DNA of 64,000 nt from a phage. The stretch lies in the NCBI GenBank assembly GCA_021469345.1, contig GCA_021469345.1_3049.1; one strand, written 5' to 3'. The stretch's first letter is position 1, and each line of letters opens with the position of its first letter. The translations under genes were made by a program, and so were the position numbers. The notes under the pieces are model-generated. The model had not been told where the DNA came from. It saw nothing but the letters and a program-made list of their open reading frames with translations, and did not search any database. This document shows, piece after piece, positions 1-64,000 of the stretch.

Positions 1-84
1 TCCGGTTATGCAGTTCGCTTTAACTCTCTGACTCCGGAACAGCAGCGCGACGTTATCGCTCGTACCTTTACCGAGAGTTTGTAA
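1..84 (+). CDS. hypothetical protein, 3' end only (vs-region ORF)
   Basis: Open frame enters from window edge (...TPEQQRDVIARTFTESL); stop TAA 82-84 overlaps next ATG. Confidence 0.4.
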   Translation, partial: SGYAVRFNSLTPEQQRDVIARTFTESL

Positions 85-305
85 TGGCAAAGATAATTAT
101 TGAAGGTTCTGAAGATGTGCTAAATGCTTTCGCCGAATGGTTTAGTAATTCAGGCGAACAGCAATTTAACGAAGCATGGAACATGGGTGATATTAATGGA
201 ATTTATCCTACTACAGAAATTTCTGTTCAGGGATATGGCATTCATGAACCTATTCGTTTAGTTGAATACGATTTATGTACTGGTGAGGAAGTCAAATATG
301 ATTGA
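84..305 (+). CDS. hypothetical small protein (vs region)
   Basis: 73-aa ORF, start overlaps upstream stop (TAATG), same strand as neighbours. Confidence 0.5.
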   Translation: MAKIIIEGSEDVLNAFAEWFSNSGEQQFNEAWNMGDINGIYPTTEISVQGYGIHEPIRLVEYDLCTGEEVKYD

Positions 306-564
306 AGATATTAAAGGTTATAAGCCACATACCGACGAAAAAATCGGTAAAGTAAATGCTATTAAAGACGCTGAAGTTCGTTTAGGACTTATCTTTGATG
401 CTTTATACGATGAATTTTGGGAAGCATTTGATAGCTGTGAAGATGATGAACTCGCGAAGAATTACGCCGAAAGCCTCGATCAGTTAACTATTGCTAAAAC
501 GAAACTCAAAGAAGCCAGTATGTGGGCTTGCCGTGCAGTGTTTCAACCAGAGGAAAAATACTAA
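298..564 (+). CDS. hypothetical small protein at the vs.4 position; possible Acb2-like sponge (hypothesis)
   Basis: 88-aa ORF from ATG 298 (ATGA overlap with upstream stop); position relative to regB. Confidence 0.5.
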
Positions 565-842
565 TGGCTCAATTAAGCGCAGGGTTTGGTTATGAGTATT
601 ATACTGCCCCTCGTCGTGTATCTGTTGCTCCTAAGAAAATTCAAAGTCTTGATGACTTCCAGGAAGTAGTTCGTAACGCTTTCCAGGACTATGCACGTTA
701 TCTTAAAGAAGATTCACAGGACTGTCTCGAAGAAGATGAAATTGCTTACTATGAGCAGCGTCTTGAACAGCTCAAAAATCTACATGAGGTTCGTGCAGAA
801 GTTTCAAAGTCTATGAATAAATTGATTAGATTTAAAGAATAA
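564..842 (+). CDS. hypothetical small protein (vs.3 position)
   Basis: 92-aa ORF from ATG 564 with TAATG overlap; precedes regB promoter. Confidence 0.5.
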
Positions 843-843
843 C

Positions 844-873
844 TGTTTACTTTTCCTCTTGACTGTGGTATAA
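844..873 (+). promoter_or_regulatory. early sigma70-type promoter (GTTTAC-N18-TGGTATAAT)
   Basis: GTTTAC 844-849, extended -10 TGgTATAAT 868-873, upstream of regB RBS. Confidence 0.6.
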
Positions 874-901
874 TTTTTCTATCAGTTAAGAGGAGAATAA
901 C

Positions 902-1363
902 ATGACTATCAATACAGAAGTTTTTATCCGTCGAAATAAGCTTCGTCGTCACTTTGAGTCGGAGTTTCGTCAAATTAACAATGAGATTCGTGAGGCATCA
1001 AAAGCAGCAGGGGTCTCATCGTTTCATCTAAAATATTCTCAACATCTTCTTGATCGCGCAATTCAACGGGAGATTGATGAGACATACGTTTTTGAATTAT
1101 TCCATAAAATAAAAGACCATGTTTTAGAAGTTAATGAATTCCTGAGTATGCCTCCGCGTCCTGACATTGACGAGGATTTTATTGATGGGGTTGAATATCG
1201 TCCTGGACGTTTAGAAATCACAGATGGAAATCTTTGGCTTGGATTTACAGTTTGTAAGCCTAATGAGAAGTTCAAAAACCCGTCACTTCAATGCAGGATG
1301 GCAATTATCAATAGTCGTCGTTTACCAGGAAAGGCTTCTAAAGCAGTAATTAAAACTCAATGA
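902..1363 (+). CDS. regB: RegB site-specific endoribonuclease
   Basis: 153 aa, MTINTEVFIRRNKLRRHF..., length and sequence match remembered T4 RegB; RBS AGAGGAG. Confidence 0.9.
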   Translation: MTINTEVFIRRNKLRRHFESEFRQINNEIREASKAAGVSSFHLKYSQHLLDRAIQREIDETYVFELFHKIKDHVLEVNEFLSMPPRPDIDEDFIDGVEYRPGRLEITDGNLWLGFTVCKPNEKFKNPSLQCRMAIINSRRLPGKASKAVIKTQ

Positions 1364-1370
1364 GGTAAGC

Positions 1371-1916
1371 ATGAGAAAAGCACTACTCGCTGGTCTATTG
1401 GCCATTTCAATGATGGCACATAGCTCCGAGCATACTTTCAGTAATGTCCAACTCGATAACATGCGTTACGCATATCAATTCGGGGAACAATTTTCTAAGG
1501 ATGGAAAATATAAAACACATAAAAATATCCACAAGAGCGGATTAGGTCATATAATGGCTGCTATTTTATGGCAAGAAAGCTCTGGCGGAGTTAATTTAAA
1601 ATCTAAACCAAAGCATCACGCTTATGGAATGTTCCAAAATTATTTGCCTACTATGCGAGCAAGAGTTAAGGAACTTGGTTATAATATGACCGATGCTGAA
1701 ATAAAAAGAATGTTGAATAAACGATCCAATTCAGCTTCCTGGGCGTACATTGAACTTTCTTATTGGTTAAATATACATAAGGGCGATATAAGAAAAGCAA
1801 TATCCTCTTATAATTCGGGATGGAATGTTAAAGCTGGTTCTAAATATGCTTCTGAAGTCCTAGAAAAGGCTAATTACCTTAAAAATAATAAACTTTTGGA
1901 AATAGTAAATGACTAA
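1371..1916 (+). CDS. secreted protein Vs.1-like, possible transglycosylase-like fold
   Basis: 181 aa, N-terminal signal peptide MRKALLAGLLAISMMAHS, WQESSGG motif. Confidence 0.65.
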   Translation: MRKALLAGLLAISMMAHSSEHTFSNVQLDNMRYAYQFGEQFSKDGKYKTHKNIHKSGLGHIMAAILWQESSGGVNLKSKPKHHAYGMFQNYLPTMRARVKELGYNMTDAEIKRMLNKRSNSASWAYIELSYWLNIHKGDIRKAISSYNSGWNVKAGSKYASEVLEKANYLKNNKLLEIVND

Positions 1917-2256
1917 AATTTTGGTTTTATGTATAGGATTAATTTCATTTTCTGCTTCTGCGTCAGCAGATACATCATATACTGAAATTAGAGAATATGT
2001 AAACCGCACTGCGGCAGATTATTGTGGGAAAAATAAAGCATGCCAAGCTGAATTTGCACAGAAATTAATATATGCATATAAAGACGGAGAAAGAGATAAA
2101 TCAAGCAGATACAAAAACGATACATTATTAAAACGATATGCTAAAAAGTGGAATACCTTAGAATGTTCAGTTGCGGAGGAGAAAGATAAAGCCGCTTGTC
2201 ATTCAATGGTTGACCGTTTGGTAGATTCTTATAATCGAGGATTGAGTACTAGATGA
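1909..2256 (+). CDS. vs: Vs-like protein (valyl-tRNA synthetase modifier position), secreted
   Basis: 115 aa with signal peptide; position between vs.1 and tk.4 as in T4. Confidence 0.55.
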   Translation: MTKILVLCIGLISFSASASADTSYTEIREYVNRTAADYCGKNKACQAEFAQKLIYAYKDGERDKSSRYKNDTLLKRYAKKWNTLECSVAEEKDKAACHSMVDRLVDSYNRGLSTR

Positions 2257-2732
2257 TTGTAAAATATATCAAGGGCGATATTGTCGCCCTCTTTCTTGAA
2301 GGTAATATTATTGCGCACGGGTGCAATTGTTTTCATACAATGGGCAGTGGTGTAGCTGGTCAATTAGCAAGAGCCTATCCCAAAATTTTAGAAATAGATA
2401 AAACCACTACCGAGTACGGTTCTCGTGATAAATTAGGCGATATGTCTATTGTTTTTAAACATAAACCTAATGGTTTTGGCATATGTTATAACTTGTATAC
2501 GCAATACGAACCAGGTCCTAATCTTGATTATGGTGCTTTAGTAAACTGCATGATAGAATTAAATCTACAGGCAGAAACCCTTTTGTTTAAACCAGTAATT
2601 TACATTCCACGCATAGGTTGTGGTATTGCTGGCGGCGATTGGGATAAGGTTTCTAAATTAATCGACATGTTTACTCCTGATATTGATTTAATAGTGGTGG
2701 ATTATGAAAGTACATTACCCACATCCGTTTGA
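2253..2732 (+). CDS. macro-domain protein (ADP-ribose binding/processing), tk.4-like
   Basis: 159 aa; HGCNCF...MGSGVAGQ resembles macrodomain core. Confidence 0.65.
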   Translation: MIVKYIKGDIVALFLEGNIIAHGCNCFHTMGSGVAGQLARAYPKILEIDKTTTEYGSRDKLGDMSIVFKHKPNGFGICYNLYTQYEPGPNLDYGALVNCMIELNLQAETLLFKPVIYIPRIGCGIAGGDWDKVSKLIDMFTPDIDLIVVDYESTLPTSV

Positions 2733-2916
2733 TCCTAAAAACAAAGTGGAAATTATTCGTCAATGGGAACGCATTTGCCGTACTAAATGCCCAATTAATA
2801 GTCCACATGATGTAGATAAAGACTACATTGGAACATTCGTTGAATATACCTTTATTGATAAGAAAGGTCGTAAACAACATGTAGAAGAATATTGCTTAAA
2901 GGTTACATGGTTATGA
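2704..2916 (+). CDS. hypothetical small protein (tk.3 position)
   Basis: 70-aa ORF, overlaps neighbours at both ends. Confidence 0.45.
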   Translation: MKVHYPHPFDPKNKVEIIRQWERICRTKCPINSPHDVDKDYIGTFVEYTFIDKKGRKQHVEEYCLKVTWL

Positions 2917-3119
2917 GCCAAACTAGTATTCTTAAAAATGCCCATTGTGAAAAGTGTAAGTGGCCGGTTGTTTTTGCTTTATGCAACGATGAAATGGCTT
3001 GTGATTTCGATTATTGGTGCTATTGTTCTAATAAAGGATGTATCAATCATAAAGGTGAAGGATTTTATTCGGGATTTTATCCTTATCCAGATTTCGTTAA
3101 AGAAGGTAAACCAAAATGA
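2913..3119 (+). CDS. Cys-rich small protein (tk.2 position)
   Basis: ATG 2913 with ATGA overlap; CEKCK...CDFDYWCYC...C cysteine clusters. Confidence 0.5.
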   Translation: MSQTSILKNAHCEKCKWPVVFALCNDEMACDFDYWCYCSNKGCINHKGEGFYSGFYPYPDFVKEGKPK

Positions 3120-3289
3120 ATAGTTTTGAGTTACAATACGAAGTGTTACGTGAGCTTGATAATTTAATTGAACTCGCTGTTAATAAAGGTTTTGCCATTG
3201 GAATCGGTCAAAAAGATACTGGTCATTTAACTATGGAAATATTTAAGCAAAAGCGAATTATTTTAAAACTCCTGGAAATTAATATATGA
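3116..3289 (+). CDS. hypothetical small protein (57 aa)
   Basis: ATG 3116 overlaps upstream stop (ATGA), stop overlaps next start; below ORF-track cutoff. Confidence 0.4.
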   Translation: MNSFELQYEVLRELDNLIELAVNKGFAIGIGQKDTGHLTMEIFKQKRIILKLLEINI

Positions 3290-3471
3290 GTCTGAGTAAA
3301 GAACAAAAAGATAAATTGTTTGAGCTTATCCATGAACTTCTAGATGAGCATACAGAAGCAAACACCTTTTATGATGAATACGGCCCGTTATCTCCCGAAC
3401 AGCAGGAAGAATTTGCTGATCGGTTTGATAAGAAAGAAAATGAATTAATAACTTATGTGAATACGCTTTAA
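3286..3471 (+). CDS. hypothetical small acidic protein
   Basis: 61-aa ORF immediately upstream of tk. Confidence 0.5.
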   Translation: MSLSKEQKDKLFELIHELLDEHTEANTFYDEYGPLSPEQQEEFADRFDKKENELITYVNTL

Positions 3472-3480
3472 GAAGGTGAT

Positions 3481-4062
3481 ATGGCGAGTTTAATTTTTAC
3501 TTATGCAGCAATGAATGCTGGAAAATCTGCTTCTCTTTTGACTGCCGCACATAATTATAAAGAACGTGGAATGAGTGTATTAGTTCTTAAACCCGCTATT
3601 GATACTCGCGATTCTGTCTGTGAAGTCGTTTCTCGCATTGGAATTAAGCAGGAAGCGAATATTATTACAGATGATATGGATATTTTCGAGTTCTATAAAT
3701 GGGCTGAAGCACAAAAAGATATTCATTGTGTATTTGTAGATGAAGCTCAGTTTTTAAAAACTGAACAAGTGCATCAATTGAGCCGAATTGTTGATACATA
3801 TAATGTTCCTGTTATGGCTTATGGATTAAGGACTGATTTCGCTGGAAAATTATTTGAAGGTTCTAAAGAACTTTTGGCGATTGCAGATAAACTTATTGAA
3901 CTAAAGGCAGTTTGTCATTGCGGTAAAAAAGCGATTATGACAGCTCGATTAATGGAAGATGGAACACCAGTTAAAGAAGGTAATCAAATCTGTATTGGTG
4001 ATGAAATTTATGTTTCTTTGTGTAGAAAACATTGGAATGAATTAACTAAAAAGCTCGGTTAG
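3481..4062 (+). CDS. tk: thymidine kinase
   Basis: 193 aa; P-loop NAGKSASLL; C-terminal CxxC pairs; matches remembered T4 Tk. Confidence 0.95.
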   Translation: MASLIFTYAAMNAGKSASLLTAAHNYKERGMSVLVLKPAIDTRDSVCEVVSRIGIKQEANIITDDMDIFEFYKWAEAQKDIHCVFVDEAQFLKTEQVHQLSRIVDTYNVPVMAYGLRTDFAGKLFEGSKELLAIADKLIELKAVCHCGKKAIMTARLMEDGTPVKEGNQICIGDEIYVSLCRKHWNELTKKLG

Positions 4063-4071
4063 TGCAAAAGT

Positions 4072-4079
4072 TATAAATA
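4072..4079 (+). promoter_or_regulatory. late promoter core TATAAATA
   Basis: Exact TATAAATA 26 nt upstream of ATG 4105. Confidence 0.5.
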
Positions 4080-4104
4080 GGTTTATCTAACTAAAGGGGT
4101 ATAT

Positions 4105-4269
4105 ATGCTACAATTAACTGAAAAGCAACTTCGCAATCTTACTGTGCTTCAATTAGATGAAATTCGTAGGGAAGTTGGAAATATCATTTCAGCTTTGCGT
4201 CGAGAAGTATCACTCAACCAATCTCCGGCAGACTATACTAGATTGCGAAATTTTGAAAAATTACCTTGA
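4105..4269 (+). CDS. hypothetical small protein (rI.1 position)
   Basis: 54-aa ORF downstream of late-promoter motif. Confidence 0.45.
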
Positions 4270-4330
4270 TAAAGTTAAGGCCGTGCATCGGCATAAAGTA
4301 AATACAGGACAAAAATGATAGGAGGCCTTT

Positions 4331-4624
4331 ATGGCCTTAAAAGCAACGGCACTTTTTGCCATGCTAGGATTGTCATTTGTTTTATCTCCATCGATTGAAG
4401 CGAATGTCGATCCTCATTTTGATAAATTTATGGAATCTGGTATTAGACATGTTTATATGCTTTTTGAAAATAAAAGCGTAGAATCATCTGAACAGTTCTA
4501 TAGTTTTATGAGAACGACCTATAAAAATGACCCGTGCTCTTCTGATTTTGAATGTATAGAACGAGGCGCGGAGATGGCACAATCATACGCTAGAATTATG
4601 AACATTAAATTGGAGACTGAATGA
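4331..4624 (+). CDS. rI: lysis inhibition regulator RI (periplasmic antiholin)
   Basis: 97 aa with signal-anchor MALKATALFAMLGLSFVLSPS; position next to tk. Confidence 0.85.
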   Translation: MALKATALFAMLGLSFVLSPSIEANVDPHFDKFMESGIRHVYMLFENKSVESSEQFYSFMRTTYKNDPCSSDFECIERGAEMAQSYARIMNIKLETE

Positions 4625-5007
4625 AATTCAGCGACTTTTCACAAAGTGGAAAACCTTCAAAGGCAGATGAATACTTAGGTTTATTAATGGCTGCACAAGC
4701 TTATTTTCATTCTGCACATTTTGAAACTAAAAATTATGCTAGACACAAAGCATACGATTTTATTTTCTCCGAGTTGCCAGATTTGATTGATAAATTTGGT
4801 GAGCAATATTTGGGGTATTCTGGTAGAAAATACACACCTTCAATTCCAGATGCTAGTAAACTTCCTACCGACACAATTAAAATGATTGATCGCATACTAG
4901 ACCAATCTAACAGCATTTATAAAGAAATGCCTCCAGCCATCCAAAGCACGATAGATGATATTACTGGGATGTTTTACCAGAGTAAGTATCTTCTTTCCCT
5001 CGAATAA
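4621..5007 (+). CDS. hypothetical protein (rI.-1 position)
   Basis: 128-aa ORF, ATGA overlap with rI. Confidence 0.65.
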
Positions 5008-5011
5008 CATT

Positions 5012-5036
5012 AGTCTCCTTCGGGAGACTTTTTTCA
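5012..5036 (+). terminator. intrinsic terminator (UUCG tetraloop hairpin + T tract)
   Basis: AGTCTCC-TTCG-GGAGACT then TTTTTT. Confidence 0.65.
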
Positions 5037-5044
5037 TTTTACCG

Positions 5045-5074
5045 GTTTACTTTCCGTTTGAGCTGTGATACTAT
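5045..5074 (+). promoter_or_regulatory. early promoter (GTTTAC ... TGaTACTAT)
   Basis: GTTTAC 5045-5050, TACTAT near 5069-5074. Confidence 0.5.
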
Positions 5075-5102
5075 ACAACCATCGGATAAAGAGGAGAACA
5101 TC

Positions 5103-5291
5103 ATGAAAATTGAAGCACTTAATCAAGAAGGAAATATCTACGTCATCATTAATGGTGATTTTTTCGTCGACATGGATGAAGTTACTAGTGAAGAACTTGT
5201 AGAACTTCTTAAGAAACGTTATAATATGTGTGATGAAGTTGCAACTCATATGGCGTGTGCAATATTCTCTCTTTCATATGTGGTGGAATAA
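5103..5291 (+). CDS. hypothetical small protein
   Basis: 62 aa from ATG 5103 with RBS AGAGGAG. Confidence 0.5.
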
Positions 5292-5473
5292 TGATTAGTA
5301 TCGAACAAGCTGATAAAATTAAGGAATTGGTAGCTTTAATTCGTAAAGCAGACGAGGAGCGCATTAACTTTGCCTTATCAGGTATTGAAGAACTTGAAGC
5401 TAAAGTTGATAATGCTTTAGAAGCGTTAGATATGTTTCTTGATGAAATTATCGATCATAATACGAGAGTTTAA
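5291..5473 (+). CDS. small helical protein, member of tandem paralog set
   Basis: 60 aa; TAATG overlap; shares EQ..K..L...AK..L...IE pattern with next three ORFs. Confidence 0.5.
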   Translation: MISIEQADKIKELVALIRKADEERINFALSGIEELEAKVDNALEALDMFLDEIIDHNTRV

Positions 5474-5475
5474 TT

Positions 5476-5670
5476 ATGCTAACACGTGAACAGTTTGAAA
5501 AAATCATTAAATTAGCACGTGATATTGAAATAGATTCATACCAATTAGCAGTTGAGCATTGTGAAGGATATTCATACGATGGTATAGAATCAGCTAAAAA
5601 GGATTTGGATAAATCTAAAGCTAAGTTAGTTCAATATCTTGAAATGATTAGGTGGAACAATGAAAACTGA
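5476..5670 (+). CDS. small helical protein, paralog
   Basis: 64 aa; MLTREQFEKIIKLARD... Confidence 0.5.
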   Translation: MLTREQFEKIIKLARDIEIDSYQLAVEHCEGYSYDGIESAKKDLDKSKAKLVQYLEMIRWNNEN

Positions 5671-5833
5671 AAAGCAGATGTTTTTAATGAAGCTAATTGA
5701 AGAATATGCTAATGCAGTTTCTGACTATGAGTATTCTGCTCGGGAAAGAGGTATAGCTTTCGCCAAAGAAGAAATGAAAATCATGGTTGATGCTCACACA
5801 AAGCTTCAGAATTTTATTGAAAACGTCATTTAA
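5660..5833 (+). CDS. small helical protein, paralog
   Basis: 57 aa from ATG 5660; MKTEKQMFLMKLIEEYANAV... Confidence 0.4.
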   Translation: MKTEKQMFLMKLIEEYANAVSDYEYSARERGIAFAKEEMKIMVDAHTKLQNFIENVI

Positions 5834-5835
5834 CA

Positions 5836-5865
5836 GTTTACAAGTTGGCAAGGTTATGGTATAGT
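5836..5865 (+). promoter_or_regulatory. early promoter (GTTTAC-N18-TATAGT)
   Basis: GTTTAC 5836-5841, TGgTATAGT 5857-5865. Confidence 0.5.
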
Positions 5866-5997
5866 AATCTTGTCAACTGCCAAGGAGAAGAGAATGAAAG
5901 TTTTGTTTGTTGTGTATGTGATGATTCAATATAATTACCCAATGTTTACTTATAATCTGGTGAACAACATTATTGATATTATTCAAAGGAGTATGTA

Positions 5998-6183
5998 ATG
6001 ACAAGTGAGCAGGCTTTTAAATTAAGAGAATTAATTGAGACGTATAGTAAAGCTGTTCATACATCAACAATTATTGATGAATCAGCTTTCTCCGGACATG
6101 CTAACAAGATTAAATACAAAACTCTTATGGAAGAAGCTAAAGTAAATCTTGATTCTTATATTGAAACTTTAATTGGTGAATAA
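5998..6183 (+). CDS. small helical protein, paralog
   Basis: 61 aa; MTSEQAFKLRELIETYSKAV...; RBS AAGGAG. Confidence 0.5.
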   Translation: MTSEQAFKLRELIETYSKAVHTSTIIDESAFSGHANKIKYKTLMEEAKVNLDSYIETLIGE

Positions 6184-6184
6184 C

Positions 6185-6451
6185 ATGGGCTTTCCTAAAT
6201 TAGAAGTAGGTGATTTGGTCTTAACAAAATTATGGAATGGTGTTCAATCAGTAGAAATCTGCCAATATCGTGGAGCAACAGGTAATTTGATGTACACGAT
6301 TTATAATCCAGAAATTTTATTAGAGTGTCATTTGGAACGCTTTATAAAAGACACCGATAGTATGCCGTATAGTGTATCGATTGTACGTAAATCTGATACA
6401 AAGGAATATTCTAAAATTTTAGAACAAATTCGTGCCAATAAAAAGGATTAA
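6185..6451 (+). CDS. hypothetical protein
   Basis: 88 aa from ATG 6185 just after upstream stop. Confidence 0.5.
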   Translation: MGFPKLEVGDLVLTKLWNGVQSVEICQYRGATGNLMYTIYNPEILLECHLERFIKDTDSMPYSVSIVRKSDTKEYSKILEQIRANKKD

Positions 6452-6452
6452 T

Positions 6453-6971
6453 ATGAAACGATTAGTATTAGAAGTTAGTTCACTTTTTGGTGAATTGGCT
6501 ATAGAAAAAGTAAATAATATGTATCGTTTGACACAAGAAGACGATATGCTATATTTTACGCCTAGTGAAATCATTCATTTAACCCAAATTGAAAATCCTT
6601 ATACTGATAAAATTGTAAGCATTAATGATGAGCATAAAATTCATTTTTATTCTTCATGCCCAGGATTTAATATTGAAAGCGAGTCAATATGCTTATCAGT
6701 TATCCATTGGGATAGTTTTATAGATAAGATTAAATATTTTTATTATTCTAATGAAAGAAAACATAGTTTAAAATGGCTCAAAAATTGCAATGCTATTATT
6801 ACTAACGCTTGCAATCAGAATGATGAAACTATTTTAAATGTGTCAAAATGTTATGAAGAGGGAGATGTAGTATCTATTCGTCAAAACAATGGAGAAATTT
6901 CATTATCAAAATCAGAAGCTGAAGCTATGATTAAGTATTTAACAACCGTTACGCCTTCAATGAAAGGATAA
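6453..6971 (+). CDS. hypothetical protein
   Basis: 172 aa from ATG 6453, RBS AAGGAT. Confidence 0.5.
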   Translation: MKRLVLEVSSLFGELAIEKVNNMYRLTQEDDMLYFTPSEIIHLTQIENPYTDKIVSINDEHKIHFYSSCPGFNIESESICLSVIHWDSFIDKIKYFYYSNERKHSLKWLKNCNAIITNACNQNDETILNVSKCYEEGDVVSIRQNNGEISLSKSEAEAMIKYLTTVTPSMKG

Positions 6972-6973
6972 TT

Positions 6974-7435
6974 ATGATTATTAATGAAAACTCTTGGCAC
7001 TATAAATTATTCAAATTGTTTAACGATGAATGGCAACGACCTAAGACGCTGTGCGCATACTTTTGGTCTATTGTTATCCCTACATTTTTCGTTTCTTTTT
7101 TCGGATGTACTATACTCGTAGGTCTAACTATCATCTGCGCAGAAATCATGCAGAAATGGCTTATTTTTGGTAGTTTATGGACTCTTATTCCATCAGCATT
7201 TATACTTGCTATTTTGCTTGTTTTACTTATTATTGGTTCATTTGTTATTCCTGCACAACTGCATGAAAAATATAAAGATTATAAATGGAAAAAGGATTAT
7301 GCTTTACATGTAGAAAATATTGATAGGGCGTATAAAGGTTTACCTCCTATTCAACCCAAGAAATCTATTATCGTCGAATTTTTAAAAGCTCGTAAAGCTA
7401 AAGTATGTCCTGTTATTGAATATAAGGCTGAATGA
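6974..7435 (+). CDS. integral membrane protein (multi-TM)
   Basis: 153 aa; long hydrophobic stretches (FWSIVIPTFFVSFFGCTILVGL..., LILAILLVLLIIGSFVIPA). Confidence 0.6.
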   Translation: MIINENSWHYKLFKLFNDEWQRPKTLCAYFWSIVIPTFFVSFFGCTILVGLTIICAEIMQKWLIFGSLWTLIPSAFILAILLVLLIIGSFVIPAQLHEKYKDYKWKKDYALHVENIDRAYKGLPPIQPKKSIIVEFLKARKAKVCPVIEYKAE

Positions 7436-8445
7436 TGAAAACAGTAATGAAAAGCTATTTTGGTAGTTATCTTTATGGAACTTCTACCCCAGAATCTGAT
7501 GTAGATTTTAAAGAAATCTTTGTTCCTCCTGCTCGTGATATTCTTATTGGAAATGTTAAAGAGCACATGAGTAAAAACACTAACAACACATCATCTAAAA
7601 ACACTAAAGATGATATTGACCATGAACTATACAGTCTTAAATATTTCTTTAAATTAGCAGCAGATGGTGAAACTATAGCATTGGATATGCTTCACACTCC
7701 ACCTGAACTAGTGGTTAAATCTGATTTGCCTGATGTGTGGAAGTTTATTCAAGACAACCGTTCTCGTTTTTATACGACTAGCATGAAATCATATTTAGGA
7801 TATGTCCGCAAGCAGGCTTCTAAATACGGTGTCAAGGGTTCTCGTTTGGCTGCATTACGCGATGTATTGAAAGTAGTTAATCAAATCCCTGAGCAATGGG
7901 TTGATTACCAAGAAGACGGTTCCATTAAGCAGCGTCGTACTAAAGTTGAAGATATTAAGCATCGTCTTCCAGAAAACGAATTCTGTGAATGGGTGTTCCA
8001 TAATCATGAGAAAACAGGCCCGCAAACGTTCTACACTGTGTTGGGTCGTAAATATCAGACAACGCTTTCTCTTATTGAGCTTAAGCAGTCACTGAACAAA
8101 TTAGATGCTGAATATGGTGAACGTGCTCGTAAGGCCGAAGCCAATGAAGGCATTGACTGGAAAGCTCTGAGTCATGCTTGTCGTGGTGGACTTCAACTAT
8201 TGGAAATTTACAAAACTGGTGACTTGGTTTATCCACTTCAAGACGCTCCATTTATTCTCGACGTGAAGTTGGGTAAACATCCATTTAAAACGGTTCAAGA
8301 GTTTTTGGAAGATGTGGTTGATCAAGTAGAAGCAGCATCTACTGAAGCTTCTAAGAACGGTATGCAGCAAAAAGTAGACATGAGTTTCTGGGATGACTTC
8401 CTTGAGAAGGTGTATCTCGAAAACCATCGAAGTTATTATAAATGA
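7432..8445 (+). CDS. predicted nucleotidyltransferase (Pol-beta superfamily fold)
   Basis: 337 aa; N-terminal GS-x-YGTSTPESDVDF matches the [GS]-x9-13-D-x-[DE] NTase signature. Confidence 0.65.
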   Translation: MMKTVMKSYFGSYLYGTSTPESDVDFKEIFVPPARDILIGNVKEHMSKNTNNTSSKNTKDDIDHELYSLKYFFKLAADGETIALDMLHTPPELVVKSDLPDVWKFIQDNRSRFYTTSMKSYLGYVRKQASKYGVKGSRLAALRDVLKVVNQIPEQWVDYQEDGSIKQRRTKVEDIKHRLPENEFCEWVFHNHEKTGPQTFYTVLGRKYQTTLSLIELKQSLNKLDAEYGERARKAEANEGIDWKALSHACRGGLQLLEIYKTGDLVYPLQDAPFILDVKLGKHPFKTVQEFLEDVVDQVEAASTEASKNGMQQKVDMSFWDDFLEKVYLENHRSYYK

Positions 8446-8447
8446 TA

Positions 8448-8471
8448 GGGAGCCTTCGGGCTCCTTTTTTT
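8448..8471 (+). terminator. intrinsic terminator
   Basis: GGGAGCC-TTCG-GGCTCC hairpin then TTTTTTT. Confidence 0.65.
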
Positions 8472-8495
8472 ATTTCAAAAATTTTTCACAAAACT

Positions 8496-8525
8496 GTTTA
8501 CAAGCATAAAGCTTTATGGTACTAT
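8496..8525 (+). promoter_or_regulatory. early promoter (GTTTAC-N18-TGgTACTAT), member of repeated promoter family
   Basis: GTTTAC 8496-8501; TACTAT 8520-8525; conserved AAAATTTTTCACAAAACT upstream. Confidence 0.55.
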
Positions 8526-8561
8526 ACAACTATCAAAACAAACACTTAAACGGAAAACAAA

Positions 8562-8711
8562 ATGAAAATTACACCAATTGAAGTAAAAAAGTTGATTGAT
8601 ACAGAAGAAATTTCAGAGTGTTTTGAAAGTTTCTTAGAAGACGCAACTGAAGATAACGCGGTTTATCTTGCCCAGAAAATTATCGAAACTTATTTGGAGA
8701 AGAATCAATGA
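8562..8711 (+). CDS. hypothetical small acidic protein (49 aa)
   Basis: ATG 8562; stop overlaps next start (ATGA). Confidence 0.35.
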   Translation: MKITPIEVKKLIDTEEISECFESFLEDATEDNAVYLAQKIIETYLEKNQ

Positions 8712-8971
8712 CAGTTTACGTAGATGTTTTAATGAATCATGGATGGAAACTTCGCGGTCATCCAACTAAAAATTGTCATATGTTCACTGATGGAGATATT
8801 GAAGAGCTTCACGAAATGGCAGAAGCAATAGGAATGAAACGTTCTTGGTTTCAAGATAAACGCATTAAACATTATGACTTACACGCTCGGCGACGCCAAA
8901 AAGCTGTAGAACTTGGAGCTGTAGAAGTATCTCGTCGCGAAGCAGTAAAAATTTGGCAAACATTAAAATAA
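8708..8971 (+). CDS. hypothetical protein
   Basis: 87-aa ORF; MTVYVDVLMNHGWKLRGHPTKNCHMFTDGD... Confidence 0.55.
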   Translation: MTVYVDVLMNHGWKLRGHPTKNCHMFTDGDIEELHEMAEAIGMKRSWFQDKRIKHYDLHARRRQKAVELGAVEVSRREAVKIWQTLK

Positions 8972-8974
8972 ATT

Positions 8975-9004
8975 GTTTACAGCAGGGTAGTAGTGTGATA
9001 CTAT
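8975..9004 (+). promoter_or_regulatory. early promoter (GTTTAC-N18-TGaTACTAT)
   Basis: GTTTAC 8975-8980, TACTAT 8999-9004. Confidence 0.5.
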
Positions 9005-9040
9005 TACCCTATCAAAACAAATGTGAAATTGGAGAATAAA

Positions 9041-10009
9041 ATGAAAACTGTAACTATCAATAAGGGTATCTACTTCGGTAAAGAAATCTCTGGAACTTTT
9101 GAGCTCTTAGGTGAATGGTTCCCAGATAATGCTCCGGTAGATGCACAAGGAGATGGTAAAGTTTTTGTTGAAATTGACGGTAAACGTCGCGGTGTTTGGG
9201 TTTACAAATCAGACATTTCATATGATGGTGTAAAAGTTGAAGAAGTTAAAGAATCGTATGAAGATATGAAAACCCGCATTAATAAAAGATTTAATGTTAT
9301 GGGAATGATGACGAATGGTATTATTAATGGAAATATTCGTTCATTAATTATCTCTGGCGCAGCAGGTATTGGTAAAACGTATTCTTTAGATAAAGCTTTA
9401 AATAAAGCAAATGATAATGGATACATTGAATATAAAAGCATTAATGGTAAAATCTCTGGTATCGGTCTTTATGAACAGCTCTGGAATAATCGTGAAGAGA
9501 ATTCTGTCCTTTTGATTGATGATGTGGATGTTTTCTCTGATATGGACATTCTTAATCTTCTAAAAGCCGCTCTGGACACTGGAGAGACCCGTAAAGTCTG
9601 CTGGAGCACTGCATCTTCTTACTTAGAAGAAAAAGGCATTGACCGTGAGTTTGAATTTAAAGGAACGATTGTTTTTATCACAAACGTTGACATTGACCGC
9701 GAATTAGACCGCGGTACTAAACTTGCTCCACATTTACAAGCATTAGTGTCCCGCTCAGTTTATTTGGATTTGGGTGTTCACACCAATGAAGAAATTATGG
9801 TCAGGGTTGAAGATGTTATTCTTTCAACTGACATGATGCAAAAGCGCGGTCTTTCTGATGAAGAAACTTATAAAGCATTATCATGGATGAAAGTTAATGT
9901 TAATCGTTTACGCAATGTTTCACTGCGTACTGCTCTTTATCTTGCTGACTTTATTATGACCGACAAAAATCATTGGGAAGAAATTGCTGAAACGGTATTA
10001 TTAAAATGA
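9041..10009 (+). CDS. AAA+ family ATPase
   Basis: 322 aa from ATG 9041 (RBS GGAG); Walker A GAAGIGKT, Walker B LLIDDVD, sensor-1 like FITNVD. Confidence 0.7.
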   Translation: MKTVTINKGIYFGKEISGTFELLGEWFPDNAPVDAQGDGKVFVEIDGKRRGVWVYKSDISYDGVKVEEVKESYEDMKTRINKRFNVMGMMTNGIINGNIRSLIISGAAGIGKTYSLDKALNKANDNGYIEYKSINGKISGIGLYEQLWNNREENSVLLIDDVDVFSDMDILNLLKAALDTGETRKVCWSTASSYLEEKGIDREFEFKGTIVFITNVDIDRELDRGTKLAPHLQALVSRSVYLDLGVHTNEEIMVRVEDVILSTDMMQKRGLSDEETYKALSWMKVNVNRLRNVSLRTALYLADFIMTDKNHWEEIAETVLLK

Positions 10010-10725
10010 AAAAATATTTTACTATCTATAAAACTGAAATATTAAATTTAAAGACAGGTATTAAGAAATACTATTATGGTCGACATATAACTAATAACAT
10101 CAATGATTCGTATGTTGGTAGTGGAAATTATATAGAACGTGTAAAAGTGTCAAATGACCACATATTATCAAAAACGGTTTTAGAAGTTTTTGATAATTAT
10201 GATAAAATGGTACAAGCTGAAATATTATATATCATGGCAGGTAAATTGAAATATGGAAAAAACTGTGTTAACCTGTCATACGGGGGTGAAGGAGGAAAGG
10301 TTGCAGATGAAACTAGGATAAAATGCAAAAAGCATTCTATAAATTTATGGAAAAATCCTAATCATATACAGCATATGAAGAAAAAGATGAAAGAGGTCAC
10401 ATCCACGCCGGAAGCTAAATTAAACACTTCAATAAAAACTTCGCAACGATATAAGGACCCAGTTTTTGTTAGAAAAGTTAGTAATATTATTAAAAAGAAA
10501 CTAAGCAATCCTACAGTAAAAGAAAAGCATATTAATGGAATTAAAGCTGCAAAGCGTTCTCATTTAACTATATGGCAGTATGAAGATGAATTATTCGAGC
10601 TTTGGAAAGAAACTAAATATGGATGGAGAAAATTTACAAAGGAAGCTATAAAACACGGATATCCAAATGAACCGTATCGTAGTATGGTATCAACTTTTCA
10701 GAAAAGACATTTAGAAGAATCCTAA
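10006..10725 (+). CDS. GIY-YIG family homing endonuclease (Seg-like)
   Basis: 239 aa; N-terminal YFTIYKTEILNLKTGIKKYYYGRH...YVGSG matches GIY-x10-YIG module; basic C-terminal region. Confidence 0.75.
   Translation: MKKYFTIYKTEILNLKTGIKKYYYGRHITNNINDSYVGSGNYIERVKVSNDHILSKTVLEVFDNYDKMVQAEILYIMAGKLKYGKNCVNLSYGGEGGKVADETRIKCKKHSINLWKNPNHIQHMKKKMKEVTSTPEAKLNTSIKTSQRYKDPVFVRKVSNIIKKKLSNPTVKEKHINGIKAAKRSHLTIWQYEDELFELWKETKYGWRKFTKEAIKHGYPNEPYRSMVSTFQKRHLEES
10006..10725 (+). mobile_element. free-standing homing endonuclease gene (seg-type)
   Basis: GIY-YIG ORF embedded between accessory genes, ATGA-coupled to the upstream ATPase gene. Confidence 0.55.
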
Positions 10726-10807
10726 GACAAAAAGGCAGTTCAGAAATAGATTATATGGACTGCCATTAAAAAGATGACTAGAATTAAACTGGTAAACGGA
10801 GGTAGTG

Positions 10808-11110
10808 ATGTTATACTCAAAGGCTCGTGAAATTTACGAAACTAAAATTAAAGAAGCAGTATTTCAGTTCGCAACAACAATGCGATGGACAAATGACTGT
10901 GAGTATTCAAAAAATCATAAGAAGCCCATGGTGACAAGAAAGGCTCATATGTTAGTGTTAATAGACCGCGAGCAGATTAAAGCCCGAGAAGCCCTCCAGA
11001 ATCATAAAAAGGCTGCCTTTGAATGGTTTATGGATAACACTGCTCCTGAGACTAAGAAAGCAGTAAGCGCATGGTTCAGTGGAAAAAATTGCGAAAGAAG
11101 TTTCTTTTAG
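10808..11110 (+). CDS. hypothetical protein
   Basis: 100 aa from ATG 10808, RBS GGAGG. Confidence 0.5.
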   Translation: MLYSKAREIYETKIKEAVFQFATTMRWTNDCEYSKNHKKPMVTRKAHMLVLIDREQIKAREALQNHKKAAFEWFMDNTAPETKKAVSAWFSGKNCERSFF

Positions 11111-11112
11111 TG

Positions 11113-11142
11113 GTTTACAAGACTGTTCCTCTGTGGTACTAT
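11113..11142 (+). promoter_or_regulatory. early promoter (GTTTAC-N18-TGgTACTAT)
   Basis: GTTTAC 11113-11118; TACTAT 11137-11142; shares GGTACTATACAACTATCAAC with other copies. Confidence 0.55.
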
Positions 11143-11170
11143 ACAACTATCAACTACGGAGGAACACAAA

Positions 11171-11443
11171 ATGAACGCTAAAGATATTTTCAACCTGGTA
11201 AATTACAACGATGGTAAATTTAAATCTGAAGCACAAAGCAAGTTCTTTAATGACATCTCAATCGGAGGTGAAATCACTGTTGATGGAGGACAAATTTACA
11301 AATCCCGTTGGAATTGGATCGTTATTATCGATGAGATTGGTATTGTAGAAATTTATAAAAATACGAAAATCGTGCATTACACTGGTCTCGTGATACTAAC
11401 GAACAGTACAAAAAGGATAAAGCATCTAAATTATCTCGTGTAA
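11171..11443 (+). CDS. hypothetical protein
   Basis: 90-aa ORF, RBS GGAGGA. Confidence 0.5.
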   Translation: MNAKDIFNLVNYNDGKFKSEAQSKFFNDISIGGEITVDGGQIYKSRWNWIVIIDEIGIVEIYKNTKIVHYTGLVILTNSTKRIKHLNYLV

Positions 11444-11478
11444 CTCAAGAAGATATTGAGTTCATCAAGAAAGATATT

Positions 11479-11694
11479 TTGATGTATGATAACTTAATTG
11501 CTGAAGAGCAAGCTGTTATTGATAAATTTGATGAGATTAAAGCTTCTCGTGAAATTCCTGATTTTATGAAAGAATCAGTAAATGAACGATACACTCTCAT
11601 TTCAGAGCGTATTGAAACTTACAAAAAGCAAAGAGCTGAACGCCAAAATACTCTTCGGAAGTTTGAAGAACGGTTAAAGACGGTACTCGCATAA
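11479..11694 (+). CDS. hypothetical small protein
   Basis: 71-aa ORF. Confidence 0.45.
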   Translation: MMYDNLIAEEQAVIDKFDEIKASREIPDFMKESVNERYTLISERIETYKKQRAERQNTLRKFEERLKTVLA

Positions 11695-11749
11695 CCGCTT
11701 TATACCAAGGATGGTATAATGGTTCTAAGCCCTTTTAACTGAGATTATT

Positions 11750-11989
11750 ATGAAACAGTTGATAATTAAAAGATTGAATTTATTGATATGTTGTTTATGT
11801 ATAGTAATTGCATATGGTTATTACGCAATTAATGATTATATGCATTATAAAGATTATGATGTTACTGTAGTTAAACCCTTACAGGAACTCAAGGAAAGGG
11901 GTCTAGTTTATCGTTTATTGCTGTATATGAACTCAAAGACGGTTATAGATTTAGCGAATATATTTCGCCAGAGATGTATTCTTCAATAG
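11750..11989 (+). CDS. small membrane protein
   Basis: 79 aa, hydrophobic N-terminus LLICCLCIVIAYGYYAI. Confidence 0.4.
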   Translation: MKQLIIKRLNLLICCLCIVIAYGYYAINDYMHYKDYDVTVVKPLQELKERGLVYRLLLYMNSKTVIDLANIFRQRCILQ

Positions 11990-12156
11990 AAAAAGGTGAT
12001 AATATTACTGTAAGTTTACGTCCTTTCGACGTAAAACAGACATTGTTTGATAATATTGTTTGGTTCTTTGGAATGGTATTAGTTCAATCTATATGTGGTG
12101 CTTATATAGTCTGTTCCATCTTATTCTGTATATTTAGTAAAATTGAAATTGAGTGA
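11974..12156 (+). CDS. small membrane protein (possibly frameshifted continuation of previous ORF)
   Basis: 60 aa, TM segment VWFFGMVLVQSICGAYIVCSILFCIF; overlaps previous ORF in another frame. Confidence 0.35.
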   Translation: MYSSIEKGDNITVSLRPFDVKQTLFDNIVWFFGMVLVQSICGAYIVCSILFCIFSKIEIE

Positions 12157-12163
12157 GGAAAAT

Positions 12164-13051
12164 ATGTCAGTAGTAATTAATAATGTCAATGCAGTAATTA
12201 AATCTTTAGTTAATAAAAAATCAAATGAATGGACTGTACTTCAACACGACGAGTCAGATAAATTTTTTCATAAATTTAACCCAGTACTAAATTTAAATGT
12301 TATTGATAAAGATGTTCACGCCGAAATTTTAGATAAGTTTAAAGTTGATATTGGATTTGGATTAGAAAAACATTTACAACGAACAAACGGGTCTGGAATG
12401 CTTTTATCTAATCGCATTATGAAAGCCCTTAATAAAATTGGAGCATTGTCTCGTATTAACGCGAGTGAAATCCTTCGTAATTATAATAAAGGATATGACC
12501 TTTATGGTCGACTAATGCCGAAATTATCATTTGACCAAATGATCGCAGATTTGTGGGAAAATCAACGACGATTATTAGCATTAGGCGCTCGATTGGCTAA
12601 AGGTCTAGATAAACAAATGATTTTTAAAACTAATAATACAGAAGACCTTAAATGCTTTAAATTTAGCACTCGTGGAGATGATTATTACGTCAGAGCTCAC
12701 TCTACAGATTATGCTAATATGGGTCATCATCTCTGTTTAGCTTTTGAAGTTTTAAAAGAAGCCGGAACATTAGAATATGTGTCTGGTGCAAAATGCCCTA
12801 TTGGTTCAAGTTGTATTTTAATTTATCGCCCGGATGAATCCAGTTCAACTAAATTGCCTACAAAACCTGTACCAGTTCGCAGTAACGAAAAACATTCTGA
12901 ACAAATTGATTATTTTAATAAGCAAATTGAAGAGCTGAATATTTCTATTCAACAATATGACGATGAAATTTTCAGACTATCTGGACTGAGTAGTAAAGCT
13001 AAATCTGAGCGTGAAAAGTTAATTAAAATTGTTGATTTACTTAAATCTTAA
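12164..13051 (+). CDS. paralog 1 of four tandem proteins with C-terminal coiled coil
   Basis: 295 aa from ATG 12164 (RBS GAGGAA); C-terminal heptad-like EELNISIQQYDDEIFRL... Confidence 0.6.
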   Translation: MSVVINNVNAVIKSLVNKKSNEWTVLQHDESDKFFHKFNPVLNLNVIDKDVHAEILDKFKVDIGFGLEKHLQRTNGSGMLLSNRIMKALNKIGALSRINASEILRNYNKGYDLYGRLMPKLSFDQMIADLWENQRRLLALGARLAKGLDKQMIFKTNNTEDLKCFKFSTRGDDYYVRAHSTDYANMGHHLCLAFEVLKEAGTLEYVSGAKCPIGSSCILIYRPDESSSTKLPTKPVPVRSNEKHSEQIDYFNKQIEELNISIQQYDDEIFRLSGLSSKAKSEREKLIKIVDLLKS

Positions 13052-13059
13052 GGAACACT

Positions 13060-14088
13060 ATGAAAACTCGTTCTCAAATTGAAGATATGGTTCGTAATGC
13101 CAGTTATACTCGTGATGTTATGACATTTTTGTGTGAAAATAATTTAGACCCTGATAAAGTTAATCGTGTTATTCATCACTTTAAGTATACGAATAGCAGT
13201 GAATGGGTGCGTAATTTTAGTAAAGCAGGGTATATTACACAAATGACTGCTCGTGAACAGCTCACCGATTTCTGTAAAACTATTGATTATAAAAATCCTT
13301 TGATTGTTCAAGGCGTTGGTCAGAGTAAGGTTGATTTATCAACAGGATTTTTTAATCCAAATCATTATCGTCTTGAATGGAGATTTATTGCTCTATTCCG
13401 TAAACAATTAAAGCAAATTTTGTCTACTGCTAGTCGATTAAAAGGTTCTGATATTAACTTAAAGAATCTGAAATTTGATGGTTATACTCTTCAGATGGAA
13501 GTAAGACCGTTAAAAGAAAATAATAGAACTGCACGAATTAGCTTTAAGCCTAATACAAAAAATTCTCTTTCAATTTGTGAATGCCTTAAATCACAGTTGA
13601 CAGAAGCATTTAAGTATATGGATGTTGTTGCTGCTGTTCAATCTAAGATTTTACCTCGTTTTGAGCGAAATTGGGAACATACAACAACGTATGAACTTGA
13701 TATGATCGTTTCATTTAAATACGATTTTTTGAGAAAGGACGAAGTCACGCAAGAGAAAAAGCAGGAAGTACAAGATAACTTAAATTTAAATTTATCTAAT
13801 TACTTATCAAACGATCCTAAATTTTGGATGTATAGTTCAGGTAATAAAGATGCATGGAAATTCAATAAAGTGAATTTTCTTCCTATTGAAAATCCGAGTC
13901 TTAAACCTGTTGAAAAATGGCACGCGGATGCGATTGAGAAGTCCCTTAAGGCAGTAGATGATGAACTCGTTAAAGCGACCAATGAAGTGCTAAAAGCTGA
14001 AAAGGTGTTAGAACAAGCTCAGTCAAGGGTTCAAAATCTGACAAAGCAACGTTCTAAACTGAACAATGCACTAAATGCACTAAACTAG
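13060..14088 (+). CDS. paralog 2 of four tandem proteins with C-terminal coiled coil
   Basis: 342 aa; FRKQLKQILSTASRLKG resembles FRSFTKQILKSASKLCYG of the next gene. Confidence 0.6.
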   Translation: MKTRSQIEDMVRNASYTRDVMTFLCENNLDPDKVNRVIHHFKYTNSSEWVRNFSKAGYITQMTAREQLTDFCKTIDYKNPLIVQGVGQSKVDLSTGFFNPNHYRLEWRFIALFRKQLKQILSTASRLKGSDINLKNLKFDGYTLQMEVRPLKENNRTARISFKPNTKNSLSICECLKSQLTEAFKYMDVVAAVQSKILPRFERNWEHTTTYELDMIVSFKYDFLRKDEVTQEKKQEVQDNLNLNLSNYLSNDPKFWMYSSGNKDAWKFNKVNFLPIENPSLKPVEKWHADAIEKSLKAVDDELVKATNEVLKAEKVLEQAQSRVQNLTKQRSKLNNALNALN

Positions 14089-14117
14089 TTTACTTTGCCA
14101 CAAGGATGTGGTATAAT
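14088..14117 (+). promoter_or_regulatory. early promoter (GTTTAC-N18-TGGTATAAT)
   Basis: GTTTAC 14088-14093, TATAAT 14112-14117; near-identical to the promoter at 59522. Confidence 0.6.
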
Positions 14118-14145
14118 GTTCTTACTTTCTACTGAGGAGATTAAT

Positions 14146-15147
14146 ATGACTCGTAACGAATATATCAAATCATTCAATAGAGTTATTGATGATAAAGCTA
14201 TACCGATGTTTGGCCAAAATAGCGTTCTTTCTATTATCAATCAATGGCTCAATAGTGTTGATGCAGGTATTGTTTCTTCTACTAAATTTATTCATGAAAT
14301 TCGTAAAATTTCTAGCCGTGTAGATAAAGATCTTATCAAGAAAACCTTTAAAGAGTCTCGTCTTCTTTCATATTTGGTTAATCGGGATATTCTTGGTAAT
14401 TTTGGGAAAGAAATTAAACGAACCAAAGATGTAGTAGGATACAATTGGTTCGGTGATGTTAATACTTATCATCTTAATACTAAAGAAGACCCTGAGAATA
14501 TTTTTACTCGTCGTTGGGTTAGTGAATTTAGGAGTTTTACGAAGCAAATTCTAAAATCAGCTTCTAAATTATGTTATGGCGATTATCGTCAAATTCATCC
14601 TTTAGCTGATGATATGATTATAGCAGAAGAATATGAACTTGATAAAAACAAAGTAGCTATTTTTATTAATTACAGATTTTTTACACCAGAAACTAACCAA
14701 AAGAACATTAATAAATTTTTCTCAATTGCTAGCACTATAACTCGTCAATTAGAGACCGCATTACTTTGTATGGAAACAGTAGAAAATATTCATACTTATC
14801 CTTTTAAGAATATATGCGGTTGGGAAGGATATAAACTCGTAATTAGCCTTCGTGAAGTGAAATGTGCTTATTCACCTACTGATAAAGAAATTTACCAACA
14901 AAAATGCGAAGAAATTGTGAATACTCCTAAAGAAGAAACTACCCTTGAGGAACTAATGGAATGTCTTGATGATTCGCCTGAACCGGTAGAAATTCGTCCA
15001 GAAGTTATTGCATTAGAAAAAGCTTATAAAGAAGCTCTAGAAATTTCTAATAAAGCACAGAAAGAATATGAGAAGGCTAAAAGGATTTGGGAAGAATCTG
15101 TCAATCGCTTGGATCGTCTTGAACAAGCTTTACAATTAATTAAGTAA
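14146..15147 (+). CDS. paralog 3 of four tandem proteins with C-terminal coiled coil
   Basis: 333 aa from ATG 14146 (RBS GAGGAG). Confidence 0.6.
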   Translation: MTRNEYIKSFNRVIDDKAIPMFGQNSVLSIINQWLNSVDAGIVSSTKFIHEIRKISSRVDKDLIKKTFKESRLLSYLVNRDILGNFGKEIKRTKDVVGYNWFGDVNTYHLNTKEDPENIFTRRWVSEFRSFTKQILKSASKLCYGDYRQIHPLADDMIIAEEYELDKNKVAIFINYRFFTPETNQKNINKFFSIASTITRQLETALLCMETVENIHTYPFKNICGWEGYKLVISLREVKCAYSPTDKEIYQQKCEEIVNTPKEETTLEELMECLDDSPEPVEIRPEVIALEKAYKEALEISNKAQKEYEKAKRIWEESVNRLDRLEQALQLIK

Positions 15148-15199
15148 TTTAAAGCCAAGGATGGCTCGGAGTATAAACTATTAACCAAGTGAGAAGAAC

Positions 15200-16132
15200 A
15201 TGAAAACTCGTAAACATTATATTGATTATTTTGACAGTCTTATTACTAAACACCGTAATTATCAGATCGGGCACAGAGCAGTAATCAATAATATTCTTCG
15301 TGATTTCCTTCAATATGTTGGTCAGGAAAATCATATCTGTAAAGATACTCAAAACGCTTATTCTCATTCGTTAGGCAATTTGCTTGAATGGTTTAAACGT
15401 TCTCGTATGTTATCTTCTACTGTAGCTCGTGATAACATTAAAAACTTTATGAAACCGAGCTTTATTAAATCTGTGACATCTAAAACCGATTTGGTTGAAT
15501 TTACTATTATTAACGATGTTAAAAAGACTCATTTAGCTGATTGGTTATCTACCATTCCTGAAACTAAATTTGCTGATAAATTTGCTTGTGAATTCAATAA
15601 ACAAGTTAATATGCTTTTTAAACATTCATGTAAATTATTCACAGGCGGCGATGATCGTACAAATAAAGTTCATGTTAAAGATTGGGTTACTGCAGTGTTC
15701 AAACCAACTGGTAATGGTAACGCATCATTATCAATTGATATCCAGGTTCCTTATTACTACTCACGTAATCTCGGTACTATGAAAGCCGAAGAAATTAATA
15801 AGCGCAACAAAACCGTTCGTTCTCTGTCTTATAAACTTCGCATGATGTTACAGACTATGGATGTTGTTGAAATGTTCGACGAAACCGAAGATAACGGTTC
15901 AATGTTATATAGTTCTCGTACCCGAATTAAGTTGAAGAACCCTAACGAGTATAAACTTAAGACTATTAAAGAACCTAAAGTAGAAAAGGTTGATAACTTG
16001 AGCGAAGAACGTGAATATCTCAATTCTCGTTTGATTGAAGTTGAAGCCCAAATTGCAGAACACACCAAATTGTTAAAAGCTCTTAATGCAAAAGCAAATG
16101 GTTTACGTAATGCTATTGAGGTATTGAAATGA
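15200..16132 (+). CDS. paralog 4 of four tandem proteins with C-terminal coiled coil
   Basis: 310 aa; C-terminal [42 protein letters not shown]. Confidence 0.6.
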   Translation: MKTRKHYIDYFDSLITKHRNYQIGHRAVINNILRDFLQYVGQENHICKDTQNAYSHSLGNLLEWFKRSRMLSSTVARDNIKNFMKPSFIKSVTSKTDLVEFTIINDVKKTHLADWLSTIPETKFADKFACEFNKQVNMLFKHSCKLFTGGDDRTNKVHVKDWVTAVFKPTGNGNASLSIDIQVPYYYSRNLGTMKAEEINKRNKTVRSLSYKLRMMLQTMDVVEMFDETEDNGSMLYSSRTRIKLKNPNEYKLKTIKEPKVEKVDNLSEEREYLNSRLIEVEAQIAEHTKLLKALNAKANGLRNAIEVLK

Positions 16133-16443
16133 AAAAGCGTCTATTAGAAGACATTGCAGCTTCAAGTAATTCCAGTTTAATTAAAATTATTATGGCCGGT
16201 GAAGAAGACGATTTGGAAATGCGTGGAAAGATTCATGGTTGTGATGATTATAGCCCTCCTGTTAATTGGGATTCTGTAATGGTCATGGTTAAACGTCGCG
16301 AAAGGGCTTCTAAAAACGTTCCTAATTGTCCTGAATGCGGTACTGAACAGGTACAATTAGTTCATTGGCAGACTAGTAATCTTCGTTATAAATGTCGCCA
16401 TTGTAAACACCGATTTGACCGAGAAGAAAATGACCAAGCGTAA
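16129..16443 (+). CDS. zinc-ribbon protein
   Basis: 104 aa; CPECG...(x19)...CRHCKH four-Cys ribbon. Confidence 0.55.
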
Positions 16444-16672
16444 AGAATATATGGAGGCTGCTGAAAAGGCAGTCCGTGAATTAGCAATAGCTTATTATAA
16501 TGAACATGGTAAATTTCCTGATAGATATAGCGTGCTTAAATCTGCTTTAACTCGTTCATATAAAAATATGCTATCAGAAGTAAGTGATATTATATACAAA
16601 CATAAAGAACAAACGGGCCAAAGTCTTGATTACGACGAGACTTTTAAACAAGTACTAGGAATTAAGGAATAA
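16430..16672 (+). CDS. hypothetical small protein
   Basis: ORF in-frame from TTG 16415; first ATG 16430; start uncertain. Confidence 0.45.
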
Positions 16673-16673
16673 T

Positions 16674-16937
16674 ATGTTTAAAGTATATGGTTATGATAGC
16701 AACATCCACAAATGCGTGTATTGCGATAATGCAAAACGTCTCTTGACTGTGAAGAAACAGCCGTTTGAATTTATCAACATTATGCCGGAAAAAGGTGTTT
16801 TTGATGATGAGAAAATTGCTGAGCTTCTGACTAAACTAGGTCGTGATACTCAAATCGGCTTAACAATGCCTCAGGTATTTGCTCCTGATGGAAGTCATAT
16901 TGGTGGATTTGACCAATTGCGGGAATACTTTAAATGA
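16674..16937 (+). CDS. nrdC: thioredoxin/glutaredoxin NrdC
   Basis: 87 aa, MFKVYGYDSNIHKCVYCDNAKRLL..., CVYC active site; matches remembered T4 NrdC. Confidence 0.95.
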   Translation: MFKVYGYDSNIHKCVYCDNAKRLLTVKKQPFEFINIMPEKGVFDDEKIAELLTKLGRDTQIGLTMPQVFAPDGSHIGGFDQLREYFK

Positions 16938-17149
16938 TGCTCGAAGGAACTGATTATATCCATGATTATCGTGGAAGCGCGGTATATGTAGGTGATGAAG
17001 TTGCAGTTTACTATGGGTATGGAGCTTTGATGACAGCTAAGGTTATTCAAATTAAAAATAACCGTGCTAAACTTGAAGTTTATTATTCTAATGGCGAAAA
17101 GTCTATTTCTAAGTGGAAATATGGCGATTGTATGGTTAAACTGGGGTAA
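16934..17149 (+). CDS. hypothetical small protein
   Basis: 71-aa ORF with ATGA overlap to nrdC. Confidence 0.5.
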   Translation: MMLEGTDYIHDYRGSAVYVGDEVAVYYGYGALMTAKVIQIKNNRAKLEVYYSNGEKSISKWKYGDCMVKLG

Positions 17150-17151
17150 AT

Positions 17152-17322
17152 ATGATTTACGATATTAATGTAGCAAGAACTCCATTAATGGTTACTATTC
17201 CAGCTGAAGAATTAGATCGTCTTCAGAAAATTGAAGAACTTCTTTGGGAAATTGAATCTGATTTGCCATCAGGACTAGAATCCTGGATTGATTATGAAGA
17301 ACTTAATAAGCTTCGGGGTTAA
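17152..17322 (+). CDS. hypothetical small acidic protein (56 aa)
   Basis: ATG 17152 right after upstream stop. Confidence 0.4.
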   Translation: MIYDINVARTPLMVTIPAEELDRLQKIEELLWEIESDLPSGLESWIDYEELNKLRG

Positions 17323-17461
17323 ACCCTGGTGGGCGGTTAGATGGGAAACTGTAGAGCCAGAGCCGGAAGAACCGGTTTACACTGATGAAGAAACAGTATA
17401 TAATGAACCTACAATAAATGACTTAATTGATATGGAGATGGGACATGATTACAGTAGATAA
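17294..17461 (+). CDS. hypothetical small acidic/Pro-rich ORF
   Basis: ATG 17294 in third frame, overlaps both neighbours; weak RBS. Confidence 0.25.
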   Translation: MKNLISFGVKPWWAVRWETVEPEPEEPVYTDEETVYNEPTINDLIDMEMGHDYSR

Positions 17462-17930
17462 GTGGTTTAGAATTAATCGTGCTGATACAGGGCTGTGTAA
17501 TTACTGGCCGGAACTTAGTGCAGGTACTGTCTTTAAGGTTCGTGAACTTGCAAAAGAATGTGAAGATGATATAGAGCCTGATACTGGAATTATTGAAATT
17601 GAACTTTCCGACGGAAAGATTATTAACATCTATGATAAGCCAATTACGTATTGGTGCTTGTGGAATACTGAATCAGTCGCAACTGGCGAAATTGAAGAAG
17701 TCGTAGAACGAGTTGATCAAGCTATTCATAAACCTAAAGCCGATTTTCAAGGTGAACGTATTTCATACGCATTAGCTAAATTAGCTGCACAAGAAAATAA
17801 CGATGGCTATGAAGGTAACCTGATGCAAGCTGCCGCAGAGTACATTGAATGGCTTGAAACTCAAATTTCTTTTTCTGACCAAAAGATTCGGCAATATAAG
17901 CGATTGAATCAAATGTTTTACAATACTTGA
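17445..17930 (+). CDS. pin: Pin-like protein (host Lon protease inhibitor position)
   Basis: 161 aa from ATG 17445; length and position between nrdC and 49 as in T4. Confidence 0.6.
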   Translation: MITVDKWFRINRADTGLCNYWPELSAGTVFKVRELAKECEDDIEPDTGIIEIELSDGKIINIYDKPITYWCLWNTESVATGEIEEVVERVDQAIHKPKADFQGERISYALAKLAAQENNDGYEGNLMQAAAEYIEWLETQISFSDQKIRQYKRLNQMFYNT

Positions 17931-17941
17931 AAATAATAAAT

Positions 17942-17966
17942 ACCCTTATCTATTTAAGGTAAGGGT
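17942..17966 (+). promoter_or_regulatory. hairpin overlapping the gene 49 Shine-Dalgarno region (terminator and/or translational control)
   Basis: ACCCTTA...TAAGGGT inverted repeat; AAGG of the second arm is the only SD-like element before ATG 17972. Confidence 0.5.
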
Positions 17967-17971
17967 TTATT

Positions 17972-18445
17972 ATGTTATTGACTGGCAAATTATATAAAGA
18001 AGAAAAACAGAAATTTTATGATGCACAAAATGGTAAATGCTTAATTTGCCAACGAGAACTAAATCCTGACGTTCAAGCTAATCACCTCGACCATGACCAT
18101 GAATTAAATGGACCAAAAGCAGGAAAGGTGCGTGGATTGCTTTGTAATCTCTGCAATGCCGCAGAAGGTCAAATGAAGCATAAATTTAATCGTTCTGGCT
18201 TAAAGGGACAAGGTGTTGATTATCTTGAATGGTTAGAAAATTTACTTACTTATTTAAAATCCGATTACACCCAAAATAATATTCACCCTAACTTCGTTGG
18301 AGATAAATCAAAGGAATTTTCTCGTTTAGGAAAAGAGGAAATGATGGCTGAGATGCTTCAAAGAGGATTTGAATATAATGAATCTGACACCAAAACACAA
18401 TTAATAGCTTCATTTAAGAAGCAGCTTAGAAAGAGTTTAAAATGA
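17972..18445 (+). CDS. 49: endonuclease VII (Holliday junction resolvase)
   Basis: 157 aa; Cys cluster CLICQ...C...CNLCN; matches remembered T4 gp49. Confidence 0.95.
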   Translation: MLLTGKLYKEEKQKFYDAQNGKCLICQRELNPDVQANHLDHDHELNGPKAGKVRGLLCNLCNAAEGQMKHKFNRSGLKGQGVDYLEWLENLLTYLKSDYTQNNIHPNFVGDKSKEFSRLGKEEMMAEMLQRGFEYNESDTKTQLIASFKKQLRKSLK

Positions 18446-20259
18446 CAATTGAAAAAGAAATTGAAGGATTGATTCATAAAACTAATAAAGACCTTTTAAA
18501 CGAGAATGCTAATAAAGATTCTCGTGTTTTTCCAACTCAACGGGACCTTATGGCTGGTATTGTGTCTAAACACATTGCCAAAAATATGGTCCCGTCTTTT
18601 ATTATGAAAGCACATGAAAGCGGAATTATCCATTTCCACGATATTGATTATTCCCCTGCTCTTCCATTTACTAATTGTTGTTTAGTAGATTTAAAAGGAA
18701 TGCTTGAGAACGGGTTTAAGCTCGGTAATGCACAGATTGAAACTCCTAAATCAATTGGCGTTGCTACTGCAATTATGACACAAATTACTGCACAGGTTGC
18801 TTCCCATCAATACGGCGGAACGACTTTTGCTAATGTAGATAAAGTACTTTCTCCTTATGTTAAACGCACCTATGCAAAACATATTGAGGATGCAGAAAAA
18901 TGGCAAATCGCTGATGCGTTGAATTATGCTCAATCTAAAACAGAAAAAGACGTATACGATGCATTCCAAGCTTATGAATATGAAGTAAATACTCTCTTTA
19001 GTTCAAACGGACAAACGCCTTTTGTAACAATTACATTTGGTACGGGAACTGACTGGACTGAACGAATGATTCAGAAAGCAATTCTGAAAAATCGTATTAA
19101 AGGCCTTGGTCGCGATGGGATAACTCCTATTTTCCCTAAGCTTGTTATGTTCGTTGAAGAAGGTGTTAATCTTTATAAAGACGATCCAAACTATGATATT
19201 AAGCAGCTTGCTCTAGAGTGTGCAAGCAAAAGGATGTATCCTGATATTATTTCAGCTAAGAACAATAAAGCTATCACTGGTTCATCTATTCCTGTTTCTC
19301 CGATGGGATGCCGTAGTTTCTTGAGCGTATGGAAAGATTCGACTGGTAATGAAATTCTTGATGGACGTAATAATCTTGGTGTTGTAACATTGAATCTTCC
19401 TCGCATCGCGTTAGATTCTTATATTGGAACACAGTTCAATGAACAGAAATTTATCGAATTGTTTAATGAACGAATGGATTTATGTTTTGAAGCTTTGATG
19501 TGTAGAATTAGTTCCTTAAAAGGAGTTAAAGCGACTGTTGCTCCTATTCTTTACCAAGAAGGTGCATTCGGGGTTCGTCTTAAACCTGATGACGACATAA
19601 TTGAGTTATTTAAAAACGGTAGAAGTTCAGTGTCCCTAGGATACATTGGTATTCACGAATTGAATATTCTTGTCGGTCGTGATATTGGACGAGAAATTTT
19701 AACTAAAATGAATGCTCATCTTAAACAGTGGACTGAAAGAACTGGGTTTGCTTTTAGTTTGTATTCTACTCCTGCTGAAAACCTGTGCTATCGCTTCTGT
19801 AAACTTGATACCGAAAAATATGGAAGTGTAAAAGATGTTACCGATAAAGGCTGGTACACTAACAGTTTCCATGTTTCAGTAGAAGAAAATATCACTCCAT
19901 TTGAAAAGATTTCTCGCGAAGCACCGTATCATTTCATTGCAACAGGCGGTCACATTTCTTATGTTGAACTTCCTGATATGAAAAATAACCTAAAAGGTCT
20001 TGAGGCTGTATGGGATTATGCTGCACAACATTTAGATTATTTTGGTGTTAACATGCCGGTAGATAAGTGTTTTACGTGCGGAAGTACTCATGAAATGACT
20101 CCTACTGAAAATGGATTTGTTTGTTCTATCTGTGGAGAAACTGATCCTAAAAAGATGAACACAATAAGAAGAACATGTGGTTATTTGGGAAATCCGAACG
20201 AACGCGGATTTAATCTCGGCAAAAATAAAGAAATCATGCATAGGGTTAAACACCAATGA
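18442..20259 (+). CDS. nrdD: anaerobic ribonucleoside-triphosphate reductase, uninterrupted
   Basis: 605-aa continuous ORF; C-terminal Cys-rich tail and glycyl-radical region; no intron insertion. Confidence 0.95.
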   Translation: MTIEKEIEGLIHKTNKDLLNENANKDSRVFPTQRDLMAGIVSKHIAKNMVPSFIMKAHESGIIHFHDIDYSPALPFTNCCLVDLKGMLENGFKLGNAQIETPKSIGVATAIMTQITAQVASHQYGGTTFANVDKVLSPYVKRTYAKHIEDAEKWQIADALNYAQSKTEKDVYDAFQAYEYEVNTLFSSNGQTPFVTITFGTGTDWTERMIQKAILKNRIKGLGRDGITPIFPKLVMFVEEGVNLYKDDPNYDIKQLALECASKRMYPDIISAKNNKAITGSSIPVSPMGCRSFLSVWKDSTGNEILDGRNNLGVVTLNLPRIALDSYIGTQFNEQKFIELFNERMDLCFEALMCRISSLKGVKATVAPILYQEGAFGVRLKPDDDIIELFKNGRSSVSLGYIGIHELNILVGRDIGREILTKMNAHLKQWTERTGFAFSLYSTPAENLCYRFCKLDTEKYGSVKDVTDKGWYTNSFHVSVEENITPFEKISREAPYHFIATGGHISYVELPDMKNNLKGLEAVWDYAAQHLDYFGVNMPVDKCFTCGSTHEMTPTENGFVCSICGETDPKKMNTIRRTCGYLGNPNERGFNLGKNKEIMHRVKHQ

Positions 20260-20726
20260 ATTATGATAGATTTTATCCTTGCGATTTTGTGAATGGCCCT
20301 GGATGCAGGGTCGTTCTTTTCGTTACAGGTTGTTTGCATAAATGCGAAGGGTGTTATAATAAATCAACATGGAATGCTAGAAATGGCGTTCCATTCACTG
20401 GTGAAACACTGGAACAATTAATTGAATGTTTGAATAATGATTATATAGAAGGATTAACTATAACTGGAGGAGACCCTCTCTATCCTGATAACCGAGATGT
20501 TGTTCATTGCATTGTTCAAACAGTAAAAAATCTTTATCCCAATAAAAGCATTTGGTTGTGGACAGGATATAAATTTGAAGATATTAAACAACTAGAAATG
20601 CTTAAATATGTTGATGTTATTATTGATGGGAAGTATGAGAAAAATCTTCCGACTAAAAAGCTGTGGCGAGGATCAGATAATCAGCGACTTTGGTCAAATA
20701 CCGATGGGGTGTGGACACATGATTAA
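20256..20726 (+). CDS. nrdG: anaerobic RNR activating protein (radical SAM)
   Basis: 156 aa; CxxxCxxC-like cluster CLHKCEGCYN; ATGA overlap with nrdD. Confidence 0.9.
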   Translation: MNYDRFYPCDFVNGPGCRVVLFVTGCLHKCEGCYNKSTWNARNGVPFTGETLEQLIECLNNDYIEGLTITGGDPLYPDNRDVVHCIVQTVKNLYPNKSIWLWTGYKFEDIKQLEMLKYVDVIIDGKYEKNLPTKKLWRGSDNQRLWSNTDGVWTHD

Positions 20727-20841
20727 ATTGAATTACATTATGGATACTATAAATGATATGATTTTTCATTTTGGTCCAGAATTTTATTCCCAATATAGTT
20801 TAGTGCTTATCAATGCTTGGTTAATCAATTAAGGGTAAAAT

Positions 20842-21057
20842 ATGTATAAATTTCGTAAAGGTTTAGCTGATTTTCTTACAACTGTAACATTCTTTCTGTT
20901 TATGGCAGTTGGAGCTATTTTCCTTATTCCTTTTATTGCTATATTTTTCGTGATTAGCTTAATTTCTCCAGAAAAAGGCTTATCTTCTAGTGAGTTTAAT
21001 GAGCGTCTGGATAAAATTACTAACAAGCTGAATGCTGTTCTTGATAAAAAGGCTTAA
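20842..21057 (+). CDS. small membrane protein
   Basis: 71 aa; TM helix FFLFMAVGAIFLIPFIAIFFVISLI. Confidence 0.5.
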   Translation: MYKFRKGLADFLTTVTFFLFMAVGAIFLIPFIAIFFVISLISPEKGLSSSEFNERLDKITNKLNAVLDKKA

Positions 21058-21059
21058 TT

Positions 21060-21371
21060 ATGATTAGTTTTGAGCGGTATGTAGTAGAGAGTTGGAATGG
21101 TTTTGATATGTTCGGTAATGACTATTATTTCTATGAATGTAGTCTGAACCCAAGCTTCTGGGCTGGACGTGAACAAGACCTCGAAGAAATCAACGCTCGT
21201 GCCGATTTGTTAGGTGAACTGCCTACTACTTATTTCACCTTTGATGAATCCGGCTTCGTTATCCAGGTTTATTTTCCTGAAGAAAACTCTGGTGAGGATT
21301 CTGTTAACCCGCCATACTGGGCTTATCAAGGAATTATTTCTCGTGGAACAAAACTCGAACTTAAAGAATAA
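21060..21371 (+). CDS. hypothetical acidic protein
   Basis: 103-aa ORF. Confidence 0.5.
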   Translation: MISFERYVVESWNGFDMFGNDYYFYECSLNPSFWAGREQDLEEINARADLLGELPTTYFTFDESGFVIQVYFPEENSGEDSVNPPYWAYQGIISRGTKLELKE

Positions 21372-21372
21372 G

Positions 21373-21666
21373 ATTGAAATCTATGGCATCCCCGAAGAAG
21401 TAGGTCGTTGTCCTGGATGTCAATCAGTTACAAAACTTCTAAAGGAGCTCAATGCTCCTTTTACTTTCTATAAAGTTCTTACAAATAACGGTAAGATTGA
21501 GTATGATCGTCCACTGATTGTATCTCTTGCTAAACGCGCTGGATTCACATCTCTTAACATTCGTTATCCAGTCATTTTCATTAATGATTCCAGACAAAAG
21601 AACATTAAACACTTCAAAGAAACCCTCATTTCACTTGGATATGATAGAGATATCATAGAAGACTAA
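21373..21666 (+). CDS. glutaredoxin/NrdH-like redoxin with non-canonical or missing start codon
   Basis: KIEIYGIPEEVGRCPGCQ... with CPGC motif; no ATG/GTG/TTG between upstream stop and this N-terminus; tentative start at ATT 21373. Confidence 0.45.
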   Translation: MEIYGIPEEVGRCPGCQSVTKLLKELNAPFTFYKVLTNNGKIEYDRPLIVSLAKRAGFTSLNIRYPVIFINDSRQKNIKHFKETLISLGYDRDIIED

Positions 21667-21668
21667 GA

Positions 21669-21692
21669 TGGGCCCTCTGGGCCTTTCTTTCT
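21669..21692 (+). terminator. intrinsic terminator
   Basis: GGCCC-TCT-GGGCC hairpin then T-rich run. Confidence 0.5.
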
Positions 21693-21764
21693 TACATTCT
21701 GTATATTACCATTCTAAGCTATCGTTCCCTTCTTATCATTCCCTAAAATATTTTTCACAAAGTT

Positions 21765-21794
21765 GTTTACAACAAGTTCAAACCGTGGTATTAT
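21765..21794 (+). promoter_or_regulatory. early promoter (GTTTAC-N18-TGGTATTAT)
   Basis: GTTTAC 21765-21770; TATTAT 21789-21794. Confidence 0.5.
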
Positions 21795-21824
21795 TAACAT
21801 ATGAATTGCCTTTGAGGAATTGAT

Positions 21825-22001
21825 ATGGTTGATAAAGAGATTAAAAGGGATCAGTATTATCGTGTTAACGGACATATCGTTATTGTTACAGCAGTCGATG
21901 ATTTAGATGTTCATTATACTGTGATTAAATGGAACAAACGCATGATTTGTGATCGTGCTGTATTTAGTTCAGTTGCTAAGGAAATTAAACTCCATGGGTA
22001 A
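21825..22001 (+). CDS. hypothetical small protein (58 aa)
   Basis: ATG 21825 with RBS GAGGAA. Confidence 0.4.
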   Translation: MVDKEIKRDQYYRVNGHIVIVTAVDDLDVHYTVIKWNKRMICDRAVFSSVAKEIKLHG

Positions 22002-22287
22002 AACGTATCGTCGTAAAGACTTGAAAGTTCGTGATTATGACTATTTCGGAAAGCGTAAAGCTCCTGATGGGGTAAGTCATAAAGATATGGTTGAAAACAT
22101 TTTTCGCTCAGATAAATGGCGTAGAATGAAAGGTATTGATTCAGAAGTTAAAGATGAGCTAAATCGTCAATTACGCGGTGAAGTAAGAAAGTTGAAAAAA
22201 TCAGTTTACATTGACGATGATTTTGATTATAATACTTCTCAACGAGTTGCTAAACGTAAATCAAACGAGTGTTATCGTTATAGCTGA
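21994..22287 (+). CDS. hypothetical basic protein
   Basis: 97 aa from ATG 21994 overlapping upstream stop. Confidence 0.5.
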   Translation: MGKTYRRKDLKVRDYDYFGKRKAPDGVSHKDMVENIFRSDKWRRMKGIDSEVKDELNRQLRGEVRKLKKSVYIDDDFDYNTSQRVAKRKSNECYRYS

Positions 22288-22294
22288 GGAAAAT

Positions 22295-22426
22295 ATGAAT
22301 ATCAAACGAATGCTTTTTAAGCAGGGGTTATATACTTTAAATGTTACTCCAAAAGGCGATACAACTAAGTGGTCAGTAAATGACTGGATTAAATTTATTG
22401 ATGAAAATGGTAATTGGGAAATTTAA
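22295..22426 (+). CDS. hypothetical small protein (43 aa)
   Basis: ATG 22295 with RBS GAGGAAAA. Confidence 0.35.
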   Translation: MNIKRMLFKQGLYTLNVTPKGDTTKWSVNDWIKFIDENGNWEI

Positions 22427-22627
22427 ATGAATCCTGAATCTAAATTATCGCAGCGAATTGCTGAAGAACGCGCCAAATTTTTCCAGAACATGAAACACAA
22501 TGGTATTGAGGATGAAGTTTTTCTAAATTGGTTCTGGAATAATAAGTATGCAGCATGTGAAGGAGCTTTGTCATTGTCAGTCGCAATGATGTACGAAGGC
22601 TGGAAGGGTGCCAAAAAGTTTAGCTAA
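22427..22627 (+). CDS. hypothetical small protein
   Basis: 66-aa ORF followed by terminator. Confidence 0.45.
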   Translation: MNPESKLSQRIAEERAKFFQNMKHNGIEDEVFLNWFWNNKYAACEGALSLSVAMMYEGWKGAKKFS

Positions 22628-22646
22628 GGGCTTCGGCCCTTTTTTT
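22628..22646 (+). terminator. intrinsic terminator GGGCUUCGGCCC + U tract
   Basis: GGGCTTCGGCCC then TTTTTTT. Confidence 0.7.
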
Positions 22647-22681
22647 GGATAATAAAATTTTAACGTAATTGAGGATAATGT

Positions 22682-23008
22682 ATGACTATTCAAATTAAAA
22701 ACGTCATTAATTCTTACGCATATGATAAAGTAGTTTCTTTGCTAGAAAAAGGCGATATTGTAACTCCTCAAATTTTGGATAAATGGGAAAAAGAGCTTCA
22801 TCAGATGATGAAACAGAATGATCAGAAGATTGGACGCAATACTGTCCGTGAATTGTTGGTTCAATATATCTTGTCAGAATTTGATGTTAAAGCTTTTGGT
22901 GTAGAATCTAAAGCTTATCAAAAGCATGAAATTTCCGATAAAACTATTCGTCGCATGAAAAATCAACGCAAGAAAAAATTTGCAGACCTGAAAATTACTA
23001 AGGTATAA
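22682..23008 (+). CDS. hypothetical protein
   Basis: 108-aa ORF. Confidence 0.55.
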   Translation: MTIQIKNVINSYAYDKVVSLLEKGDIVTPQILDKWEKELHQMMKQNDQKIGRNTVRELLVQYILSEFDVKAFGVESKAYQKHEISDKTIRRMKNQRKKKFADLKITKV

Positions 23009-23010
23009 TT

Positions 23011-23226
23011 ATGAACGAAGCTCTTATTAACGATTTGCGTCTTGCTGGATATGAAGTAAATACAAATGGCATTGGTTTAACTCAAATTGAAGGAAATGGA
23101 TTCATCCTTGAGTATGAATTTAGCCAATGGTGGTTATATGCCAATTATGGCGAATTGATTGAATATGTTGACCAATTTGATTCACTAGATGCAGCTCTTG
23201 AAGCGGCTAAGTTGATGAATGTATGA
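23011..23226 (+). CDS. hypothetical small acidic protein
   Basis: 71-aa ORF. Confidence 0.5.
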   Translation: MNEALINDLRLAGYEVNTNGIGLTQIEGNGFILEYEFSQWWLYANYGELIEYVDQFDSLDAALEAAKLMNV

Positions 23227-23492
23227 AATTAATTAATATTTCTATTGCTATTGAAAATTTTGGTATTTTCTATGTTGACCAATACATGAAAATTTCATTT
23301 TTCCCAAATAAAACTGGTGTTGGATATTGGGAAAGCCATGTTTCTGAATTAACTGGAAGTAAATATTCTAATACCCATAAAAAGTTTTTAGACTTTTTAT
23401 ATCGCGCTGATATTAATGATCATTACATAGATATTCATGAATTTAAAAAGATGATGGAGAAAGTATTCCAAGCATACTGTTTACTTAGATAA
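23223..23492 (+). CDS. hypothetical protein
   Basis: 89-aa ORF. Confidence 0.5.
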   Translation: MKLINISIAIENFGIFYVDQYMKISFFPNKTGVGYWESHVSELTGSKYSNTHKKFLDFLYRADINDHYIDIHEFKKMMEKVFQAYCLLR

Positions 23493-23570
23493 CTGATATC
23501 CTCTATGCTTTAAGATAGATCTTCAAATATTATGATATAATAGATCTATGAATTGAGCTAAGAGGTGAAA

Positions 23571-24128
23571 ATGTCAGAAACTAAGCCTAAATATAATTAC
23601 GTAAACAATAAAGAGCTTTTACAAGCTATTATTGATTGGAAAACAGAATTAGCAAATAATAAAGACCCAAATAAAGTAGTTCGTCAGAATGATACTATCG
23701 GATTAGCCATTATGCTTATTGCAGAAGGCTTATCTAAACGTTTCAACTTTTCAGGATACACCCAGTCTTGGAAACAAGAAATGATTGCAGATGGTATAGA
23801 AGCTTCTATTAAGGGGCTTCATAATTTTGATGAAACGAAATATAAAAACCCACATGCGTATATAACTCAAGCTTGTTTTAATGCATTCGTCCAACGTATT
23901 AAAAAAGAACGTAAGGAAGTTGCAAAGAAATATAGTTACTTCGTTCACAATGTCTATGACAGCCGTGACGACGATATGGTTGCGTTAGTAGATGAAACTT
24001 TTATTCAAGACATCTACGATAAAATGACGCATTACGAAGAATCAACCTATAGAACACCGGGGGCTGAAAAGAAAAGTGTTGTAGACGATTCTCCTAGTTT
24101 GGATTTTTTATATGAGGCTAACGATTAA
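23571..24128 (+). CDS. 55: late-transcription sigma factor gp55
   Basis: 185 aa from ATG 23571 (RBS AGAGGTGA); [20 protein letters not shown]... matches remembered T4 gp55. Confidence 0.95.
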
Positions 24129-24330
24129 CCTCTCCGGATTCTTGGAAGAAATACCTGAAGTTGAAGCTATTCCCTATTTACTTAAAATGTATCTCAGGGA
24201 AGTTTTAGCTCTTGACATTGATATTGATCCAGAAAATCCGTATGATACCGCTTTTAAATCTAATGGTGTAGAATTAAACTATCGGTATCATTTAACAGAT
24301 GATGATTTTTATTTTATATTAGAGAAATAA
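24112..24330 (+). CDS. hypothetical small acidic protein
   Basis: 72-aa ORF overlapping the end of gene 55. Confidence 0.45.
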
Positions 24331-24331
24331 T

Positions 24332-24649
24332 ATGACTGATAAACCCGAAATTAATGATGAAGTGGAAAAGCTTATTTCTTCTATTGAAGAAAAGAACCGT
24401 CTTGAAGCAGAAAGAAAAGCAAATAAGTTATTGTCTAAAAACAAACGCGAACTGAACCGTCTTTATAAACACGCTCAGATTGCAGCTGAAAACAATAATT
24501 TTGCTCAATACGAATATGCTATCAAGAAAAGTCGGGATATTCTAAAACAGCCATATAATGATGAACTCATTAGTATTCTTTGGAAGACTACTAGATCACA
24601 GATTGAGGATATGATTGATGCTTACACACGTAAAATTCAAGCGTCTTAA
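24332..24649 (+). CDS. hypothetical protein
   Basis: 105-aa ORF. Confidence 0.5.
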   Translation: MTDKPEINDEVEKLISSIEEKNRLEAERKANKLLSKNKRELNRLYKHAQIAAENNNFAQYEYAIKKSRDILKQPYNDELISILWKTTRSQIEDMIDAYTRKIQAS

Positions 24650-24821
24650 AATTAATGCAGGATTTACTGAATCTTTGAATGGTCATCTTTGTGTGAAAAT
24701 TTCTGAAAAAGAATACCATGATAGTTCAATTAAAGAAGTTAATCCTCCTATTGTAAGAGCAGACCCTAATATGAAAGTGTGGGTTGATTCTTATCAAGTC
24801 AAAAAATGGTGGCAACTGTGA
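24618..24821 (+). CDS. hypothetical small protein
   Basis: 67 aa from ATG 24618; overlaps upstream ORF. Confidence 0.35.
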   Translation: MLTHVKFKRLKINAGFTESLNGHLCVKISEKEYHDSSIKEVNPPIVRADPNMKVWVDSYQVKKWWQL

Positions 24822-24997
24822 AAGATGAACACCAGACTTCTGAAATAGATTATAATAAAATTCGTTCCTCTAGAGAGGAAATGATGAGACGCTTTAAAGA
24901 GTCTCATGATAAAGCTAAAGCAGAAGGAACTATAACATATAAGCGCATAAAATTTAGAAGCTCTAATGAGCCTCTGTATGGTGTATTATGTGGATAG
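24806..24997 (+). CDS. hypothetical small protein
   Basis: 63-aa ORF. Confidence 0.4.
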   Translation: MVATVKDEHQTSEIDYNKIRSSREEMMRRFKESHDKAKAEGTITYKRIKFRSSNEPLYGVLCG

Positions 24998-25014
24998 GAG
25001 CTTCGGCTCCTATA
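24995..25014 (+). terminator. stem-loop (UUCG tetraloop), probable terminator
   Basis: ATAGGAGC-TTCG-GCTCCTAT. Confidence 0.45.
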
Positions 25015-25063
25015 TTGCTTTATAAATTTTTGGTAAAATAAACCAAAACAATGAGGATATTAA

Positions 25064-26266
25064 ATGAAAGTATGTATTTTTATGGCTCGAGGTCTTGAAG
25101 GTTGCGGTGTAACTAAATTTTCTCTTGAGCAGCGTGATTGGTTTATTAAAAATGGTCATGAAGTAACTTTGGTTTATGCTAAAGATAAATCATTTACCCG
25201 TAATTGCGCGCATGATTATAAATCATTTTCAATTCCGGTTTTATTGGCAAAAGAATACGATAAAACACTTAAGCTGGTAAATGATTGTGATATTCTAGTT
25301 ATCAATTCAGTTCCTGCTACTTCAGTTGAAGAAGACACTATTAATAACTATAAAAAAATTATTGATAACATTAAGCCTTCGGTTCGTGTTGTAGTTTATC
25401 AGCATGACCATTCTTCTCTTTCTTTGCGTCGAAATTTGGGATTAGAAGAAACTGTTCGTCGAGCTGATGTTATTTTTAGCCATTCTGATAATGGTGATTT
25501 TAATAAAGTTTTAATGAAAGAATGGTATCCGGAAACTGTTTCTTTGTTTGATGATATTGAAGAAGCACCGACCGTATATAACTTTCAGCCTCCTATGGAT
25601 ATTGCGAAGGTTCGATCAACCTACTGGAAAGATGTTTCTGAAATTAACATGAATATCAACCGTTGGATTGGTCGTACTACTACATGGAAAGGTTTTTATC
25701 AGATGTTTGATTTTCACGAAAAACATCTTAAACCCGCAGGACTAAGTACTATTATGGAAGGTCTGGAACGTTCTCCAGCGTTCATTCCTATTAAAGAAAA
25801 AGGAATTCCATACGAGTATTATCGTCTTCATCAAGTAGACCAAATTAAAATTGCTCCTAATTTGCCAACGCAAATTCTTGACCGTTATGTAAATAGCGAA
25901 ATGCTTGAACGCATGAGTAAATCCGGATTTGGTTATCAGTTGAGTAAGTTGGATAAAAAATATCTACAGCGCTCTTTAGAATATACTCATCTCGAGCTTG
26001 GTGCATGTGGAACAATTCCGGTATTTTGGAAATCTACTGGCGAAAATTTAAAATTCCGTGTTGATAATACTCCGTTAATTTCACATGATAGCGGTATCGT
26101 TTGGTTTGATGAAAATGACATGGAATCAACATTTGAACGTATTAAAGAACTGTCATCTGACCGAGCTCTTTATGACCGTGAACGTGAAAAAGCATATGAA
26201 TTTTTGTATCAGCATCAAGATTCAAGCTTCTGCTTTAAAGAACAGTTTGACATTATTACAAAATAA
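25064..26266 (+). CDS. a-gt: DNA alpha-glucosyltransferase
   Basis: 400 aa; MKVCIFMARGLEGCGVTKF...; matches remembered T4 alpha-gt along its length. Confidence 0.95.
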   Translation: MKVCIFMARGLEGCGVTKFSLEQRDWFIKNGHEVTLVYAKDKSFTRNCAHDYKSFSIPVLLAKEYDKTLKLVNDCDILVINSVPATSVEEDTINNYKKIIDNIKPSVRVVVYQHDHSSLSLRRNLGLEETVRRADVIFSHSDNGDFNKVLMKEWYPETVSLFDDIEEAPTVYNFQPPMDIAKVRSTYWKDVSEINMNINRWIGRTTTWKGFYQMFDFHEKHLKPAGLSTIMEGLERSPAFIPIKEKGIPYEYYRLHQVDQIKIAPNLPTQILDRYVNSEMLERMSKSGFGYQLSKLDKKYLQRSLEYTHLELGACGTIPVFWKSTGENLKFRVDNTPLISHDSGIVWFDENDMESTFERIKELSSDRALYDREREKAYEFLYQHQDSSFCFKEQFDIITK

Positions 26267-26267
26267 A

Positions 26268-26284
26268 GGGCTTCGGCCCTTTAG
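26268..26284 (+). terminator. intrinsic terminator GGGCUUCGGCCC
   Basis: GGGCTTCGGCCC then TTTAGCTTT. Confidence 0.6.
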
Positions 26285-26307
26285 CTTTATACGGAGTTTG
26301 ATATAAT
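26283..26307 (+). promoter_or_regulatory. putative middle promoter (MotA-box-like aGCTTTA + TATAAT)
   Basis: AGCTTTA 26283-26289, 12-nt spacer, TATAAT 26302-26307. Confidence 0.4.
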
Positions 26308-26446
26308 GATATTTCTTGGATATGTGATACTTTTTCTAGCGTTTTATTTGTTCACCAGAGCATGTTGGATTGGGTTCTTTAGCACTCCAGATGGATTTAT
26401 TTCAATAATTTTATTTTGCATTTCAATGACGGTTCTTGATATATGA
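26306..26446 (+). CDS. small hydrophobic protein (47.1 position)
   Basis: 46 aa, two hydrophobic segments; stop overlaps gene 47 start. Confidence 0.35.
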   Translation: MIFLGYVILFLAFYLFTRACWIGFFSTPDGFISIILFCISMTVLDI

Positions 26447-27462
26447 AAATTTTAAATTTAGGTGATTGGCATTTAGGCGTTAAAGCTGATGATGAGTGGA
26501 TTCGCGGTATTCAAATTGATGGAATTAAGCAAGCGATAGAATATTCTAAGAAAAATGGAATTACGGTATGGATTCAATATGGTGATATTTTTGATGTGCG
26601 AAAAGCAATCACACATAAAACTATGGAGTTTGCCCGTGAAATAGTTCAAATGCTTGATGACGCTGGAATCACATTACATACTATTGTAGGAAATCACGAT
26701 CTCCACTACAAAAATGTAATGCATCCAAATGCTTCTACTGAGCTTTTGGCTAAATATCCTAATGTTAAAGTATATGATAAGCCTACTACAGTAGATTTTG
26801 ACGGATGTTTAATTGATTTAATTCCGTGGATGTGCGAAGAAAATACTGGTGAAATTCTTGAACATATCAAAACTTCATCTGCTTCTTTTTGTGTTGGTCA
26901 CTGGGAACTGAATGGATTTTATTTTTATAAAGGAATGAAATCTCACGGTCTTGAACCTGATTTCCTTAAGACTTATAAAGAGGTGTGGTCTGGTCACTTC
27001 CATACTATCTCTGAGGCTGCTAACGTTAGATATATTGGGACACCATGGACACTAACTGCAGGTGACGAGAATGACCCTCGCGGGTTCTGGATGTTTGATA
27101 CAGAAACAGAACGAATGGAATTTATTCCAAACAATACTACCTGGCATCGTAGAATTCATTATCCATTTAAAGGAAAAATTGACTATAAAGATTTTACAAA
27201 TCTATCAGTACGTGTTATAGTAACTGAGGTAGACAAAAATCTGACGAAGTTCGAATCTGAACTAGAAAAAGTTGTGCATTCATTACGAGTTGTGTCAAAG
27301 ATTGATAACTCTGTCGAGTCAGATGACAGTGAAGAAGTTGAAGTTCAATCGCTTCAGACGTTGATGGAAGAATACATTAATGCAATTCCAGACATCACTG
27401 ATTCTGATCGCGAAGCACTTATTCAATATGCAAATCAGTTATATGTAGAGGCAACACAATGA
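26443..27462 (+). CDS. 47: recombination endonuclease subunit gp47 (Mre11-like)
   Basis: 339 aa; phosphoesterase motifs DWH, GDIFD, GNHD. Confidence 0.95.
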   Translation: MKILNLGDWHLGVKADDEWIRGIQIDGIKQAIEYSKKNGITVWIQYGDIFDVRKAITHKTMEFAREIVQMLDDAGITLHTIVGNHDLHYKNVMHPNASTELLAKYPNVKVYDKPTTVDFDGCLIDLIPWMCEENTGEILEHIKTSSASFCVGHWELNGFYFYKGMKSHGLEPDFLKTYKEVWSGHFHTISEAANVRYIGTPWTLTAGDENDPRGFWMFDTETERMEFIPNNTTWHRRIHYPFKGKIDYKDFTNLSVRVIVTEVDKNLTKFESELEKVVHSLRVVSKIDNSVESDDSEEVEVQSLQTLMEEYINAIPDITDSDREALIQYANQLYVEATQ

Positions 27463-27722
27463 CTTTTGATGAATTTAAAAATGTTATGATGAGTCAGCAT
27501 TTTGAATGCGAAGTAAAAGATGATATTGGACATAAAGAAATTATTGAATATTGGTTTGAACCACTAGAAGTTGAAGATAATTGTATTAAAAAGGTTACAG
27601 TCTGCACTGACTGGGCAGTATCTTTTAACTTCAACATTTTAGATAATGACACACCTAAATCATTGCGAGATATGGCCGTATCTTGTATTAAGGATGCATA
27701 CTGTGAAGTTTTCGACATTTGA
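27459..27722 (+). CDS. hypothetical protein
   Basis: 87-aa ORF between 47 and 46. Confidence 0.5.
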   Translation: MTFDEFKNVMMSQHFECEVKDDIGHKEIIEYWFEPLEVEDNCIKKVTVCTDWAVSFNFNILDNDTPKSLRDMAVSCIKDAYCEVFDI

Positions 27723-27909
27723 TATTAATGATGAATTCATAGCAAACATTGATTACACCGAAGAAGATTCTAGATATGTTGGAATAATTTATATTACATC
27801 AAAAACAGCACAAGGTGTTGTTTGCATGGCTGAATTTGATGAATACTTTTTAGATTATGATGATATGATAGAATGGTCTAAAAGATACATTAAAAGGAAT
27901 CTTTTGTGA
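27694..27909 (+). CDS. hypothetical small protein
   Basis: 71 aa from ATG 27694 (RBS AAGGA). Confidence 0.45.
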   Translation: MHTVKFSTFDINDEFIANIDYTEEDSRYVGIIYITSKTAQGVVCMAEFDEYFLDYDDMIEWSKRYIKRNLL

Positions 27910-29588
27910 AGAATTTTAAACTAAACCGAGTTAGGTATCAAAATATAATGTCAGTAGGTGGAAATCCTATTGACATTCAATTAGATAAGGTTCAAAAAAC
28001 TCTTATTACTGGACGAAATGGCGGTGGTAAGTCTACTATGTTAGAAGCCATCACATTTGGGCTTTTTGGTAAACCATTTCGTGACGTAAAGAAAGGCCAA
28101 TTAATAAACAGTACAAATAAGAAAGAACTTTTAGTTGAACTGTGGATGGAATATGATGAGAAAAAGTACTATATCAAAAGAGGACAAAAACCGAACGTTT
28201 TCGAAATCACCGTTAACGGTACACGTCTTAATGAATCTGCCAGCAGTAAAGATTTCCAAGCAGAATTTGAACAGCTTATCGGAATGTCATATGCCAGTTT
28301 CAAGCAGATTGTTGTCCTTGGTACAGCAGGGTATACCCCTTTCATGGGTTTGTCGACCCCTGCGCGAAGAAAGCTTGTGGAAGACCTGCTCGAGGTAGGA
28401 ACATTAGCTGAAATGGATAAGCTTAATAAAGCACTAATACGTGAATTAAATTCACAAAACCAAGTGCTTGATGTTAAAAAAGATAGTATTATCCAACAAA
28501 TTAAAATATATAATGATAATGTTGAACGCCAGAAAAAATTAACGGGTGACAACCTTACTCGTCTGCAAAATATGTATGATGATTTGGCAAAAGAAGCTAG
28601 AACGCTAAAATCGGAAATAGAAGAAGCTAATGAAAGATTAGTTAATATTGTTTTAGACGAAGACCCGACTGATGCATTTAATAAAATCGGTCAAGAAGCA
28701 GTTTTAATTAAATCAAAAATTGACTCGTATAATAAAGTCATTAATATGTATCACGAAGGTGGATTATGTCCAACCTGTTTGTCACAATTAAGTTCCGGTG
28801 ATAAAGTTGTTTCTAAAATTAAAGATAAAGTTTCTGAATGTACGCATTCATTTGAACAGCTTTCAACACACCGTGATAATTTAAAAGTTCTTGTTGATGA
28901 ATACCGAGATAATATTAAAACCCAGCAGTCGTTGGCAAATGATATTCGCAATAAAAAGCAATCTCTAATCACGACGGTAGATAAAGCTAAAAAAGTTAAA
29001 GCAGCTATAGAAAAAGCATCATCTGAGTTTATTGACCATGCTGATGAAATAGCACTGCTTCAAGAAGAACTTGATAAAATTGTTAAGACAAAAACTAATT
29101 TAGTAATGGAAAAATACCATAGAGGAATTTTGACTGATATGCTCAAAGATTCTGGTATTAAAGGCGCTATTATTAAAAAGTACATTCCATTATTTAATAA
29201 GCAGATTAACCATTATCTTAAAATAATGGAAGCGGATTATGTGTTTACATTAGATGAAGAATTTAATGAGACAATTAAATCCCGTGGTCGTGAAGATTTT
29301 AGTTATGCTTCATTTAGTGAAGGTGAAAAAGCACGAATTGATATTGCTCTTTTATTTACTTGGCGTGATATTGCTTCTATTGTATCTGGTGTTAGTATTA
29401 GTACATTAATACTCGATGAAGTGTTTGATGGGTCATTTGATGCCGAAGGTATTAAAGGTGTAGCTAATATTATAAATTCAATGAAAAACACTAATGTTTT
29501 TATAATTTCGCATAAAGACCATGACCCACAAGAGTATGGTCAGCATCTTCAAATGAAGAAAGTTGGTCGATTTACTGTAATGGTTTAA
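27906..29588 (+). CDS. 46: recombination endonuclease subunit gp46 (Rad50/SbcC-like ATPase)
   Basis: 560 aa; Walker A GRNGGGKST, central coiled coil with CPTC hook, C-terminal signature/Walker B LILDEVFD; GTG start. Confidence 0.95.
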   Translation: MKNFKLNRVRYQNIMSVGGNPIDIQLDKVQKTLITGRNGGGKSTMLEAITFGLFGKPFRDVKKGQLINSTNKKELLVELWMEYDEKKYYIKRGQKPNVFEITVNGTRLNESASSKDFQAEFEQLIGMSYASFKQIVVLGTAGYTPFMGLSTPARRKLVEDLLEVGTLAEMDKLNKALIRELNSQNQVLDVKKDSIIQQIKIYNDNVERQKKLTGDNLTRLQNMYDDLAKEARTLKSEIEEANERLVNIVLDEDPTDAFNKIGQEAVLIKSKIDSYNKVINMYHEGGLCPTCLSQLSSGDKVVSKIKDKVSECTHSFEQLSTHRDNLKVLVDEYRDNIKTQQSLANDIRNKKQSLITTVDKAKKVKAAIEKASSEFIDHADEIALLQEELDKIVKTKTNLVMEKYHRGILTDMLKDSGIKGAIIKKYIPLFNKQINHYLKIMEADYVFTLDEEFNETIKSRGREDFSYASFSEGEKARIDIALLFTWRDIASIVSGVSISTLILDEVFDGSFDAEGIKGVANIINSMKNTNVFIISHKDHDPQEYGQHLQMKKVGRFTVMV

Positions 29589-29643
29589 TTTATAAGAGAT
29601 TATGCTTTAATTTATTAGAGTATAATCTCTGTGGAGGAAAAAC

Positions 29644-29832
29644 ATGGAATATTCAACTGGACAACATCTATTAACTATTCCTGAAATAAAACGATATATT
29701 CTGAGAAATAATTTTTCTAATGAAGAGCATATAGTTACTGAATCTATGCTTAAGAATGCATTTAAATCAGAATATACGAAAATAATGTCCAACAGAAATG
29801 AAGCTTGGACTGTTACTGATTATTATGACTAA
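29644..29832 (+). CDS. hypothetical small protein
   Basis: 62 aa, RBS GGAGGAAAA. Confidence 0.5.
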   Translation: MEYSTGQHLLTIPEIKRYILRNNFSNEEHIVTESMLKNAFKSEYTKIMSNRNEAWTVTDYYD

Positions 29833-29841
29833 AGGTGTATT

Positions 29842-30231
29842 ATGACTAAAATTACTGTGAATTATACTGTTGATGTAAAAGATATTCAGCCAAAACACGT
29901 GCGTTCTGAATCAAATCCACAAAACCAAAATAAAATTCGTCGCGCATGGGTTTTGTCTCTTTCTGATAACGCAATGGAAGTTATTCAGAACAAAATTAAA
30001 TCTGCACCTGCTCGTCATGCGTATTATGAAGCTATCGATCGTGAAGTAAGTAATAAATGGATTGAACTAATGCGCAAACATACTACAGAATCCCTAAACG
30101 CCGGTGCTAAATTTATTATGACTTCATGCGGTGAACGTTTAGAAGATGAATATTGCGGTAATGCAGATGAACGTCTAATTGCTGCTGCTCAAATTGTTGC
30201 GAAAACAATTGCGGCTGATTTTAATCGTTAA
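29842..30231 (+). CDS. rpbA: RNA polymerase-binding protein RpbA
   Basis: 129 aa; position between 46 and 45. Confidence 0.8.
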
Positions 30232-30286
30232 TTGCTTTATTAAATTAGTTATAAAATTAAATCTCATTTGAATTGAAGGAAATTAC

Positions 30287-30973
30287 ATGAAACTGTCTAA
30301 AGATACTACTGCTCTGCTGAAAAATTTCGCTACTATTAACTCTGGCATTATGCTTAAATCCGGTCAATTTATTATGACTCGCGCGGTTAATGGTACAACT
30401 TATGCAGAAGCAAATATTTCTGACACTATTGATTTTGATGTAGCAATTTACGATTTGAACGGTTTTCTCGGTATTCTGTCTCTAGTTAATGATGATGCAG
30501 AAATTTCGCAATCAGAAGATGGAAATATCAAAATTGCAGATGCTCGCTCAACAATTTTTTGGCCAGCAGCCGATCCGAGTACAGTAGTTGCTCCTAATAA
30601 ACCAATTCCATTCCCGGTAGCATCTGTTGTTACTGAAATTAAAGCTGAAGACCTTCAACAGCTGTTGCGTGTATCTCGTGGTCTGCAAATTGATACAATT
30701 GCTATCACAGTAAAAGAAGGTAAAATCGTAATTAACGGTTTTAATAAAGTAGAAGATTCTGCTTTGACCCGTGTTAAATATTCTTTGACTCTTGGTGATT
30801 ATGATGGTGAAAATACATTTAATTTCATTATCAATATGGCAAATATGAAAATGCAACCAGGAAATTATAAACTTCTGCTCTGGGCAAAAGGTAAACAAGG
30901 TGCTGCTAAATTTGAAGGTGAACATGCGAATTATGTAGTAGCTCTTGAAGCTGATTCTACCCACGATTTTTAA
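30287..30973 (+). CDS. 45: sliding clamp gp45
   Basis: 228 aa; MKLSKDTTALLKNFATINSGIMLKSGQFIMTRA... Confidence 0.95.
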   Translation: MKLSKDTTALLKNFATINSGIMLKSGQFIMTRAVNGTTYAEANISDTIDFDVAIYDLNGFLGILSLVNDDAEISQSEDGNIKIADARSTIFWPAADPSTVVAPNKPIPFPVASVVTEIKAEDLQQLLRVSRGLQIDTIAITVKEGKIVINGFNKVEDSALTRVKYSLTLGDYDGENTFNFIINMANMKMQPGNYKLLLWAKGKQGAAKFEGEHANYVVALEADSTHDF

Positions 30974-30977
30974 TAGA

Positions 30978-30992
30978 GGGCTTCGGCCCTTT
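30978..30992 (+). terminator. intrinsic terminator GGGCUUCGGCCC
   Basis: GGGCTTCGGCCC then TTTATAATTT. Confidence 0.55.
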
Positions 30993-31024
30993 ATAATTTA
31001 CACTAAAACTTGAATGAGGAAATT

Positions 31025-31984
31025 ATGATTACTGTAAATGAAAAAGAACACATTCTTGAACAGAAATATCGTCCATCTACTATCGATGAATGTATTCTTC
31101 CCGCCTTTGATAAAGAAACCTTTAAATCTATTACAAGTAAAGGTAAGATTCCACATATTATTCTTCATTCTCCTTCTCCAGGAACAGGTAAAACAACTGT
31201 AGCGAAAGCATTGTGTCATGATGTAAATGCTGATATGATGTTTGTGAATGGGTCAGATTGTAAAATTGATTTCGTTCGTGGTCCTTTGACTAATTTTGCT
31301 AGTGCAGCTTCATTTGATGGTCGTCAAAAAGTAATCGTTATTGATGAATTTGACCGCTCAGGATTAGCAGAGTCTCAGCGACATCTTCGTTCCTTTATGG
31401 AAGCTTATAGTTCAAACTGTAGTATTATTATTACTGCTAACAATATTGATGGTATTATTAAACCACTTCAGTCACGTTGCCGAGTTATTACATTCGGTCA
31501 ACCAACTGATGAAGATAAAATTGAAATGATGAAGCAGATGATTCGTCGATTGACTGAAATCTGCAAGCATGAAGGAATTGCTATAGCTGATATGAAAGTT
31601 GTAGCAGCTTTGGTTAAAAAGAATTTTCCTGATTTTCGTAAAACTATTGGCGAGCTCGATAGTTATTCATCTAAAGGTGTTTTGGATGCTGGTATTTTAT
31701 CACTGGTTACTAACGATCGTGGTGCTATTGATGATGTTCTTGAGTCTCTCAAAAATAAAGATGTTAAACAACTCAGAGCTTTAGCACCAAAATATGCAGC
31801 CGATTATTCGTGGTTCGTGGGTAAACTTGCAGAAGAAATCTATTCACGTGTAACTCCACAGAGTATTATTCGTATGTACGAAATTGTCGGCGAAAATAAT
31901 CAGTATCATGGTATTGCAGCTAATACTGAATTGCATCTAGCTTATCTTTTCATTCAGTTAGCATGTGAAATGCAGTGGAAGTGA
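31025..31984 (+). CDS. 44: clamp loader large subunit gp44 (AAA+)
   Basis: 319 aa from ATG 31025; Walker A SPGTGKTT, Walker B IVIDEFD. Confidence 0.95.
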
Positions 31985-31985
31985 T

Positions 31986-32549
31986 ATGAGCTTATTTGAA
32001 GATGATATTCAATTAAACGAGCATCAAATTGCTTGGTATTCAAAAGATTGGACAGCTGTCCAATCCGCTGCTGATTCTTTTAAAGAAAAAGCTGAAAATG
32101 AGTTTTTTGAAATAATTGGAGCTATTAATAATAAAACTAAATGCTCTATTGCTCAAAAAGATTATTCAAAATTCATGGTTGAAAATGCATTATCACAATT
32201 TCCAGAGTGCATGCCAGCTGTATATGCTATGAATTTAATCGGTTCTGGATTAAGTGATGAAGCTCATTTTAATTATCTGATGGCTGCAGTTCCTCGTGGT
32301 AAAAGATATGGTAAATGGGCAAAACTGGTTGAAGATTCTACCGAAGTATTGATTATTAAGTTACTTGCTAAACGGTATCAAGTTAACATAAATGATGCAA
32401 TTAACTATAAATCAATTCTTACTAAAAATGGAAAACTACCTTTAGTATTAAAAGAACTAAAAGGTTTAGTCACGGATGATTTTTTGAAAGAAGTGACTAA
32501 GAACGTAAAAGAACAGAAACAACTCAAAAAACTAGCATTGGAATGGTAA
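31986..32549 (+). CDS. 62: clamp loader small subunit gp62
   Basis: 187 aa from ATG 31986 overlapping gene 44 stop. Confidence 0.9.
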
Positions 32550-32550
32550 A

Positions 32551-32919
32551 ATGATTGAAATTACTCTTAAAAAACCTGAAGATTTTCTGAAAGTAAAAGA
32601 AACTCTGACTCGTATGGGAATTGCTAATAATAAAGATAAAGTTCTGTATCAGTCCTGTCATATTCTCCAGAAAAAAGGACTATACTATATCGTTCATTTT
32701 AAAGAAATGCTTCGTATGGATGGTCGCCAGGTTGAAATGACAGAAGAAGATGAAGTTCGTCGTGATTCGATTGCATGGCTGTTAGAAGATTGGGGACTGA
32801 TTGAAATCGCTCCCGGTCAAAGAACTTTTATGAAAGATTTAACTAATAACTTCCGAGTTATTTCTTTTAAGCAAAAACATGAATGGAAACTCGTTCCTAA
32901 ATATACGATTGGTAATTAA
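32551..32919 (+). CDS. regA: translational repressor RegA
   Basis: 122 aa; MIEITLKKPEDFLKVKETLTRMGIANN... Confidence 0.9.
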   Translation: MIEITLKKPEDFLKVKETLTRMGIANNKDKVLYQSCHILQKKGLYYIVHFKEMLRMDGRQVEMTEEDEVRRDSIAWLLEDWGLIEIAPGQRTFMKDLTNNFRVISFKQKHEWKLVPKYTIGN

Positions 32920-32923
32920 GCAA

Positions 32924-32945
32924 GGGGCTTCGGCCCCTTATTTGG
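32924..32945 (+). terminator. intrinsic terminator GGGGCUUCGGCCCC
   Basis: GGGGCTTCGGCCCC then TTATTTGG. Confidence 0.6.
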
Positions 32946-32997
32946 AGTATAATATATCAAGAGCCTAATAACTCGGGCTATAAACTAAGGAATATCT

Positions 32998-35694
32998 ATG
33001 AAAGAATTTTATATCTCTATTGAAACAGTCGGAAATAACATTGTTGAACGTTATATTGATGAAAACGGAAAGGAACGTACTCGTGAAGTAGAATATCTTC
33101 CGACTATGTTTAGGCATTGTAAGGAAGAGTCAAAGTACAAAGACATCTATGGTAAAAACTGTGCTCCTCAAAAATTTCCATCAATGAAAGATGCTCGAGA
33201 TTGGATGAAGCGAATGGAAGACATCGGTCTCGAAGCTCTCGGTATGAACGATTTTAAACTCGCTTATATCAGTGATACATACGGTTCAGAAATTGTTTAT
33301 GACCGAAAATTTGTTCGTGTAGCTAACTGTGACATTGAGGTTACTGGTGATAAATTTCCTGACCCAATGAAAGCTGAATATGAAATTGATGCTATCACTC
33401 ATTACGATTCAATTGATGATCGTTTTTATGTTTTCGACCTTTTGAATTCAATGTACGGTTCAGTATCAAAATGGGATGCAAAGTTAGCTGCTAAGCTTGA
33501 CTGTGAAGGTGGTGATGAAGTTCCTCAAGAAATTCTTGACCGAGTAATTTATATGCCATTCGATAATGAGCGTGATATGCTCATGGAATATATTAATCTT
33601 TGGGAACAGAAACGACCTGCTATTTTTACTGGTTGGAATATTGAGGGATTTGACGTTCCGTATATCATGAATCGCGTTAAAATGGTTCTCGGTGAACGTA
33701 GTATGAAACGTTTCTCTCCAATCGGTCGAGTAAAATCTAAACTAATTCAAAATATGTACGGTAGCAAAGAAATTTATTCTATTGATGGCGTATCTATTCT
33801 TGATTATTTAGATTTGTACAAGAAATTCGCTTTTACTAATTTGCCGTCATTCTCTTTGGAATCAGTTGCTCAACATGAAACCAAAAAAGGTAAATTACCG
33901 TATGATGGTCCTATTAATAAACTTCGTGAGACTAATCATCAACGATACATTAGTTATAACATCATTGACGTAGAATCAGTTCAAGCAATTGATAAAATCC
34001 GCGGGTTTATCGATCTAGTTTTAAGTATGTCTTATTACGCTAAAATGCCTTTTTCTGGTGTAATGAGTCCTATTAAAACTTGGGATGCTATTATTTTTAA
34101 CTCATTGAAAGGTGAACATAAGGTTATTCCTCAACAAGGTTCGCACGTTAAACAAAGTTTTCCAGGTGCATTTGTGTTTGAACCTAAACCAATTGCTCGT
34201 CGATACATTATGAGTTTTGACTTAACGTCTCTGTATCCTAGCATTATTCGTCAGGTTAACATTAGTCCTGAGACTATTCGTGGTCAGTTTAAAGTTCATC
34301 CAATTCATGAATATATCGCAGGAACAGCTCCTAAACCGAGTGATGAATATTCTTGTTCTCCGAATGGATGGATGTATGATAAGCATCAAGAAGGTATCAT
34401 TCCAAAGGAAATCGCTAAAGTATTTTTCCAGCGTAAAGATTGGAAAAAGAAAATGTTCGCCGAAGAAATGAATGCCGAAGCTATTAAAAAGATTATTATG
34501 AAAGGTGCAGGGTCTTGCTCAACTAAACCAGAAGTTGAACGATATGTTAAGTTCAATGATGATTTCTTAAACGAATTATCAAATTACACCGAATCTGTTC
34601 TTAATAGTCTGATCGAAGAATGTGAAAAAGCAGCTACACTTGCTAACACAAATCAGCTAAACCGTAAAATTCTTATCAACAGTCTTTATGGTGCTCTTGG
34701 TAATATTCATTTCCGTTACTATGATTTGCGAAATGCTACTGCTATCACAATTTTTGGTCAAGTTGGTATTCAGTGGATTGCTCGTAAAATTAATGAATAT
34801 CTGAATAAAGTATGCGGAACTAATGGCGAAGATTTCATCGCAGCAGGTGATACTGATTCGGTATATGTTTGTGTAGATAAAGTTATTGAAAAAGTTGGTC
34901 TTGGCCGATTCAAAGAGCAGAACGATTTAGTTGAATTCATGAATCAGTTCGGTAAGAAAAAGATGGAACCTATGATTGATGTTGCATATCGTGAGTTATG
35001 TGATTATATGAATAACCGCGAGCATCTGATGCATATGGACCGTGAAGCTATTTCTTGTCCTCCGCTTGGTTCAAAGGGCGTTGGTGGATTTTGGAAAGCG
35101 AAAAAGCGTTATGCTCTAAACGTTTATGATATGGAAGATAAGCGATTTGCTGAACCACATCTAAAAATCATGGGTATGGAAACTCAGCAGAGTTCAACAC
35201 CAAAAGCAGTACAAGAAGCTCTCGAAGAAAGTATTCGTCGTATTCTTCAGGAAGGCGAAGAGTCTGTCCAAGAATACTATAAGAACTTTGAGAAAGAATA
35301 CCGTCAACTTGACTATAAAGTTATTGCTGAAGTAAAAACCGCGAACGATATAGCGAAATATGACGATAAAGGTTGGCCAGGGTTTAAATGCCCGTTCCAT
35401 ATTCGTGGGGTGCTAACTTATCGTCGAGCTGTTAGCGGTCTGGGTGTAGCTCCAATTTTGGATGGAAATAAGGTAATGGTTCTTCCGTTACGTGAGGGAA
35501 ATCCATTTGGTGACAAGTGCATTGCTTGGCCATCAGGTACGGAACTTCCAAAAGAAATTCGTTCTGACGTACTATCTTGGATTGACTACTCAACTTTGTT
35601 CCAAAAATCGTTTGTTAAACCGCTTGCGGGCATGTGTGAATCGGCAGGTATGGACTATGAGGAAAAAGCTTCGTTAGACTTCCTGTTTGGCTGA
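32998..35694 (+). CDS. 43: DNA polymerase gp43 (family B)
   Basis: 898 aa; exonuclease motifs, polymerase motifs LYPSII and GDTDS. Confidence 0.97.
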   Translation: MKEFYISIETVGNNIVERYIDENGKERTREVEYLPTMFRHCKEESKYKDIYGKNCAPQKFPSMKDARDWMKRMEDIGLEALGMNDFKLAYISDTYGSEIVYDRKFVRVANCDIEVTGDKFPDPMKAEYEIDAITHYDSIDDRFYVFDLLNSMYGSVSKWDAKLAAKLDCEGGDEVPQEILDRVIYMPFDNERDMLMEYINLWEQKRPAIFTGWNIEGFDVPYIMNRVKMVLGERSMKRFSPIGRVKSKLIQNMYGSKEIYSIDGVSILDYLDLYKKFAFTNLPSFSLESVAQHETKKGKLPYDGPINKLRETNHQRYISYNIIDVESVQAIDKIRGFIDLVLSMSYYAKMPFSGVMSPIKTWDAIIFNSLKGEHKVIPQQGSHVKQSFPGAFVFEPKPIARRYIMSFDLTSLYPSIIRQVNISPETIRGQFKVHPIHEYIAGTAPKPSDEYSCSPNGWMYDKHQEGIIPKEIAKVFFQRKDWKKKMFAEEMNAEAIKKIIMKGAGSCSTKPEVERYVKFNDDFLNELSNYTESVLNSLIEECEKAATLANTNQLNRKILINSLYGALGNIHFRYYDLRNATAITIFGQVGIQWIARKINEYLNKVCGTNGEDFIAAGDTDSVYVCVDKVIEKVGLGRFKEQNDLVEFMNQFGKKKMEPMIDVAYRELCDYMNNREHLMHMDREAISCPPLGSKGVGGFWKAKKRYALNVYDMEDKRFAEPHLKIMGMETQQSSTPKAVQEALEESIRRILQEGEESVQEYYKNFEKEYRQLDYKVIAEVKTANDIAKYDDKGWPGFKCPFHIRGVLTYRRAVSGLGVAPILDGNKVMVLPLREGNPFGDKCIAWPSGTELPKEIRSDVLSWIDYSTLFQKSFVKPLAGMCESAGMDYEEKASLDFLFG

Positions 35695-35707
35695 TAGAAT
35701 AAATCTA

Positions 35708-35728
35708 GGGACCTCCGGGTCCCTTTTT
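35708..35728 (+). terminator. intrinsic terminator
   Basis: GGGACC-TCCG-GGTCCC then TTTTT. Confidence 0.7.
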
Positions 35729-35810
35729 CATACAAGTAATATAAATCTATACTTAGGAAAAATAGATGATTCTAGGTCCTGTAAATTCATTAAAATTTTT
35801 TCACAAAACT

Positions 35811-35840
35811 GTTTACATCCCCGTTCTTCCATGGTACTAT
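35811..35840 (+). promoter_or_regulatory. early promoter (GTTTAC-N18-TGgTACTAT), master copy of repeated promoter
   Basis: GTTTAC 35811-35816; TACTAT 35835-35840; upstream AAAATTTTTTCACAAAACT. Confidence 0.6.
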
Positions 35841-35874
35841 ACAACTATCAACTGATACGGATTTGGAGAATGAA

Positions 35875-36255
35875 ATGAAAATCGCTATTTTGGTTATTGC
35901 ATTAGGTCTTACTGGTTGTGTAGCTCAAGGACCAGTAGTAAATCAGTCTGATGTAGGAAAAATTGTAAACTGTTCAAGCAAATTTTATAATCCTAATGTC
36001 AAGTGTTATAAAGAAGCTCCAAAGCAAACAGTAGAACAAATGCAGGCGAATTTTGACGAAGCTATTCGTCCAGATGAATCTGCTCAAGCATATCGTAATT
36101 CTGATGTAATTACACGCAAAGAAAAAATTGAAAACTACTGCGCCGAAATTTGGGCTAATTGGGCTAATAATTATCAATGGCGTACTGGTAAAAATGCTCC
36201 GATGGAGTATGTAGTGAATTCTTATAATTCATGCGTAAAAAATTTGACTAAGTGA
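35875..36255 (+). CDS. lipoprotein (imm.1 position)
   Basis: 126 aa from ATG 35875; signal peptide with lipobox LTGC. Confidence 0.6.
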   Translation: MKIAILVIALGLTGCVAQGPVVNQSDVGKIVNCSSKFYNPNVKCYKEAPKQTVEQMQANFDEAIRPDESAQAYRNSDVITRKEKIENYCAEIWANWANNYQWRTGKNAPMEYVVNSYNSCVKNLTK

Positions 36256-36262
36256 GGAAAAC

Positions 36263-36514
36263 ATGGAAACTTTAGTAGCAGGTTCAATTTTTATGGTTTT
36301 AGTTTCAGGTGTGTTGGCTATTATTATATACATGCTTCCATGGTTTATCGCCTTGATGCGTGGGTCAAAATCGACAGTAGGAATCTTTTTCACATCTTTA
36401 CTGTTTAACTGGTCAATTATTGGTTGGTTTATTACATTTATTTGGTCAATTGCAGGTGAAACTAAAAAGTCTGCACAACCAAATCAAGTAATTATCATCA
36501 GAGAGAAGGAATGA
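36263..36514 (+). CDS. imm: superinfection immunity membrane protein Imm
   Basis: 83 aa, two TM helices; size and position between 43 and 42. Confidence 0.8.
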   Translation: METLVAGSIFMVLVSGVLAIIIYMLPWFIALMRGSKSTVGIFFTSLLFNWSIIGWFITFIWSIAGETKKSAQPNQVIIIREKE

Positions 36515-36660
36515 AAAGCAAAATTATAACAGTGTTGCTTTTAATCTTGATGATTATAATAAGTATATACTATAGTGTAACGGTTCCTCTTATGATTCCA
36601 ACTATTATTTTAGGTTGGGGTTTATTACTGTTACAAGTTAAATATGAATGTATCAATTGA
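36511..36660 (+). CDS. small membrane protein (49 aa)
   Basis: ATG 36511 overlaps imm stop; strongly hydrophobic. Confidence 0.4.
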   Translation: MKSKIITVLLLILMIIISIYYSVTVPLMIPTIILGWGLLLLQVKYECIN

Positions 36661-36667
36661 GGTTTAA

Positions 36668-37408
36668 ATGATTAGTGACTCTATGACAGTTGAAGAAATC
36701 CGTCTTCGTTTGGGGCTTGCATTAAAAGAAAAAGATTTCGTAGTTGATAAAACCGGTGTTAAAACTATTGAAATTATTGGCGCATCATTTGTAGCAGATG
36801 AACCGTTTATTTTTGGCGCTCTTAATGATGAATACATTCAGCGTGAACTTGAATGGTACAAGTCTCAAAGTCTGTTTGTTAAAGATATTCCAGGTGAAAC
36901 ACCAAAGATTTGGCAGCAGGTAGCATCTTCTAAAGGCGAAATTAACTCGAATTATGGCTGGGCTATTTGGTCAGAAGATAACTATGCCCAGTATGATATG
37001 TGTTTAGCTGAACTTGGTCAAAATCCTGATTCTCGACGTGGTATCATGATTTATACTCGTCCATCCATGCAATTTGACTACAATAAAGATGGTATGTCAG
37101 ATTTCATGTGTACTAATACAGTACAGTACCTGATTCGTGATAAAAAAGTCAATGCAGTAGTAAGCATGCGCTCAAATGACGTGGTCTTCGGATTCCGTAA
37201 TGATTATGCATGGCAAAAATACGTATTAGATAAATTAGTATCTGATTTGAATGCCGGCGATTCAACTCGTCAGTATAAAGCAGGTTCTATTATATGGAAT
37301 GTTGGAAGTCTTCATGTATATTCTCGTCATTTTTACTTGGTTGATCATTGGTGGAATACTGGCGAAACTCATATTGTGAAAAAAGATTATAACGGTGAGT
37401 GGAAATGA
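36668..37408 (+). CDS. 42: dCMP hydroxymethylase gp42
   Basis: 246 aa; thymidylate-synthase-like fold; matches remembered T4 gp42. Confidence 0.95.
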   Translation: MISDSMTVEEIRLRLGLALKEKDFVVDKTGVKTIEIIGASFVADEPFIFGALNDEYIQRELEWYKSQSLFVKDIPGETPKIWQQVASSKGEINSNYGWAIWSEDNYAQYDMCLAELGQNPDSRRGIMIYTRPSMQFDYNKDGMSDFMCTNTVQYLIRDKKVNAVVSMRSNDVVFGFRNDYAWQKYVLDKLVSDLNAGDSTRQYKAGSIIWNVGSLHVYSRHFYLVDHWWNTGETHIVKKDYNGEWK

Positions 37409-38247
37409 TTCAATTCGTAATTCCAAGCTATCAGCGTGTTGGGGCAGTTTCTGCCCTTGATATGTTTCCAACTGATTATGAACCTCATATTGTAGTGCGT
37501 GAACACGAAGAAAAAGCTTATTATGATGCCTATGGGTCTAAAGCTAAAATTGTAACTATTCCTGATGATGTAAACGGAATTGCCGGTACTCGTAAAGCAA
37601 TTACTGATATGTATGCAGGTCAACGAATCTGGATGATTGACGATGATACTACTATTCGTATGAGTTCAATGCGAAAAAGAGATGATCGTCGTTGCGTAGA
37701 TAAAGTCAATCAATTAACCCGTGAACAATTCTACGAATTGATTCAATACGTTGAAGATGCTATGGATTGCGGGTATTATCATGGTCATGCTCGTCTACCT
37801 ATTTTTAAAATTACTTCATCTTGGGGTAATTATCGTGAAAATTCATATGGATTCACGAATACATGGTATGACCTTGGAAAACTTACGACAGAACAAATTG
37901 GGTATGGAAAAATTGATTTGTGCGAAGATATGTATGCATTTCTCAATTTAATTAATCAAGGTTATCCGCATTTGGCTTTGTTCAAATATCTGGTTGTATC
38001 TGGAAAAGCACAAGCTCCTGGCGGGTGTAGTTCAATTCGTAGTAATTCTAAACATAATAGAGCGCTTGAGCAAATCAATAGAGAGTTTCCAGAGCAAGCT
38101 CGTTGGAAAACATCGAATATTGAAAAACGAAAATCGTTGGGTGAAGAAGACGAGCCATTAAAGGTTCTTCGCATGTGTGTTTCGCGTAAAGAAAAATCAG
38201 AAGCATTTCATAAGTTTAATGCTATTCATCCAATAGCAGTTGATTAA
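37399..38247 (+). CDS. glycosyltransferase (GT-A like, DxD) at the beta-gt locus; possibly a beta-alpha glucosyltransferase as in T2/T6
   Basis: 282 aa; IWMIDDDTT acidic motif; not alignable by eye to T4 beta-gt (351 aa, MKIAIINMGNN...); locus is about 0.2 kb shorter. Confidence 0.65.
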   Translation: MEMIQFVIPSYQRVGAVSALDMFPTDYEPHIVVREHEEKAYYDAYGSKAKIVTIPDDVNGIAGTRKAITDMYAGQRIWMIDDDTTIRMSSMRKRDDRRCVDKVNQLTREQFYELIQYVEDAMDCGYYHGHARLPIFKITSSWGNYRENSYGFTNTWYDLGKLTTEQIGYGKIDLCEDMYAFLNLINQGYPHLALFKYLVVSGKAQAPGGCSSIRSNSKHNRALEQINREFPEQARWKTSNIEKRKSLGEEDEPLKVLRMCVSRKEKSEAFHKFNAIHPIAVD

Positions 38248-38302
38248 TGCCTAAATTTATTGTGTTATAATTACTCTATCTTTAACCAGTGAGGAAAATA
38301 TA

Positions 38303-38359
38303 ATGATGCCTATGGAAAAAATGAATGTCTATTGCAGATTTAAAATCCCGTTTGATTAA
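38303..38359 (+). other. 18-codon upstream ORF overlapping the uvsX start
   Basis: Strong SD GAGGAAAATATA + ATG 38303, out of frame with uvsX, ends TAA 38357-38359. Confidence 0.3.
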
Positions 38360-39506
38360 AGCTTCCACTTCTAAAATGACTGCTGAACTGACTACATCTA
38401 AATTCTTTAATGAAAAGGATGTAATCCGTACAAAAATTCCAATGCTCAATATCGCTATTTCAGGTGCGATTGACGGTGGTATGCAGTCTGGTTTAACTAT
38501 TTTCGCAGGGCCTTCTAAACACTTTAAATCAAATATGTCTTTGACTATGGTTGCGGCATATTTGAACAAATATCCTGACGCGGTTTGTCTATTCTATGAT
38601 AGTGAATTTGGTATTACTCCAGCTTATTTGCGATCCATGGGAGTTGACCCGGAACGAGTAATTCATACGCCAATTCAGTCAGTTGAACAGCTGAAAATTG
38701 ATATGGTGAACCAGCTTGAAGCTATTGAGCGCGGTGAAAAAGTCATTGTATTCATCGACTCAATCGGTAATATGGCTTCTAAGAAAGAAACTGAAGATGC
38801 CTTGAATGAAAAATCTGTGGCAGATATGACTCGTGCTAAATCACTGAAGTCATTATTCCGTATTGTTACTCCTTATTTTAGTATTAAAAACATTCCATGT
38901 GTTGCGGTTAACCACACAATTGAAACAATTGAAATGTTTAGTAAAACCGTGATGACAGGTGGTACAGGCGTAATGTATTCGGCTGATACCGTATTCATTA
39001 TCGGTAAGCGTCAGATTAAAGATGGTTCTGATCTTCAGGGGTATCAATTTGTTCTAAATGTAGAAAAATCTCGTACCGTTAAAGAAAAAAGTAAATTCTT
39101 TATTGATGTTAAATTTGATGGTGGTATCGATCCTTATTCTGGATTGTTAGATATGGCTCTAGAATTAGGATTTGTAGTAAAACCTAAAAATGGCTGGTAT
39201 GCTCGTGAATTTCTTGATGAAGAAACCGGCGAGATGATTCGCGAAGAAAAATCTTGGCGTGCAAAAGATACCAATTGCACTACATTCTGGGGTCCTTTAT
39301 TTAAGCATCAACCATTCCGAGATGCTATTAAACGTGCTTATCAGTTAGGTGCTATTGATAGTAATGAAATTGTTGAAGCTGAAGTTGATGAATTGATTAA
39401 CTCAAAAGTTGAAAAATTTAAATCTCCAGAAAGTAAAAGTAAATCAGCAGCTGATTTAGAAACTGACCTCGAGCAGTTAAGTGATATGGAAGAATTTAAT
39501 GAATAA
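38325..39506 (+). CDS. uvsX: recombinase UvsX (RecA-like)
   Basis: 393 aa; Walker A GPSKHFKS; N-terminus MSIADLKSRLIK vs remembered T4 MSDLKSRLIK. Confidence 0.95.
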   Translation: MSIADLKSRLIKASTSKMTAELTTSKFFNEKDVIRTKIPMLNIAISGAIDGGMQSGLTIFAGPSKHFKSNMSLTMVAAYLNKYPDAVCLFYDSEFGITPAYLRSMGVDPERVIHTPIQSVEQLKIDMVNQLEAIERGEKVIVFIDSIGNMASKKETEDALNEKSVADMTRAKSLKSLFRIVTPYFSIKNIPCVAVNHTIETIEMFSKTVMTGGTGVMYSADTVFIIGKRQIKDGSDLQGYQFVLNVEKSRTVKEKSKFFIDVKFDGGIDPYSGLLDMALELGFVVKPKNGWYAREFLDEETGEMIREEKSWRAKDTNCTTFWGPLFKHQPFRDAIKRAYQLGAIDSNEIVEAEVDELINSKVEKFKSPESKSKSAADLETDLEQLSDMEEFNE

Positions 39507-39843
39507 AGATGATTTAGACTTAGATCTAGAAATTATCGATGAATCCCCCTCTTCGGAGGGGGAAGAAGAAAGAAAAGAACGTCTTTTTAATGAGTCTCTT
39601 AAGATAATTAAATCTGCCATGGAAAATGTTATCCAGGAGATTGTCATTAAACTAGAAGATGGTTCTACACACATTGTGTATGTGACAAAATTAGATTGGG
39701 TTGATGGAAAAGTCGTAATGGACTTTGTTGTTCTTGACCAAGAAAGAAAAGCTGAGTTAGCTCCTCATGTAGAAAAATGTATTACAATGCAACTACAAGA
39801 TGCATTTAATAAAAGGTCAAAGAAAAAGTTTAAATTCTTTTAA
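39499..39843 (+). CDS. 40: head vertex assembly protein gp40
   Basis: 114 aa from ATG 39499 (RBS GGAAG); position between uvsX and 41. Confidence 0.7.
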   Translation: MNKDDLDLDLEIIDESPSSEGEEERKERLFNESLKIIKSAMENVIQEIVIKLEDGSTHIVYVTKLDWVDGKVVMDFVVLDQERKAELAPHVEKCITMQLQDAFNKRSKKKFKFF

Positions 39844-39852
39844 GGAGTAAGT

Positions 39853-41280
39853 GTGGTAGAAATTATTCTTTCTCATCTTATATTTGATCAAGCTTATTTT
39901 TCAAAAGTTTGGCCATATATGGATTCAGAATATTTTGAAAGTGGTCCAGCTAAAAATACGTTCAAATTAATTAAATCTCATGTTAATGAGTATCATAGCG
40001 TTCCATCTATTAATGCGTTAAATGTTGCATTAGAAAATAGTTCATTTACTGAAACAGAATATTCTGGTGTAAAAACACTTATTTCAAAACTAGCTGATTC
40101 TCCGGAAGACCACAGCTGGTTAGTAAAAGAAACAGAAAAATATGTTCAGCAAAGGGCGATGTTTAATGCTACGTCTAAAATAATCGAAATTCAAACTAAT
40201 GCTGAGCTTCCTCCGGAAAAACGAAATAAGAAAATGCCGGATGTTGGTGCTATTCCTGACATTATGCGTCAAGCATTATCAATTTCATTTGATAGCTACG
40301 TTGGTCATGATTGGATGGATGACTACGAAGCACGTTGGCTATCTTATATGAATAAAGCTCGTAAGGTTCCATTTAAACTCAGAATTCTAAACAAAATTAC
40401 TAAAGGCGGAGCTGAGACTGGAACGCTGAACGTTTTAATGGCTGGCGTTAACGTTGGTAAATCATTAGGACTTTGTTCATTAGCAGCAGATTATTTGCAG
40501 CTTGGTCATAACGTTCTTTATATCTCCATGGAAATGGCAGAAGAAGTCTGTGCTAAGCGTATTGACGCTAATATGCTTGATGTTTCTCTTGATGACATTG
40601 ATGATGGACATATTTCTTACGCTGAGTATAAAGGAAAAATGGAAAAATGGCGTGAGAAATCTACTCTCGGTCGTTTAATTGTTAAACAGTATCCTACTGG
40701 TGGAGCAGATGCTAATACATTTCGATCACTTTTAAACGAATTGAAGCTCAAAAAGAATTTTGTTCCAACAATCATTATTGTCGACTATCTAGGTATTTGT
40801 AAATCTTGCCGCATTAGAGTTTATTCAGAAAATAGTTACACAACTGTTAAAGCTATTGCAGAGGAATTGCGGGCTCTGGCTGTTGAAACCGAAACTGTTC
40901 TTTGGACTGCAGCGCAGGTTGGTAAACAAGCTTGGGATTCTTCCGATGTTAACATGAGCGATATTGCAGAATCTGCCGGTCTTCCAGCGACAGCCGATTT
41001 TATGCTTGCGGTCATTGAAACCGAGGAGCTAGCAGCTGCTGAACAACAACTCATTAAGCAAATCAAATCACGATATGGTGATAAGAACAAATGGAATAAG
41101 TTTTTGATGGGTGTTCAAAAAGGAAATCAGAAATGGGTAGAAATTGAACAAGATTCTACTCCAACTGGAGTGAGTGAAGTAGCAGGTTCACAACAGATTC
41201 AGGCTGAGCAGAATCGCTATCAAAGAAACGAATCGACTCGAGCTCAGTTAGATGCTTTGGCAAATGAATTAAAATTTTAG
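39853..41280 (+). CDS. 41: replicative DNA helicase gp41 (DnaB-like)
   Basis: 475 aa, GTG start after RBS TAAGGAG; Walker A GVNVGKS. Confidence 0.95.
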   Translation: MVEIILSHLIFDQAYFSKVWPYMDSEYFESGPAKNTFKLIKSHVNEYHSVPSINALNVALENSSFTETEYSGVKTLISKLADSPEDHSWLVKETEKYVQQRAMFNATSKIIEIQTNAELPPEKRNKKMPDVGAIPDIMRQALSISFDSYVGHDWMDDYEARWLSYMNKARKVPFKLRILNKITKGGAETGTLNVLMAGVNVGKSLGLCSLAADYLQLGHNVLYISMEMAEEVCAKRIDANMLDVSLDDIDDGHISYAEYKGKMEKWREKSTLGRLIVKQYPTGGADANTFRSLLNELKLKKNFVPTIIIVDYLGICKSCRIRVYSENSYTTVKAIAEELRALAVETETVLWTAAQVGKQAWDSSDVNMSDIAESAGLPATADFMLAVIETEELAAAEQQLIKQIKSRYGDKNKWNKFLMGVQKGNQKWVEIEQDSTPTGVSEVAGSQQIQAEQNRYQRNESTRAQLDALANELKF

Positions 41281-41309
41281 TTTACAAGCTGACGAGACTA
41301 TGGTATAGT
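41280..41309 (+). promoter_or_regulatory. early promoter (GTTTAC-N18-TGGTATAGT)
   Basis: GTTTAC 41280-41285 overlapping gene 41 stop; TATAGT 41304-41309. Confidence 0.55.
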
Positions 41310-41338
41310 AGTCTTGTTGGTTAAATGAGGAGATTTTT

Positions 41339-41521
41339 ATGGAATTGGTAAAGGTAGTTTTTATGGGGTGGTTTAAGAATGAAAGCATGTTTACTAAAGA
41401 AATCACAATGATGAAAGATGACGTTCAATGGGCTACTACTCAATATGCTGAAGTTAATAAAGCATTAGTTAAAGCTTTCATTGATGACAAGAAAGTATGT
41501 GAAGTGGATTGCCGAGGATAA
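41339..41521 (+). CDS. dmd: Dmd antitoxin (inhibitor of RnlA/LsoA RNase toxins)
   Basis: 60 aa; size and position immediately after gene 41. Confidence 0.8.
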   Translation: MELVKVVFMGWFKNESMFTKEITMMKDDVQWATTQYAEVNKALVKAFIDDKKVCEVDCRG

Positions 41522-41522
41522 T

Positions 41523-41780
41523 ATGCATATTGTTTTATTTAAACCTACACCGTATAACATCAGGAAAAATACTCAATTCAAAGCACTTATTGCAGATACG
41601 TGGGAATTGGTGTTAGATATTCCACCAGAAGAAAGTCCTCCATCTGGTCGAGTGGAATTTATTAAGTTTGCTGTACGTCCTACGAAACGACAGATTCGTC
41701 AGTGTAAAAGGTATTTTCGTAAGATCGTTAAGCTAGAGAAACAGTTTGTAACATGTGATTACGCAAAAGTTTTAAAATAA
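41523..41780 (+). CDS. small basic protein at the 61.4 position (TifA-like, putative RNA-binding toxin-antitoxin inhibitor)
   Basis: 85 aa from ATG 41523; Lys/Arg-rich; adjacent to dmd. Confidence 0.55.
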   Translation: MHIVLFKPTPYNIRKNTQFKALIADTWELVLDIPPEESPPSGRVEFIKFAVRPTKRQIRQCKRYFRKIVKLEKQFVTCDYAKVLK

Positions 41781-41782
41781 CT

Positions 41783-41812
41783 GTTTACTTTTATTGGAAA
41801 TTGAGATACTAT
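41783..41812 (+). promoter_or_regulatory. early promoter (GTTTAC-N18-TACTAT)
   Basis: GTTTAC 41783-41788, TACTAT 41807-41812. Confidence 0.5.
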
Positions 41813-41841
41813 ATAAACATAAACTACTGAGGAGATTAATC

Positions 41842-42135
41842 ATGAAAAAATTTATCTTTGCTACAATTTTTGCTTTGGCTTCTTGTGCTGCTCAGCCTGC
41901 TATGGCAGGTTATGATAAAGATTTGTGCGAATGGTCTATGACTGCGGATCAGACTGAGGTTGAAACTCAAATTGAAGCAGATATTATGAATATCGTTGAG
42001 CGCGATCGTCCTGAAATGAAAGCTGAAGTGCAAAAACAACTTAAGTCTGGTGGTGTAATGCAGTATAATTATGTTCTGTATTGCGATAAAAACTTTAATA
42101 ACAAAAATATCGTAACCGAAATCACAGGTGAATAA
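41842..42135 (+). CDS. sp: Spackle periplasmic protein (superinfection exclusion)
   Basis: 97 aa from ATG 41842 (RBS GAGGAG); signal peptide MKKFIFATIFALASCAAQPAMA. Confidence 0.8.
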   Translation: MKKFIFATIFALASCAAQPAMAGYDKDLCEWSMTADQTEVETQIEADIMNIVERDRPEMKAEVQKQLKSGGVMQYNYVLYCDKNFNNKNIVTEITGE

Positions 42136-42136
42136 T

Positions 42137-42769
42137 ATGATTTATTATATGCACAAAAATCCACCGTTTAAATACGGTAAATTTCCTGATGCACAATGTT
42201 ATAATATAACGCCTGATGAAAATAACCGTGGATATCTTATTGGCACAATTTTTGTAATTGTTAAAGATAACGAAATCGTTGCCTGGGCAGATTTTAAAGG
42301 TACAACACATGATGTTAATCCGGTGCCTTTCACATATTACAATATAATGGATTTGGCATATGATTATAATTGGTTTAATCATGACAATTTAGTTCATATT
42401 GAAGGCGTAGGATTTGACATCTCTTATTCTAGTTATTCGTTGTGCCCTATGAGCCGAGCTTATAAAGAGCCTGAATATTTTTCATTTCGTCGGCGTGTAG
42501 ACTTTAAACGCAGTACAGAGTATGTCGGTGGAATCTTTGTTAAAGATAATCGAATTACTCGCATTATTTATCCTTTGGGCTTTGGTCAAAAAGATATTGA
42601 TGTTGATTTAGACTTTACTGAAAACAGCATTAATCATATTGCTTCTGTGTATTTTGATATTGATCACAAAATTGTAATATGTGGATATGAATTACCATCC
42701 GAAAAACAGTCTAAAGTAAATGTTTCTATTGATGACCAAATTTTTAATGCTTTTATGAATAGAGGTTAA
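42137..42769 (+). CDS. hypothetical protein at the 61.2 position (AdfA-like, reported anti-DarTG factor)
   Basis: 210 aa from ATG 42137; positional correspondence only. Confidence 0.55.
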   Translation: MIYYMHKNPPFKYGKFPDAQCYNITPDENNRGYLIGTIFVIVKDNEIVAWADFKGTTHDVNPVPFTYYNIMDLAYDYNWFNHDNLVHIEGVGFDISYSSYSLCPMSRAYKEPEYFSFRRRVDFKRSTEYVGGIFVKDNRITRIIYPLGFGQKDIDVDLDFTENSINHIASVYFDIDHKIVICGYELPSEKQSKVNVSIDDQIFNAFMNRG

Positions 42770-42770
42770 T

Positions 42771-42935
42771 ATGAAAACATTTAAAGAATTTATCAAAGAA
42801 GATATGGTCGCTGGAGATTCAGGTGGTAATCCTGAAAATATCTCTACTGGAACAACATCAGGTGCTGTAGTAAATAAAGGTCCTGAACAGATTCCTAAAA
42901 AGAAAAAAGAGGAATCTAAAGAAAAAGAAGAGTAA
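42771..42935 (+). CDS. hypothetical small Lys/Glu-rich protein (61.1 position)
   Basis: 54 aa from ATG 42771. Confidence 0.4.
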   Translation: MKTFKEFIKEDMVAGDSGGNPENISTGTTSGAVVNKGPEQIPKKKKEESKEKEE

Positions 42936-42937
42936 AA

Positions 42938-43966
42938 ATGTCATCAATACCTTGGATTGATAATGAGTTTGCATACCGTGCATTAGCTCATTTACCTAAA
43001 TTCACACAAGTAAATAATAGTTCAACTTTTAAATTGCGGTTTAGATGCCCAGTGTGTGGAGATTCAAAAACCGACCAAAATAAAGCCCGTGGATGGTATT
43101 ATGGTGATAATAATGAAGGAAATATTCATTGTTATAACTGTAACTATCATGCACCAATCGGAATATATTTAAAGGAGTTTGAACCTGATTTATATCGTGA
43201 GTATATCTTTGAAATAAGAAAAGAAAAAGGTAAAAGTCGTCCAGTAGAAAAACCTAAAGAACTTCCTAAACAACCTGAGAAGAAAATAATTAAATCTCTT
43301 CCGTCATGTGTTCGATTAGATAAACTGGCGGAAGACCATGCAATTATAAAATATATAAAAGCTCGTTGTATTCCAAAGGATAAATGGAAATATCTTTGGT
43401 TTACAACTGAATGGCCTAAATTAGTTAATAGCATAGCACCGGGAACATATAAAAAGGAAATACCTGAGCCTCGTCTTGTTATTCCAATTTATAATGCTAA
43501 TGGAAAAGCTGAGTCTTTTCAAGGACGTGCATTAAAGAAAGATGCTCCTCAAAAATATATCACCATCAAAGCTTATCCTGAGGCAACAAAAATCTATGGA
43601 GTCGAACGAGTTAAAGATGGTGATGTATATGTTCTAGAAGGACCTATAGATTCACTTTTTATTGAAAATGGTATAGCTATTACGGGCGGTCAATTAGACC
43701 TAGAAGTTGTTCCATTTAAAGATAGACGTGTGTGGGTTTTAGATAATGAACCTCGTCATCCTGACACTATTAAGCGAATGACTAAATTAGTTGATGCAGG
43801 AGAAAGGGTTATGTTTTGGGATAAATCTCCCTGGAAATCAAAAGATGTTAATGATATGATTAGAAAGGAAGGTGCAACCCCTGAACAAATTATGGAATAT
43901 ATGAAAAATAATATTGCCCAGGGGTTAATGGCTAAAATGCGGTTATCTAAATATGCTAAGATTTAA
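42938..43966 (+). CDS. 61: DNA primase gp61
   Basis: 342 aa; N-terminal zinc ribbon CPVCGDS...CYNC; TOPRIM-like core. Confidence 0.95.
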   Translation: MSSIPWIDNEFAYRALAHLPKFTQVNNSSTFKLRFRCPVCGDSKTDQNKARGWYYGDNNEGNIHCYNCNYHAPIGIYLKEFEPDLYREYIFEIRKEKGKSRPVEKPKELPKQPEKKIIKSLPSCVRLDKLAEDHAIIKYIKARCIPKDKWKYLWFTTEWPKLVNSIAPGTYKKEIPEPRLVIPIYNANGKAESFQGRALKKDAPQKYITIKAYPEATKIYGVERVKDGDVYVLEGPIDSLFIENGIAITGGQLDLEVVPFKDRRVWVLDNEPRHPDTIKRMTKLVDAGERVMFWDKSPWKSKDVNDMIRKEGATPEQIMEYMKNNIAQGLMAKMRLSKYAKI

Positions 43967-44163
43967 ATTAACCCAACTAAAGCAAATGCTAAATCTACAA
44001 ATGTATCAAGAGTAACTACTGGAATACTAACGCCATGAGCAATAGCAACTGGCGATAAAACAAAATTCCAAAGTAAAATTCCTACCATAGCAGAAATAGT
44101 AAAAGCTATACGCTTTTTATTACCTTTGATGGCATTAACAAGTGCCATTAATTTTTGTACCAT
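43963..44163 (-). CDS. small membrane protein, only minus-strand gene in the window
   Basis: 66 aa; minus-strand RBS AAAGGAGG 4 nt before ATG; two hydrophobic segments; stop overlaps gene 61 stop convergently. Confidence 0.5.
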   Translation of the reverse strand: MVQKLMALVNAIKGNKKRIAFTISAMVGILLWNFVLSPVAIAHGVSIPVVTLDTFVDLAFALVGLI

Positions 44164-44265
44164 ATGTCCTCCTTTAAATTAATATTTATCGCAAAACGTG
44201 TTAGTATTACTATCAAATACATATGATGAAGAATTGTATAATTCGTTTTTTGCTGCAATAAATGA

Positions 44266-45054
<789 letters not shown>

Positions 45055-45114
45055 TTGCTTACATACTCAAATGATATAATTATTTAACTTATTAATGAAT
45101 TGAAAGGAAAACTA

Positions 45115-45633
45115 ATGGCTCACTTTAATGAATGTGCTCATTTGATCAAAGGTGTTGATAAAGCAAATCGTGCATATGCTGAGAATATTATGCACAATAT
45201 TGACCCACTGCAGGTTATGCTTGATATGCAGCGGCATTTACAGATTCGTTTGGCTAATGATAAACCAGAAACAAATCGTCATCCCGATTCACTTGAAACT
45301 GCAGGAGAAGTTCTTGCTTGGCTGCGAAACCAAGACGATTATATCGCAGACGAAACTCGCGAGTTATATACTTCTCTTGGCGGTATGAGTAATGGCGAAA
45401 AAGAAGCTTCTGCTGTATGGAAACCTTGGAAGAAACGTTATTCTGAAATGCAATCCAAGAAAATTCAAGATTTATCTCCTGAAGATCAGCTTGAAATTAA
45501 ATTTGAACTGATTGACCAATTTCACTTTTTCATGAATAAATTTATTGCTCTTGGAATGTCAGCTGAAGAAATCTTTAAACTTTATTATCTGAAAAATGCC
45601 GAGAACTTTGCTCGTCAGGACCGAGGTTATTAA
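45115..45633 (+). CDS. 56: dCTP pyrophosphatase gp56
   Basis: 172 aa from ATG 45115 (RBS AAAGGA); MAHFNECAHLIKG... Confidence 0.85.
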   Translation: MAHFNECAHLIKGVDKANRAYAENIMHNIDPLQVMLDMQRHLQIRLANDKPETNRHPDSLETAGEVLAWLRNQDDYIADETRELYTSLGGMSNGEKEASAVWKPWKKRYSEMQSKKIQDLSPEDQLEIKFELIDQFHFFMNKFIALGMSAEEIFKLYYLKNAENFARQDRGY

Positions 45634-45833
45634 TGGCTCGTTTAAATAAACGCCAGCTCAAGAAAGCCCATAAGAAACGTATTGACCAGCTATTTAAAGA
45701 TTATAACAAGGAGCTCGTATGTGAGCTCTTATCTAATCAGCTTCGTATGGTTGATTGGATTGTAGAAAAAGGTCCTGACGAAATTTTTGTCAGTGAAGAA
45801 GCCTTAAAATTAATTATAGAGCATTCAAAATGA
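45633..45833 (+). CDS. hypothetical small basic protein
   Basis: 66-aa ORF, TAATG overlap with gene 56. Confidence 0.5.
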   Translation: MARLNKRQLKKAHKKRIDQLFKDYNKELVCELLSNQLRMVDWIVEKGPDEIFVSEEALKLIIEHSK

Positions 45834-46003
45834 AAATATCCAAAGAAGAATTTATTAGACGTCAAAAAGCTTTAATTAATTTACATGAGTGGTATGCTTA
45901 TCAACTTAAAGTAGATAGCTCTAACATAAATGCTGTAATGGCTTTATATAAACAAATTCAAGATGAGCATGAATTCCTGGCACAAGTTTTCATTGAAGAT
46001 TGA
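45830..46003 (+). CDS. hypothetical small protein (57 aa)
   Basis: ATG 45830 with ATGA overlap. Confidence 0.4.
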   Translation: MKISKEEFIRRQKALINLHEWYAYQLKVDSSNINAVMALYKQIQDEHEFLAQVFIED

Positions 46004-46011
46004 TATAAATA
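46004..46011 (+). promoter_or_regulatory. late promoter core TATAAATA upstream of soc
   Basis: Exact TATAAATA about 30 nt upstream of soc ATG. Confidence 0.55.
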
Positions 46012-46042
46012 CACCTGTAATTAAACAATAAAGGAGTTTATT

Positions 46043-46279
46043 ATGGGTGGTTTCGTTAATATAAAGACCTTTACTCATCCAGCAGGTGAAGGCAAAGAAG
46101 TTAAAGGTATGGAAGTTTCTGTTCCGTTTGAAATCTATTCTAACGAGCATCGTATTGCAGATTCTCATTATCAGACCTTTCCTTCTGAAAAGGCAGCATA
46201 TTCTACTGTAGTTTCTGATGCAGCTGACTGGAAAACTAAGAATGCTGCAATGTTTACGCCTACAGCAATAGGTGGTTAA
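46043..46279 (+). CDS. soc: small outer capsid protein Soc
   Basis: 78 aa; YQTFPSEKAAYSTV shared with remembered T4 Soc; RBS AAGGAG; late promoter upstream. Confidence 0.75.
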   Translation: MGGFVNIKTFTHPAGEGKEVKGMEVSVPFEIYSNEHRIADSHYQTFPSEKAAYSTVVSDAADWKTKNAAMFTPTAIGG

Positions 46280-46287
46280 TAATTCAA

Positions 46288-46311
46288 GGACTCCTTCGGG
46301 AGTCCTTTTTT
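46288..46311 (+). terminator. intrinsic terminator
   Basis: GGACTCC-TTCG-GGAGTCC then TTTTTT. Confidence 0.7.
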
Positions 46312-46320
46312 CATTTTATG

Positions 46321-46350
46321 GTTTACATATCAAAATGAGTATGGTATAAT
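46321..46350 (+). promoter_or_regulatory. early promoter (GTTTAC-N18-TGGTATAAT)
   Basis: GTTTAC 46321-46326; TATAAT 46345-46350. Confidence 0.6.
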
Positions 46351-46376
46351 AGAATTATCTTATAGAGGAGAGCACT

Positions 46377-46583
46377 ATGTTAAATCGTTGGATTAAACCG
46401 AATGAAGATTTAGATATTATCATTTCACGACATGTAATGAAGAAATATGAACTACAACCATGGTCTACAGAAGTTGTTGTGCATTCATTTATGATGTACG
46501 CAGATGGTTCTGTCGAATTTAATGCAGAGATTCGATATGATTATGGTGAAAAGCAAGTCGAATTCAAAAGAGGCTTTTTGTGA
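46377..46583 (+). CDS. hypothetical small protein
   Basis: 68 aa, RBS AGAGGAGAG. Confidence 0.5.
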   Translation: MLNRWIKPNEDLDIIISRHVMKKYELQPWSTEVVVHSFMMYADGSVEFNAEIRYDYGEKQVEFKRGFL

Positions 46584-46921
46584 TGTTTATCTTTAATTGG
46601 TTTAAAAGTTTCTTTACGGATTTTTTCTCTACAGTTCCTGGGGAAGGTGTAGTTCCTATTTCAAATGACTACCTTCCTTTAACTGTAGTTGAGTATGTTT
46701 ATATGGGAGATGGAACAGTAGAAGCAGTTACTATGACTTATGAAGAAGCCCAGGAATATTATAAAAATCCTTGGCGCTGGTCAACACCTACATCATCTAA
46801 TACGCAGAATACACAGTCTAGTTCTGATTCATATGATACTAATGTTCCTGTTCATGTATGGACTGGCGATTCATGTGGAAGTTCTTGTGATTCTAGTTGT
46901 TCATCTACATCTTGTGATTGA
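46580..46921 (+). CDS. hypothetical protein with Ser/Cys-rich C-terminal tail
   Basis: 113 aa; C-terminus [18 protein letters not shown]. Confidence 0.5.
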
Positions 46922-46929
46922 GGAAAATT

Positions 46930-47415
46930 ATGGAAGCGATTTTGTTTGAAATGTATATTAGCAGTAATAGTTTGTCGTTTGCTAAAGACGTTCCAATTAC
47001 CGTAGCAGTAATGATTGATAAGGGTTATTGTGACCCAATGTATCTCGTAGAAAATTTTGTTTCAATGCCAGTTCCAGAAGATGCTGAAATAAAACTTAAA
47101 AAGATTGGTATTATTGAAACTGTACCAAATATTCCGTTTAGAGCAATTGAAGCATTTACTAAATCCGAATACATTAATGTTAGCGCAGAACAATATAATG
47201 ATAAACCTTTATCTTTTTATTCGTACGATTCAGTATATAGTTGGAAAATAGATAAAGGAAATAAATTTATAATTGTGGACGAAGATGCTTTATCATACTT
47301 TATTTCTTCTGTATGGAATAGTTTACATCCAAATTTGCTAAAAATTCATGAATTTGATGATGCTCCTACTGTTGTTTTAGGTAAAACAAATGAAAGTTCT
47401 GAAGAAAATGCTTGA
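46930..47415 (+). CDS. hypothetical protein
   Basis: 161 aa from ATG 46930 (RBS GAGGAAAA). Confidence 0.5.
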
Positions 47416-47593
47416 ATGGTTCAATAGACCAAACTCAATGTATATTGATGACGGTTGGGTTGAACAGGCAAATAAAGAAATGCAGAACGAATCAGAAGAA
47501 TGGATGAAATCAATGATTAGTGCTGAGAAAGAAAAGAAATTAGAGCGCTCAGCGCTTAGATTGATGAGAGACATCTATGGAGATAAATCATGA
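47390..47593 (+). CDS. hypothetical small protein
   Basis: 67-aa ORF. Confidence 0.4.
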
Positions 47594-47754
47594 ACAGATA
47601 TATGACGCTAGAAGAGGCTAAAGCTAAAGCAAATGAAGCAATGGATTTGCTTCTTAAAATTGGCAGTAAAATGATGGAAGAAAATGAGAAATATATCCAG
47701 GAAAACAAAATTCCTGACGGTCCATTAGTAGGCAAAAGGAAATCACATGATTGA
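47590..47754 (+). CDS. hypothetical small protein (54 aa)
   Basis: ATG 47590 with ATGA overlap at both ends. Confidence 0.35.
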
Positions 47755-48217
47755 AGTAGCAAAACACTATTCAATAGAATTTATGTCTAAAGAAGGTAAA
47801 TCAGTAAATACACTTGATAAAAAGTGCTCATTAATTATTCCTTTAGCAGAAAATCCGGATCTTTTAATTAAAGATATAAAAGAAAGAAAATATCCAGAAA
47901 ATATTATTCTAATTATAAAGCATACTGAAGATATTTTGCAGAATACTGATTCACCGTTTTCTTCTTCTGAAGCTTTAACTATTAAAGGCTATAAAAGAGC
48001 CCATGAATATGGTCTTTTTGACATGTTTGAAGACGATAAAGTTAAATTAGCGAGTCAACCTTCTAAAAGTAAAACATTCATTATTGAAGATATTAAAGAT
48101 ATAAATGCATTTGTTAGGATGGTCTGGGCTCATTTTGATGTTGGACTACGCTGGAGAATGTCCGAAGAAGAAAGAAAGATCATTGAAACTAATCGTAAAT
48201 TTGGTTTTTATCGCTAG
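47747..48217 (+). CDS. hypothetical protein (mrh position)
   Basis: 156-aa ORF upstream of modB. Confidence 0.5.
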
Positions 48218-48225
48218 GAATTAAT

Positions 48226-48408
48226 ATGGATTTATTTGAGATGTTAGAAGATAATCATTCTACGAATAACCAGAATGATTCTAGTGATTATAAGAAAGAA
48301 TACCGTATAGTATTACAGAATTATGGAATTGAAGCCCCAGATGCTCTTCTAGAAGAACTAGCTTCATACCATCTTGACCCTCCGCCCTGGGCTCCCTGGG
48401 CAAAATAA
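48226..48408 (+). CDS. hypothetical small acidic protein
   Basis: 60-aa ORF. Confidence 0.45.
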   Translation: MDLFEMLEDNHSTNNQNDSSDYKKEYRIVLQNYGIEAPDALLEELASYHLDPPPWAPWAK

Positions 48409-48418
48409 TTCAAAAAGT

Positions 48419-48449
48419 TGTTTACTTTCCTTTCTAACGATGATATGAT
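48419..48449 (+). promoter_or_regulatory. early promoter (GTTTAC ... TATGAT)
   Basis: GTTTAC 48419-48424; -10 like element 48443-48449. Confidence 0.45.
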
Positions 48450-48475
48450 AGCTTCTGAAGTATACGGAGGCTATC

Positions 48476-49099
48476 ATGATTATTAATCTTGCAGATGTTG
48501 AACAGTTATCTATAAAAGCTGAAAGCGTTGATTTTCAATATGATATGTATAAAAAAGTCTGTGAAAAATTTACTGACTTTGAGCAATCTGTTCTTTGGCA
48601 ATGTATGGAAGCCAAAAAGAATGAAGCTCTTCATCGGCAATTGAATAAAATCATTAAAAAGCATTTAACTAAATCGCCTTATCAGTTATATCGTGGTATA
48701 TCAAAATCAACAGAAGAACTTATTAAAGATTTACAAGTTGGAGAAGTGTTTTCAACGAACAGAGTAGATTCATTTACTACTAGTTTGCACACAGCATGTG
48801 GTTTTTCTTATGTTGAATATTCCACTGAAATAATATTTCGCTTAAAAACTGATAAAGCTTTTAATTATTCTGACCATATCAGCGATATTATACTTTCTTC
48901 TCCTAATACTGAGTTCAAGTACACGTATGAAGATACTGATGGGCTAGATTCAGAGCGTACTGATAACTTAATGATGATTGTGCGTGAACAAGAATGGATG
49001 ATTCCAATTGGAAAGTATAAAATAACTTCTATTTCAAAAGAAAAATTACACGATTCATTTGGAACATTTAAAGTTTATGATATTGAGGTAGTTGAATGA
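48476..49099 (+). CDS. modB: ADP-ribosyltransferase ModB
   Basis: 207 aa; R (YRG), S-x-S and E (QEWMIP) catalytic triad pattern. Confidence 0.8.
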   Translation: MIINLADVEQLSIKAESVDFQYDMYKKVCEKFTDFEQSVLWQCMEAKKNEALHRQLNKIIKKHLTKSPYQLYRGISKSTEELIKDLQVGEVFSTNRVDSFTTSLHTACGFSYVEYSTEIIFRLKTDKAFNYSDHISDIILSSPNTEFKYTYEDTDGLDSERTDNLMMIVREQEWMIPIGKYKITSISKEKLHDSFGTFKVYDIEVVE

Positions 49100-49698
49100 A
49101 ATACTCAGTAATGCAACTAAAAGATTTTAAAATAAAATCAATGGATGCATCGGTGCGTGCTTCTATTCGTGAAGAATTACTTTCTGAAGGGTTTAATTTA
49201 TCTGAAATTGAACTTTTAATTCATTGTATTACTAATAAGCCAGATGACCATACTTGGTTAAATGAAATAATCAAATCTCGTTTGGTTCCAAACGATAAAC
49301 CTCTTTGGAGAGGTGTTCCAGCTGAGACTAAGCAGGTGTTAAATCAAGGAATTGATATTATTACATTTGATAAAGTCGTATCAGCTTCATATGATAAAAA
49401 TATAGCTCTACATTTTGCTTCCGGTTTAGAGTATAACACACAAGTTATTTTTGAATTCAAAGCTCCCATGGTATTCAATTTCCAGGAGTATGCTATAAAA
49501 GCTCTACGCTGTAAAGAATACAATCCAAACTTTAAGTTTCCGGATAGCCATCGTTATCGTAATATGGAATTAGTTTCAGATGAACAAGAAGTAATGATAC
49601 CAGCTGGAAGTGTATTTAGAATTGCAGATAGATATGAGTACAAAAAGTATTCAACATATACTATCTATACTCTTGATTTTGAAGGATTTAATCTATAA
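49096..49698 (+). CDS. modA: ADP-ribosyltransferase ModA
   Basis: 200 aa; LWRG, SAS, EQEVMIP motifs; paralog of modB. Confidence 0.8.
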   Translation: MKYSVMQLKDFKIKSMDASVRASIREELLSEGFNLSEIELLIHCITNKPDDHTWLNEIIKSRLVPNDKPLWRGVPAETKQVLNQGIDIITFDKVVSASYDKNIALHFASGLEYNTQVIFEFKAPMVFNFQEYAIKALRCKEYNPNFKFPDSHRYRNMELVSDEQEVMIPAGSVFRIADRYEYKKYSTYTIYTLDFEGFNL

Positions 49699-49755
49699 TG
49701 GAAGGACTTAGATTCATTATACCATGAAATTTTTAAAGCATTTTTACATAAAGTT

Positions 49756-49785
49756 GTTTACAATCTGAAGTAAAAATGTTATAGT
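49756..49785 (+). promoter_or_regulatory. early promoter (GTTTAC-N18-TATAGT)
   Basis: GTTTAC 49756-49761; TATAGT 49780-49785. Confidence 0.5.
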
Positions 49786-49821
49786 ATAAGTAGTTAACCG
49801 TCCGTAAGATGTGAGAAAAAT

Positions 49822-50571
49822 ATGAAACTGTCTAATAATCAAATTCGTAAAATTAAACGTCGTTTAGAGCATACTCAGGCATCTGCCAAAAGACGTTCTA
49901 AAGATTTTAACTTAGACTTCAATTACATTAAGAACATTTTAGATCAGAAAGTTTGCGCTTACTCGGGTGAATCTTTCAATAACTCTGTTGAAGGTGAGAA
50001 ATTATCCTTAGAACGTTTTAATAACGATATCGGCTACATTAAAGGTAATGTTATCCCAGTTAAGAAAAAATATAACACGGCTCGTTCTGATTTAACATTA
50101 GAAGAACTTATTGAGAAACGTGATGCCATTGCAAGACGTATCGCTAATCCTTCTGCCCGTAAAGTAGAGAAACTTAATCTCGACGAGAAGAAGTGGGCCC
50201 AAATTAAAAAGGTTTATGGCACTATTTTAAAAATCCGAGCAAAACGTGAAAATCGTGTTAAGCATATGGCGAACATGATGAAAAATCAACCTTTATCTAA
50301 CGAATCTAAACTTAAAATTGTTGCTTTGAAAGCACGCATTAATGGCTCACATCAAGCAGAAGGTCATGAACTTACTAAACTCAACGTTCTTCTTAAAGGC
50401 TCTGACTGGAAAACTAAAACTAAATTAACTAACGCTGAATCGCTTTTCGAAACATATGATAAAGTTATCCAAGGTCTGCAACGTTTTGAAAAGATTGGTT
50501 TCATTGGTAAATTAAAATTGAAACGTGGCTTACCACTTAGCGCATCATTATTCCAACTGATTAAAGGTTAA
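49822..50571 (+). CDS. srd: Srd-like protein (sigma-related)
   Basis: 249 aa; position between modA and dda. Confidence 0.65.
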   Translation: MKLSNNQIRKIKRRLEHTQASAKRRSKDFNLDFNYIKNILDQKVCAYSGESFNNSVEGEKLSLERFNNDIGYIKGNVIPVKKKYNTARSDLTLEELIEKRDAIARRIANPSARKVEKLNLDEKKWAQIKKVYGTILKIRAKRENRVKHMANMMKNQPLSNESKLKIVALKARINGSHQAEGHELTKLNVLLKGSDWKTKTKLTNAESLFETYDKVIQGLQRFEKIGFIGKLKLKRGLPLSASLFQLIKG

Positions 50572-50573
50572 TT

Positions 50574-50885
50574 ATGGTTTATGTATATGCAATAGTTTAT
50601 CGAGATATGGAAGGATTTACTGTCCCGGTTCCACTTGATGAGCATCGTCCTGCAGTATTTTTTAGAAAGGATATTGCAGATAAAGTTTTCGATACTTTGA
50701 AAACGCAGTATAAAACAGATTTAAAAATGGGAGTTCTAAGAATGGTCGAAACTCCGCGTAAGTTCTGGTTTAATAAGCTTGAAATGAAACACGTTAAACT
50801 AGATGCGGAGACACAAAGATTATATCAGCGAATTTTAGATACTGGGCGTATTGTTAGTATTCCAATTGCAGGGACTTTCCGATGA
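50574..50885 (+). CDS. hypothetical protein (dda.1 position)
   Basis: 103-aa ORF. Confidence 0.55.
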   Translation: MVYVYAIVYRDMEGFTVPVPLDEHRPAVFFRKDIADKVFDTLKTQYKTDLKMGVLRMVETPRKFWFNKLEMKHVKLDAETQRLYQRILDTGRIVSIPIAGTFR

Positions 50886-52201
50886 CATTTGATGATTTGA
50901 CAGAAGGCCAGAAAAATGCCTTTAACATTGTTATGAAGGCTATTAAAGAAAAGAAACATCATGTAACTATTAATGGACCTGCCGGTACCGGTAAGACTAC
51001 TCTTACTAAGTTCATCATTGAAGCTTTAATATCTACGGGTGAAACTGGTATTATTTTAGCAGCTCCTACGCATGCGGCTAAAAAGATTCTTTCAAAACTA
51101 TCAGGGAAAGAAGCGAGTACTATTCACAGTATTCTTAAAATTAACCCAGTTACGTATGAAGAAAACGTTCTTTTTGAACAGAAGGAAGTGCCAGATTTAG
51201 CTAAATGTAGGGTATTAATCTGCGACGAAGTGTCAATGTATGATAGAAAGCTATTTAAAATTCTGCTTTCAACTATCCCGCCGTGGTGTACTATAATTGG
51301 AATAGGTGATAATAAGCAAATTAGACCTGTTGATCCAGGAGAAAACACTGCTTATATTAGTCCATTCTTTACACATAAAGATTTTTATCAGTGTGAACTC
51401 ACTGAAGTTAAACGCAGTAATGCTCCTATTATTGATGTAGCTACTGACGTTCGTAACGGTAAGTGGATTTATGATAAAATTGTTGACGGGCATGGAGTAC
51501 GTGGATTTACTGGTGATACCGCTTTACGTGATTTTATGGTAAATTATTTTTCAATCGTCAAATCTCTAGATGATTTGTTTGAAAATCGCGTAATGGCATT
51601 TACGAATAAATCTGTTGATAAGTTAAATAGCATTATTCGTAAAAAGATTTTTGAAACTGATAAAGATTTTATTGTCGGTGAAATTATTGTAATGCAGGAA
51701 CCATTAATTAAAACATATAAAATTGATGGAAAGCCTGTGTCAGAAATTATTTTTAATAACGGACAGTTAGTTCGTATTATAGAAGCAGAGTATACATCAA
51801 CCTTTGTTAAAGCTCGTGGTGTTCCTGGAGAATATCTAATTCGTCATTGGGATTTAACAGTAGAAACTTACGGCGATGATGAATATTATCGTGAAAAGAT
51901 TAAAATAATTTCATCTGATGAAGAACTGTATAAGTTTAACCTATTTTTAGGTAAAACGGCAGAAACTTATAAAAATTGGAACAAAGGCGGAAAAGCTCCG
52001 TGGAGTGATTTTTGGGATGCTAAATCACAGTTTAGTAAAGTGAAAGCACTTCCTGCATCAACATTCCATAAAGCTCAGGGCATGTCTGTAGACCGTGCTT
52101 TCATTTATACGCCTTGTATTCATTATGCAGATGCTGAATTGGCCCAACAACTTCTTTATGTTGGTGTTACCCGTGGTCGTTATGATGTATTTTATGTATG
52201 A
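50882..52201 (+). CDS. dda: DNA helicase Dda (SF1B)
   Basis: 439 aa; Walker A GPAGTGKTT, Walker B LICDEVSM. Confidence 0.95.
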   Translation: MTFDDLTEGQKNAFNIVMKAIKEKKHHVTINGPAGTGKTTLTKFIIEALISTGETGIILAAPTHAAKKILSKLSGKEASTIHSILKINPVTYEENVLFEQKEVPDLAKCRVLICDEVSMYDRKLFKILLSTIPPWCTIIGIGDNKQIRPVDPGENTAYISPFFTHKDFYQCELTEVKRSNAPIIDVATDVRNGKWIYDKIVDGHGVRGFTGDTALRDFMVNYFSIVKSLDDLFENRVMAFTNKSVDKLNSIIRKKIFETDKDFIVGEIIVMQEPLIKTYKIDGKPVSEIIFNNGQLVRIIEAEYTSTFVKARGVPGEYLIRHWDLTVETYGDDEYYREKIKIISSDEELYKFNLFLGKTAETYKNWNKGGKAPWSDFWDAKSQFSKVKALPASTFHKAQGMSVDRAFIYTPCIHYADAELAQQLLYVGVTRGRYDVFYV

Positions 52202-52222
52202 TTAAATTTGAGGAAGCTATTC

Positions 52223-52468
52223 ATGGAAATAACTAAAGATCAGTTTTATCTTCTTCAGGATAAAGTAAGCGAAATTTATGAAATTGCTTATAGCAAAAAT
52301 CGTGAAACTGTAAAAATAGAATCTAGTAAGTTGAGGCTTCAATTAGAAGAAATTGAACGAGATTTAATTGCGTTAGAATTCTTTTGTGGTGAAGTGAAAA
52401 CTGTTACAATTAATGATTATGTTTTAGGCGAAATTAGCTATCTTTATGAGGCGATTATTAATGATTGA
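52223..52468 (+). CDS. small helical protein (dexA.2 position)
   Basis: 81 aa from ATG 52223 (RBS GAGGAAG); paralog of next ORF. Confidence 0.5.
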   Translation: MEITKDQFYLLQDKVSEIYEIAYSKNRETVKIESSKLRLQLEEIERDLIALEFFCGEVKTVTINDYVLGEISYLYEAIIND

Positions 52469-52703
52469 GTTGAGTTGGTACCAGTTTAAATCTCTTATGA
52501 CAAATGTTAAAGCTGTCATTGAAGAAAATCCAGGTCCTGAAAATATTACTATTCGCGAAAAAGCTTTAAAGATAGTATACAGTCTTGAAGAGATACAAAA
52601 AGATATTGAATCTATGGCAAAATTTATTGACGAGCCTATTAATAAAGTTTATATCCAAGACTATACTGTAGGTCAAATTCGCGATTTAGCAAGGAAAATT
52701 TAA
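52461..52703 (+). CDS. small helical protein (dexA.1 position)
   Basis: 80 aa from ATG 52461. Confidence 0.5.
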   Translation: MIELSWYQFKSLMTNVKAVIEENPGPENITIREKALKIVYSLEEIQKDIESMAKFIDEPINKVYIQDYTVGQIRDLARKI

Positions 52704-53386
52704 TGTTTGATTTTATTATAGATTTTGAAACAATGGGAAGCGGTGAAAAGGCAGCTGTTATTGATTTGGCTGTTATTGCCTTTGACCCTAATCCAGAAGT
52801 AGTTGAAACATTCGATGAACTAGTTTCACGTGGCATTAAAATCAAATTTGATTTAAAAAGCCAAAAAGGACATCGTCTTTTTACTAAAAGCACTATCGAA
52901 TGGTGGAAGAATCAATCCCCTGAAGCTCGAAAAAATATTGCACCATCAGATGAAGATGTAAGCATCATTGATGGTATTGCAAAATTTAATGATTACATCA
53001 ATGCACATAATATCGATCCTTGGAAATCTCAGGGTTGGTGTCGTGGAATGTCGTTTGATTTTCCAATTTTAGTCGATCTCATTCGCGATATTCAACGTCT
53101 TAATGGCGTTTCTGAGAATGAGCTTGATACATTTAAGTTAGAACCGTGTAAATTTTGGAATCAGCGTGATATTCGTACCAGAATTGAAGCACTTCTGCTT
53201 GTTCGTGATATGACCACGTGTCCTCTTCCAAAAGGAACCTTAGATGGATTTGTTGCGCATAATTCTATTCATGACTGTGCGAAAGACATCCTGATGATGA
53301 AGTATGCTTTGCGATACGCTATGGGTCTTGAAGATGCTCCATCAGAGGAAGAGTGCGATCCTCTATCTCTTCCAACAAAACGATAA
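52703..53386 (+). CDS. dexA: exonuclease A (DEDD family)
   Basis: 227 aa; N-terminal DFETMG acidic exonuclease motif. Confidence 0.9.
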   Translation: MFDFIIDFETMGSGEKAAVIDLAVIAFDPNPEVVETFDELVSRGIKIKFDLKSQKGHRLFTKSTIEWWKNQSPEARKNIAPSDEDVSIIDGIAKFNDYINAHNIDPWKSQGWCRGMSFDFPILVDLIRDIQRLNGVSENELDTFKLEPCKFWNQRDIRTRIEALLLVRDMTTCPLPKGTLDGFVAHNSIHDCAKDILMMKYALRYAMGLEDAPSEEECDPLSLPTKR

Positions 53387-53392
53387 AAAGTT

Positions 53393-53422
53393 GTTTACTT
53401 CCTCAGTTAGTTGTGGTATTAT
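53393..53422 (+). promoter_or_regulatory. early promoter (GTTTAC-N18-TGGTATTAT)
   Basis: GTTTAC 53393-53398; TATTAT 53417-53422. Confidence 0.5.
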
Positions 53423-53449
53423 AACACCATAGCTACTGAGGATAATAAA

Positions 53450-53950
53450 ATGAAAATTTATCGTGTTGAATCATCGTTTAGTATTCTTAATTATGAAGAT
53501 GCTATAACAATACGTCGAAATCTTTGTGTTCAAATAACGCCGTACAGGAGTATAATAGATTCATGGAGCGAAGAGTGGCTATTACACGTAGGTTATGACA
53601 GACCTAATTTTATGCATCATAGCGATAATAATAAAAGAATTCCTTTACCACACGAAGATAAACTATTAGTTAAAAACGCTAATAAAGTAATTAATACTAA
53701 GTTCAAGAAAGATTATGTTGGAGTAGAATATCATATTCCAGGATGGTTTATAGGTCTTTATCATTTTGCTTTCGCTAGCGAATATGATATGATGAGATGG
53801 TTCACGCGAGAAGAGCGGGAAGAATTATCTTCTAAAGGATTTTATCTCGCTGTATACGAAGTTCCTGAAGATGAAGTTATCATTGGTGGGCACCAAGTAA
53901 TGTTCCGCAAATCGCATGCTGAATTAAAAGGCTTTATTACTTTAGATTAA
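53450..53950 (+). CDS. hypothetical protein (motB-region)
   Basis: 166 aa from ATG 53450 (RBS GAGGATAA). Confidence 0.55.
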   Translation: MKIYRVESSFSILNYEDAITIRRNLCVQITPYRSIIDSWSEEWLLHVGYDRPNFMHHSDNNKRIPLPHEDKLLVKNANKVINTKFKKDYVGVEYHIPGWFIGLYHFAFASEYDMMRWFTREEREELSSKGFYLAVYEVPEDEVIIGGHQVMFRKSHAELKGFITLD

Positions 53951-53960
53951 AGAGAAAATC

Positions 53961-54398
53961 ATGATTAAAAATAATGCTGTTTATCAATTGAAAAAATTTG
54001 ATGAAATTAAGAATTTTTCGGTACTGTCTAATACAGCTCATAATAAGTTTTGTGAACTTCTTGGTTTAACTGGCGGATATCCTTTTACTGTTATTAGTGT
54101 TAATAGCGGAATTCTTATCGATATGATGTATATTGAAATTAGAAACTATTATGGAATGGTATCACCGCTTATTATTTATGAAAAAGATTTTAGTCTATTG
54201 ACAGAAATTGAAAAACCTGAAGATCCAACTGATCTACTGTGTAAGGCAGTTTATATTCGTCGTCCATTCGCGAATCCTGTGGGTGGATGGGTGACTGATC
54301 AGTGGATTGAAGATGGTGTTGAACTTCTGAACGTAGTTCATGCTGGAGAGTACTCTGTAGTTCCTCGCAGCGCAGTGATTAATGTTCGTGTAAGCTAG
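53961..54398 (+). CDS. hypothetical protein, paralog of the following gene
   Basis: 145 aa; C-terminal DQWIEDGVELLNVVHAGEYSVVP. Confidence 0.55.
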   Translation: MIKNNAVYQLKKFDEIKNFSVLSNTAHNKFCELLGLTGGYPFTVISVNSGILIDMMYIEIRNYYGMVSPLIIYEKDFSLLTEIEKPEDPTDLLCKAVYIRRPFANPVGGWVTDQWIEDGVELLNVVHAGEYSVVPRSAVINVRVS

Positions 54399-54427
54399 TT
54401 TACAAACTCTTGGGACCAGAGTATAAT
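54398..54427 (+). promoter_or_regulatory. early promoter (GTTTAC-N18-TATAAT)
   Basis: GTTTAC 54398-54403; TATAAT 54422-54427. Confidence 0.55.
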
Positions 54428-54471
54428 GGTCCCGTGGAGTATAAAATCTTTTTAACAAGTGAGAGATAACT

Positions 54472-54969
54472 ATGATTATTAATATTGGTGAATTAGCTCG
54501 TGTATCTGATAAATCCCGTTCTAAAGCAGCAGGAAAATTGGTCGAAATTGTAAGCATTCAGCTTAAACACGGCGTTAAAGATGAAGATTCTGAAGTAAAA
54601 GTGCGTATCATTCCTAAAGATGGAAAGTCTAAACCTCAGTTTGGTTATGTTCGCGCGAAATTTCTTGAATCTGCGTTTTTGAAAGCTGTTCCCGCTAAAG
54701 GAATTGAAACGATTGATACTTCGCATGTAGGTGTAGACTTTAAGTGGAAACTCGGTCAGGCTATTAAGTTCATTGCTCCTTATGAATTCGAATTTACCGA
54801 AGATGAGGAAGGGGTTGTTCAAAAACATCGTACTCGTGCTATGTGTGCATACATTACCGATCAATGGGTAGAAGATGGCGTTAAGTTGTACAACGCGGTA
54901 TTTTTAGGAACATACAAAGTCATTCCTGAAAGTTGGATTAAACACTATAGCAAAGCTCGCTGTGCATAA
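54472..54969 (+). CDS. hypothetical protein (MotB-like position), paralog of previous gene
   Basis: 165 aa; C-terminal DQWVEDGVKLYNAVFLGTYKVIP. Confidence 0.55.
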   Translation: MIINIGELARVSDKSRSKAAGKLVEIVSIQLKHGVKDEDSEVKVRIIPKDGKSKPQFGYVRAKFLESAFLKAVPAKGIETIDTSHVGVDFKWKLGQAIKFIAPYEFEFTEDEEGVVQKHRTRAMCAYITDQWVEDGVKLYNAVFLGTYKVIPESWIKHYSKARCA

Positions 54970-54974
54970 AGTTT

Positions 54975-55095
54975 AAAATTTTTTCATAAAACTATATACA
55001 TCAGTAGTTGATTATGGTACTATATCAATATCAACTACTGATACAGAAAACAACTTGGAGAATAAAATGGAAATTCGCCAAAGGTGCTGATACTC
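54975..55095 (+). repeat. degenerate copy of the early promoter plus 5' gene segment found at 35792-35895
   Basis: Shared AAAATTTTTTCA, TATGGTACTATA, ATCAACT, TTGGAGAATaAAATGgAAATtCGC; -35 hexamer mutated; residual ORF is 7 codons. Confidence 0.5.
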
Positions 55096-55140
55096 TTCTG
55101 AAACGCATCGCTCCAATGTTTAATTAATGAGGAAATTGTA

Positions 55141-55356
55141 ATGAAACGTAAAATTGTTCAGAACTGCACTAATGATGAATTTGAAGATGTATTATTTGAT
55201 CCAAATTTGGTAGTAGTTCAAAAGGAACATACTAGCAAGTTTACTCACTTGACTTCGGTTTATGTGTATGAGAAAGTCGGTGATAAACAGCCAATTTACG
55301 GTGTATTTCGTGAAATTACTGAAGATGGCACAACTTACTGGAAGGAAATTTATTAA
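55141..55356 (+). CDS. cef: Cef-like protein (modifier of suppressor tRNAs position)
   Basis: 71 aa; size and position. Confidence 0.55.
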
Positions 55357-55775
55357 TGGCTATTAAATTTGAAGTTAATAAATGGTATCAATTTAAAAAT
55401 AAACAAGCTCAAGAAAATTTTATTAAAGACCATACTGATAACGGAATCTATGCACGACGTTTAGGTATGGAGCCTTTTAAAATTTTAGATGCTGATTATC
55501 TTGGGCGTCCTACTAAAATTATGACATCCATAGGTGTGCTCAAACGTTGTGCCGGTGGTGATATCCTTGACGAAAACTTTATCTGGCTCTCTACTAACGA
55601 AGCTGGGTTCTTTGATGAAGTTGAAAATCCATATCAGGCTGCTGAAGAACAAGAGCAGGAAGAGCAAGAACAAATAGAAGATTTCACAGAATTCCCGGTA
55701 ATGAAAGTTACTATTGAAAATAATGAACAAGCATGGTCCTTGTATCAAATGTTGAAAGCCCACTTTAAGGAATAA
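55356..55775 (+). CDS. goF: GoF/ComC-alpha-like protein
   Basis: 139 aa; acidic [10 protein letters not shown] tract; position before 39. Confidence 0.55.
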
Positions 55776-55777
55776 TT

Positions 55778-55954
55778 ATGCCTCTTTATGATTATAAATG
55801 TCAATCCAAAGACTGCGCAAAAGAATACGAAAAAATCAAGAAAATTTCTGAAATGGATACTGATGTATGTCCTGATTGTCATCGGATTGCTATTCGGTTA
55901 GTTTCCGCTCCTAAGCATGTGAATGGTGGTTTTTACGACTTACTTAAAGGGTAA
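55778..55954 (+). CDS. FmdB-type zinc-ribbon small protein
   Basis: 58 aa; MPLYDYKCQSKDC...CPDCH. Confidence 0.45.
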   Translation: MPLYDYKCQSKDCAKEYEKIKKISEMDTDVCPDCHRIAIRLVSAPKHVNGGFYDLLKG

Positions 55955-55956
55955 TT

Positions 55957-56328
55957 ATGTTTAAAATCGGTAAGAAATATCGTATTCGCGAAGGCGAAGA
56001 AAAGAAATATCTAATGTCTGCTATTTATAGGAATGGTTCTATTAATGCTGTAATATCTACAAGCGAATTTATCGTTGAAGATATGAAAGGTAATAATGTT
56101 ACAATGATTAGTACAGCATCTGGAAATGATGGAAAAATTCTTCACAGTTTTCAGAGTAATGTTCTAATTTATGATGAAGAATTTGACCTATTCGAAGAAG
56201 TTACAGAAGATTTTGATTTTGAATGCACCATCACTATGAAATCTGGCGACCCTCTTTCTTTTACAGTTAAAGATGAAAGAAGCCGTTTGAGAATTATTAG
56301 TCTTCTTCAAGCCATTAAATTTAAGTGA
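55957..56328 (+). CDS. hypothetical protein
   Basis: 123-aa ORF. Confidence 0.5.
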   Translation: MFKIGKKYRIREGEEKKYLMSAIYRNGSINAVISTSEFIVEDMKGNNVTMISTASGNDGKILHSFQSNVLIYDEEFDLFEEVTEDFDFECTITMKSGDPLSFTVKDERSRLRIISLLQAIKFK

Positions 56329-56594
56329 AAATTATGAAATATGTTAATCGTTCTATCGCGGCATTAGTATTAACAGTATCTTTAGTAGGATGTACTGATG
56401 CTGATAATGCAACCAAAGTTTTGTCTTCAAGCGGTTTTACTAATATTGAAATCACTGGATATAATTGGTTCGGTTGCTCTGAAAATGATTTCCAACATAC
56501 TGGATTTCGTGCTATTGGACCTACCGGGCAGAAAGTAGAAGGAACAGTATGTTCTGGGCTGTTCTTTAAGGATTCAACTATCCGTTTTAAATAA
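56325..56594 (+). CDS. putative lipoprotein
   Basis: 89 aa; signal peptide with lipobox LVGC. Confidence 0.5.
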   Translation: MKIMKYVNRSIAALVLTVSLVGCTDADNATKVLSSSGFTNIEITGYNWFGCSENDFQHTGFRAIGPTGQKVEGTVCSGLFFKDSTIRFK

Positions 56595-56595
56595 A

Positions 56596-56610
56596 GGCCT
56601 TCGGGCCTTT
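56596..56610 (+). terminator. intrinsic terminator GGCCUUCGGGCC
   Basis: GGCCTTCGGGCC then TTTAGCTTT. Confidence 0.55.
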
Positions 56611-56635
56611 AGCTTTATGATTATTGGAGTATAAT
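56611..56635 (+). promoter_or_regulatory. putative middle promoter (MotA-box-like aGCTTTA + TATAAT)
   Basis: AGCTTTA 56611-56617, 12-nt spacer, TATAAT 56630-56635. Confidence 0.4.
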
Positions 56636-56662
56636 ATTCCCGAAACCAAACGAGGATAAGTG

Positions 56663-58213
56663 ATGATTAAGAATGAAATTAAAATTCTGAGCGATATTGA
56701 ACATATCAAAAAGCGTAGCGGCATGTATATTGGCTCTTCTGCTAATGAAATGCATGAGCGCTTTCTGTTTGGTAAATGGGAAAGTGTTCAGTATGTACCT
56801 GGTCTTGTTAAGCTTATTGATGAAATTATCGATAACTCAGTAGATGAAGGTATTCGTACTAAGTTTAAATTCGCAAATAAAATTAATGTTACTATTAAAA
56901 ACAATCAAGTAACAGTTGAAGATAACGGTCGTGGTATTCCACAAGCGATGGTTAAAACACCTACTGGTGAAGAAATTCCTGGCCCTGTTGCTGCATGGAC
57001 TATTCCAAAAGCAGGTGGTAACTTCGGTGATGATAAAGAGCGCGTCACTGGCGGTATGAACGGTGTTGGTTCTAGTTTAACTAATATTTTTTCTGTGATG
57101 TTTGTCGGTGAAACTGGCGACGGTCAAAATAATATTGTAGTTCGTTGTTCAAACGGCATGGAAAATAAATCGTGGGAAGATATTCCTGGAAAATGGAAAG
57201 GAACTCGTGTTACTTTCATTCCTGATTTTATGTCATTTGAAACTAATGAGCTGTCCCAAGTTTATCTTGACATTACACTAGATCGTCTCCAGACACTTGC
57301 TGTTGTTTATCCTGATATTCAATTTACCTTTAATGGTAAAAAGGTTCAGGGCAATTTTAAGAAATATGCACGACAGTATGATGAACATGCTATCGTTCAA
57401 GAACAAGAAAATTGTTCTATTGCGGTTGGTCGTTCACCGGATGGTTTTCGTCAGTTGACGTACGTCAATAACATTCATACTAAGAATGGTGGCCATCACA
57501 TTGACTGTGTTATGGATGATATTTGTGAAGACCTTATTCCACAAATCAAACGCAAGTTCAAAATTGATGTAACTAAAGCGCGTGTTAAAGAATGTTTGAC
57601 TATCGTTATGTTTGTTCGTGATATGAAAAACATGCGATTTGATTCTCAAACTAAAGAGCGTTTGACTTCTCCATTTGGTGAAATCCGTAGTCATATTCAA
57701 CTTGATGCTAAAAAGATTTCACGTGCTATTCTAAATAATGAAGCGATTTTGATGCCGATTATTGAAGCTGCACTAGCTCGTAAATTGGCGGCAGAAAAAG
57801 CAGCAGAAACTAAAGCAGCTAAAAAGGCTTCTAAAGCTAAGGTTCATAAACATATTAAAGCGAATCTTTGCGGTAAAGATGCTGACACTACTCTTTTCTT
57901 GACTGAGGGTGATTCTGCTATCGGATATCTTATTGATGTTCGTGATAAAGAACTTCATGGTGGTTATCCATTACGTGGTAAAGTTCTTAACAGCTGGGGT
58001 ATGTCATATGCTGATATGCTTAAAAACAAAGAACTGTTTGATATTTGCGCAATCACTGGATTAGTTCTCGGTGAAAAGGCGTTTGAAGAAAAAGAAGATG
58101 GCGAGTGGTTTACTTTCGAACTAAATGGCGATACAATTATCGTAAATGAAAATGATGAAGTACAGATTAATGGTAAATGGATAACAGTAGGTGAATTACG
58201 AAAAAATCTATAA
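56663..58213 (+). CDS. 39: DNA topoisomerase II large subunit gp39 (GyrB-like ATPase)
   Basis: 516 aa from ATG 56663; GHKL ATPase motifs; ends where the mobA insertion begins. Confidence 0.95.
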   Translation: MIKNEIKILSDIEHIKKRSGMYIGSSANEMHERFLFGKWESVQYVPGLVKLIDEIIDNSVDEGIRTKFKFANKINVTIKNNQVTVEDNGRGIPQAMVKTPTGEEIPGPVAAWTIPKAGGNFGDDKERVTGGMNGVGSSLTNIFSVMFVGETGDGQNNIVVRCSNGMENKSWEDIPGKWKGTRVTFIPDFMSFETNELSQVYLDITLDRLQTLAVVYPDIQFTFNGKKVQGNFKKYARQYDEHAIVQEQENCSIAVGRSPDGFRQLTYVNNIHTKNGGHHIDCVMDDICEDLIPQIKRKFKIDVTKARVKECLTIVMFVRDMKNMRFDSQTKERLTSPFGEIRSHIQLDAKKISRAILNNEAILMPIIEAALARKLAAEKAAETKAAKKASKAKVHKHIKANLCGKDADTTLFLTEGDSAIGYLIDVRDKELHGGYPLRGKVLNSWGMSYADMLKNKELFDICAITGLVLGEKAFEEKEDGEWFTFELNGDTIIVNENDEVQINGKWITVGELRKNL

Positions 58214-59009
58214 TGACTTAATAGTGCGGGGTAAAACCCGCGTTTCTAAATTTAAGGGTGAAATTCATCATATCCTTCCAAGATCAATGGGAGGTTCTGA
58301 TGATAAAGAAAATTTGGTGAAACTGACTTTTCGTGAACACTTTTTAGCACATTTTCTACTATATAAAATTCATCGTAATCGTGAAATGGCATATGCGATG
58401 AATAGAATGTTAAACACTGAAAAATATTTACGTTCTAGTAAATTATATGAAATTGCTAGAATTTACCATCAAAGAGCAGTATCTGAATGGTCAAAAAACT
58501 TTATGAAAGATAAAGTTTTAATGAGAAGTATTAAATCGGGTAAATGCGCCTTATTAATTAAAGGATCATTTAACTCAAAGGAATGGTGCGGTGTTAATAA
58601 AGGTGTTAAGCTTCCTGGAATTAAAGGCATGACATGCTTTAAAAATGAAAAAGGCGAAGTTTTTCGTCTTCATGTTAATGATCCACGCATTAAAGCTGAA
58701 AAATTAGTTGGTATTGGAAATACTGTTGCTGCTACTGCAAAAGCAGCTGAACTTGAAAAAGCGAAACCATGGTATAATAAATCAGCGACAAATCCAGAGG
58801 CTGTAAAATTAATACCAAATTTATATGAATGGTACGTCACGAAATATGACCCCGATCATTATAAACGAACGGGAGTTGCTAAATGGAAATCAGTTAATAA
58901 TATAACTGTGAATTCAAAATTATTCGGCCGAGCATTTAATGAATTTAAACGCGGTTGGATTCCTGATGAAAAGTTCTATGAGGTGTATAATGAAATTTGT
59001 AAAAATTGA
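58191..59009 (+). CDS. mobA: HNH homing endonuclease MobA
   Basis: 272 aa; GEIHHILPRSMGGSDDKENLVKLTFREHFLAH HNH motif; GTG start overlapping gene 39 end. Confidence 0.8.
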   Translation: MNYEKIYNDLIVRGKTRVSKFKGEIHHILPRSMGGSDDKENLVKLTFREHFLAHFLLYKIHRNREMAYAMNRMLNTEKYLRSSKLYEIARIYHQRAVSEWSKNFMKDKVLMRSIKSGKCALLIKGSFNSKEWCGVNKGVKLPGIKGMTCFKNEKGEVFRLHVNDPRIKAEKLVGIGNTVAATAKAAELEKAKPWYNKSATNPEAVKLIPNLYEWYVTKYDPDHYKRTGVAKWKSVNNITVNSKLFGRAFNEFKRGWIPDEKFYEVYNEICKN

Positions 59010-59522
59010 TTCTTCTAGCGTTGATATGAAAAAATATAAATTGCAGAACAATGTTCGTCGTTCTATTAAATCCTCTTCAATGAACTATGCTAATGTCGCT
59101 ATTATGACAGACGCAGATCACGATGGATAGCCTTCGGGCTATCTATAGAAATACCTCATAATTAAGAGATTATTGGATTAGGTTCTATTTATCCTTCTCT
59201 GCTCGGATTTTTTAGTAATTGGCCAGAATTGTTTGAGCAAGGACGAATTCGCTTTGTCAAAACTCCTGTAATCATCGCTCAGGTCGGTAAAAAACAAGAA
59301 TGGTTTTATACAGTCGCTGAATATGAGAGTGCCAAAGATGCTCTACCTAAACATAGCATCCGTTATATTAAAGGACTTGGCTCTTTGGAAAAATCTGAAT
59401 ATCGTGAGATGATTCAAAATCCAGTATATGATGTTGTTAAACTTCCTGAGAACTGGAAAGAGCTTTTTGAAATGCTCATGGGAGATAACGCTGACCTTCG
59501 TAAAGAATGGATGAGCCAGTAG
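58990..59522 (+). CDS. 60: DNA topoisomerase II subunit gp60, translated with a 50-nt ribosomal bypass (coding gap 59128-59177)
   Basis: MKFVKIDSSS...DADHDG, take-off GGA 59125-59127, UAG, hairpin; landing GGA 59175-59177, then LGSIYPSLLGFF... in frame to stop 59520-59522. Confidence 0.85.
59128..59177 (+). other. translational bypass (hop) element, 50-nt untranslated coding gap
   Basis: GAT GGA TAG CCTTCGGGCTATCTATAG...ATTATT GGA TTA; matching GGA codons 50 nt apart; stem-loop at the take-off site. Confidence 0.85.
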
Positions 59523-59551
59523 TTTACTTTACCACAAGGATGTGGTATAAT
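59522..59551 (+). promoter_or_regulatory. early promoter (GTTTAC-N18-TGGTATAAT)
   Basis: GTTTAC 59522-59527; TATAAT 59546-59551. Confidence 0.6.
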
Positions 59552-59576
59552 TAATTGGGCAAATGAGGATATTGAA

Positions 59577-59780
59577 ATGAAATCATATAAAGTAAATTTA
59601 GAACTTTTTGATAAAGCAGTTCATCGAGAATATAGAATCATTCAACGCTTTTTCGATATGGGAGAAGCCGAAGAATTTAAAAACCGCTTTAAGGATATTA
59701 GAGATAAAATTCAATCCGACACCGCAACTAAAGATGAACTACTAGAAGTTGCTGAAGTTATTAAGCGTAATATGAATTAA
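59577..59780 (+). CDS. hypothetical small protein (rIIA.1 position)
   Basis: 67 aa, RBS GAGGATATTGAA. Confidence 0.5.
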
Positions 59781-59790
59781 TGAGGAAATT

Positions 59791-61968
59791 ATGATTATCA
59801 CCACTGAAAAAGAAACAATTCTTGGTAATGGTTCTAAATCAAAAGCATTTAGCATCACAGCATCTCCTAAAGTATTTAAAATTCTGTCATCTGATTTGTA
59901 TACAAACAAAATTCGCGCAGTAGTCCGTGAATTGATTACTAACATGATTGATGCCCATGCACTCAATGGAAATCCTGAAAAATTTATCATACAAGTTCCT
60001 GGACGTTTAGATCCACGATTTGTTTGTCGAGATTTTGGTCCGGGTATGAGTGATTTTGATATTCAGGGTGATGATAATTCTCCTGGTCTGTATAATTCAT
60101 ACTTCAGTTCATCTAAGGCTGAATCTAATGATTTCATTGGCGGATTTGGTTTAGGTTCTAAATCTCCATTTAGTTATACTGATACATTTAGTATTACTTC
60201 GTATCATAAAGGTGAAATTCGTGGTTATGTAGCTTACATGGATGGCGATGGCCCACAGATTAAACCTACATTCGTAAAAGAAATGGGTCCAGATGATAAA
60301 ACTGGTATTGAAATCGTAGTTCCAGTTGAAGAAAAAGACTTTAGAAACTTTGCTTATGAAGTTTCTTATATCATGCGACCATTCAAAGATTTGGCTATCA
60401 TTAATGGCCTTGACCGCGAAATTGATTATTTTCCGGATTTTGATGACTATTACGGTGTAAATCCAGAAAGATACTGGCCTGATCGTGGTGGATTATATGC
60501 TATCTACGGCGGTATTGTTTATCCTATCGATGGTGTTATTAGAGACCGTAACTGGTTAAGCATTCGCAATGAAGTGAATTACATTAAGTTTCCAATGGGT
60601 TCACTGGATATTGCTCCATCTCGCGAGGCTCTTTCACTGGATGATCGTACTCGTAAAAATATCATTGAACGAGTTAAAGAACTCAGTGAGAAAGCATTTA
60701 ATGAAGATGTAAAACGATTTAAAGAATCTACATCTCCTCGTCACACATATCGTGAATTGATGAAGATGAGGTATTCTGCTCGAGATTATATGATTAGTAA
60801 TTCAGTCAAATTCACGACTAAAAATCTGTCATATAAGAAGATGCAGAGCATGTTTGAACCTGACAGTAAGTTATGCAATGCAGGAGTTGTGTATGAAGTA
60901 AATCTTGACCCTCGGCTGAAACGTATTAAGCAAAGCCATGAAACTTCAGCCGTTGCATCAAGCTATCGTCTGTTTGGTATTAATACAACAAAAATTAATA
61001 TCGTTATTGATGATATTAAAAATCGTGTTAATATTGTCCGTGGATTAGCACGTGCGTTAGATGATAGTGAATTTAATAATACTTTAAATATTCATCACAA
61101 TGAGCGTCTTCTGTTTATTAACCCAGAAGTAGAATCGCAGATTGATTTGCTTCCTGATATTATGGCAATGTTTGAAAGTGATGAAGTTAACATTCATTAT
61201 TTGTCAGAAATCGAAGCTTTAGTTAAAAGCTATATTCCAAAGGTAGTTAAAAGTAAAGCTCCTCGTCCTAAAGCTGCTACAGCATTTAAATTTGAAATTA
61301 AAGATGGGCGATGGGAAAAAGAGGAACTATTTACACTTACGTCAGAAGCAGATGAAATTACTGGTTATGTAGCGTATATGCATCGTTCTGATATTTTCTC
61401 TATGGATGGTACTACATCTCTTTGTCATCCATCTATGAATATTTTGATTCGTATGGCTAATCTTATTGGCATTAATGAATTTTATGTTATTCGTCCGCTT
61501 TTACAGAAAAAGGTAAAAGAGCTTGGTCAGTGCCAATGTATTTTTGAAGCTTTGCGTGATTTATATGTAGATGCTTTTGATGATGTAGATTATGATAAGT
61601 ATGTAGGTTATTCAAGTTCAGCTAAACGATATATTGATAAAATTATCAAGTATCCTGAGTTAGATTTTATGATGAAGTACTTCAGTGTAGATGAAGTTTC
61701 TGAAGAATATATACGACTCGCTAATATGGTTAGTTCATTACAGGGTGTATATTTTAATGGTGGAAGAGATACCATCGGTCATGACATCTGGACAGTAACT
61801 AATCTTTTTGATGTATTATCAAATAATGCTTCAAAAAACAGTGATAAAATGGTTGCTGAGTTTACCAAGAAATTCCGTATTGTTTCCGACTTCATCGGTT
61901 ATCGCAGCTCTTTAAGTGATGATGAAGTTTCCCAAATCGCTAAAACTATGAAGGCCCTTGCGGCCTAA
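59791..61968 (+). CDS. rIIA: rIIA protein (membrane-associated, GHKL ATPase-like N-terminus)
   Basis: 725 aa; size, N-terminal ATPase-like motifs and position match T4 rIIA. Confidence 0.95.
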
Positions 61969-61979
61969 TAAGGAAAATT

Positions 61980-62918
61980 ATGTACAATATTAAATGCCTG
62001 ACCAAAAACGAACAAGCTGAAATTGTTAAGCTGTATTCAAGTGGTAATTACACCCAACAGGAATTGGCTGATTGGCAAGGTGTATCAGTTGACACAATCC
62101 GTCGTGTTTTGAAAAATGCTGAAGAAGCTAAACGCCCTAAAGTTACTATTAGCGGTGATATTACAGTTAAAGTTAATAGCGATGCAGTTATTGCTCCAGT
62201 TGCTAAATCTGACATTATTTGGAATGCATCTAAAAAATTCATTTCAATTACTGTTGACGGTGTAACTTATAACGCAACTCCTAATACTCATTCAAACTTC
62301 CAGGAAATTCTTAATCTGCTTGTAGCGGATAAGCTGGAAGAAGCTGCGCAAAAAATTAATGTTCGTCGCGCTGTTGAAAAATATATTTCCGGCGATGTTC
62401 GAATTGAAGGTGGAAGCTTGTTCTATCAAAATATCGAATTGCGGTCCGGTTTGGTTGATCGTATTCTCGATTCGATGGAAAAAGGTGAAAACTTTGAATT
62501 TTATTTTCCGTTCTTGGAAAATCTGTTGGAAAACCCAAGCCAAAAAGCGGTATCTCGACTCTTTGATTTCTTGGTAGCAAACGATATTGAAATTACAGAA
62601 GATGGTTACTTCTATGCTTGGAAAGTAGTTCGTGACAACTACTTTGACTGTCACTCAAACACCTTTGATAACAGTCCTGGTAAAGTAGTTAAAATGCCGC
62701 GTACTCGTGTGAATGACGATGATACACAAACTTGTTCTCGTGGTCTGCATGTGTGTTCTAAATCTTATATTCGTCACTTTGGCAGTTCAACCAGCCGAGT
62801 TGTAAAAGTTAAAGTACATCCGCGTGATGTAGTATCAATTCCGATTGATTACAACGATGCTAAAATGCGTACCTGCCAATACGAAGTAGTTGAAGACGTT
62901 ACTGAACAATTTAAATAA
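61980..62918 (+). CDS. rIIB: rIIB protein
   Basis: 312 aa immediately downstream of rIIA. Confidence 0.95.
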   Translation: MYNIKCLTKNEQAEIVKLYSSGNYTQQELADWQGVSVDTIRRVLKNAEEAKRPKVTISGDITVKVNSDAVIAPVAKSDIIWNASKKFISITVDGVTYNATPNTHSNFQEILNLLVADKLEEAAQKINVRRAVEKYISGDVRIEGGSLFYQNIELRSGLVDRILDSMEKGENFEFYFPFLENLLENPSQKAVSRLFDFLVANDIEITEDGYFYAWKVVRDNYFDCHSNTFDNSPGKVVKMPRTRVNDDDTQTCSRGLHVCSKSYIRHFGSSTSRVVKVKVHPRDVVSIPIDYNDAKMRTCQYEVVEDVTEQFK

Positions 62919-62933
62919 GGGCTTCGGCCCTTA
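62919..62933 (+). terminator. stem-loop GGGCUUCGGCCC, probable terminator
   Basis: GGGCTTCGGCCC then TTATCATATT. Confidence 0.5.
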
Positions 62934-62950
62934 TCATATTAAGGAAAATT

Positions 62951-63145
62951 ATGTTAGGTTATCAAGCACGAGTAAAAGAAGAATACGATCAATTAATGCT
63001 CAAAATTAATGCACTGAGCAAATTTTTAGAAAGCACAAAGTTTCTAACAGTTAATGCAGTTGAGCAAGAACTTCTACTTTCACAGTTCATCTCAATGAAA
63101 TCTTATGCTGAGTGTCTAGAGAAAAGAATTGCACAATTCAAATAA
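62951..63145 (+). CDS. hypothetical small protein
   Basis: 64 aa, RBS AAGGAAAA. Confidence 0.5.
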   Translation: MLGYQARVKEEYDQLMLKINALSKFLESTKFLTVNAVEQELLLSQFISMKSYAECLEKRIAQFK

Positions 63146-63150
63146 AATAA

Positions 63151-63170
63151 GGGCTTCGGCCCTTTTGTTT
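63151..63170 (+). terminator. intrinsic terminator GGGCUUCGGCCC + U tract
   Basis: GGGCTTCGGCCC then TTTTGTTTT. Confidence 0.65.
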
Positions 63171-63182
63171 TAAGGAAAAATT

Positions 63183-63512
63183 ATGATTTATTGTATGAAT
63201 ATCGGTGATTCCGACATAAAAGAGATTAAACTGCACGGAAATCATCACGCTAATATTGTGTACTGTAATAAATTTGAGTTTGGTCACGAAAAACTTGGGT
63301 TTCTTTACTGTAATGATGTTATAGTCATGGATAAAAAGGAGCTCGATGAACTTGACCGTGAGTCTTTAGATGAAAATGACCGAATTTATTACGGCACTCT
63401 TAAAGTATATAACGCTTATCTCAGCGGCAAAAAGGAAAGTCTAAATGCAGAAAACGAATCCGGGTTTACAGAGACTATTTCAGATTCCGACATTTACCCT
63501 ATCGAACAGTGA
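63183..63512 (+). CDS. hypothetical acidic protein
   Basis: 109-aa ORF. Confidence 0.5.
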   Translation: MIYCMNIGDSDIKEIKLHGNHHANIVYCNKFEFGHEKLGFLYCNDVIVMDKKELDELDRESLDENDRIYYGTLKVYNAYLSGKKESLNAENESGFTETISDSDIYPIEQ

Positions 63513-63525
63513 CTTGACTAGTGAA

Positions 63526-64000
63526 ATGAAGGTCAAAATTGCTGATACAGCAAGATACTCTTTAAAACAAAACCCGAACCAGGATAAAGCAGAAGTTATC
63601 GAAAGATGTCGTATCGCTGTGTACGCAGAATTTTTTGTAGCAGATTGGCTAAGCGGGTATGTTAACAAAGGCCAAGAGGACGTTAATGACCCGTATACAT
63701 ACGCATGGGATGTATTGGCGCATCCAAGATACTGCGGGCTTCGTGTAGAAGTTAAGACACATCAAACTGACTCACGTTGGATTTCTGTAACAACAGGATG
63801 CAGCGGAGAGTATCCATATGGTTCTGGAATAAATCTAGGGCCCATTCTGAATCATCAGATCGCTGACTGTATAATTATATTCAACACTAAAGAAATTCAC
63901 CCAGGTGTCATCCAGTACACTCCGAAGTTCATCGGTGATAGAGAAGACCTTCGTAAGGTTGTAAGAAAAAGCAACTACAACGGATGGTATCTTTCCATTT
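63526..64000 (+). CDS. hypothetical protein, 5' part only; DenB (endonuclease IV)-like by position
   Basis: Open frame from ATG 63526 runs to window end (MKVKIADTARYSLKQNP...); lies downstream of rIIB. Confidence 0.4.
   Translation, partial: MKVKIADTARYSLKQNPNQDKAEVIERCRIAVYAEFFVADWLSGYVNKGQEDVNDPYTYAWDVLAHPRYCGLRVEVKTHQTDSRWISVTTGCSGEYPYGSGINLGPILNHQIADCIIIFNTKEIHPGVIQYTPKFIGDREDLRKVVRKSNYNGWYLSI

Follow-up and report, generated by a model that had tools for sequence, protein, structure and literature searches.

What kind of gene fills the interval between nrdC.10 and nrdC.9 in a T4-like coliphage, and does it still behave as a mobile element? The window, by which we mean the whole 64-kb stretch of DNA analyzed here, derives from a Tequatrovirus. 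Judged from its sequence, the open reading frame (ORF) at 10006–10725 is intact and very probably a selfish element of the Seg/GIY-YIG type, encoding a homing endonuclease and residing at the nrdC.10/nrdC.9 locus. The locus is composed as follows.

8975..9015, + strand: predicted early promoter of the T4 type (GTTTACA-N17-TACTAT) preceding nrdC.10, identified by a consensus scan and as a member of the three-copy repeat family D1
9041..10009, + strand: nrdC.10, a conserved AAA-like gene (RB32 and T4 annotation), adjoining the element and overlapping it with its 3′ end
10006..10725, + strand: predicted 239-aa homing endonuclease ORF (Seg-like, GIY-YIG), known in RB32 as RB32ORF093c and with an orthologue in T6
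10734..10764, + strand: hairpin with a 9-bp stem and a 13-nt loop in the nrdC.10–nrdC.9 spacer (RNA fold z = -2.5)
10808..11110, + strand: nrdC.9 (DUF7203), the downstream neighbour (Pfam DUF7203, E = 4.8e-15; T4 and RB32 annotation)

The reading frame is intact on the + strand, running from an ATG at 10006 to a TAA stop at 10723–10725, and the N-terminus quoted by the first-pass annotation was confirmed in the 239-aa translation. Its ATG (10006–10008) overlaps the TGA stop of nrdC.10 (10007–10009), bearing out the ATGA coupling that had been proposed. The accompanying description of the upstream gene as an ATPase is plausible from a Walker-A-like GAAGIGKT motif and weakly supported by Pfam, where the AAA/P-loop matches stay sub-threshold (E about 1e-4). 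The ORF stands alone between nrdC.10 and nrdC.9 and is not contained in an intron or intein, both neighbours being intact without splicing. Scored with the family profile it yielded E = 1.5e-59, as the sole such ORF within the window, and a chance reading frame at this position was ruled out by conservation together with the profile scores. Comparison of six copies of the gene gave 16 synonymous versus 8 non-synonymous variable sites, and thus the ORF is under purifying selection.

None of the Pfam and NCBIfam models was reached by the ORF product even at E ≤ 1, phmmer against the PDB sequences returned noise with nothing significant, and Foldseek against the PDB likewise gave no significant match. 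PHROG 314, 'homing endonuclease', matched at E = 1.9e-30. I-TevI is the structural archetype of GIY-YIG homing endonucleases, and a profile–profile comparison with it by hhalign resulted in a probability of 92.9% and E = 3.8e-7, using a shallow I-TevI profile made from the 9 near-identical relatives that a word-indexed protein search had provided. The residue pairs aligned (ORF product/I-TevI) were Y8/Y6, Y23/Y17, G25/G19, E72/E75 and N89/N90. An hmmsearch of the family profile against I-TevI was weak (E = 0.18), and the word-indexed search with the ORF product as query gave 2 relatives. At E ≤ 1e-3 the ORF product has 1423 relatives; Pfam matches among 78 aligned relatives were to SegE_GIY-YIG (35), GIY-YIG (27) and NUMOD3 (26). 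The AlphaFold model reached a pLDDT of 95.5 (41.7 for a single-sequence model, which was unusable), and the three-stranded sheet and the helices of the GIY-YIG fold are present in the product. The BFVD contained 98 matches at E ≤ 1e-3, mostly Seg-like endonucleases. Together, PHROG 314, the hhalign match to I-TevI and the invariant Tyr/Tyr-x-Gly/Glu/Asn set corroborate the Seg-family GIY-YIG identity suggested in the first-pass annotation. The product can be divided into three parts:

10006..10296, + strand: GIY-YIG catalytic domain (aa 1–97), with strands 4–14, 20–29 and 52–62 and helices 41–48 and 65–86
10309..10563, + strand: five tandem 17-aa basic helical repeats (aa 102–186), NUMOD3-like, each ending in Pro or His
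10564..10719, + strand: C-terminal module of ~50 aa with three helices, W..DEL..LW...G.R.F.K.A...GYPN..Y..MV..F

Within the catalytic domain, the family-invariant residues are Y8, Y23, G25, H27, D34, Y36, G38, G40, E72 and N89, and all of them are intact in the window's copy. The GIY motif corresponds to T6-I7-Y8, with Y8 invariant in the 78 relatives, and the YIG motif to Y23-Y24-G25, with Y23 conserved in 77/78 and G25 in 78/78. The metal-binding Glu (E72) and the C-terminal Asn (N89) are each invariant (78/78), and both hmmsearch and hhalign align them to I-TevI E75 and N90, respectively. The N-terminal motif pointed out earlier does contain a GIY-YIG module, but the YVGSG at 36–40, which had been counted as its part, is a separate, subfamily-specific motif.

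The definition of the GIY-YIG class includes a central catalytic Arg, R27 on helix α-1 of I-TevI (PMC1564403). In the hhalign alignment, I-TevI residues 21–29 (AKDFEKRWK, including R27) fall in a 9-residue gap; the helix carrying R27 is deleted in the ORF product, where strands 2 and 3 are linked by a single short helix, and the family alignment of 78 relatives has no invariant Arg column. The first-pass annotation had held that absence of the conserved Arg and Glu would speak against a GIY-YIG enzyme; the Glu is present as E72, whereas the canonical Arg lies in the gap. We do not take the missing aligned Arg as a refutation, because the same arrangement is shared by the proven enzyme SegB and by SegH, whose activity is said to have been demonstrated in a published study: in SegB, SegH and the ORF product alike, no Arg aligns to I-TevI R27. 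Two candidates could, from the alignments, substitute for it. H27 is His in 76/78 and Arg in 2/78 relatives and aligns to I-TevI R30, next to H31; R45 aligns to I-TevI R47, and K or R is found at column 44 or 45 in 66/78.

Both Seg enzymes share further features with the ORF product. SegB (T4/T6, in the tRNA gene cluster) is 27.5% identical to it over 166 aa and has the same catalytic motif set, but passes the Pfam GIY-YIG threshold (28.3 bits), which the ORF product does not, and differs in locus, target (tRNA T-psi-C sequences) and C-terminal half. SegB has been proven to cleave DNA site-specifically and to bring about its own preferential inheritance (PMC2330249). SegH (RB3, LZ2 and U5; between nrdD and nrdG; GenBank record AY262138, annotated 'homing endonuclease') is likewise a free-standing T-even GIY-YIG endonuclease, 31% identical to the ORF product over the first 151 aa, with the common motif set Y..., Y.G.H.T...D.Y.GSG, E, N and GG.GG and a start that overlaps the upstream gene. 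Its locus and target are different, and it carries Pfam-recognisable NUMOD3 and I-TevI-type DNA-binding domains, in contrast to the divergent 17-aa repeats and the other C-terminal module of the ORF product. I-TevI itself is encoded by the td intron of T4, unlike the free-standing ORF, and has a zinc finger and HTH that the ORF product lacks.

The C-terminal half, suggested earlier to be basic and possibly DNA-binding, is basic in part. Residues 98–186 are strongly basic (24 K+R versus 6 D+E), and the AlphaFold model places the helices of the repeat region at 101–116, 118–132, 135–149, 152–166 and 169–190; these repeats would be laid out along the bound DNA. Charge is balanced in the last 53 residues, and the terminal three-helix module, which resembles homeodomain/HTH folds, is presumed to be the sequence-reading DNA-binding domain. 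The five basic repeats, the NUMOD3 matches in 26/78 relatives and the homeodomain/HTH-like end are consistent with a DNA-binding function of this half.

Aligning the flanks with phages that lack the ORF, as the first-pass annotation had advised, revealed an empty site with sharp junctions. The DNA that distinguishes the two alleles is delimited as follows.

9991..10721, + strand: occupied-specific DNA, 731 nt replacing 34 nt of the common empty allele, with no flanking duplication
9989..10009, + strand: recoded last seven codons of nrdC.10, GAAACGGTATTATTAAAATGA = ETVLLK* versus GAGGTTACTCTTCTGAAATAA = EVTLLK* in the empty alleles, containing the ATGA overlap

Compared with T4, 733 nt (9989–10721) stand in place of 38 nt; in T4 the GAGGTTACTCTTCTGAAATAA stretch has two insertions of 1 nt each. 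The junctions, read by BLAST against T4, P8, WilhelmHis, e11/2, PYPS2T and ASO78A, were identical across the 6 occupied and 6 empty phages compared, and around the insertion we found no flanking direct repeat, no transposon-like target duplication and no terminal inverted repeats. The GC content of the occupied-specific DNA (9991–10721) is 29.5%, versus 36–39% for the flanks. Among ~500 related phage records with the locus, ~67 (~13%; 67 counted at ≥ 95% identity) carry the gene and ~433, T4 included, are empty, in agreement with the earlier view of a free-standing gene varying among T-even phages. The locus spans in the sampled rows fell into two classes only, 1733–1734 nt or 1035–1038 nt. 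Exact-pattern scans of IMG/VR found the occupied junction in 1 contig and the empty junction in 2, too few for a frequency estimate.

The tail of nrdC.10 differs between occupied and empty alleles at 12 of 21 nt, compared with flanks that are ~97% identical, and from its sequence this recoded tail is presumed to be the region of target-site immunity, with nrdC.10 as the probable target gene. A long co-conversion haplotype was not supported, as SNPs in the ~900 nt flanking either side form a mosaic that is unlinked to occupancy except at -19..-17. The variant at these positions (TCA or CCA, part of TCAT/CCAT) occurs beside occupied sites only, in 4/6, which fits short, variable co-conversion tracts. 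Beyond Tequatrovirus, a homologue 46% identical lies directly after the nrdC.10 homologue of a Klebsiella phage (Jiaodavirus), this upstream gene being 74% identical to nrdC.10, and a homologue with an in-frame stop directly follows the nrdC.10 homologue of Serratia phage 92A1. Since other genera carry homologues at this locus, the earlier claim that the insertion is recent is not established.

From the predicted expression signals, the gene would be part of the transcription unit of its neighbour. The early promoter at 8975–9015 is the sole promoter-like site positioned to drive the ORF; neither a promoter of its own nor a late promoter (TATAAATA) was found in or before it. RNA structure hiding the start codon did not exceed shuffled controls (z = -0.8). 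The spacer hairpin is identical in 12/12 compared phages, occupied and empty; being present in both allele types, it therefore belongs to the flank and not to the element.

We propose that the gene would be transcribed early from the nrdC.10 promoter and translated at a low level via termination–reinitiation, using the ATGA overlap. When an empty-site phage infects the same cell, the C-terminal modules would bind its DNA either at the end of nrdC.10 or in the spacer next to it, and a single GIY-YIG active site, in which E72 coordinates one metal ion, would make a double-strand break nearby. Repair of this break by phage recombination from the occupied genome would copy in the gene and some flanking markers, resulting in localized marker exclusion, whereas recoding and splitting of the target would protect the occupied allele from cleavage. 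A more far-reaching version, which we consider tentative, holds that the large Seg subfamily to which the ORF product, SegB and SegH belong cuts DNA without the canonical Arg, with the invariant loop H-x-T-x4-D-x-Y-x-G-S-G in the place of helix α-1 and either His27 or the basic pair 44/45 doing the job of the Arg, and that the ORF enzyme in addition has its target in the conserved final codons of nrdC.10 in three phage genera, carrying its own recoded replacement tail for that gene.

The alternative that survives best, though we regard it as unlikely, is a homing relic: an open frame at a late stage of the homing-endonuclease life cycle that no longer cuts or moves and is heading to decay. Apart from the absent canonical Arg and the lack of a long co-conversion haplotype in the flank SNPs, this would be in line with the state of copies elsewhere. 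According to the BFVD, the RB3 product is split into 96 + 159 aa and the AR1 product truncated to 165 aa, and the RB10 and FL12 copies match in two tblastn pieces, so that these four appear broken, as does the Serratia 92A1 homologue by its in-frame stop. The window's copy, however, retains every family-invariant residue and encodes a protein that matches its NIC06P2 counterpart at 100% identity and its T6 counterpart at 99.6%, and the mainly synonymous variation in the six copies (16 to 8) does not suggest decay. Furthermore, the empty sites in most related genomes mean that targets remain, and SegB and SegH are active also without an aligned Arg.

Less probable still, and improbable overall, is a nuclease kept mainly for the benefit of the phage, either by cutting rival phage genomes or by starting recombination that amplifies useful genes elsewhere. 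A precedent exists in T6, where anti-defence loci, among them the nearby gp49.1–nrdC.1 region, undergo segmental amplification driven by SegB (PMC13096335), and both the relaxed cutting specificity of GIY-YIG Seg enzymes (PMC2330249) and the purifying selection on the ORF would be compatible with such a role. Nothing in the sequence indicates a second target, however, and sharp presence or absence at one site, with the same locus used in three genera, is the pattern expected of simple homing; a benefit to the phage would in any case not conflict with homing. That the product is instead a DNA-binding regulator of the neighbouring early genes with its nuclease function lost, as the large basic helical region, the HTH-like terminal module and the absent canonical Arg might suggest, is highly improbable, since the window's copy retains the metal-binding Glu, the two Tyr and the Asn that are invariant in the set of 78 relatives. 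In addition, 87% of close relatives lack the gene while their neighbouring genes are otherwise identical, so that no conserved regulatory role is needed.

Under the preferred reading of a homing endonuclease gene, the importance of the locus beyond correct annotation is small, as it adds one more uncharacterised member to the well-studied Seg family. Within the hypervariable nrdC–mobD region of T-even genomes it indicates a hot spot of recombination, and with the empty and occupied alleles defined to the base, a cleavage or homing test is easy to set up. A Seg subfamily without the textbook catalytic Arg position also bears on the choice of GIY-YIG nuclease domains for engineering.

The gene is already known, many GenBank records labelling it a seg-like endonuclease. 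RB32ORF093c and the T6, RB14, RB33, RB7 and AR1 orthologues represent the same gene (98.7–100% protein identity); they share the nrdC.10/nrdC.9 position and the ATGA overlap and differ by few substitutions. RB32ORF093c has been labelled 'putative site-specific intron-like DNA endonuclease, similar to seg' since 2006. Searching the literature for nrdC.10, nrdC.9 or RB32 with seg, we found no paper naming or testing the window's gene, and to our knowledge none of these copies has been assayed or assigned a letter in the seg series. A tally of 'seg-like GIY-YIG' homing endonuclease genes covers RB32, RB14 and T6, with per-genome counts and no gene list (PMC2993671), and the orthologues of these three phages fall within it. 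The AR1 and RB68 copies are mislabelled segE; the window's gene is not orthologous to T4 segE, which adjoins uvsW and whose insertion site is given as inh/uvsW (PMC2988022) or hoc.1–uvsW (PMC2330249).

The window belongs to a Tequatrovirus (T4-like coliphage), its + strand corresponding to the T4 minus strand, and contains a 239-codon ORF at 10006–10725 (+). Its ATG (10006–10008) shares bases with the TGA of nrdC.10 (10007–10009) in an ATGA overlap; this overlap with the upstream gene and the N-terminus were both seen in the sequence as the first-pass annotation had given them. The TAA stop (10723–10725) lies inside sequence common to genomes without the ORF. Searched with a profile from relatives, it was the sole ORF of its kind across the 64-kb window (E = 1.5e-59).

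Local gene order around the endonuclease ORF (window coordinates)
6974–7435, 153-aa ORF replacing mobD, as in RB32; first in the order
7432–8445, nrdC.11, nucleotidyltransferase
8562–8711 and 8708–8971, two small ORFs between nrdC.11 and nrdC.10, the latter DUF4031
9041–10009, nrdC.10, Walker-A-like motif, AAA matches all sub-threshold
10006–10725, + strand, endonuclease ORF between nrdC.10 and nrdC.9
10808–11110, nrdC.9, DUF7203, downstream of the endonuclease ORF
Next after nrdC.9, nrdC.8

The 153-aa ORF, which has a membrane-protein-like look, occupies the place of the T4 HNH gene mobD and is 92% identical to RB32ORF096c (annotated 'replaces mobD'); mobD is thus absent from this genome. Further along, nrdC.8 (11171–11694) is broken by a 4-nt deletion (AATA, at about 11366) relative to RB32, RB7 and P8, turning the usual 528-nt gene into two ORFs of 90 and 71 aa. 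Either a true pseudogene or an error in sequencing could lie behind this.

The single query protein gave no match in a Pfam and NCBIfam scan, nor did phmmer against PDB sequences or Foldseek against PDB return anything. The more sensitive tests agreed with one another. PHROG 314 'homing endonuclease' matched over the full length (E = 1.9e-30), an exhaustive HMMER scan yielded 1423 cluster representatives at E ≤ 1e-3, and 78 aligned relatives included Pfam matches to SegE_GIY-YIG (35/78), GIY-YIG (27/78) and NUMOD3 (26/78). Profile–profile comparison aligned the protein with I-TevI (92.9% probability, E = 3.8e-7), pairing Y8/Y6, Y23/Y17, G25/G19, E72/E75 and N89/N90. AlphaFold with the 78-sequence alignment produced a confident model (mean pLDDT 95.5). 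Predicted viral structures gave 98 matches at E ≤ 1e-3, for the most part Seg-like endonucleases. One of them is P04523 of T4, whose entry reads just 'DNA replication protein' and which is probably SegF (formerly gp69). The initial reading, a Seg-type GIY-YIG homing endonuclease gene that is free-standing and varies among T-even phages, is correct in substance, with its nuclease activity, cleavage site and part in marker exclusion putative.

Of the two catalytic residues named in the first-pass annotation, the Glu was found, and for the canonical Arg the alignment gave no counterpart. E72 is invariant in 78/78 relatives, as are N89, Y8, G25, D34, Y36, G38 and G40, with Y23, H27, T29 and S39 nearly so. 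In contrast, I-TevI residues 21–29 (AKDFEKRWK, R27 included) fall in a gap of the hhalign alignment, and strands 2 and 3 of the predicted model are separated by a single short helix (41–48), against two in I-TevI. No invariant Arg column was present in the 78-relative alignment. Candidate substitutes are H27, a position with His in 76 relatives and Arg in two, and the basic pair 44/45, K or R in 66/78 and here including R45, aligned with I-TevI R47. Exactly the same motif arrangement occurs in T4 SegB and RB3 SegH. The GenBank record of SegH labels it a homing endonuclease, and its activity was reportedly shown in an earlier study. SegB scores above the Pfam GIY-YIG threshold and is a proven site-specific endonuclease (PMC2330249). 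Since both share the arrangement, the absent Arg position probably does not speak against nuclease function and, by analogy, appears to be a trait of an active subfamily.

Residues 102–186 form five tandem 17-residue repeats with one predicted helix apiece, in order ETRIKCKKHSINLWKNP, NHIQHMKKKMKEVTSTP, EAKLNTSIKTSQRYKDP, VFVRKVSNIIKKKLSNP and TVKEKHINGIKAAKRSH, and the span holding them (98–186) contains 24 K+R versus 6 D+E. They resemble the NUMOD3 helices of relatives and score below the Pfam model. At the C-terminus lies a module of ~50 aa (10564–10719; W..DEL..LW...G.R.F.K.A...GYPN..Y..MV..F), which other GIY-YIG proteins (P0011, P0015, P0041, P0114 and P0132) carry once or in up to three tandem copies. 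It matched no Pfam family, and homing endonucleases may have in it a DNA-binding module not described before.

The gene is already known, being annotated as a seg-like endonuclease in many records. It and RB32ORF093c ('putative site-specific intron-like DNA endonuclease, similar to seg') are one gene, copies in T6, RB14, RB33, RB7, RB68, AR1 and many recent isolates show 98.7–100% protein identity, and some records wrongly label it segE. Petrov et al. tallied seg-like HEGs for RB32, RB14 and T6 (PMC2993671); our literature search found no paper naming or testing this particular gene. Least ordinary are the Arg position, which the subfamily lacks in its textbook form, and the repeated module at the C-terminus, which is uncurated.

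Variation among T-even phages, as originally proposed, was borne out: 67 of ~500 phage records with both flanks carry the ORF, and spans in evenly sampled rows were either 1733–1734 nt (6 rows) or 1035–1038 nt (39 rows), without intermediates. The suggested alignment with phages lacking the ORF likewise gave a clear replacement, of 38 nt by 733 nt (9989–10721) relative to T4 and of 34 nt by 731 nt (9991–10721) relative to the commoner empty allele (P8, WilhelmHis, e11/2, PYPS2T and ASO78A). The insert has 29.5% GC versus 36–39% in its neighbours, and no direct or inverted repeats were found flanking it. In empty genomes nrdC.10 closes with the seven codons GAGGTTACTCTTCTGAAATAA (EVTLLK-stop), in occupied ones with GAAACGGTATTATTAAAATGA (ETVLLK-stop); the two differ at 12 of 21 nt, with adjoining flanks ~97% identical. 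Judged from sequence, such recoding would be expected if the target took in the nrdC.10 end and occupied alleles were immune. Seen solely in occupied genomes (4/6) is a three-base variant (TCA or CCA), 17–19 nt upstream of the GCT codon with which the shared left flank closes at 9988. It would be compatible, tenuously, with short, variable co-conversion tracts; the remaining flank polymorphisms are mosaic. The T4 empty allele (T4 locus record, 7750–7843, corresponding to window 9989–10721) differs from the common one by two 1-nt insertions, which frameshift the nrdC.10 tail to ATGYSSEINS-stop in place of AEVTLLK-stop. T4 may be a poorer substrate, if the target sits in this stretch.

The insertion need not be as recent as first supposed, given that other genera have homologues at this very locus. 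Klebsiella phage KEN25_1 (Jiaodavirus) has a 46%-identical homologue directly behind a 74%-identical nrdC.10, and Serratia phage 92A1 (2501–3214 of its locus record) has one directly behind its nrdC.10 homologue, with an in-frame stop at codon 18. Other copies also look disrupted, being split into 96 + 159 aa in RB3, 165 aa long in AR1 (BFVD product lengths) and matched in two pieces by tblastn in RB10 and FL12. Homologues at this locus in several genera, with broken copies among them, make up the pattern of invasion and decay that homing endonuclease genes typically show. In the window the gene is intact, and the 16 synonymous versus 8 non-synonymous differing sites among six compared copies suggest purifying selection.

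T4-type early promoters (GTTTACA-N17-TACTAT) are predicted at 8496, 8975 and 11113. Our scan found none between nrdC.10 and the ORF, no late-promoter TATAAATA near the ORF, no evident Shine–Dalgarno sequence before its ATG and no stable hairpin there (z = -0.8). Early co-transcription with nrdC.10 would be the likeliest route of expression, with low-level coupled translation probably occurring at the ATGA. In the Klebsiella and Serratia copies, the start lies 8–9 nt past the nrdC.10 stop, without overlap. In the spacer before nrdC.9, a hairpin at 10734–10764 (9-bp stem GGCAGTTCA/TGGACTGCC, 13-nt loop, no U-tract behind) has the same sequence in occupied and empty genomes. Early promoter blocks at 8496–8536 and 8975–9015 flank the cassette of the two small ORFs (8496–9015 region), which is present in P8, WilhelmHis and ASO78A and absent from T4 and RB32, a second presence/absence polymorphism ~1 kb from the endonuclease gene.

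Follow-up and report, generated by a model that had tools for sequence, protein, structure and literature searches.

The window, a 64,000-nucleotide stretch of phage DNA, holds at positions 12164-16132 of the + strand four successive head-to-tail open reading frames (ORFs) of 295, 342, 333 and 310 aa, just as the initial annotation had described. By sequence and synteny, these genes, here called P1 to P4, are orthologs of T4 nrdC.6, nrdC.5, nrdC.4 and nrdC.3; their families and profiles are called C6, C5, C4 and C3, respectively.

12164..13051, + strand: P1, 295 aa; ortholog of T4 nrdC.6; PHROG 2257; homologs carry PF26899
13060..14088, + strand: P2, 342 aa; ortholog of T4 nrdC.5; Pfam DUF7235 (PF23882)
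14146..15147, + strand: P3, 333 aa; ortholog of T4 nrdC.4; PHROG 1435; homologs carry PF26897
15200..16132, + strand: P4, 310 aa; ortholog of T4 nrdC.3; PHROG 1435

The gene order is conserved (nrdC.7-like, C6, C5, C4, C3, nrdC.2, nrdC.1, nrdC), and since all four are known T4 ORFs their novelty is modest. P2 has 95% aa identity to T4 NrdC.5, is likewise placed between nrdC.6 and nrdC.4, and matches Pfam DUF7235 over residues 1-342 (E 8.1e-128, 426.6 bits, cut-off 30); the same Pfam search gave no match of P1, P3 or P4 to this model. The T4 counterparts of these three are hypothetical proteins (PHROG 1435 and 2257; PF26897 and PF26899). P1 matches PHROG 2257 (E 2.5e-150) and PF26899 is carried by 105/105 of its homologs, while PHROG 1435 is matched by both P3 (E 3e-165) and P4 (E 1e-111). 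PF26897 is carried by 64/64 P3 homologs, a link resting on homolog annotation, the model itself being absent from our local Pfam copy. The allele of P4 is divergent, at 64% to T4 and T6 and 85% to Mosigvirus LF82-5. A mechanical ORF list allows earlier TTG starts for P1 and P3; within these longer ORFs the PHROG matches start at residues 8 and 18, which favors the ATG starts used in the initial annotation.

Many GenBank records name these genes thioredoxin. Profile searches do not bear this name out: looking for a thioredoxin-fold domain or CxxC motif, neither Pfam nor NCBIfam gave a thioredoxin-family match for P1-P4. The label seems to have been carried over from the adjoining nrdC gene.

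Two of the genes were thought to have their own early promoter or a strong ribosome-binding site. The promoter part is sustained by one putative site, in the 57-nt gap before P3, and phage Lutter has an annotated promoter at the equivalent place. Shine-Dalgarno-like sequences precede all four genes and not just two.

14089..14117, + strand: strong sigma-70 early-type promoter-like site by consensus match, GTTTAC-17-TGgTATAAT (TG-extended TATAAT)

Promoter-like sites overall (28 found, 27.5 expected from shuffles) and terminators were not more numerous than in shuffled sequence, so that the site before P3 is the only individually convincing one; the small intergenic hairpins did not fold significantly better than shuffles.

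Homology of the four proteins

Profile comparisons join P1, P2, P3 and P4 as homologs and true tandem paralogs, which bears out the four divergent paralogs first proposed. Identities between paralogs are below about 26% and the relationship is visible only with profiles: BLASTP among the four linked P3 with P4 and gave a weak colinear match between P2 and P3. Alignment of family profiles with hhalign connected C4 with C3 (97.9%, E 3.6e-13) and C5 with C4 (91.9%, E 6.9e-7). An exhaustive HMMER search of 1.84 billion proteins with the C4 profile detected an nrdC.3 representative at E 1.3e-7; just 7 representatives were recovered, with no distant annotated relatives among them. The motifs originally quoted in support of similarity are present, at P2 residues 113-129 and P3 residues 128-145, and have counterparts in the other two proteins:

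12560..12604, + strand: P1 conserved core helix motif NQRRLLALGARLAKG; counterpart of the quoted motif, invariant in the C6 family and aligned by hhalign with the P3 motif
13396..13446, + strand: P2 core helix motif FRKQLKQILSTASRLKG; quoted motif, P2 residues 113-129
14527..14580, + strand: P3 core helix motif FRSFTKQILKSASKLCYG; helix 132-142 of the AF2 model
15593..15649, + strand: P4 core helix motif FNKQVNMLFKHSCKLFTGG

P1 homology was detected only with a merged profile. Pairwise BLAST and family-by-family hhalign (best P 0.004) were not significant, and adding AF2 secondary structure to hhalign still gave no significant match. Against the merged C5+C4+C3+remote profile, C6 aligned at 94.9% (E 4.4e-8) across the most conserved motifs of both sides, and reversed-alignment controls gave P 0.2-0.8 (0.32 for this comparison). 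These failures of the simpler routes, together with that of HMMs of the C-terminal helix region to detect one another, could be taken to mean that P1 is an unrelated protein with a chance amphipathic tail, convergent with a true array of three members; we consider this very improbable in view of the merged-profile alignment, the same element order in the P1 and P3 models, their matches to the same structural neighbors, and a natural chimera in phage Manna that fuses C6 to C4 in frame at a shared DEI motif.

Apparent common architecture and the C-terminal helix

The AF2 models of P1 (pLDDT 78) and P3 (pLDDT 82) have one element order: HH, beta-hairpin, long helix, beta-hairpin, disordered linker and C-terminal helix. 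In Foldseek searches both match the same BFVD entries (E 1e-7 to 1e-3), which are uncharacterised proteins of other T4-like phages. The initial annotation had looked to structure prediction for a common fold; agreement was found for the P1 and P3 models, in element order and Foldseek neighbors. All four proteins appear to be built alike: the N-terminal helical region varies, the alpha/beta core is conserved, and a disordered linker leads to a C-terminal amphipathic helix that is again conserved.

Sequence-profile searches of the PDB found no solved relative. DUF7235 in P2 was the one domain recognised by Pfam, NCBIfam and PADLOC; all other matches were coiled-coil noise under the cut-offs. The N-terminus of P4 resembles the SAM-like DNA-binding domain of tyrosine recombinases at values far under the curated thresholds (Pfam E 0.09, NCBIfam E 0.002), and we rejected this assignment.

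All four proteins were said to end in a heptad-like helix rich in E, K, L, A and N. A long amphipathic helix does close each of them:

12887..13048, + strand: P1 C-terminal helical region, aa 242-295; two helices split at Gly (AF2 model H242-271 + H277-294)
13921..14085, + strand: P2 C-terminal amphipathic helix, aa 288-342; clean 3-4 heptad spacing
14998..15144, + strand: P3 C-terminal helix, aa 285-333; single 48-residue helix in the AF2 model (H285-332)
15986..16129, + strand: P4 C-terminal amphipathic helix, aa 263-310

When the 65 non-nested ORFs of the + strand with 100 aa or more are ranked by C-terminal heptad pattern, the four proteins together fill places 1, 2, 3 and 5. The observed heptad score was reached by 0/200 shuffles for P2, 1/200 for P4, 4/200 for P3 and 13/200 for P1, the weakest case, where the helix is interrupted at Gly and the claimed E/K/L/A/N enrichment is missing. 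Heptad periodicity over at least 4 heptads within a predicted helix was found in all, strongly in P2, P4 and P3 and weakly in P1; the helices of P1-P4 are putative coiled coils. Judged by sequence conservation, the helix is the more conserved and not the diverging part of these proteins (last 50 aa versus the rest, per family: 0.61 vs 0.41, 0.65 vs 0.43, 0.74 vs 0.62, 0.40 vs 0.29). HMMs of the helix alone did not find the other paralogs, and therefore the C-terminal helices cannot be called homologous on their own. P1 retains the helix that the T4 reference copy of nrdC.6 has lost through a 1-nt deletion (frameshift), from which it follows that the gene or its helix is dispensable at least in the laboratory.

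Evolution and plasticity of the array

The initial annotation envisaged local duplication followed by rapid divergence under host-driven selection. Tandem paralogy and raised dN/dS agree with the first part, but this was no recent duplication: Mosigvirus, Dhakavirus and Gaprivervirus contain position-specific orthologs of C6, C5 and C4 or C3, and a single-copy relative is found beside nrdC in each of Moonvirus, a Klebsiella phage and an Acinetobacter phage. The array is thus old, plastic and fast-evolving. Its genes evolve faster than their neighbors (dN/dS 0.16-0.43, compared with 0-0.15 for flanking genes), yet under purifying selection. As dN/dS stays well below 1 everywhere, these values give no demonstration of positive selection, and an arms race is at most suggested.

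The initial annotation had proposed a comparison of copy number across related phages. Besides the single-copy relatives, we found a natural deletion within the array in ACG-C40, an internal duplication in Sf25, the in-frame C6/C4 chimera of Manna and a C5/C3 chimera in P0056. Allele replacement is seen for P4, and record counts vary between paralogs (742, 582, 554 and 654). The array genes are dispensable in nature and recombine with one another. Several other candidates were set aside: the 262-aa neighbors in CF1 and Roth34, HK6_315 and 2/3 Acinetobacter candidates showed no relationship, and HK6_316 has a heptad-like tail but gave no significant profile match.

Candidate roles in counter-defence

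T4 NrdC.5 counteracts the SIR2 NADase Dsr1 and restores infection on Dsr1 cells (Srikant, Guegler & Laub 2022, eLife, PMC9391042). It is sufficient in trans, the T4 deletion mutant then plating on E. coli carrying Dsr1; this evidence is genetic, by trans-complementation, and does not separate direct from indirect action, and the study neither offers a mechanism nor presents nrdC.3, nrdC.4 and nrdC.6 as paralogs (PMC9391042). The TPR sensor of Dsr1 is reported to detect the major capsid protein (preprint PMC12803255). In the literature searched, we found neither binding or mechanism studies of NrdC.5 nor papers on the Pfam accessions. The anti-defence role guessed from the sequence thus gains support for one member, P2, through its T4 ortholog, the anti-Dsr1 activity having been shown for the T4 protein only. 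Because the T4 version of P2 switches off Dsr1, P1, P3 and P4 are good candidates for new immune inhibitors.

We lean towards the hypothesis that P1-P4 are early-made, protein-binding, stoichiometric inhibitors of host immune proteins, each paralog being tuned to a different target. Searches of Pfam, NCBIfam, PADLOC and PDB sequences gave no enzyme-domain or catalytic-family match, in keeping with proteins that bind and do not catalyse. P2 would be made before the capsid protein appears, and we infer that it would bind directly to either the sensor or the SIR2 domain of Dsr1, that the C-terminal helix would oligomerise the protein (for avidity or as a scaffold), and that P1, P3 and P4 would do the same job against other host defences. 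Binding would prevent NAD+ depletion, target specificity being set by variable surfaces. Points against this hypothesis are that experimental support is genetic and covers a single member, that dN/dS is below 1, that the heptad signal of P1 is weak, and that the T4 reference nrdC.6 has lost its helix. Our model for this mechanism is DSAD1, an SPbeta-type phage protein reported to inhibit the SIR2 NADase DSR2 by binding; it is a phage protein that neutralises a defence-associated sirtuin, as is proposed for P2. The likeness drawn here is one of role, DSAD1 not being known to match in architecture, and the targets differ: DSR2 is triggered by the tail tube, whereas Dsr1 is triggered by the capsid.

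It is conceivable, though rather unlikely, that only the nrdC.5 lineage is an immune inhibitor, and that the other three have since taken on unrelated early functions (regulation of host or phage macromolecular machinery, or nucleic acid binding, for instance), leaving the array as a historical duplication. Functional data for nrdC.3, nrdC.4 and nrdC.6 were not found in the literature searched, and the low identities between paralogs, as well as the weak recombinase-like match of P4, would be in line with such a divergence. However, that match is far under the curated cut-offs, all four genes are alike in variable presence, chimeras and raised dN/dS, and functional-looking in-frame paralog chimeras such as that of Manna suggest interchangeable modules.

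Less likely still, to our judgment, is that these proteins act indirectly, by shielding or chaperoning the trigger (the major capsid or other virion proteins) or by changing NAD+ metabolism or the physiology of the host; Dsr1-type sensors would then never become active, or their action would be buffered. The reported capsid trigger and the NAD+-restoring counter-defences against DSR1 known in other phages make this worth considering, and the published genetic result is compatible with it. Nevertheless, Pfam, NCBIfam and PDB sequence searches found no similarity to enzyme families or NAD+ pathway proteins, and NrdC.5 is an early gene while the capsid protein is made late; a stoichiometric chaperone of the most abundant late protein would be implausible as the role of an accessory early protein.

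Finally, and as a quite speculative proposition that we hold to be improbable, the family may be made of "pseudo-structural" decoys: a tail-terminator-like core exapted from a virion protein would be made early and occupy, without activating them, shape-recognising host pattern-recognition proteins that detect conserved virion folds (Dsr1, Avs-type STANDs), and the paralogs may form a multi-specific hub via their C-terminal helices, covering different sensors. If true, phages would here counter defence by a new principle, mimicking the fold of their own late proteins, and the retention of the family as an array would be explained. As known proteins whose fold the core alpha/beta domain may resemble, we considered the terminator and completion proteins of phage tails (lambda gpU, T5 p142, SPP1 gp17-like, Mu, R2 pyocin collar); P1-P4 gave no match to tail families in Pfam or PHROG, and the array, which has an early-type promoter-like site, lies in the early nrdC region rather than in a late-expressed tail module as expected of gpU-like proteins.

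The recognition of one family makes nrdC.3, nrdC.4 and nrdC.6 concrete anti-defence candidates in T4, the best-studied phage, and indicates the conserved core motif, the variable N-terminal region and the C-terminal helix as targets for mutagenesis. The natural chimeras and deletions are ready-made domain swaps that could map host-range specificity in therapeutic T4-like phages. T-even anti-defence clusters such as dmd-tifA-adfA (the "anti-TA island") likewise group early genes that are not essential, widen the host range and are easily lost or amplified; the genes of those clusters are mutually unrelated, whereas the nrdC.3-6 array is a family of paralogs.

Array genes and a putative role against host defences

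The four array proteins (P1–P4) are encoded head to tail in a T4-like phage (Tequatrovirus), and both sequence and position identify them as orthologs of known T4 ORFs, one of which has a published role already.

Genes of the array
12164-13051, + strand: P1, 295 aa, ortholog of T4 nrdC.6
13060-14088, + strand: P2, 342 aa, ortholog of T4 nrdC.5
14146-15147, + strand: P3, 333 aa, ortholog of T4 nrdC.4
15200-16132, + strand: P4, 310 aa, ortholog of T4 nrdC.3

The array is flanked by nrdC.7 on one side and by nrdC.2-nrdC.1-nrdC on the other; 657 phage records match this 4.2-kb region, with a top nucleotide identity of 94.5%. What is new here is the four-way homology, the common architecture, a possible terminator-like core and an inventory of naturally occurring chimeras and deletions. 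Many GenBank records call the orthologs "thioredoxin". Since domain profile searches detected no thioredoxin domain in P1–P4, this name seems to have been copied over from the adjacent nrdC. The mislabelling is widespread for nrdC.3-nrdC.11 in records of relatives, and T6 record AP018814 names these genes after unrelated structural proteins (e.g., "tail sheath stabilizer"); no profile evidence was found for either kind of name across nrdC.3-nrdC.11.

Expression of nrdC.5 alone rescues a T4 deletion mutant that otherwise fails to plate on either E. coli ECOR17 or MG1655 with ECOR17 dsr1 (Srikant et al. 2022, PMC9391042). This rescue was the one functional result returned by a literature search on the array genes, which gave no mechanism for NrdC.5 and nothing on nrdC.3, nrdC.4 or nrdC.6. 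For P2, the nrdC.5 ortholog, it lends weight to the anti-defence role guessed at for the whole array in the initial annotation, a guess that is thus partly supported. Dsr1 is a SIR2 NADase; a 2026 preprint (PMC12803255) reports that the major capsid protein triggers its TPR sensor and that tail terminators trigger a different sensor family, Avs15. PDB sequence-profile and literature searches found no solved structure, and none of the four proteins matched an enzyme family in Pfam, NCBIfam and PADLOC profile searches.

In the most likely reading, P1–P4 would be non-enzymatic binding proteins made early, and we lean towards reading them as immune inhibitors with one target per paralog. P2 would bind Dsr1 ahead of capsid protein build-up and so prevent NAD+ depletion; a scaffold or oligomer may be built from the conserved core and helix, variable N-terminal and linker surfaces may set specificity, and P1, P3 and P4 may be aimed at other defences. 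It is unlikely that the anti-defence role is confined to P2, whose T4 ortholog gave the rescue, and slightly less likely that the proteins act indirectly.

Remote homology and common architecture

The four tandem genes had been proposed to be divergent paralogs, which was borne out by hhalign of family and merged profiles with reversed controls. BLASTP among the four linked P3 with P4 and gave a weak, colinear match between P2 and P3, with no other pair, and PHROGs places P3 and P4 in a common family (1435) and P1 and P2 each in a separate one. With family alignments composed of database homologs and loci from other genera, hhalign joined the nrdC.4 and nrdC.3 families (97.9%, E 3.6e-13) and the nrdC.5 and nrdC.4 families (91.9%, E 6.9e-7), the latter over ~250 columns reaching the extreme C-terminus. 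Run exhaustively against 1.84 billion representatives in HMMER, the nrdC.4 profile returned seven proteins only, an nrdC.3 representative among them (E 1.3e-7).

That P1 is not a true member of the family is very improbable: although its family matched no single other family significantly by hhalign, even with AF2 secondary structure, it matched a merged profile (the nrdC.5, nrdC.4 and nrdC.3 families plus three remote members) at 94.9% (E 4.4e-8), and reversed-alignment controls gave P 0.2-0.8. This match spans the best-conserved motifs of both sides, i.e., LSRxNAxEILxNYxKG, YDLYGR and NQRRLLALGARLAKG, in that order, on one, and SRLLSxLVxxDILxxFGK followed by FxxxxKxILKSAxKL on the opposite. 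The motif quoted in the initial annotation is part of the conserved core helix; each of the four proteins has it at much the same place, between residues 113 and 150.

AF2 models of P1 (pLDDT 78) and P3 (pLDDT 82) differ in their N-terminal helical regions; past these, both are predicted to run in the same order through a pair of helices, a beta-hairpin, a long helix and another beta-hairpin, followed by a low-confidence linker and, at the C-terminus, a further long helix. In Foldseek against BFVD, the two models matched the same uncharacterised 300-370-aa proteins (E 1e-7 to 3e-2) from T4-like phages of Enterobacter, Pectobacterium, Acinetobacter, Klebsiella, Yersinia and Serratia, and the P3 model also matched an nrdC.3 protein. 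It is possible that the core is terminator-like.

The heptad-like C-terminal helix described earlier was recovered in all four proteins, least strongly in P1. A simple heptad score peaks at each C-terminus, and the observed score was reached by 0/200 shuffles for P2, 1/200 for P4, 4/200 for P3 and 13/200 for P1. Of the window's + strand ORFs, 65 are non-nested and 100 aa or longer; ranked among these, the four come 1, 2, 3 and 5, with a chance of ~7e-6 for four named ORFs. A terminal motif of similar form, hxxhLxxA(L/I)xxL(K/N), is common to P1–P4 and to remote members, and in each of the four families conservation is higher over the last 50 residues than over the remainder. A metagenomic protein (P0121) has an nrdC.4-type helix at 78% identity and a body at 28%.

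Divergence, rearrangement and distribution

Rapid divergence, also claimed initially, holds as a matter of rate: the array genes evolve faster than their flanking genes (dN/dS 0.16-0.43 for P1–P4 against 0-0.15 in eight flanking comparisons), yet purifying selection persists. P4 has just 64% identity to T4 and T6 nrdC.3, with dS ~1.1 in this comparison against ~0.1-0.25 for neighbouring genes, and 85% identity to the copy of Mosigvirus LF82-5 (locus L004, 4998-5948). Together, these values suggest allele replacement at P4, with nrdC.3 exchanged between genera.

In phage ACG-C40 (L003, 5805-6216), a natural deletion removes early nrdC.5 through late nrdC.3, leaving a 71-aa nrdC.5 stub and the final ~73 codons of nrdC.3, with nrdC.4 absent. 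Salmonella phage Manna has lost nrdC.5 and carries an in-frame chimera, nrdC.6(1-269)/nrdC.4(251-333) (L007, 5215-6252), whose crossover lies at a 9-nt identity, GATGAAATT, the DEI motif codons found in both parents. A database homolog (P0056) is a chimera to which nrdC.5 contributes residues 146-274 and nrdC.3 residues 129-310, and nrdC.6 of Shigella phage Sf25 (P0122, 378 aa) has an internal 83-residue tandem duplication (residues 176-258). Compared with the window and T6, nrdC.6 of the T4 reference (NC_000866; L001, 10067-10894, minus strand) has lost 1 nt; the resulting frameshift cuts off the C-terminal helix (275 aa against 295), whose coding sequence persists out of frame in the DNA downstream. 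In the T4T record the match extends across the full 295 aa.

Mosigvirus LF82-5 has nrdC.6-, nrdC.5- and nrdC.3-like genes, and Gaprivervirus and Dhakavirus have nrdC.6, nrdC.4 and a very divergent nrdC.5 (23-27% identity). Moonvirus CF1 (hhalign against the nrdC.5 family, P 5e-4) and Klebsiella phage Roth34 (nrdC.4 family, P 7e-4) each have just one relative, with the same tail, adjoining nrdC; in Acinetobacter phage AB-Navy71 such a single relative sits directly upstream of that gene (nrdC.5 family, P 2e-4). Given this distribution across genera, the family is old within Straboviridae, and the 3-4-gene array arose as an expansion inside Tevenvirinae. Among 50,697 phage records, P1, P2, P3 and P4 proteins occur in 742, 582, 554 and 654, respectively.

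Expression signals and neighbouring genes

Two of the genes had been credited with their own early promoter or strong ribosome-binding site. The gap before P3 contains a strong promoter-like site of early type (GTTTAC, 17 nt, TGgTATAAT), at whose equivalent position a promoter is annotated in phage Lutter, and a Shine-Dalgarno-like sequence precedes each of the four genes; promoter and terminator totals were not in excess over shuffles. Similar small AGGA-loop hairpins, whose folding is not significantly better than that of shuffles, occur in two gaps.

AGGA-loop hairpins
14096-14113: GCCAcA-AGGA-UGuGG, before P3, inside the promoter spacer
15153-15166: GCCA-AGGA-UGGC, before P4

Just upstream of the array, the nrdC.8 and nrdC.7 homologs comprise two ORFs each (11171-11694 and 11750-12156), with a 4-nt and a 1-nt deletion relative to T4, respectively; they are pseudogenes unless the splits stem from sequencing errors. 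A 239-aa ORF (10006-10725) separates the homologs of nrdC.10 and nrdC.9, where T4 has no gene; it is 99.6% identical to T6 EcT6_00092, and its N-terminus (YIYK...YYGR...YVGSG) suggests a possible Seg-type GIY-YIG homing endonuclease. The window nrdD (18442-20259) is an uninterrupted single ORF of 605 aa, whereas T4 nrdD is split by a group I intron carrying I-TevII.

Follow-up and report, generated by a model that had tools for sequence, protein, structure and literature searches.

The pin, gene 49 and nrdD region

The DNA analysed here, a stretch of 64,000 nucleotides that we call the window, is that of a T4-type phage (Tequatrovirus). The 1.2 kb around the hairpin that is the subject of this work match 738 phage records, nearly all of them T4-like phages of enterobacteria, with an identity of 98.2% to the best record and of 96.8% to T4. 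Gene 49 encodes endonuclease VII, an enzyme that debranches DNA for packaging, and is directly preceded by nrdC, three small ORFs and pin, all of which are co-oriented with it (Table 1). Transcripts that read through pin, which has the same orientation, run on into the hairpin. The identity of the downstream gene, as proposed in an earlier note on this DNA, is borne out: its product is 100% identical to T4 gp49 and matches the Pfam domains PF02945 (Endonuclease_7) and PF09124 (endonuclease VII dimerisation domain). Furthermore, the 44-nt intergenic region, which runs from the stop codon of pin to the ATG of gene 49, does not differ from T4 at any base.

The T4 GenBank record annotates a nested 49' at the position equivalent to the internal GTG of the window, with the remark 'internal start demonstrated and has its own promoter', and both the protein and the DNA of the gp49' region are conserved between the window and T4. 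In the window, nrdD is a single uninterrupted ORF of 605 aa, whereas in the T4 record it consists of two joined pieces around a group I intron encoding I-TevII; hence, this nrdD intron is absent from the window phage. The ORFs between nrdC and pin have sizes unlike those of T4 49.3 and 49.2.

Within the 3' end of gene 49, we also observed a MotA-box-like TGCTTCA (18354-18360, + strand) together with a TATAAT (18374-18379). Among the entries that bear on this locus, the list of T4 middle promoters in PMC2988021 contains 'PnrdD+ (P49.1)' at coordinate 46440 (printed as 6440), attributed to Barth 1988. This coordinate maps to ~18387 in the window and thus coincides with the MotA-box-like site (18354-18387), so that nrdD has its own middle promoter inside gene 49.

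Table 1. Position and basis of the features at the gene 49 locus of the window
Feature	Positions	Strand	Basis
Sigma-70-type promoter-like site upstream of pin, TTTACA-17-TATAAT, 11/12 matches	17376..17404	+	consensus scan only
pin (protease inhibitor), upstream gene	17445..17930	+	Pfam PF10465 PinA, T4 annotation
Full RNA hairpin	17933..17973	+	MFE fold
Late-promoter-type octamer AATAAATA	17935..17942	+	7/8 match to T4 consensus TATAAATA
Conserved 10-bp core stem, ACCCUUAUCU with AGGUAAGGGU, and 5-nt loop	17942..17966	+	fold, 28 leaders
Late-transcript 5' end as predicted, +1 near A17948, within the 5' arm of the hairpin	17947..17949	+	inferred, -13 to -6 rule
Two tandem Shine-Dalgarno-like UAAGG	17955-17959 and 17960-17964	+	sequence, MFE fold
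Gene 49, endonuclease VII, 157 aa	17972..18445	+	ORF list, T4 identity, Pfam
Internal in-frame GTG start, gp49', 105 aa	18128..18445	+	placed by homology to T4 annotation
nrdD, downstream ORF	18442-20259	+	ORF list, T4 annotation, Pfam

The leader hairpin and the adjoining late-promoter motif

The leader of gene 49 had been described in the earlier note as a stem of 6-7 bp between ACCCTTA (17942-17948) and TAAGGGT (17960-17966). Both stretches are indeed present, complementary and paired with each other, and the 7 bp exist (-6.6 kcal/mol), yet the true length of the stem was understated, as it comprises a 10-bp core and a 7-bp A-U extension. In the core, 17942-17951 pair with 17957-17966, which adds the inner pairs U17949-G17959, C17950-G17958 and U17951-A17957 to the 7 bp and leaves a loop of 5 nt (17952-17956). 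The outer extension is formed by seven A-U pairs between 17933-17939 and 17967-17973; a 2-nt bulge (17940-17941) separates extension and core in the 5' arm (17933-17939 and 17942-17951), while the 3' arm (17957-17966 and 17967-17973) is continuous. The 10-bp core evaluates at -12.9 kcal/mol and the full 17-bp helix at -16.3 kcal/mol; the shorter CCUUA/UAAGG pairing, which had been offered as an alternative, evaluates at just -4.4 kcal/mol.

As regards the initiation region, the AAGG that was taken to be the only Shine-Dalgarno (SD)-like element is one of two, since the UAAGG sequence occurs in two tandem copies. In the MFE fold, the second copy is paired throughout, and the first is paired at A17957-G17959. 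This second AAGG ends 7 nt before the AUG, and the A and the U of the start codon itself (17972-17973) are paired in the hairpin. The pairing of both UAAGG copies and of the AUG is present in the MFE and centroid folds alike. Neither this second SD copy nor the paired start codon nor the late-promoter motif had been noticed in the earlier note.

The hairpin is unusually stable for its composition and its surroundings. The MFE of the 60-nt segment 17931-17990 is -16.4 kcal/mol against a mean of -7.9 for shuffled sequences (z = -3.68), and none of 200 dinucleotide shuffles was as stable. When segments of 45 nt were slid along the + strand, 64 of 21,319 (0.3%, at 22 places in 64 kb) reached the same stability. 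The minus strand of the hairpin region folds at -12.1 kcal/mol, i.e., the sense strand folds better by 4 kcal/mol. An Rfam scan returned no family at or above its gathering score, the only hits, which are due to chance, being ohsC (26.7 bits vs 50) and a plastid intron (19.2 vs 140).

The late-promoter-type octamer AATAAATA directly adjoins the core: its last A (17942) is the first base of the core stem, and octamer and core 5' arm thus overlap by one base. Its single mismatch to TATAAATA is at the first base. T4 late promoters have TATAAATA at -13 to -6, where conservation is lowest at the T of -13, a position at which T4-like phages often have A (PMC1524935). Within the 64 kb, AATAAATA occurs in this single copy on both strands together, with 15.8 copies expected from dinucleotide shuffles. 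The canonical TATAAATA was found 3 times vs 10.7 expected, and the + strand carries three ATAAATA heptamers, the AATAAATA site being one of them. Late-promoter-like octamers are thus strongly depleted across the window, a pattern that is consistent with selection against spurious late promoters in a region of early genes.

A further octamer, TATAAAGA, lies at 17993-18000 (+), 21 nt inside gene 49, and differs from the late consensus by one mismatch; RNA made from it would be devoid of the first AUG and could encode gp49' only. We considered it as a second late promoter, for gp49', but the octamer that aligns with it in T4 reads TACAAAGA (in context, TTATACAAAGA); we therefore rejected it as probably without function.

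With a late start near A17948, as predicted from the position of AATAAATA, the late transcript would be without the 5' arm, whereas read-through RNA from upstream contains it. RNA starting at 17947..17949 folds at only about -2 kcal/mol. Accordingly modelled, the cost of opening the region from SD to AUG is 12-17 kcal/mol for RNAs with upstream 5' ends (at 17800 or 17411) and 3.7-6.8 kcal/mol for RNAs beginning at 17947-17949. The sigma-70-type promoter-like site upstream of pin is a candidate source of the prereplicative read-through RNA. In T4, the middle promoters PnrdC(1) and PnrdC(2) lie upstream of nrdC (PMC2988021), and gene 49 RNA was classed as 'early' by RNA-seq (PMC9697503 Table S2), which means that prereplicative RNA crosses the hairpin. 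The geometry leads to the same conclusion: as the hairpin core ends 5 nt before the AUG and leaves no room for another promoter, early gene 49 RNA must cross it. The gp49 protein was not detected in the T4 omics data set (PMC9697503). Among the papers searched, there was no recent genome-wide map of T4 transcription start sites or terminators.

Elsewhere in the window, a canonical TATAAATA at 46004-46011 (+) precedes a 78-aa ORF (46043-46279), the product of which we take to be similar to T4 Soc. Directly behind this motif stands ACACCUGUAAU, the pairing partner of a AUUAUGGGUGG that spans the start codon of the ORF. The leader folds at -12.9 kcal/mol with the upstream sequence vs -4.0 kcal/mol for an RNA starting after the motif; this soc-like locus (46004-46279) thus has the same gate architecture as reported for T4 soc. 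Other very stable hairpins on the + strand are located at 853-897, 11122-11166, 24865-24880, 48439-48483 and 53398-53442. In these five, a UUCCUC-type 5' arm stands against an SD-like 3' arm (GAGGA or GGAGG); an ATG is paired as well in the hairpin at 48439-48483, and the one at 853-897 has a sigma-70-like TTGACT...TATAAT inside. They may be further transcript-dependent masks of ribosome-binding sites. In addition, long perfect stems at 5836-5880, 41281-41325 and 54397-54441 (+) enclose a T4-early-promoter-like GTTTACA...TATAGT/TATAAT, i.e., a promoter-like sequence embedded in an inverted repeat.

Gene 49 leaders in related phages

A scan of viral contigs with gp49 yielded 44 IMG/VR loci with 50-100% protein identity, which together with the window comprise 28 distinct gene 49 leaders. 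Each leader was folded independently, and in all 28 a late-type motif is immediately followed by a hairpin. The motif reads TATAAATA, AATAAATA, GATAAATA, CATAAATA, TTAAATA or CTAAATA, and the hairpin starts at its last A or at most 2 bases from it, again in 28 of 28. An AAGG, GAGG or GGA is present in the 3' arm, which either stops 0-8 nt short of the start codon or overlaps with it. The core hairpins have energies of -8.5 to -13.9 kcal/mol, while for the predicted late RNAs of the same leaders, the start of which was set 6 nt behind the motif, folding reaches no more than -0.6 to -5.3 kcal/mol. CTAAATA, reported as the late consensus of Aeh1 (PMC1524935), is carried by the Aeh1-type loci (L042-L045) and by phage 133; the motif thus becomes CTAAATA where the late consensus of the phage does.

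The sequence of the stem, on the other hand, varies while its pairing is kept. Across the genera sampled, at least 10 different stem sequences were found, all of them complementary, such as CCCUUA with UAAGGG, GGUUCA with UGAACC, AGUUCA with UGAACU, CACUUA with UAAGUG, CUCUUA with UAAGAG, CCUCUAUA with UAUAGGGG, GAGUCAU with AUGACUC and GUCCUAU with AUAGGGC, so that compensatory arm pairs include CCC/GGG, GGU/ACC, CAC/GUG, CUC/GAG and GAG/CUC, among others. Covariation was counted on a plain MAFFT alignment of the 28 leaders, fitted to no structure, in which the pairs of the named structure were counted directly. Standard pairs occupy 90% of the cells, a share that drops to 36-48% once the 3' partners are shifted by 1-3 columns. 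Double compensatory changes affect 5 of the 10 core pairs (54 cells), as many as three or four kinds of pair occur at three positions, and the observed covariation score was reached by none of 500 shuffles. The outer A-U extension is conserved only within the T4-like subgroup. RNAalifold, applied to the MAFFT alignment, recovered only 6 of the 10 pairs, with weak energy, because differences in loop length put four to five sequences out of register.

Six more distant phages, compared individually and in addition to the 28 leaders, differ in the gene upstream of gene 49 (nrdC, hypothetical genes or a peptidase inhibitor). A related layout is found in five of them, namely Acinetobacter phage 133, ECD7 (Krischvirus), KP15 (Slopekvirus), AS-gz (Tulanevirus) and AM101 (Lazarusvirus), although AS-gz has no hairpin within the leader: there, the stretch behind the motif is paired with the AUG and the first codons. 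The sixth, the KVP40-like Vibrio phage PG216 (Schizotequatrovirus; L050 270-350), has neither a late-type motif nor a leader hairpin, its best fold being -2.9 kcal/mol, and is the sole gp49 homologue among those examined that has neither. In PG216, the gene upstream of gene 49 lies on the opposite strand, so that there would be no read-through RNA to mask. Altogether, the sampled carriers are Tequatrovirus-like phages, Krischvirus, Slopekvirus, Lazarusvirus, Tulanevirus, Aeh1-type phages and Acinetobacter phage 133, irrespective of the upstream gene.

Probable promoter-dependent translation of gene 49 and alternative readings

With these data in mind, we consider it very probable that the hairpin is a translational gate of gene 49 that is set by the promoter from which the RNA is made. 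Prereplicative transcripts would start at early or middle promoters upstream, in the nrdC to pin unit, and cross the pin/49 junction. Such RNA would hold both arms of the 17-bp hairpin (17933-17973), with the UAAGG elements and the AU of the AUG buried; 30S subunits could then not bind, and full-length gp49 would not be made early. Once DNA replication has begun, gp55-RNA polymerase would initiate at AATAAATA (17935-17942), and the late RNA from near A17948, being devoid of the 5' arm, would present an open initiation region from which the 18-kDa endonuclease VII is translated. Promoter-dependent translation, as suggested in the earlier note, is supported by the position of SD and AUG in a covarying hairpin, by the late-type octamer adjoining its core and by the predicted drop in opening cost. 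For the window phage, we infer the exact late 5' end and the difference between early and late translation from these features, and the assignment of T4 gene 49 to the promoter-gated class is taken from the literature, while structure, rarity, covariation, motif position and the difference in opening energy were observed here. The same helix may also attenuate or process early RNA and thereby favour the nested gp49'.

Could the hairpin instead serve mainly to end the prereplicative unit of nrdC to pin, as an intrinsic terminator or attenuator, such that gene 49 is silent early for want of RNA and not through a masked ribosome-binding site? We regard this as improbable. Like intrinsic (rho-independent) terminators, the leader has a stem-loop followed by a U-rich stretch, and a consensus scan, which uses a loose pattern, flags 17942-17966 with 10 pairs, 4 of them G-C, and the tail TTATTATGTT; the 3.5 kb scanned contain five terminator-like sites vs 1.7 expected. 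Moreover, at least one automated annotation agrees with the scan: the record of phage Lutter labels the equivalent hairpin 'terminator' (L002 1544-1566). That of phage fPS-2 (NC_054943) has a 'terminator' among the features at its gene 49 match, which places it at or beside gene 49 only. Unlike in intrinsic terminators, however, the U tract is interrupted (UUUAUUAUGUU) and partly coding, as it consists in part of the conserved Met-Leu-Leu codons, and its conservation is tied to that of the AUG. The stem of many relatives reaches up to the AUG or takes it in, and lacks a U run of its own, e.g., GAGGUGAACUAUG; what is conserved across genera is a late motif with pairing of the SD or the AUG, not a stem followed by a U run. 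Finally, the early-class gene 49 RNA seen by RNA-seq in T4, where early RNA thus extends over gene 49, argues against efficient termination (PMC9697503). The label in the Lutter record is probably an automated mislabel of a translational regulatory hairpin, and partial attenuation may occur besides the masking of the ribosome-binding site.

Even less probable, in our judgement, is that the hairpin is chiefly an element of RNA processing or stability, be it a target of a double-strand RNase or a protector of the 3' end of cleaved pin mRNA, in which case the effect on gp49 would arise from cleavage or decay of the mRNA and not from exclusion of ribosomes. The abstract of Barth et al. 1988 is said to describe the SD of long early transcripts as 'sequestered in a hairpin and/or cleaved', which would favour a 12-kDa product, the shorter late transcripts reportedly being proposed to give the 18-kDa enzyme, and the helix of 17 bp is near the length range of RNase III substrates. 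A processing site, however, does not require the strict juxtaposition of late motif with 5' arm and of SD and AUG with 3' arm that is found in 33 of 34 distinct leaders and that a promoter-dependent switch accounts for, and the outer A-U extension that lengthens the helix is not conserved outside the T4-like subgroup.

That the inverted repeat acts as DNA, be it as a cruciform or as a palindrome bound by a protein, or that it arose by chance in AT-rich intergenic DNA, has next to no likelihood, and none of our results points that way. The repeat does exist in the DNA and endonuclease VII itself cleaves cruciforms, but covariation preserves pairing and not sequence. A U-G wobble, which has no paired counterpart in DNA or on the other strand, persists in 24 of 28 leaders, and the antisense strand folds less well by 4 kcal/mol, which argues that the selected structure is the sense-strand RNA. 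Chance is excluded by z = -3.68, 0 of 200 shuffles and conservation across genera.

A translational gate of this kind is not without precedent. The earlier note had referred to a mechanism described for some T4 late genes; this class is indeed known, and in the passages of two reviews that deal with it, gene 49 itself is listed (PMC3014915, PMC2988022). Uzan and Miller 2010 name e, soc, 49 and I-TevI as genes with a sequestered initiation region (PMC3014915), and Edgell et al. 2010, where they treat the same class, cite Barth et al. 1988 and print '39', apparently for 49 (PMC2988022). That T4 gene 49 is translated poorly from long RNA but well from late RNA goes back, in these passages, to Barth et al. 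1988 (PMC2988022, PMC3014915). The leader hairpin of the window is the same element as that of T4 gene 49 (Barth, Powell, Trupin and Mosig 1988, Genetics 120:329), with identical intergenic region and protein, a hairpin over SD and AUG and a late-type promoter adjoining the 5' arm; there is no difference in the element, only in the surrounding genome (96.8% identity over 1.2 kb, the nrdD intron and the nrdC-pin ORFs).

Four features that characterise the class are likewise found here. The RNA helix includes both the SD and the start codon, the late promoter is placed such that a transcript with the predicted +1 would drop the 5' part of the helix, early or middle genes in the same orientation precede the gene, so that longer prereplicative transcripts read into it, and the stem shows compensatory changes among relatives. 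The leaders of T4 e and soc and the hairpins of I-TevI, I-TevII, I-TevIII, segB and mobE share with gene 49 a late gene embedded in an early or middle unit, a helix that sequesters SD and/or AUG on the long RNA and a late RNA without the 5' strand (PMC3014915, PMC2988022). Their sequences are unrelated to that of the gene 49 leader, and gene 49 adds an internal GTG start with a nested 12-kDa product (T4 annotation).

The promoter-dependent switch of gene 49 is thus already known, and as the element is identical to the T4 one in the reviews, our finding adds nothing as a discovery. In the cited reviews, comparative alignments are shown for the structures of gene e and gene 25, not for gene 49 (PMC3014915), and the covariation reported here may hence be an incremental addition. 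The practical value of the finding is modest: the analysis illustrates that a reader of sequence only can recover a genuine regulatory RNA, and it gives a warning that automated annotation can label the gene 49 hairpin a terminator.

In summary, beyond the switch itself, we suggest tentatively, and with rather less than even confidence, that this arrangement, in which a late motif is followed by hairpin, SD and AUG, accompanies gene 49 in most of the sampled Straboviridae genera, a breadth that may be undocumented. Endonuclease VII resolves branched DNA before packaging (PMC2988022), and, by inference, enzyme made early could cut intermediates that T4 needs for its recombination-dependent replication, both those of recombination and those of replication; translation from late RNA only would therefore make biological sense. 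If the layout is indeed as widespread as suggested, the gene 49 leader would be among the best covariation-supported promoter-gated translational switches, and it would point to strong and ancient selection against the early synthesis of full-length endonuclease VII.

Follow-up and report, generated by a model that had tools for sequence, protein, structure and literature searches.

A gene between gene 42 and uvsX of a phage genome is very probably a T2/T6-type beta-alpha-glucosyltransferase of the gentiobiosyl-hmC pathway

The window, i.e. the whole stretch of 64,000 nucleotides of phage DNA that has been analysed (NCBI GenBank assembly GCA_021469345.1, contig GCA_021469345.1_3049.1), carries an intact reading frame between gene 42 and uvsX, which we refer to as ba-gt. 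The features that are discussed below are located at the following positions:

25064..26266, plus strand: alpha-gt, DNA alpha-glucosyltransferase, which makes the alpha-glucosyl-hmC acceptor (Pfam AGT, 5e-236; PDB 1XV5, 7e-257)
36668..37408, plus strand: gene 42, dCMP hydroxymethylase, which makes the hmC precursor (Pfam Thymidylat_synt, 1e-15)
37399..37404, plus strand: in-frame GTG-GAA extension given by the ORF finder, probably untranslated
37405..38247, plus strand: ba-gt / g-gt / TAGT coding sequence, 280 aa plus stop (from the ORF and homology)
37435..37437, plus strand: R11, after the first beta strand (IPSYxR), present in 47/47 TAGT homologues
37639..37647, plus strand: D79-D80-D81, the GT-A DxD motif, invariant in 47/47, directly after strand E74-78 of the AF2 model
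37924..37929, plus strand: E174-D175, candidate catalytic base (xED-like, at the start of helix 174-184), by its position in the AF2 model
38325..39506, plus strand: uvsX, the downstream neighbour (Pfam T4_UVSX_C, 5e-39; RecA)

The list of open reading frames contains the frame at 37399..38247 on the plus strand, 282 aa from a GTG codon and situated between gene 42 and uvsX, that the first-pass annotation had reported; the frame itself is confirmed, but the length of 282 aa is probably two residues too long. The ATG at 37405 overlaps the TGA of gene 42 (37406-37408) as ATGA, the sequence GGTGAG (37394-37399) ends 5 nt 5' of this ATG, and a gene of 843 nt is annotated from the equivalent ATG in T2 (two records), TB37, EL, Geo, BGP, Solly, QOTSP and CP. 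On these three grounds, ba-gt most likely starts at ATG 37405, encodes 280 aa and is translationally coupled to gene 42, and a start at GTG 37399 has been dropped; all residue numbers of ba-gt are counted from ATG 37405.

On its 5' side, gene 42 is preceded by the genes of gp43 DNA polymerase, imm.1 and imm, and by a 49-aa ORF, while gp40 and gp41 are located, together with uvsX, on the 3' side of ba-gt; the gp42 of the window is 96% identical to T4 gp42. The syntenic slot of T4 is occupied by b-gt (1056 nt), with the length of 351 aa that had been stated beforehand, followed by segA; unlike T4, the window has no segA between ba-gt and uvsX. A weak match to T4 SegA, a GIY-YIG homing endonuclease, occurs at a distance from the locus, at 10066-10701 (22% identity, E = 1e-6). 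The 49-aa ORF, located at 36511-36660 between imm and gene 42, is hydrophobic and is the same as the 150-nt 'Phage protein' of the Durham phage annotations; in the records of T4, T2 and T6, this gap of approximately 150 nt contains no annotated gene. Further downstream, the frame at 42128-42769, between gp41 and the primase, is a counter-defence gene for anti-DarT factor A, AdfA (Pfam PF23813, 1.5e-137).

Between 36400 and 38500, the numbers of candidate promoters (14, against 9.6 +/- 2.7 expected from shuffles) and terminators (1, against 1.0 expected) are not above expectation. A G+C-rich hairpin, GGGGCAG-TTT-CTGCCCT (37441-37457), followed by a T-rich stretch, is located within the first 20 codons of ba-gt, and its stem is identical in the T6 sequence; since a single site is also the chance expectation, the hairpin may mean nothing.

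The alignment of the window protein with the T2 and T6 enzymes, a check that the first-pass annotation had suggested, has returned 276/280 identical residues for the T2 enzyme (99%) and 274/280 for the T6 beta-glucosyl-HMC-alpha-glucosyltransferase (98%). A match at 1e-89 to PHROG 842, 'beta-glucosyl-HMC-alpha-glucosyltransferase', spans profile positions 3-269 of 270, and Pfam PF20691 (TAGT) is matched with 38.1 bits, against a gathering cutoff of 27.5, over model positions 2-205 of 205. An identical 280-aa protein is already public (AYP69773.1 and others, 40 contigs). The frame of ba-gt is intact, and the comparison with TB37 shows 17 synonymous and 2 non-synonymous codon differences; synonymous differences greatly outnumber non-synonymous ones in every comparison of ba-gt alleles, and therefore the gene is functional and under purifying selection.

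A profile search has returned 51 homologues, almost all of them with PF20691, and an AF2 model has been built on an alignment of 47 sequences (pLDDT 91.5, pTM 0.90). According to this model, the fold of the window protein is GT-A: a single Rossmann-like alpha/beta/alpha domain that resembles known GT-A structures; the T6 TAGT has been assigned to GT-A by AF3, as a sister to GT2 (PMC13216743). The acidic motif IWMIDDDTT (37627-37653), previously described as GT-A-like, proves to be a real DxD motif, being invariant after strand 74-78. Residues I6 and R63 are also invariant across the 47 aligned sequences, R212 is kept in 46 of 47 homologues, and D175, within the motif CEDMY, in 41 of 47. Because neither a solved structure nor in-vitro kinetics of any TAGT has been found, the roles of these residues in the active site are only inferred: the DDD motif would bind the divalent metal and the diphosphate of the UDP-sugar, while D175, on the basis of GT2-type enzymes, would be the catalytic base of an inverting GT-A enzyme. 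The identity of the protein, its fold, its conserved motifs, the synteny and the absence of beta-gt, described below, are findings of the present analysis.

The alpha-gt gene that the first-pass annotation had placed upstream, at 25064-26266, is confirmed by the Pfam and PDB matches listed above. T4 b-gt, on the other hand, has no counterpart: its comparison with the window protein by BLASTP gives no meaningful alignment (best E = 2.2), in agreement with the earlier judgement by eye, and a tblastn search of the whole window with T4 b-gt gives no match.

The steps of the pathway can be proposed as follows: gp42 would make hm-dCMP, and hmC would enter the DNA during replication; alpha-gt would transfer glucose from UDP-glucose to hmC in alpha linkage; and ba-gt would transfer a second glucose from UDP-glucose to the 6-OH of the first one, with inversion, i.e. 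in beta-1,6 linkage, giving gentiobiosyl-hmC. The beta-1,6 transfer from UDP-glucose onto alpha-glucosyl-hmC by the window protein is supported through near-identical enzymes, and no beta-monoglucosyl-hmC would be expected, because no beta-gt is present. For the enzymatic activity and for the DNA composition of the relatives, we rely on published work. In T2 and T6, which have alpha-GT and no beta-GT, the enzyme adds a glucosyl to alpha-glucosylated hmC, resulting in gentiobiosyl-hmC (PMC13216743). The DNA of wild-type T6 is not degraded by Brig1, while T6 delta-ba-gt has only alpha-glucosyl-hmC and a raised sensitivity to Brig1 (PMC11078745); the DNA of T6 delta-g-gt, with approximately 75% alpha-glucosyl-hmC, becomes a substrate of BapA (bioRxiv 10.64898/2026.02.25.707755). 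Ten Durham Tequatrovirus phages, which carry alpha-gt and, at the position of b-gt, TAGT, contain alpha-gentiobiosyl-mdC and no beta-glucosyl-mdC by HPLC/MS (PMC13390438); three of them (TB37, QOTSP and EL) are among the best nucleotide matches of the window.

Taken with the sequence identities, the PHROG 842 and PF20691 matches and the GT-A fold, the published genetics and the mass-spectrometric data on the relatives bear out the original proposal of a T2/T6-type enzyme: the gene is very probably a T2/T6-type beta-alpha-glucosyltransferase (ba-gt, g-gt; TAGT), i.e. a 280-aa, DxD-dependent enzyme of GT-A fold that works in the gentiobiosyl-hmC pathway. The gene is already known, is located where it is usually found, offers no new mechanism and belongs to textbook T-even biology.

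The locus had been framed as a departure from the norm represented by T4; the difference from T4 is real, but the norm is the reverse, ba-gt being the commoner gene. By megablast, 479 phage records contain ba-gt, with nucleotide identities of 90-98%; they are mostly of Escherichia / Shigella Tequatrovirus, and many of them are annotated as beta-glucosyl-HMC-alpha-glucosyltransferase or beta-alpha-glucosyltransferase. T4-type b-gt occurs in only 29 phage records, mostly of T4 and of phages nearly identical to it (RB55 and RB59, for example). In a survey of 753 GT-encoding phage genomes (PMC13216743, NAR 2026), the pair of alpha-GT and beta-GT occurs in 6 genomes, and alpha-GT or beta-GT plus TAGT is the usual state. 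The window is arranged as is normal for Tequatrovirus; it is T4 that stands apart.

Two other readings of the gene have been weighed against a T2/T6-type enzyme. A diverged or truncated T4 beta-gt, of GT-B fold and GT63/72 type, would agree with the label 'b-gt' or 'putative beta-glucosyltransferase' that some records give to the gene, but the shared genomic position is the only other point in its favour: given the failed BLASTP alignment, a GT-A rather than a GT-B fold and a different Pfam family, we regard this reading as having virtually no chance of being correct, and the comparisons of fold and sequence refute the T4 beta-gt form. It is also highly improbable that the enzyme uses a different sugar or acceptor, either by glycosylating bare hmC directly or as an arabinosyltransferase, as in RB69-like phages. 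TAGT homologues occur alone, i.e. with neither alpha-GT nor beta-GT, in 288 of the 753 phage genomes (PMC13216743), and therefore the wider family must include other specificities; the window protein, however, has 98-99% identity with enzymes that, when deleted, cause the specific loss of the second glucose, and it matches at 278/280 residues the enzymes of phages whose gentiobiosyl-hmC has been detected by MS. As regards arabinose, the arabinosyltransferases of RB69 and DLP3 match GT-B-type enzymes and not TAGT (PMC13326640), and the window has the gp42 hydroxymethylase and alpha-gt instead of a 5-hydroxycytosine/arabinose cluster. The clusters of approximately 65% identity belong to T4-like phages of Klebsiella, Citrobacter and Enterobacter that are annotated with ba-gt, and not to Mosigvirus; the arabinosyltransferase reading has been rejected.

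With a T2/T6-type enzyme as the preferred reading, the comparison of alleles is concerned with the proportion of mono- and di-glucosylated hmC. The Durham phages form a 'mixed' group (EL, BGP, Geo), in which hmC, alpha-glucosyl-hmC and gentiobiosyl-hmC occur at approximately 1:2:2, and a 'mostly gentiobiosyl' group (TB37, Solly, QOTSP, CP and others), with approximately 1/3 hmC and 2/3 gentiobiosyl-hmC (PMC13390438). In this comparison, from which the phages 'Some', EH2 and NR1 were left out, the ba-gt of the window is identical to that of TB37 and Solly at 278/280 residues, and at 277-278/280 across TB37, Solly, QOTSP and CP. The substitutions that separate it from TB37 are K46, which none of the ten reference and Durham alleles in the comparison has, and V50, the only one that is shared with the mixed group, where V50 is accompanied by M89I, R95K, C97R, V101I, A202S and Q203H. 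The alpha-gt of the window is 396/400 identical to that of TB37 and 365/400 identical to that of EL. Because both transferase alleles are nearly identical to those of the TB37 group, we predict, with uncertainty, that the DNA of this phage is T6-like, with approximately 2/3 gentiobiosyl-hmC, 1/4 to 1/3 bare hmC and little alpha-monoglucosyl-hmC.

Such near-identity does not guarantee a T6-like ratio, because T2, despite its 99%-identical enzyme, has historically been reported to contain only approximately 5% gentiobiosyl-hmC (bioRxiv 10.64898/2026.02.25.707755). We therefore have to consider that the orthologue of the window may be weak and its DNA T2- or EL-like, i.e. mostly alpha-monoglucosyl-hmC with a minor or equal gentiobiosyl fraction. 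This appears unlikely to us, but deserves some weight: the low gentiobiosyl content of T2 goes with a difference at only 4 of 280 residues, Dam is common to the window, T2 and the 1:2:2 group of EL, BGP and Geo (PMC13390438), V50 is common to the mixed group, and K46 is found in none of the compared alleles. Against it, the invariant R11, changed to H in T2, is kept in the window, the six other marks of the mixed group are missing, the alpha-gt is much closer to that of TB37 than to that of EL, and of the RE-like gene that is peculiar to the mixed group, only a 28-aa remnant is left.

The Dam-type N6-adenine methyltransferase is located at 44275-45054 (Pfam PF02086, 6e-51) and is 98.8% identical to the Dam of EL; Dam is also present in T2 and in the mixed group of EL, BGP and Geo, and is not present in TB37 and T6. 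Of the 186-aa 'restriction-enzyme-like' gene that adjoins Dam in EL, BGP and Geo, the window has only the 28-aa remnant, which precedes Dam at 44189-44272. The combination of TB37-type alleles with the Dam of the T2/EL group points to a natural recombinant, in which an alpha-gt and a TAGT of TB37 type would be joined to the Dam of the mixed group and T2, and which could tell the effect of the alleles from a Dam-linked cause of the ratio; we consider this a rather doubtful idea.

Residue R11, invariant in the 47 TAGT homologues and kept in the window, in T6 and in all Durham phages, is His in the T2 records AP018813 (L003:7283-8125) and LC348380 (L014:1295-2137), which may come from one stock. 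The R11H change of T2 could be a hypomorph, and could thus explain the 60-year-old difference between approximately 5% gentiobiosyl-hmC in T2 and 72% in T6; if so, the R11 allele of the window would be the wild-type comparator.

The two public T6 genomes carry a different lesion each in ba-gt. In AP018814 (L004:7135-7974), one Asp of the invariant DDD is lost in frame. In MH550421 (L002:3138-3980), codon 10 is changed from CAG to a TAG amber, and because of this in-frame TAG, 'ggt' is annotated with 261 aa, starting at M20. We have rejected 261 aa as the true length of the T6 protein: the short annotation arises from the TAG at codon 10, the alignment to the family models already begins at residue 2, and the family has an invariant R11. 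A supE host inserts Gln at UAG, and since the amber replaces a Gln codon, such a host would restore the wild-type T6 protein. When the truncated protein is used as the reference of the family, the first strand and R11 are missing from the analyses.

The presence of ba-gt tells which hypermodified cytosine the phage carries, and on this depends how sensitive the phage is to modification-dependent defences. In vitro, the Brig1 glycosylase does not degrade gentiobiosyl-hmC; the BapA deglucosylase removes no glucose from it, but GmrSD/BrxU-type enzymes still cleave it; the bare hmC that remains is the target of Brig3 and of McrBC-type systems. In the phage of the window, alpha-glucosyl-hmC would be expected to be partially masked from Brig1 and BapA, while GmrSD/BrxU-type enzymes would still be able to attack the DNA, and its bare hmC would leave it open to Brig3. 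This is of use for the annotation of phages and for the choice of phages against particular hosts.

Among the closest known systems, TB37, Solly, QOTSP and CP have a synteny identical to that of the window, down to the 49-aa ORF that separates imm from gene 42; TB37, however, lacks the Dam that the window carries, having none between genes 56 and 61. The ba-gt genes of T2 and T6 share with the window the slot between gene 42 and uvsX, the length of 280 aa, the ATGA overlap and the alpha-gt partner. K46 and V50 set the window protein apart from these two enzymes; its R11 is replaced by H in T2, and its Y40, D55 and R106 by N, G and H in T6. The window gene has neither the codon-10 amber nor the one-codon DDD deletion of the two T6 records. 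T4 beta-gt (GT-B, PDB 1JG7, PF09198) is unrelated to the window enzyme in sequence and in fold, yet the two have in common the slot, UDP-glucose as the donor, an inverting reaction (beta linkage) and a role in the hypermodification of hmC DNA; the acceptor is bare hmC for T4 beta-gt and, by its relationship to T2 and T6, would be alpha-glucosyl-hmC for the window enzyme. With the wider TET-associated glycosyltransferase family (PF20691), the window protein shares a full-length match, the GT-A fold, the invariant DxD, R11 and R63. It differs from this family in being paired with gp42, a thymidylate-synthase-like hydroxymethylase, instead of a TET/JBP dioxygenase, and in its acceptor, which would be a sugar that is already on the base.
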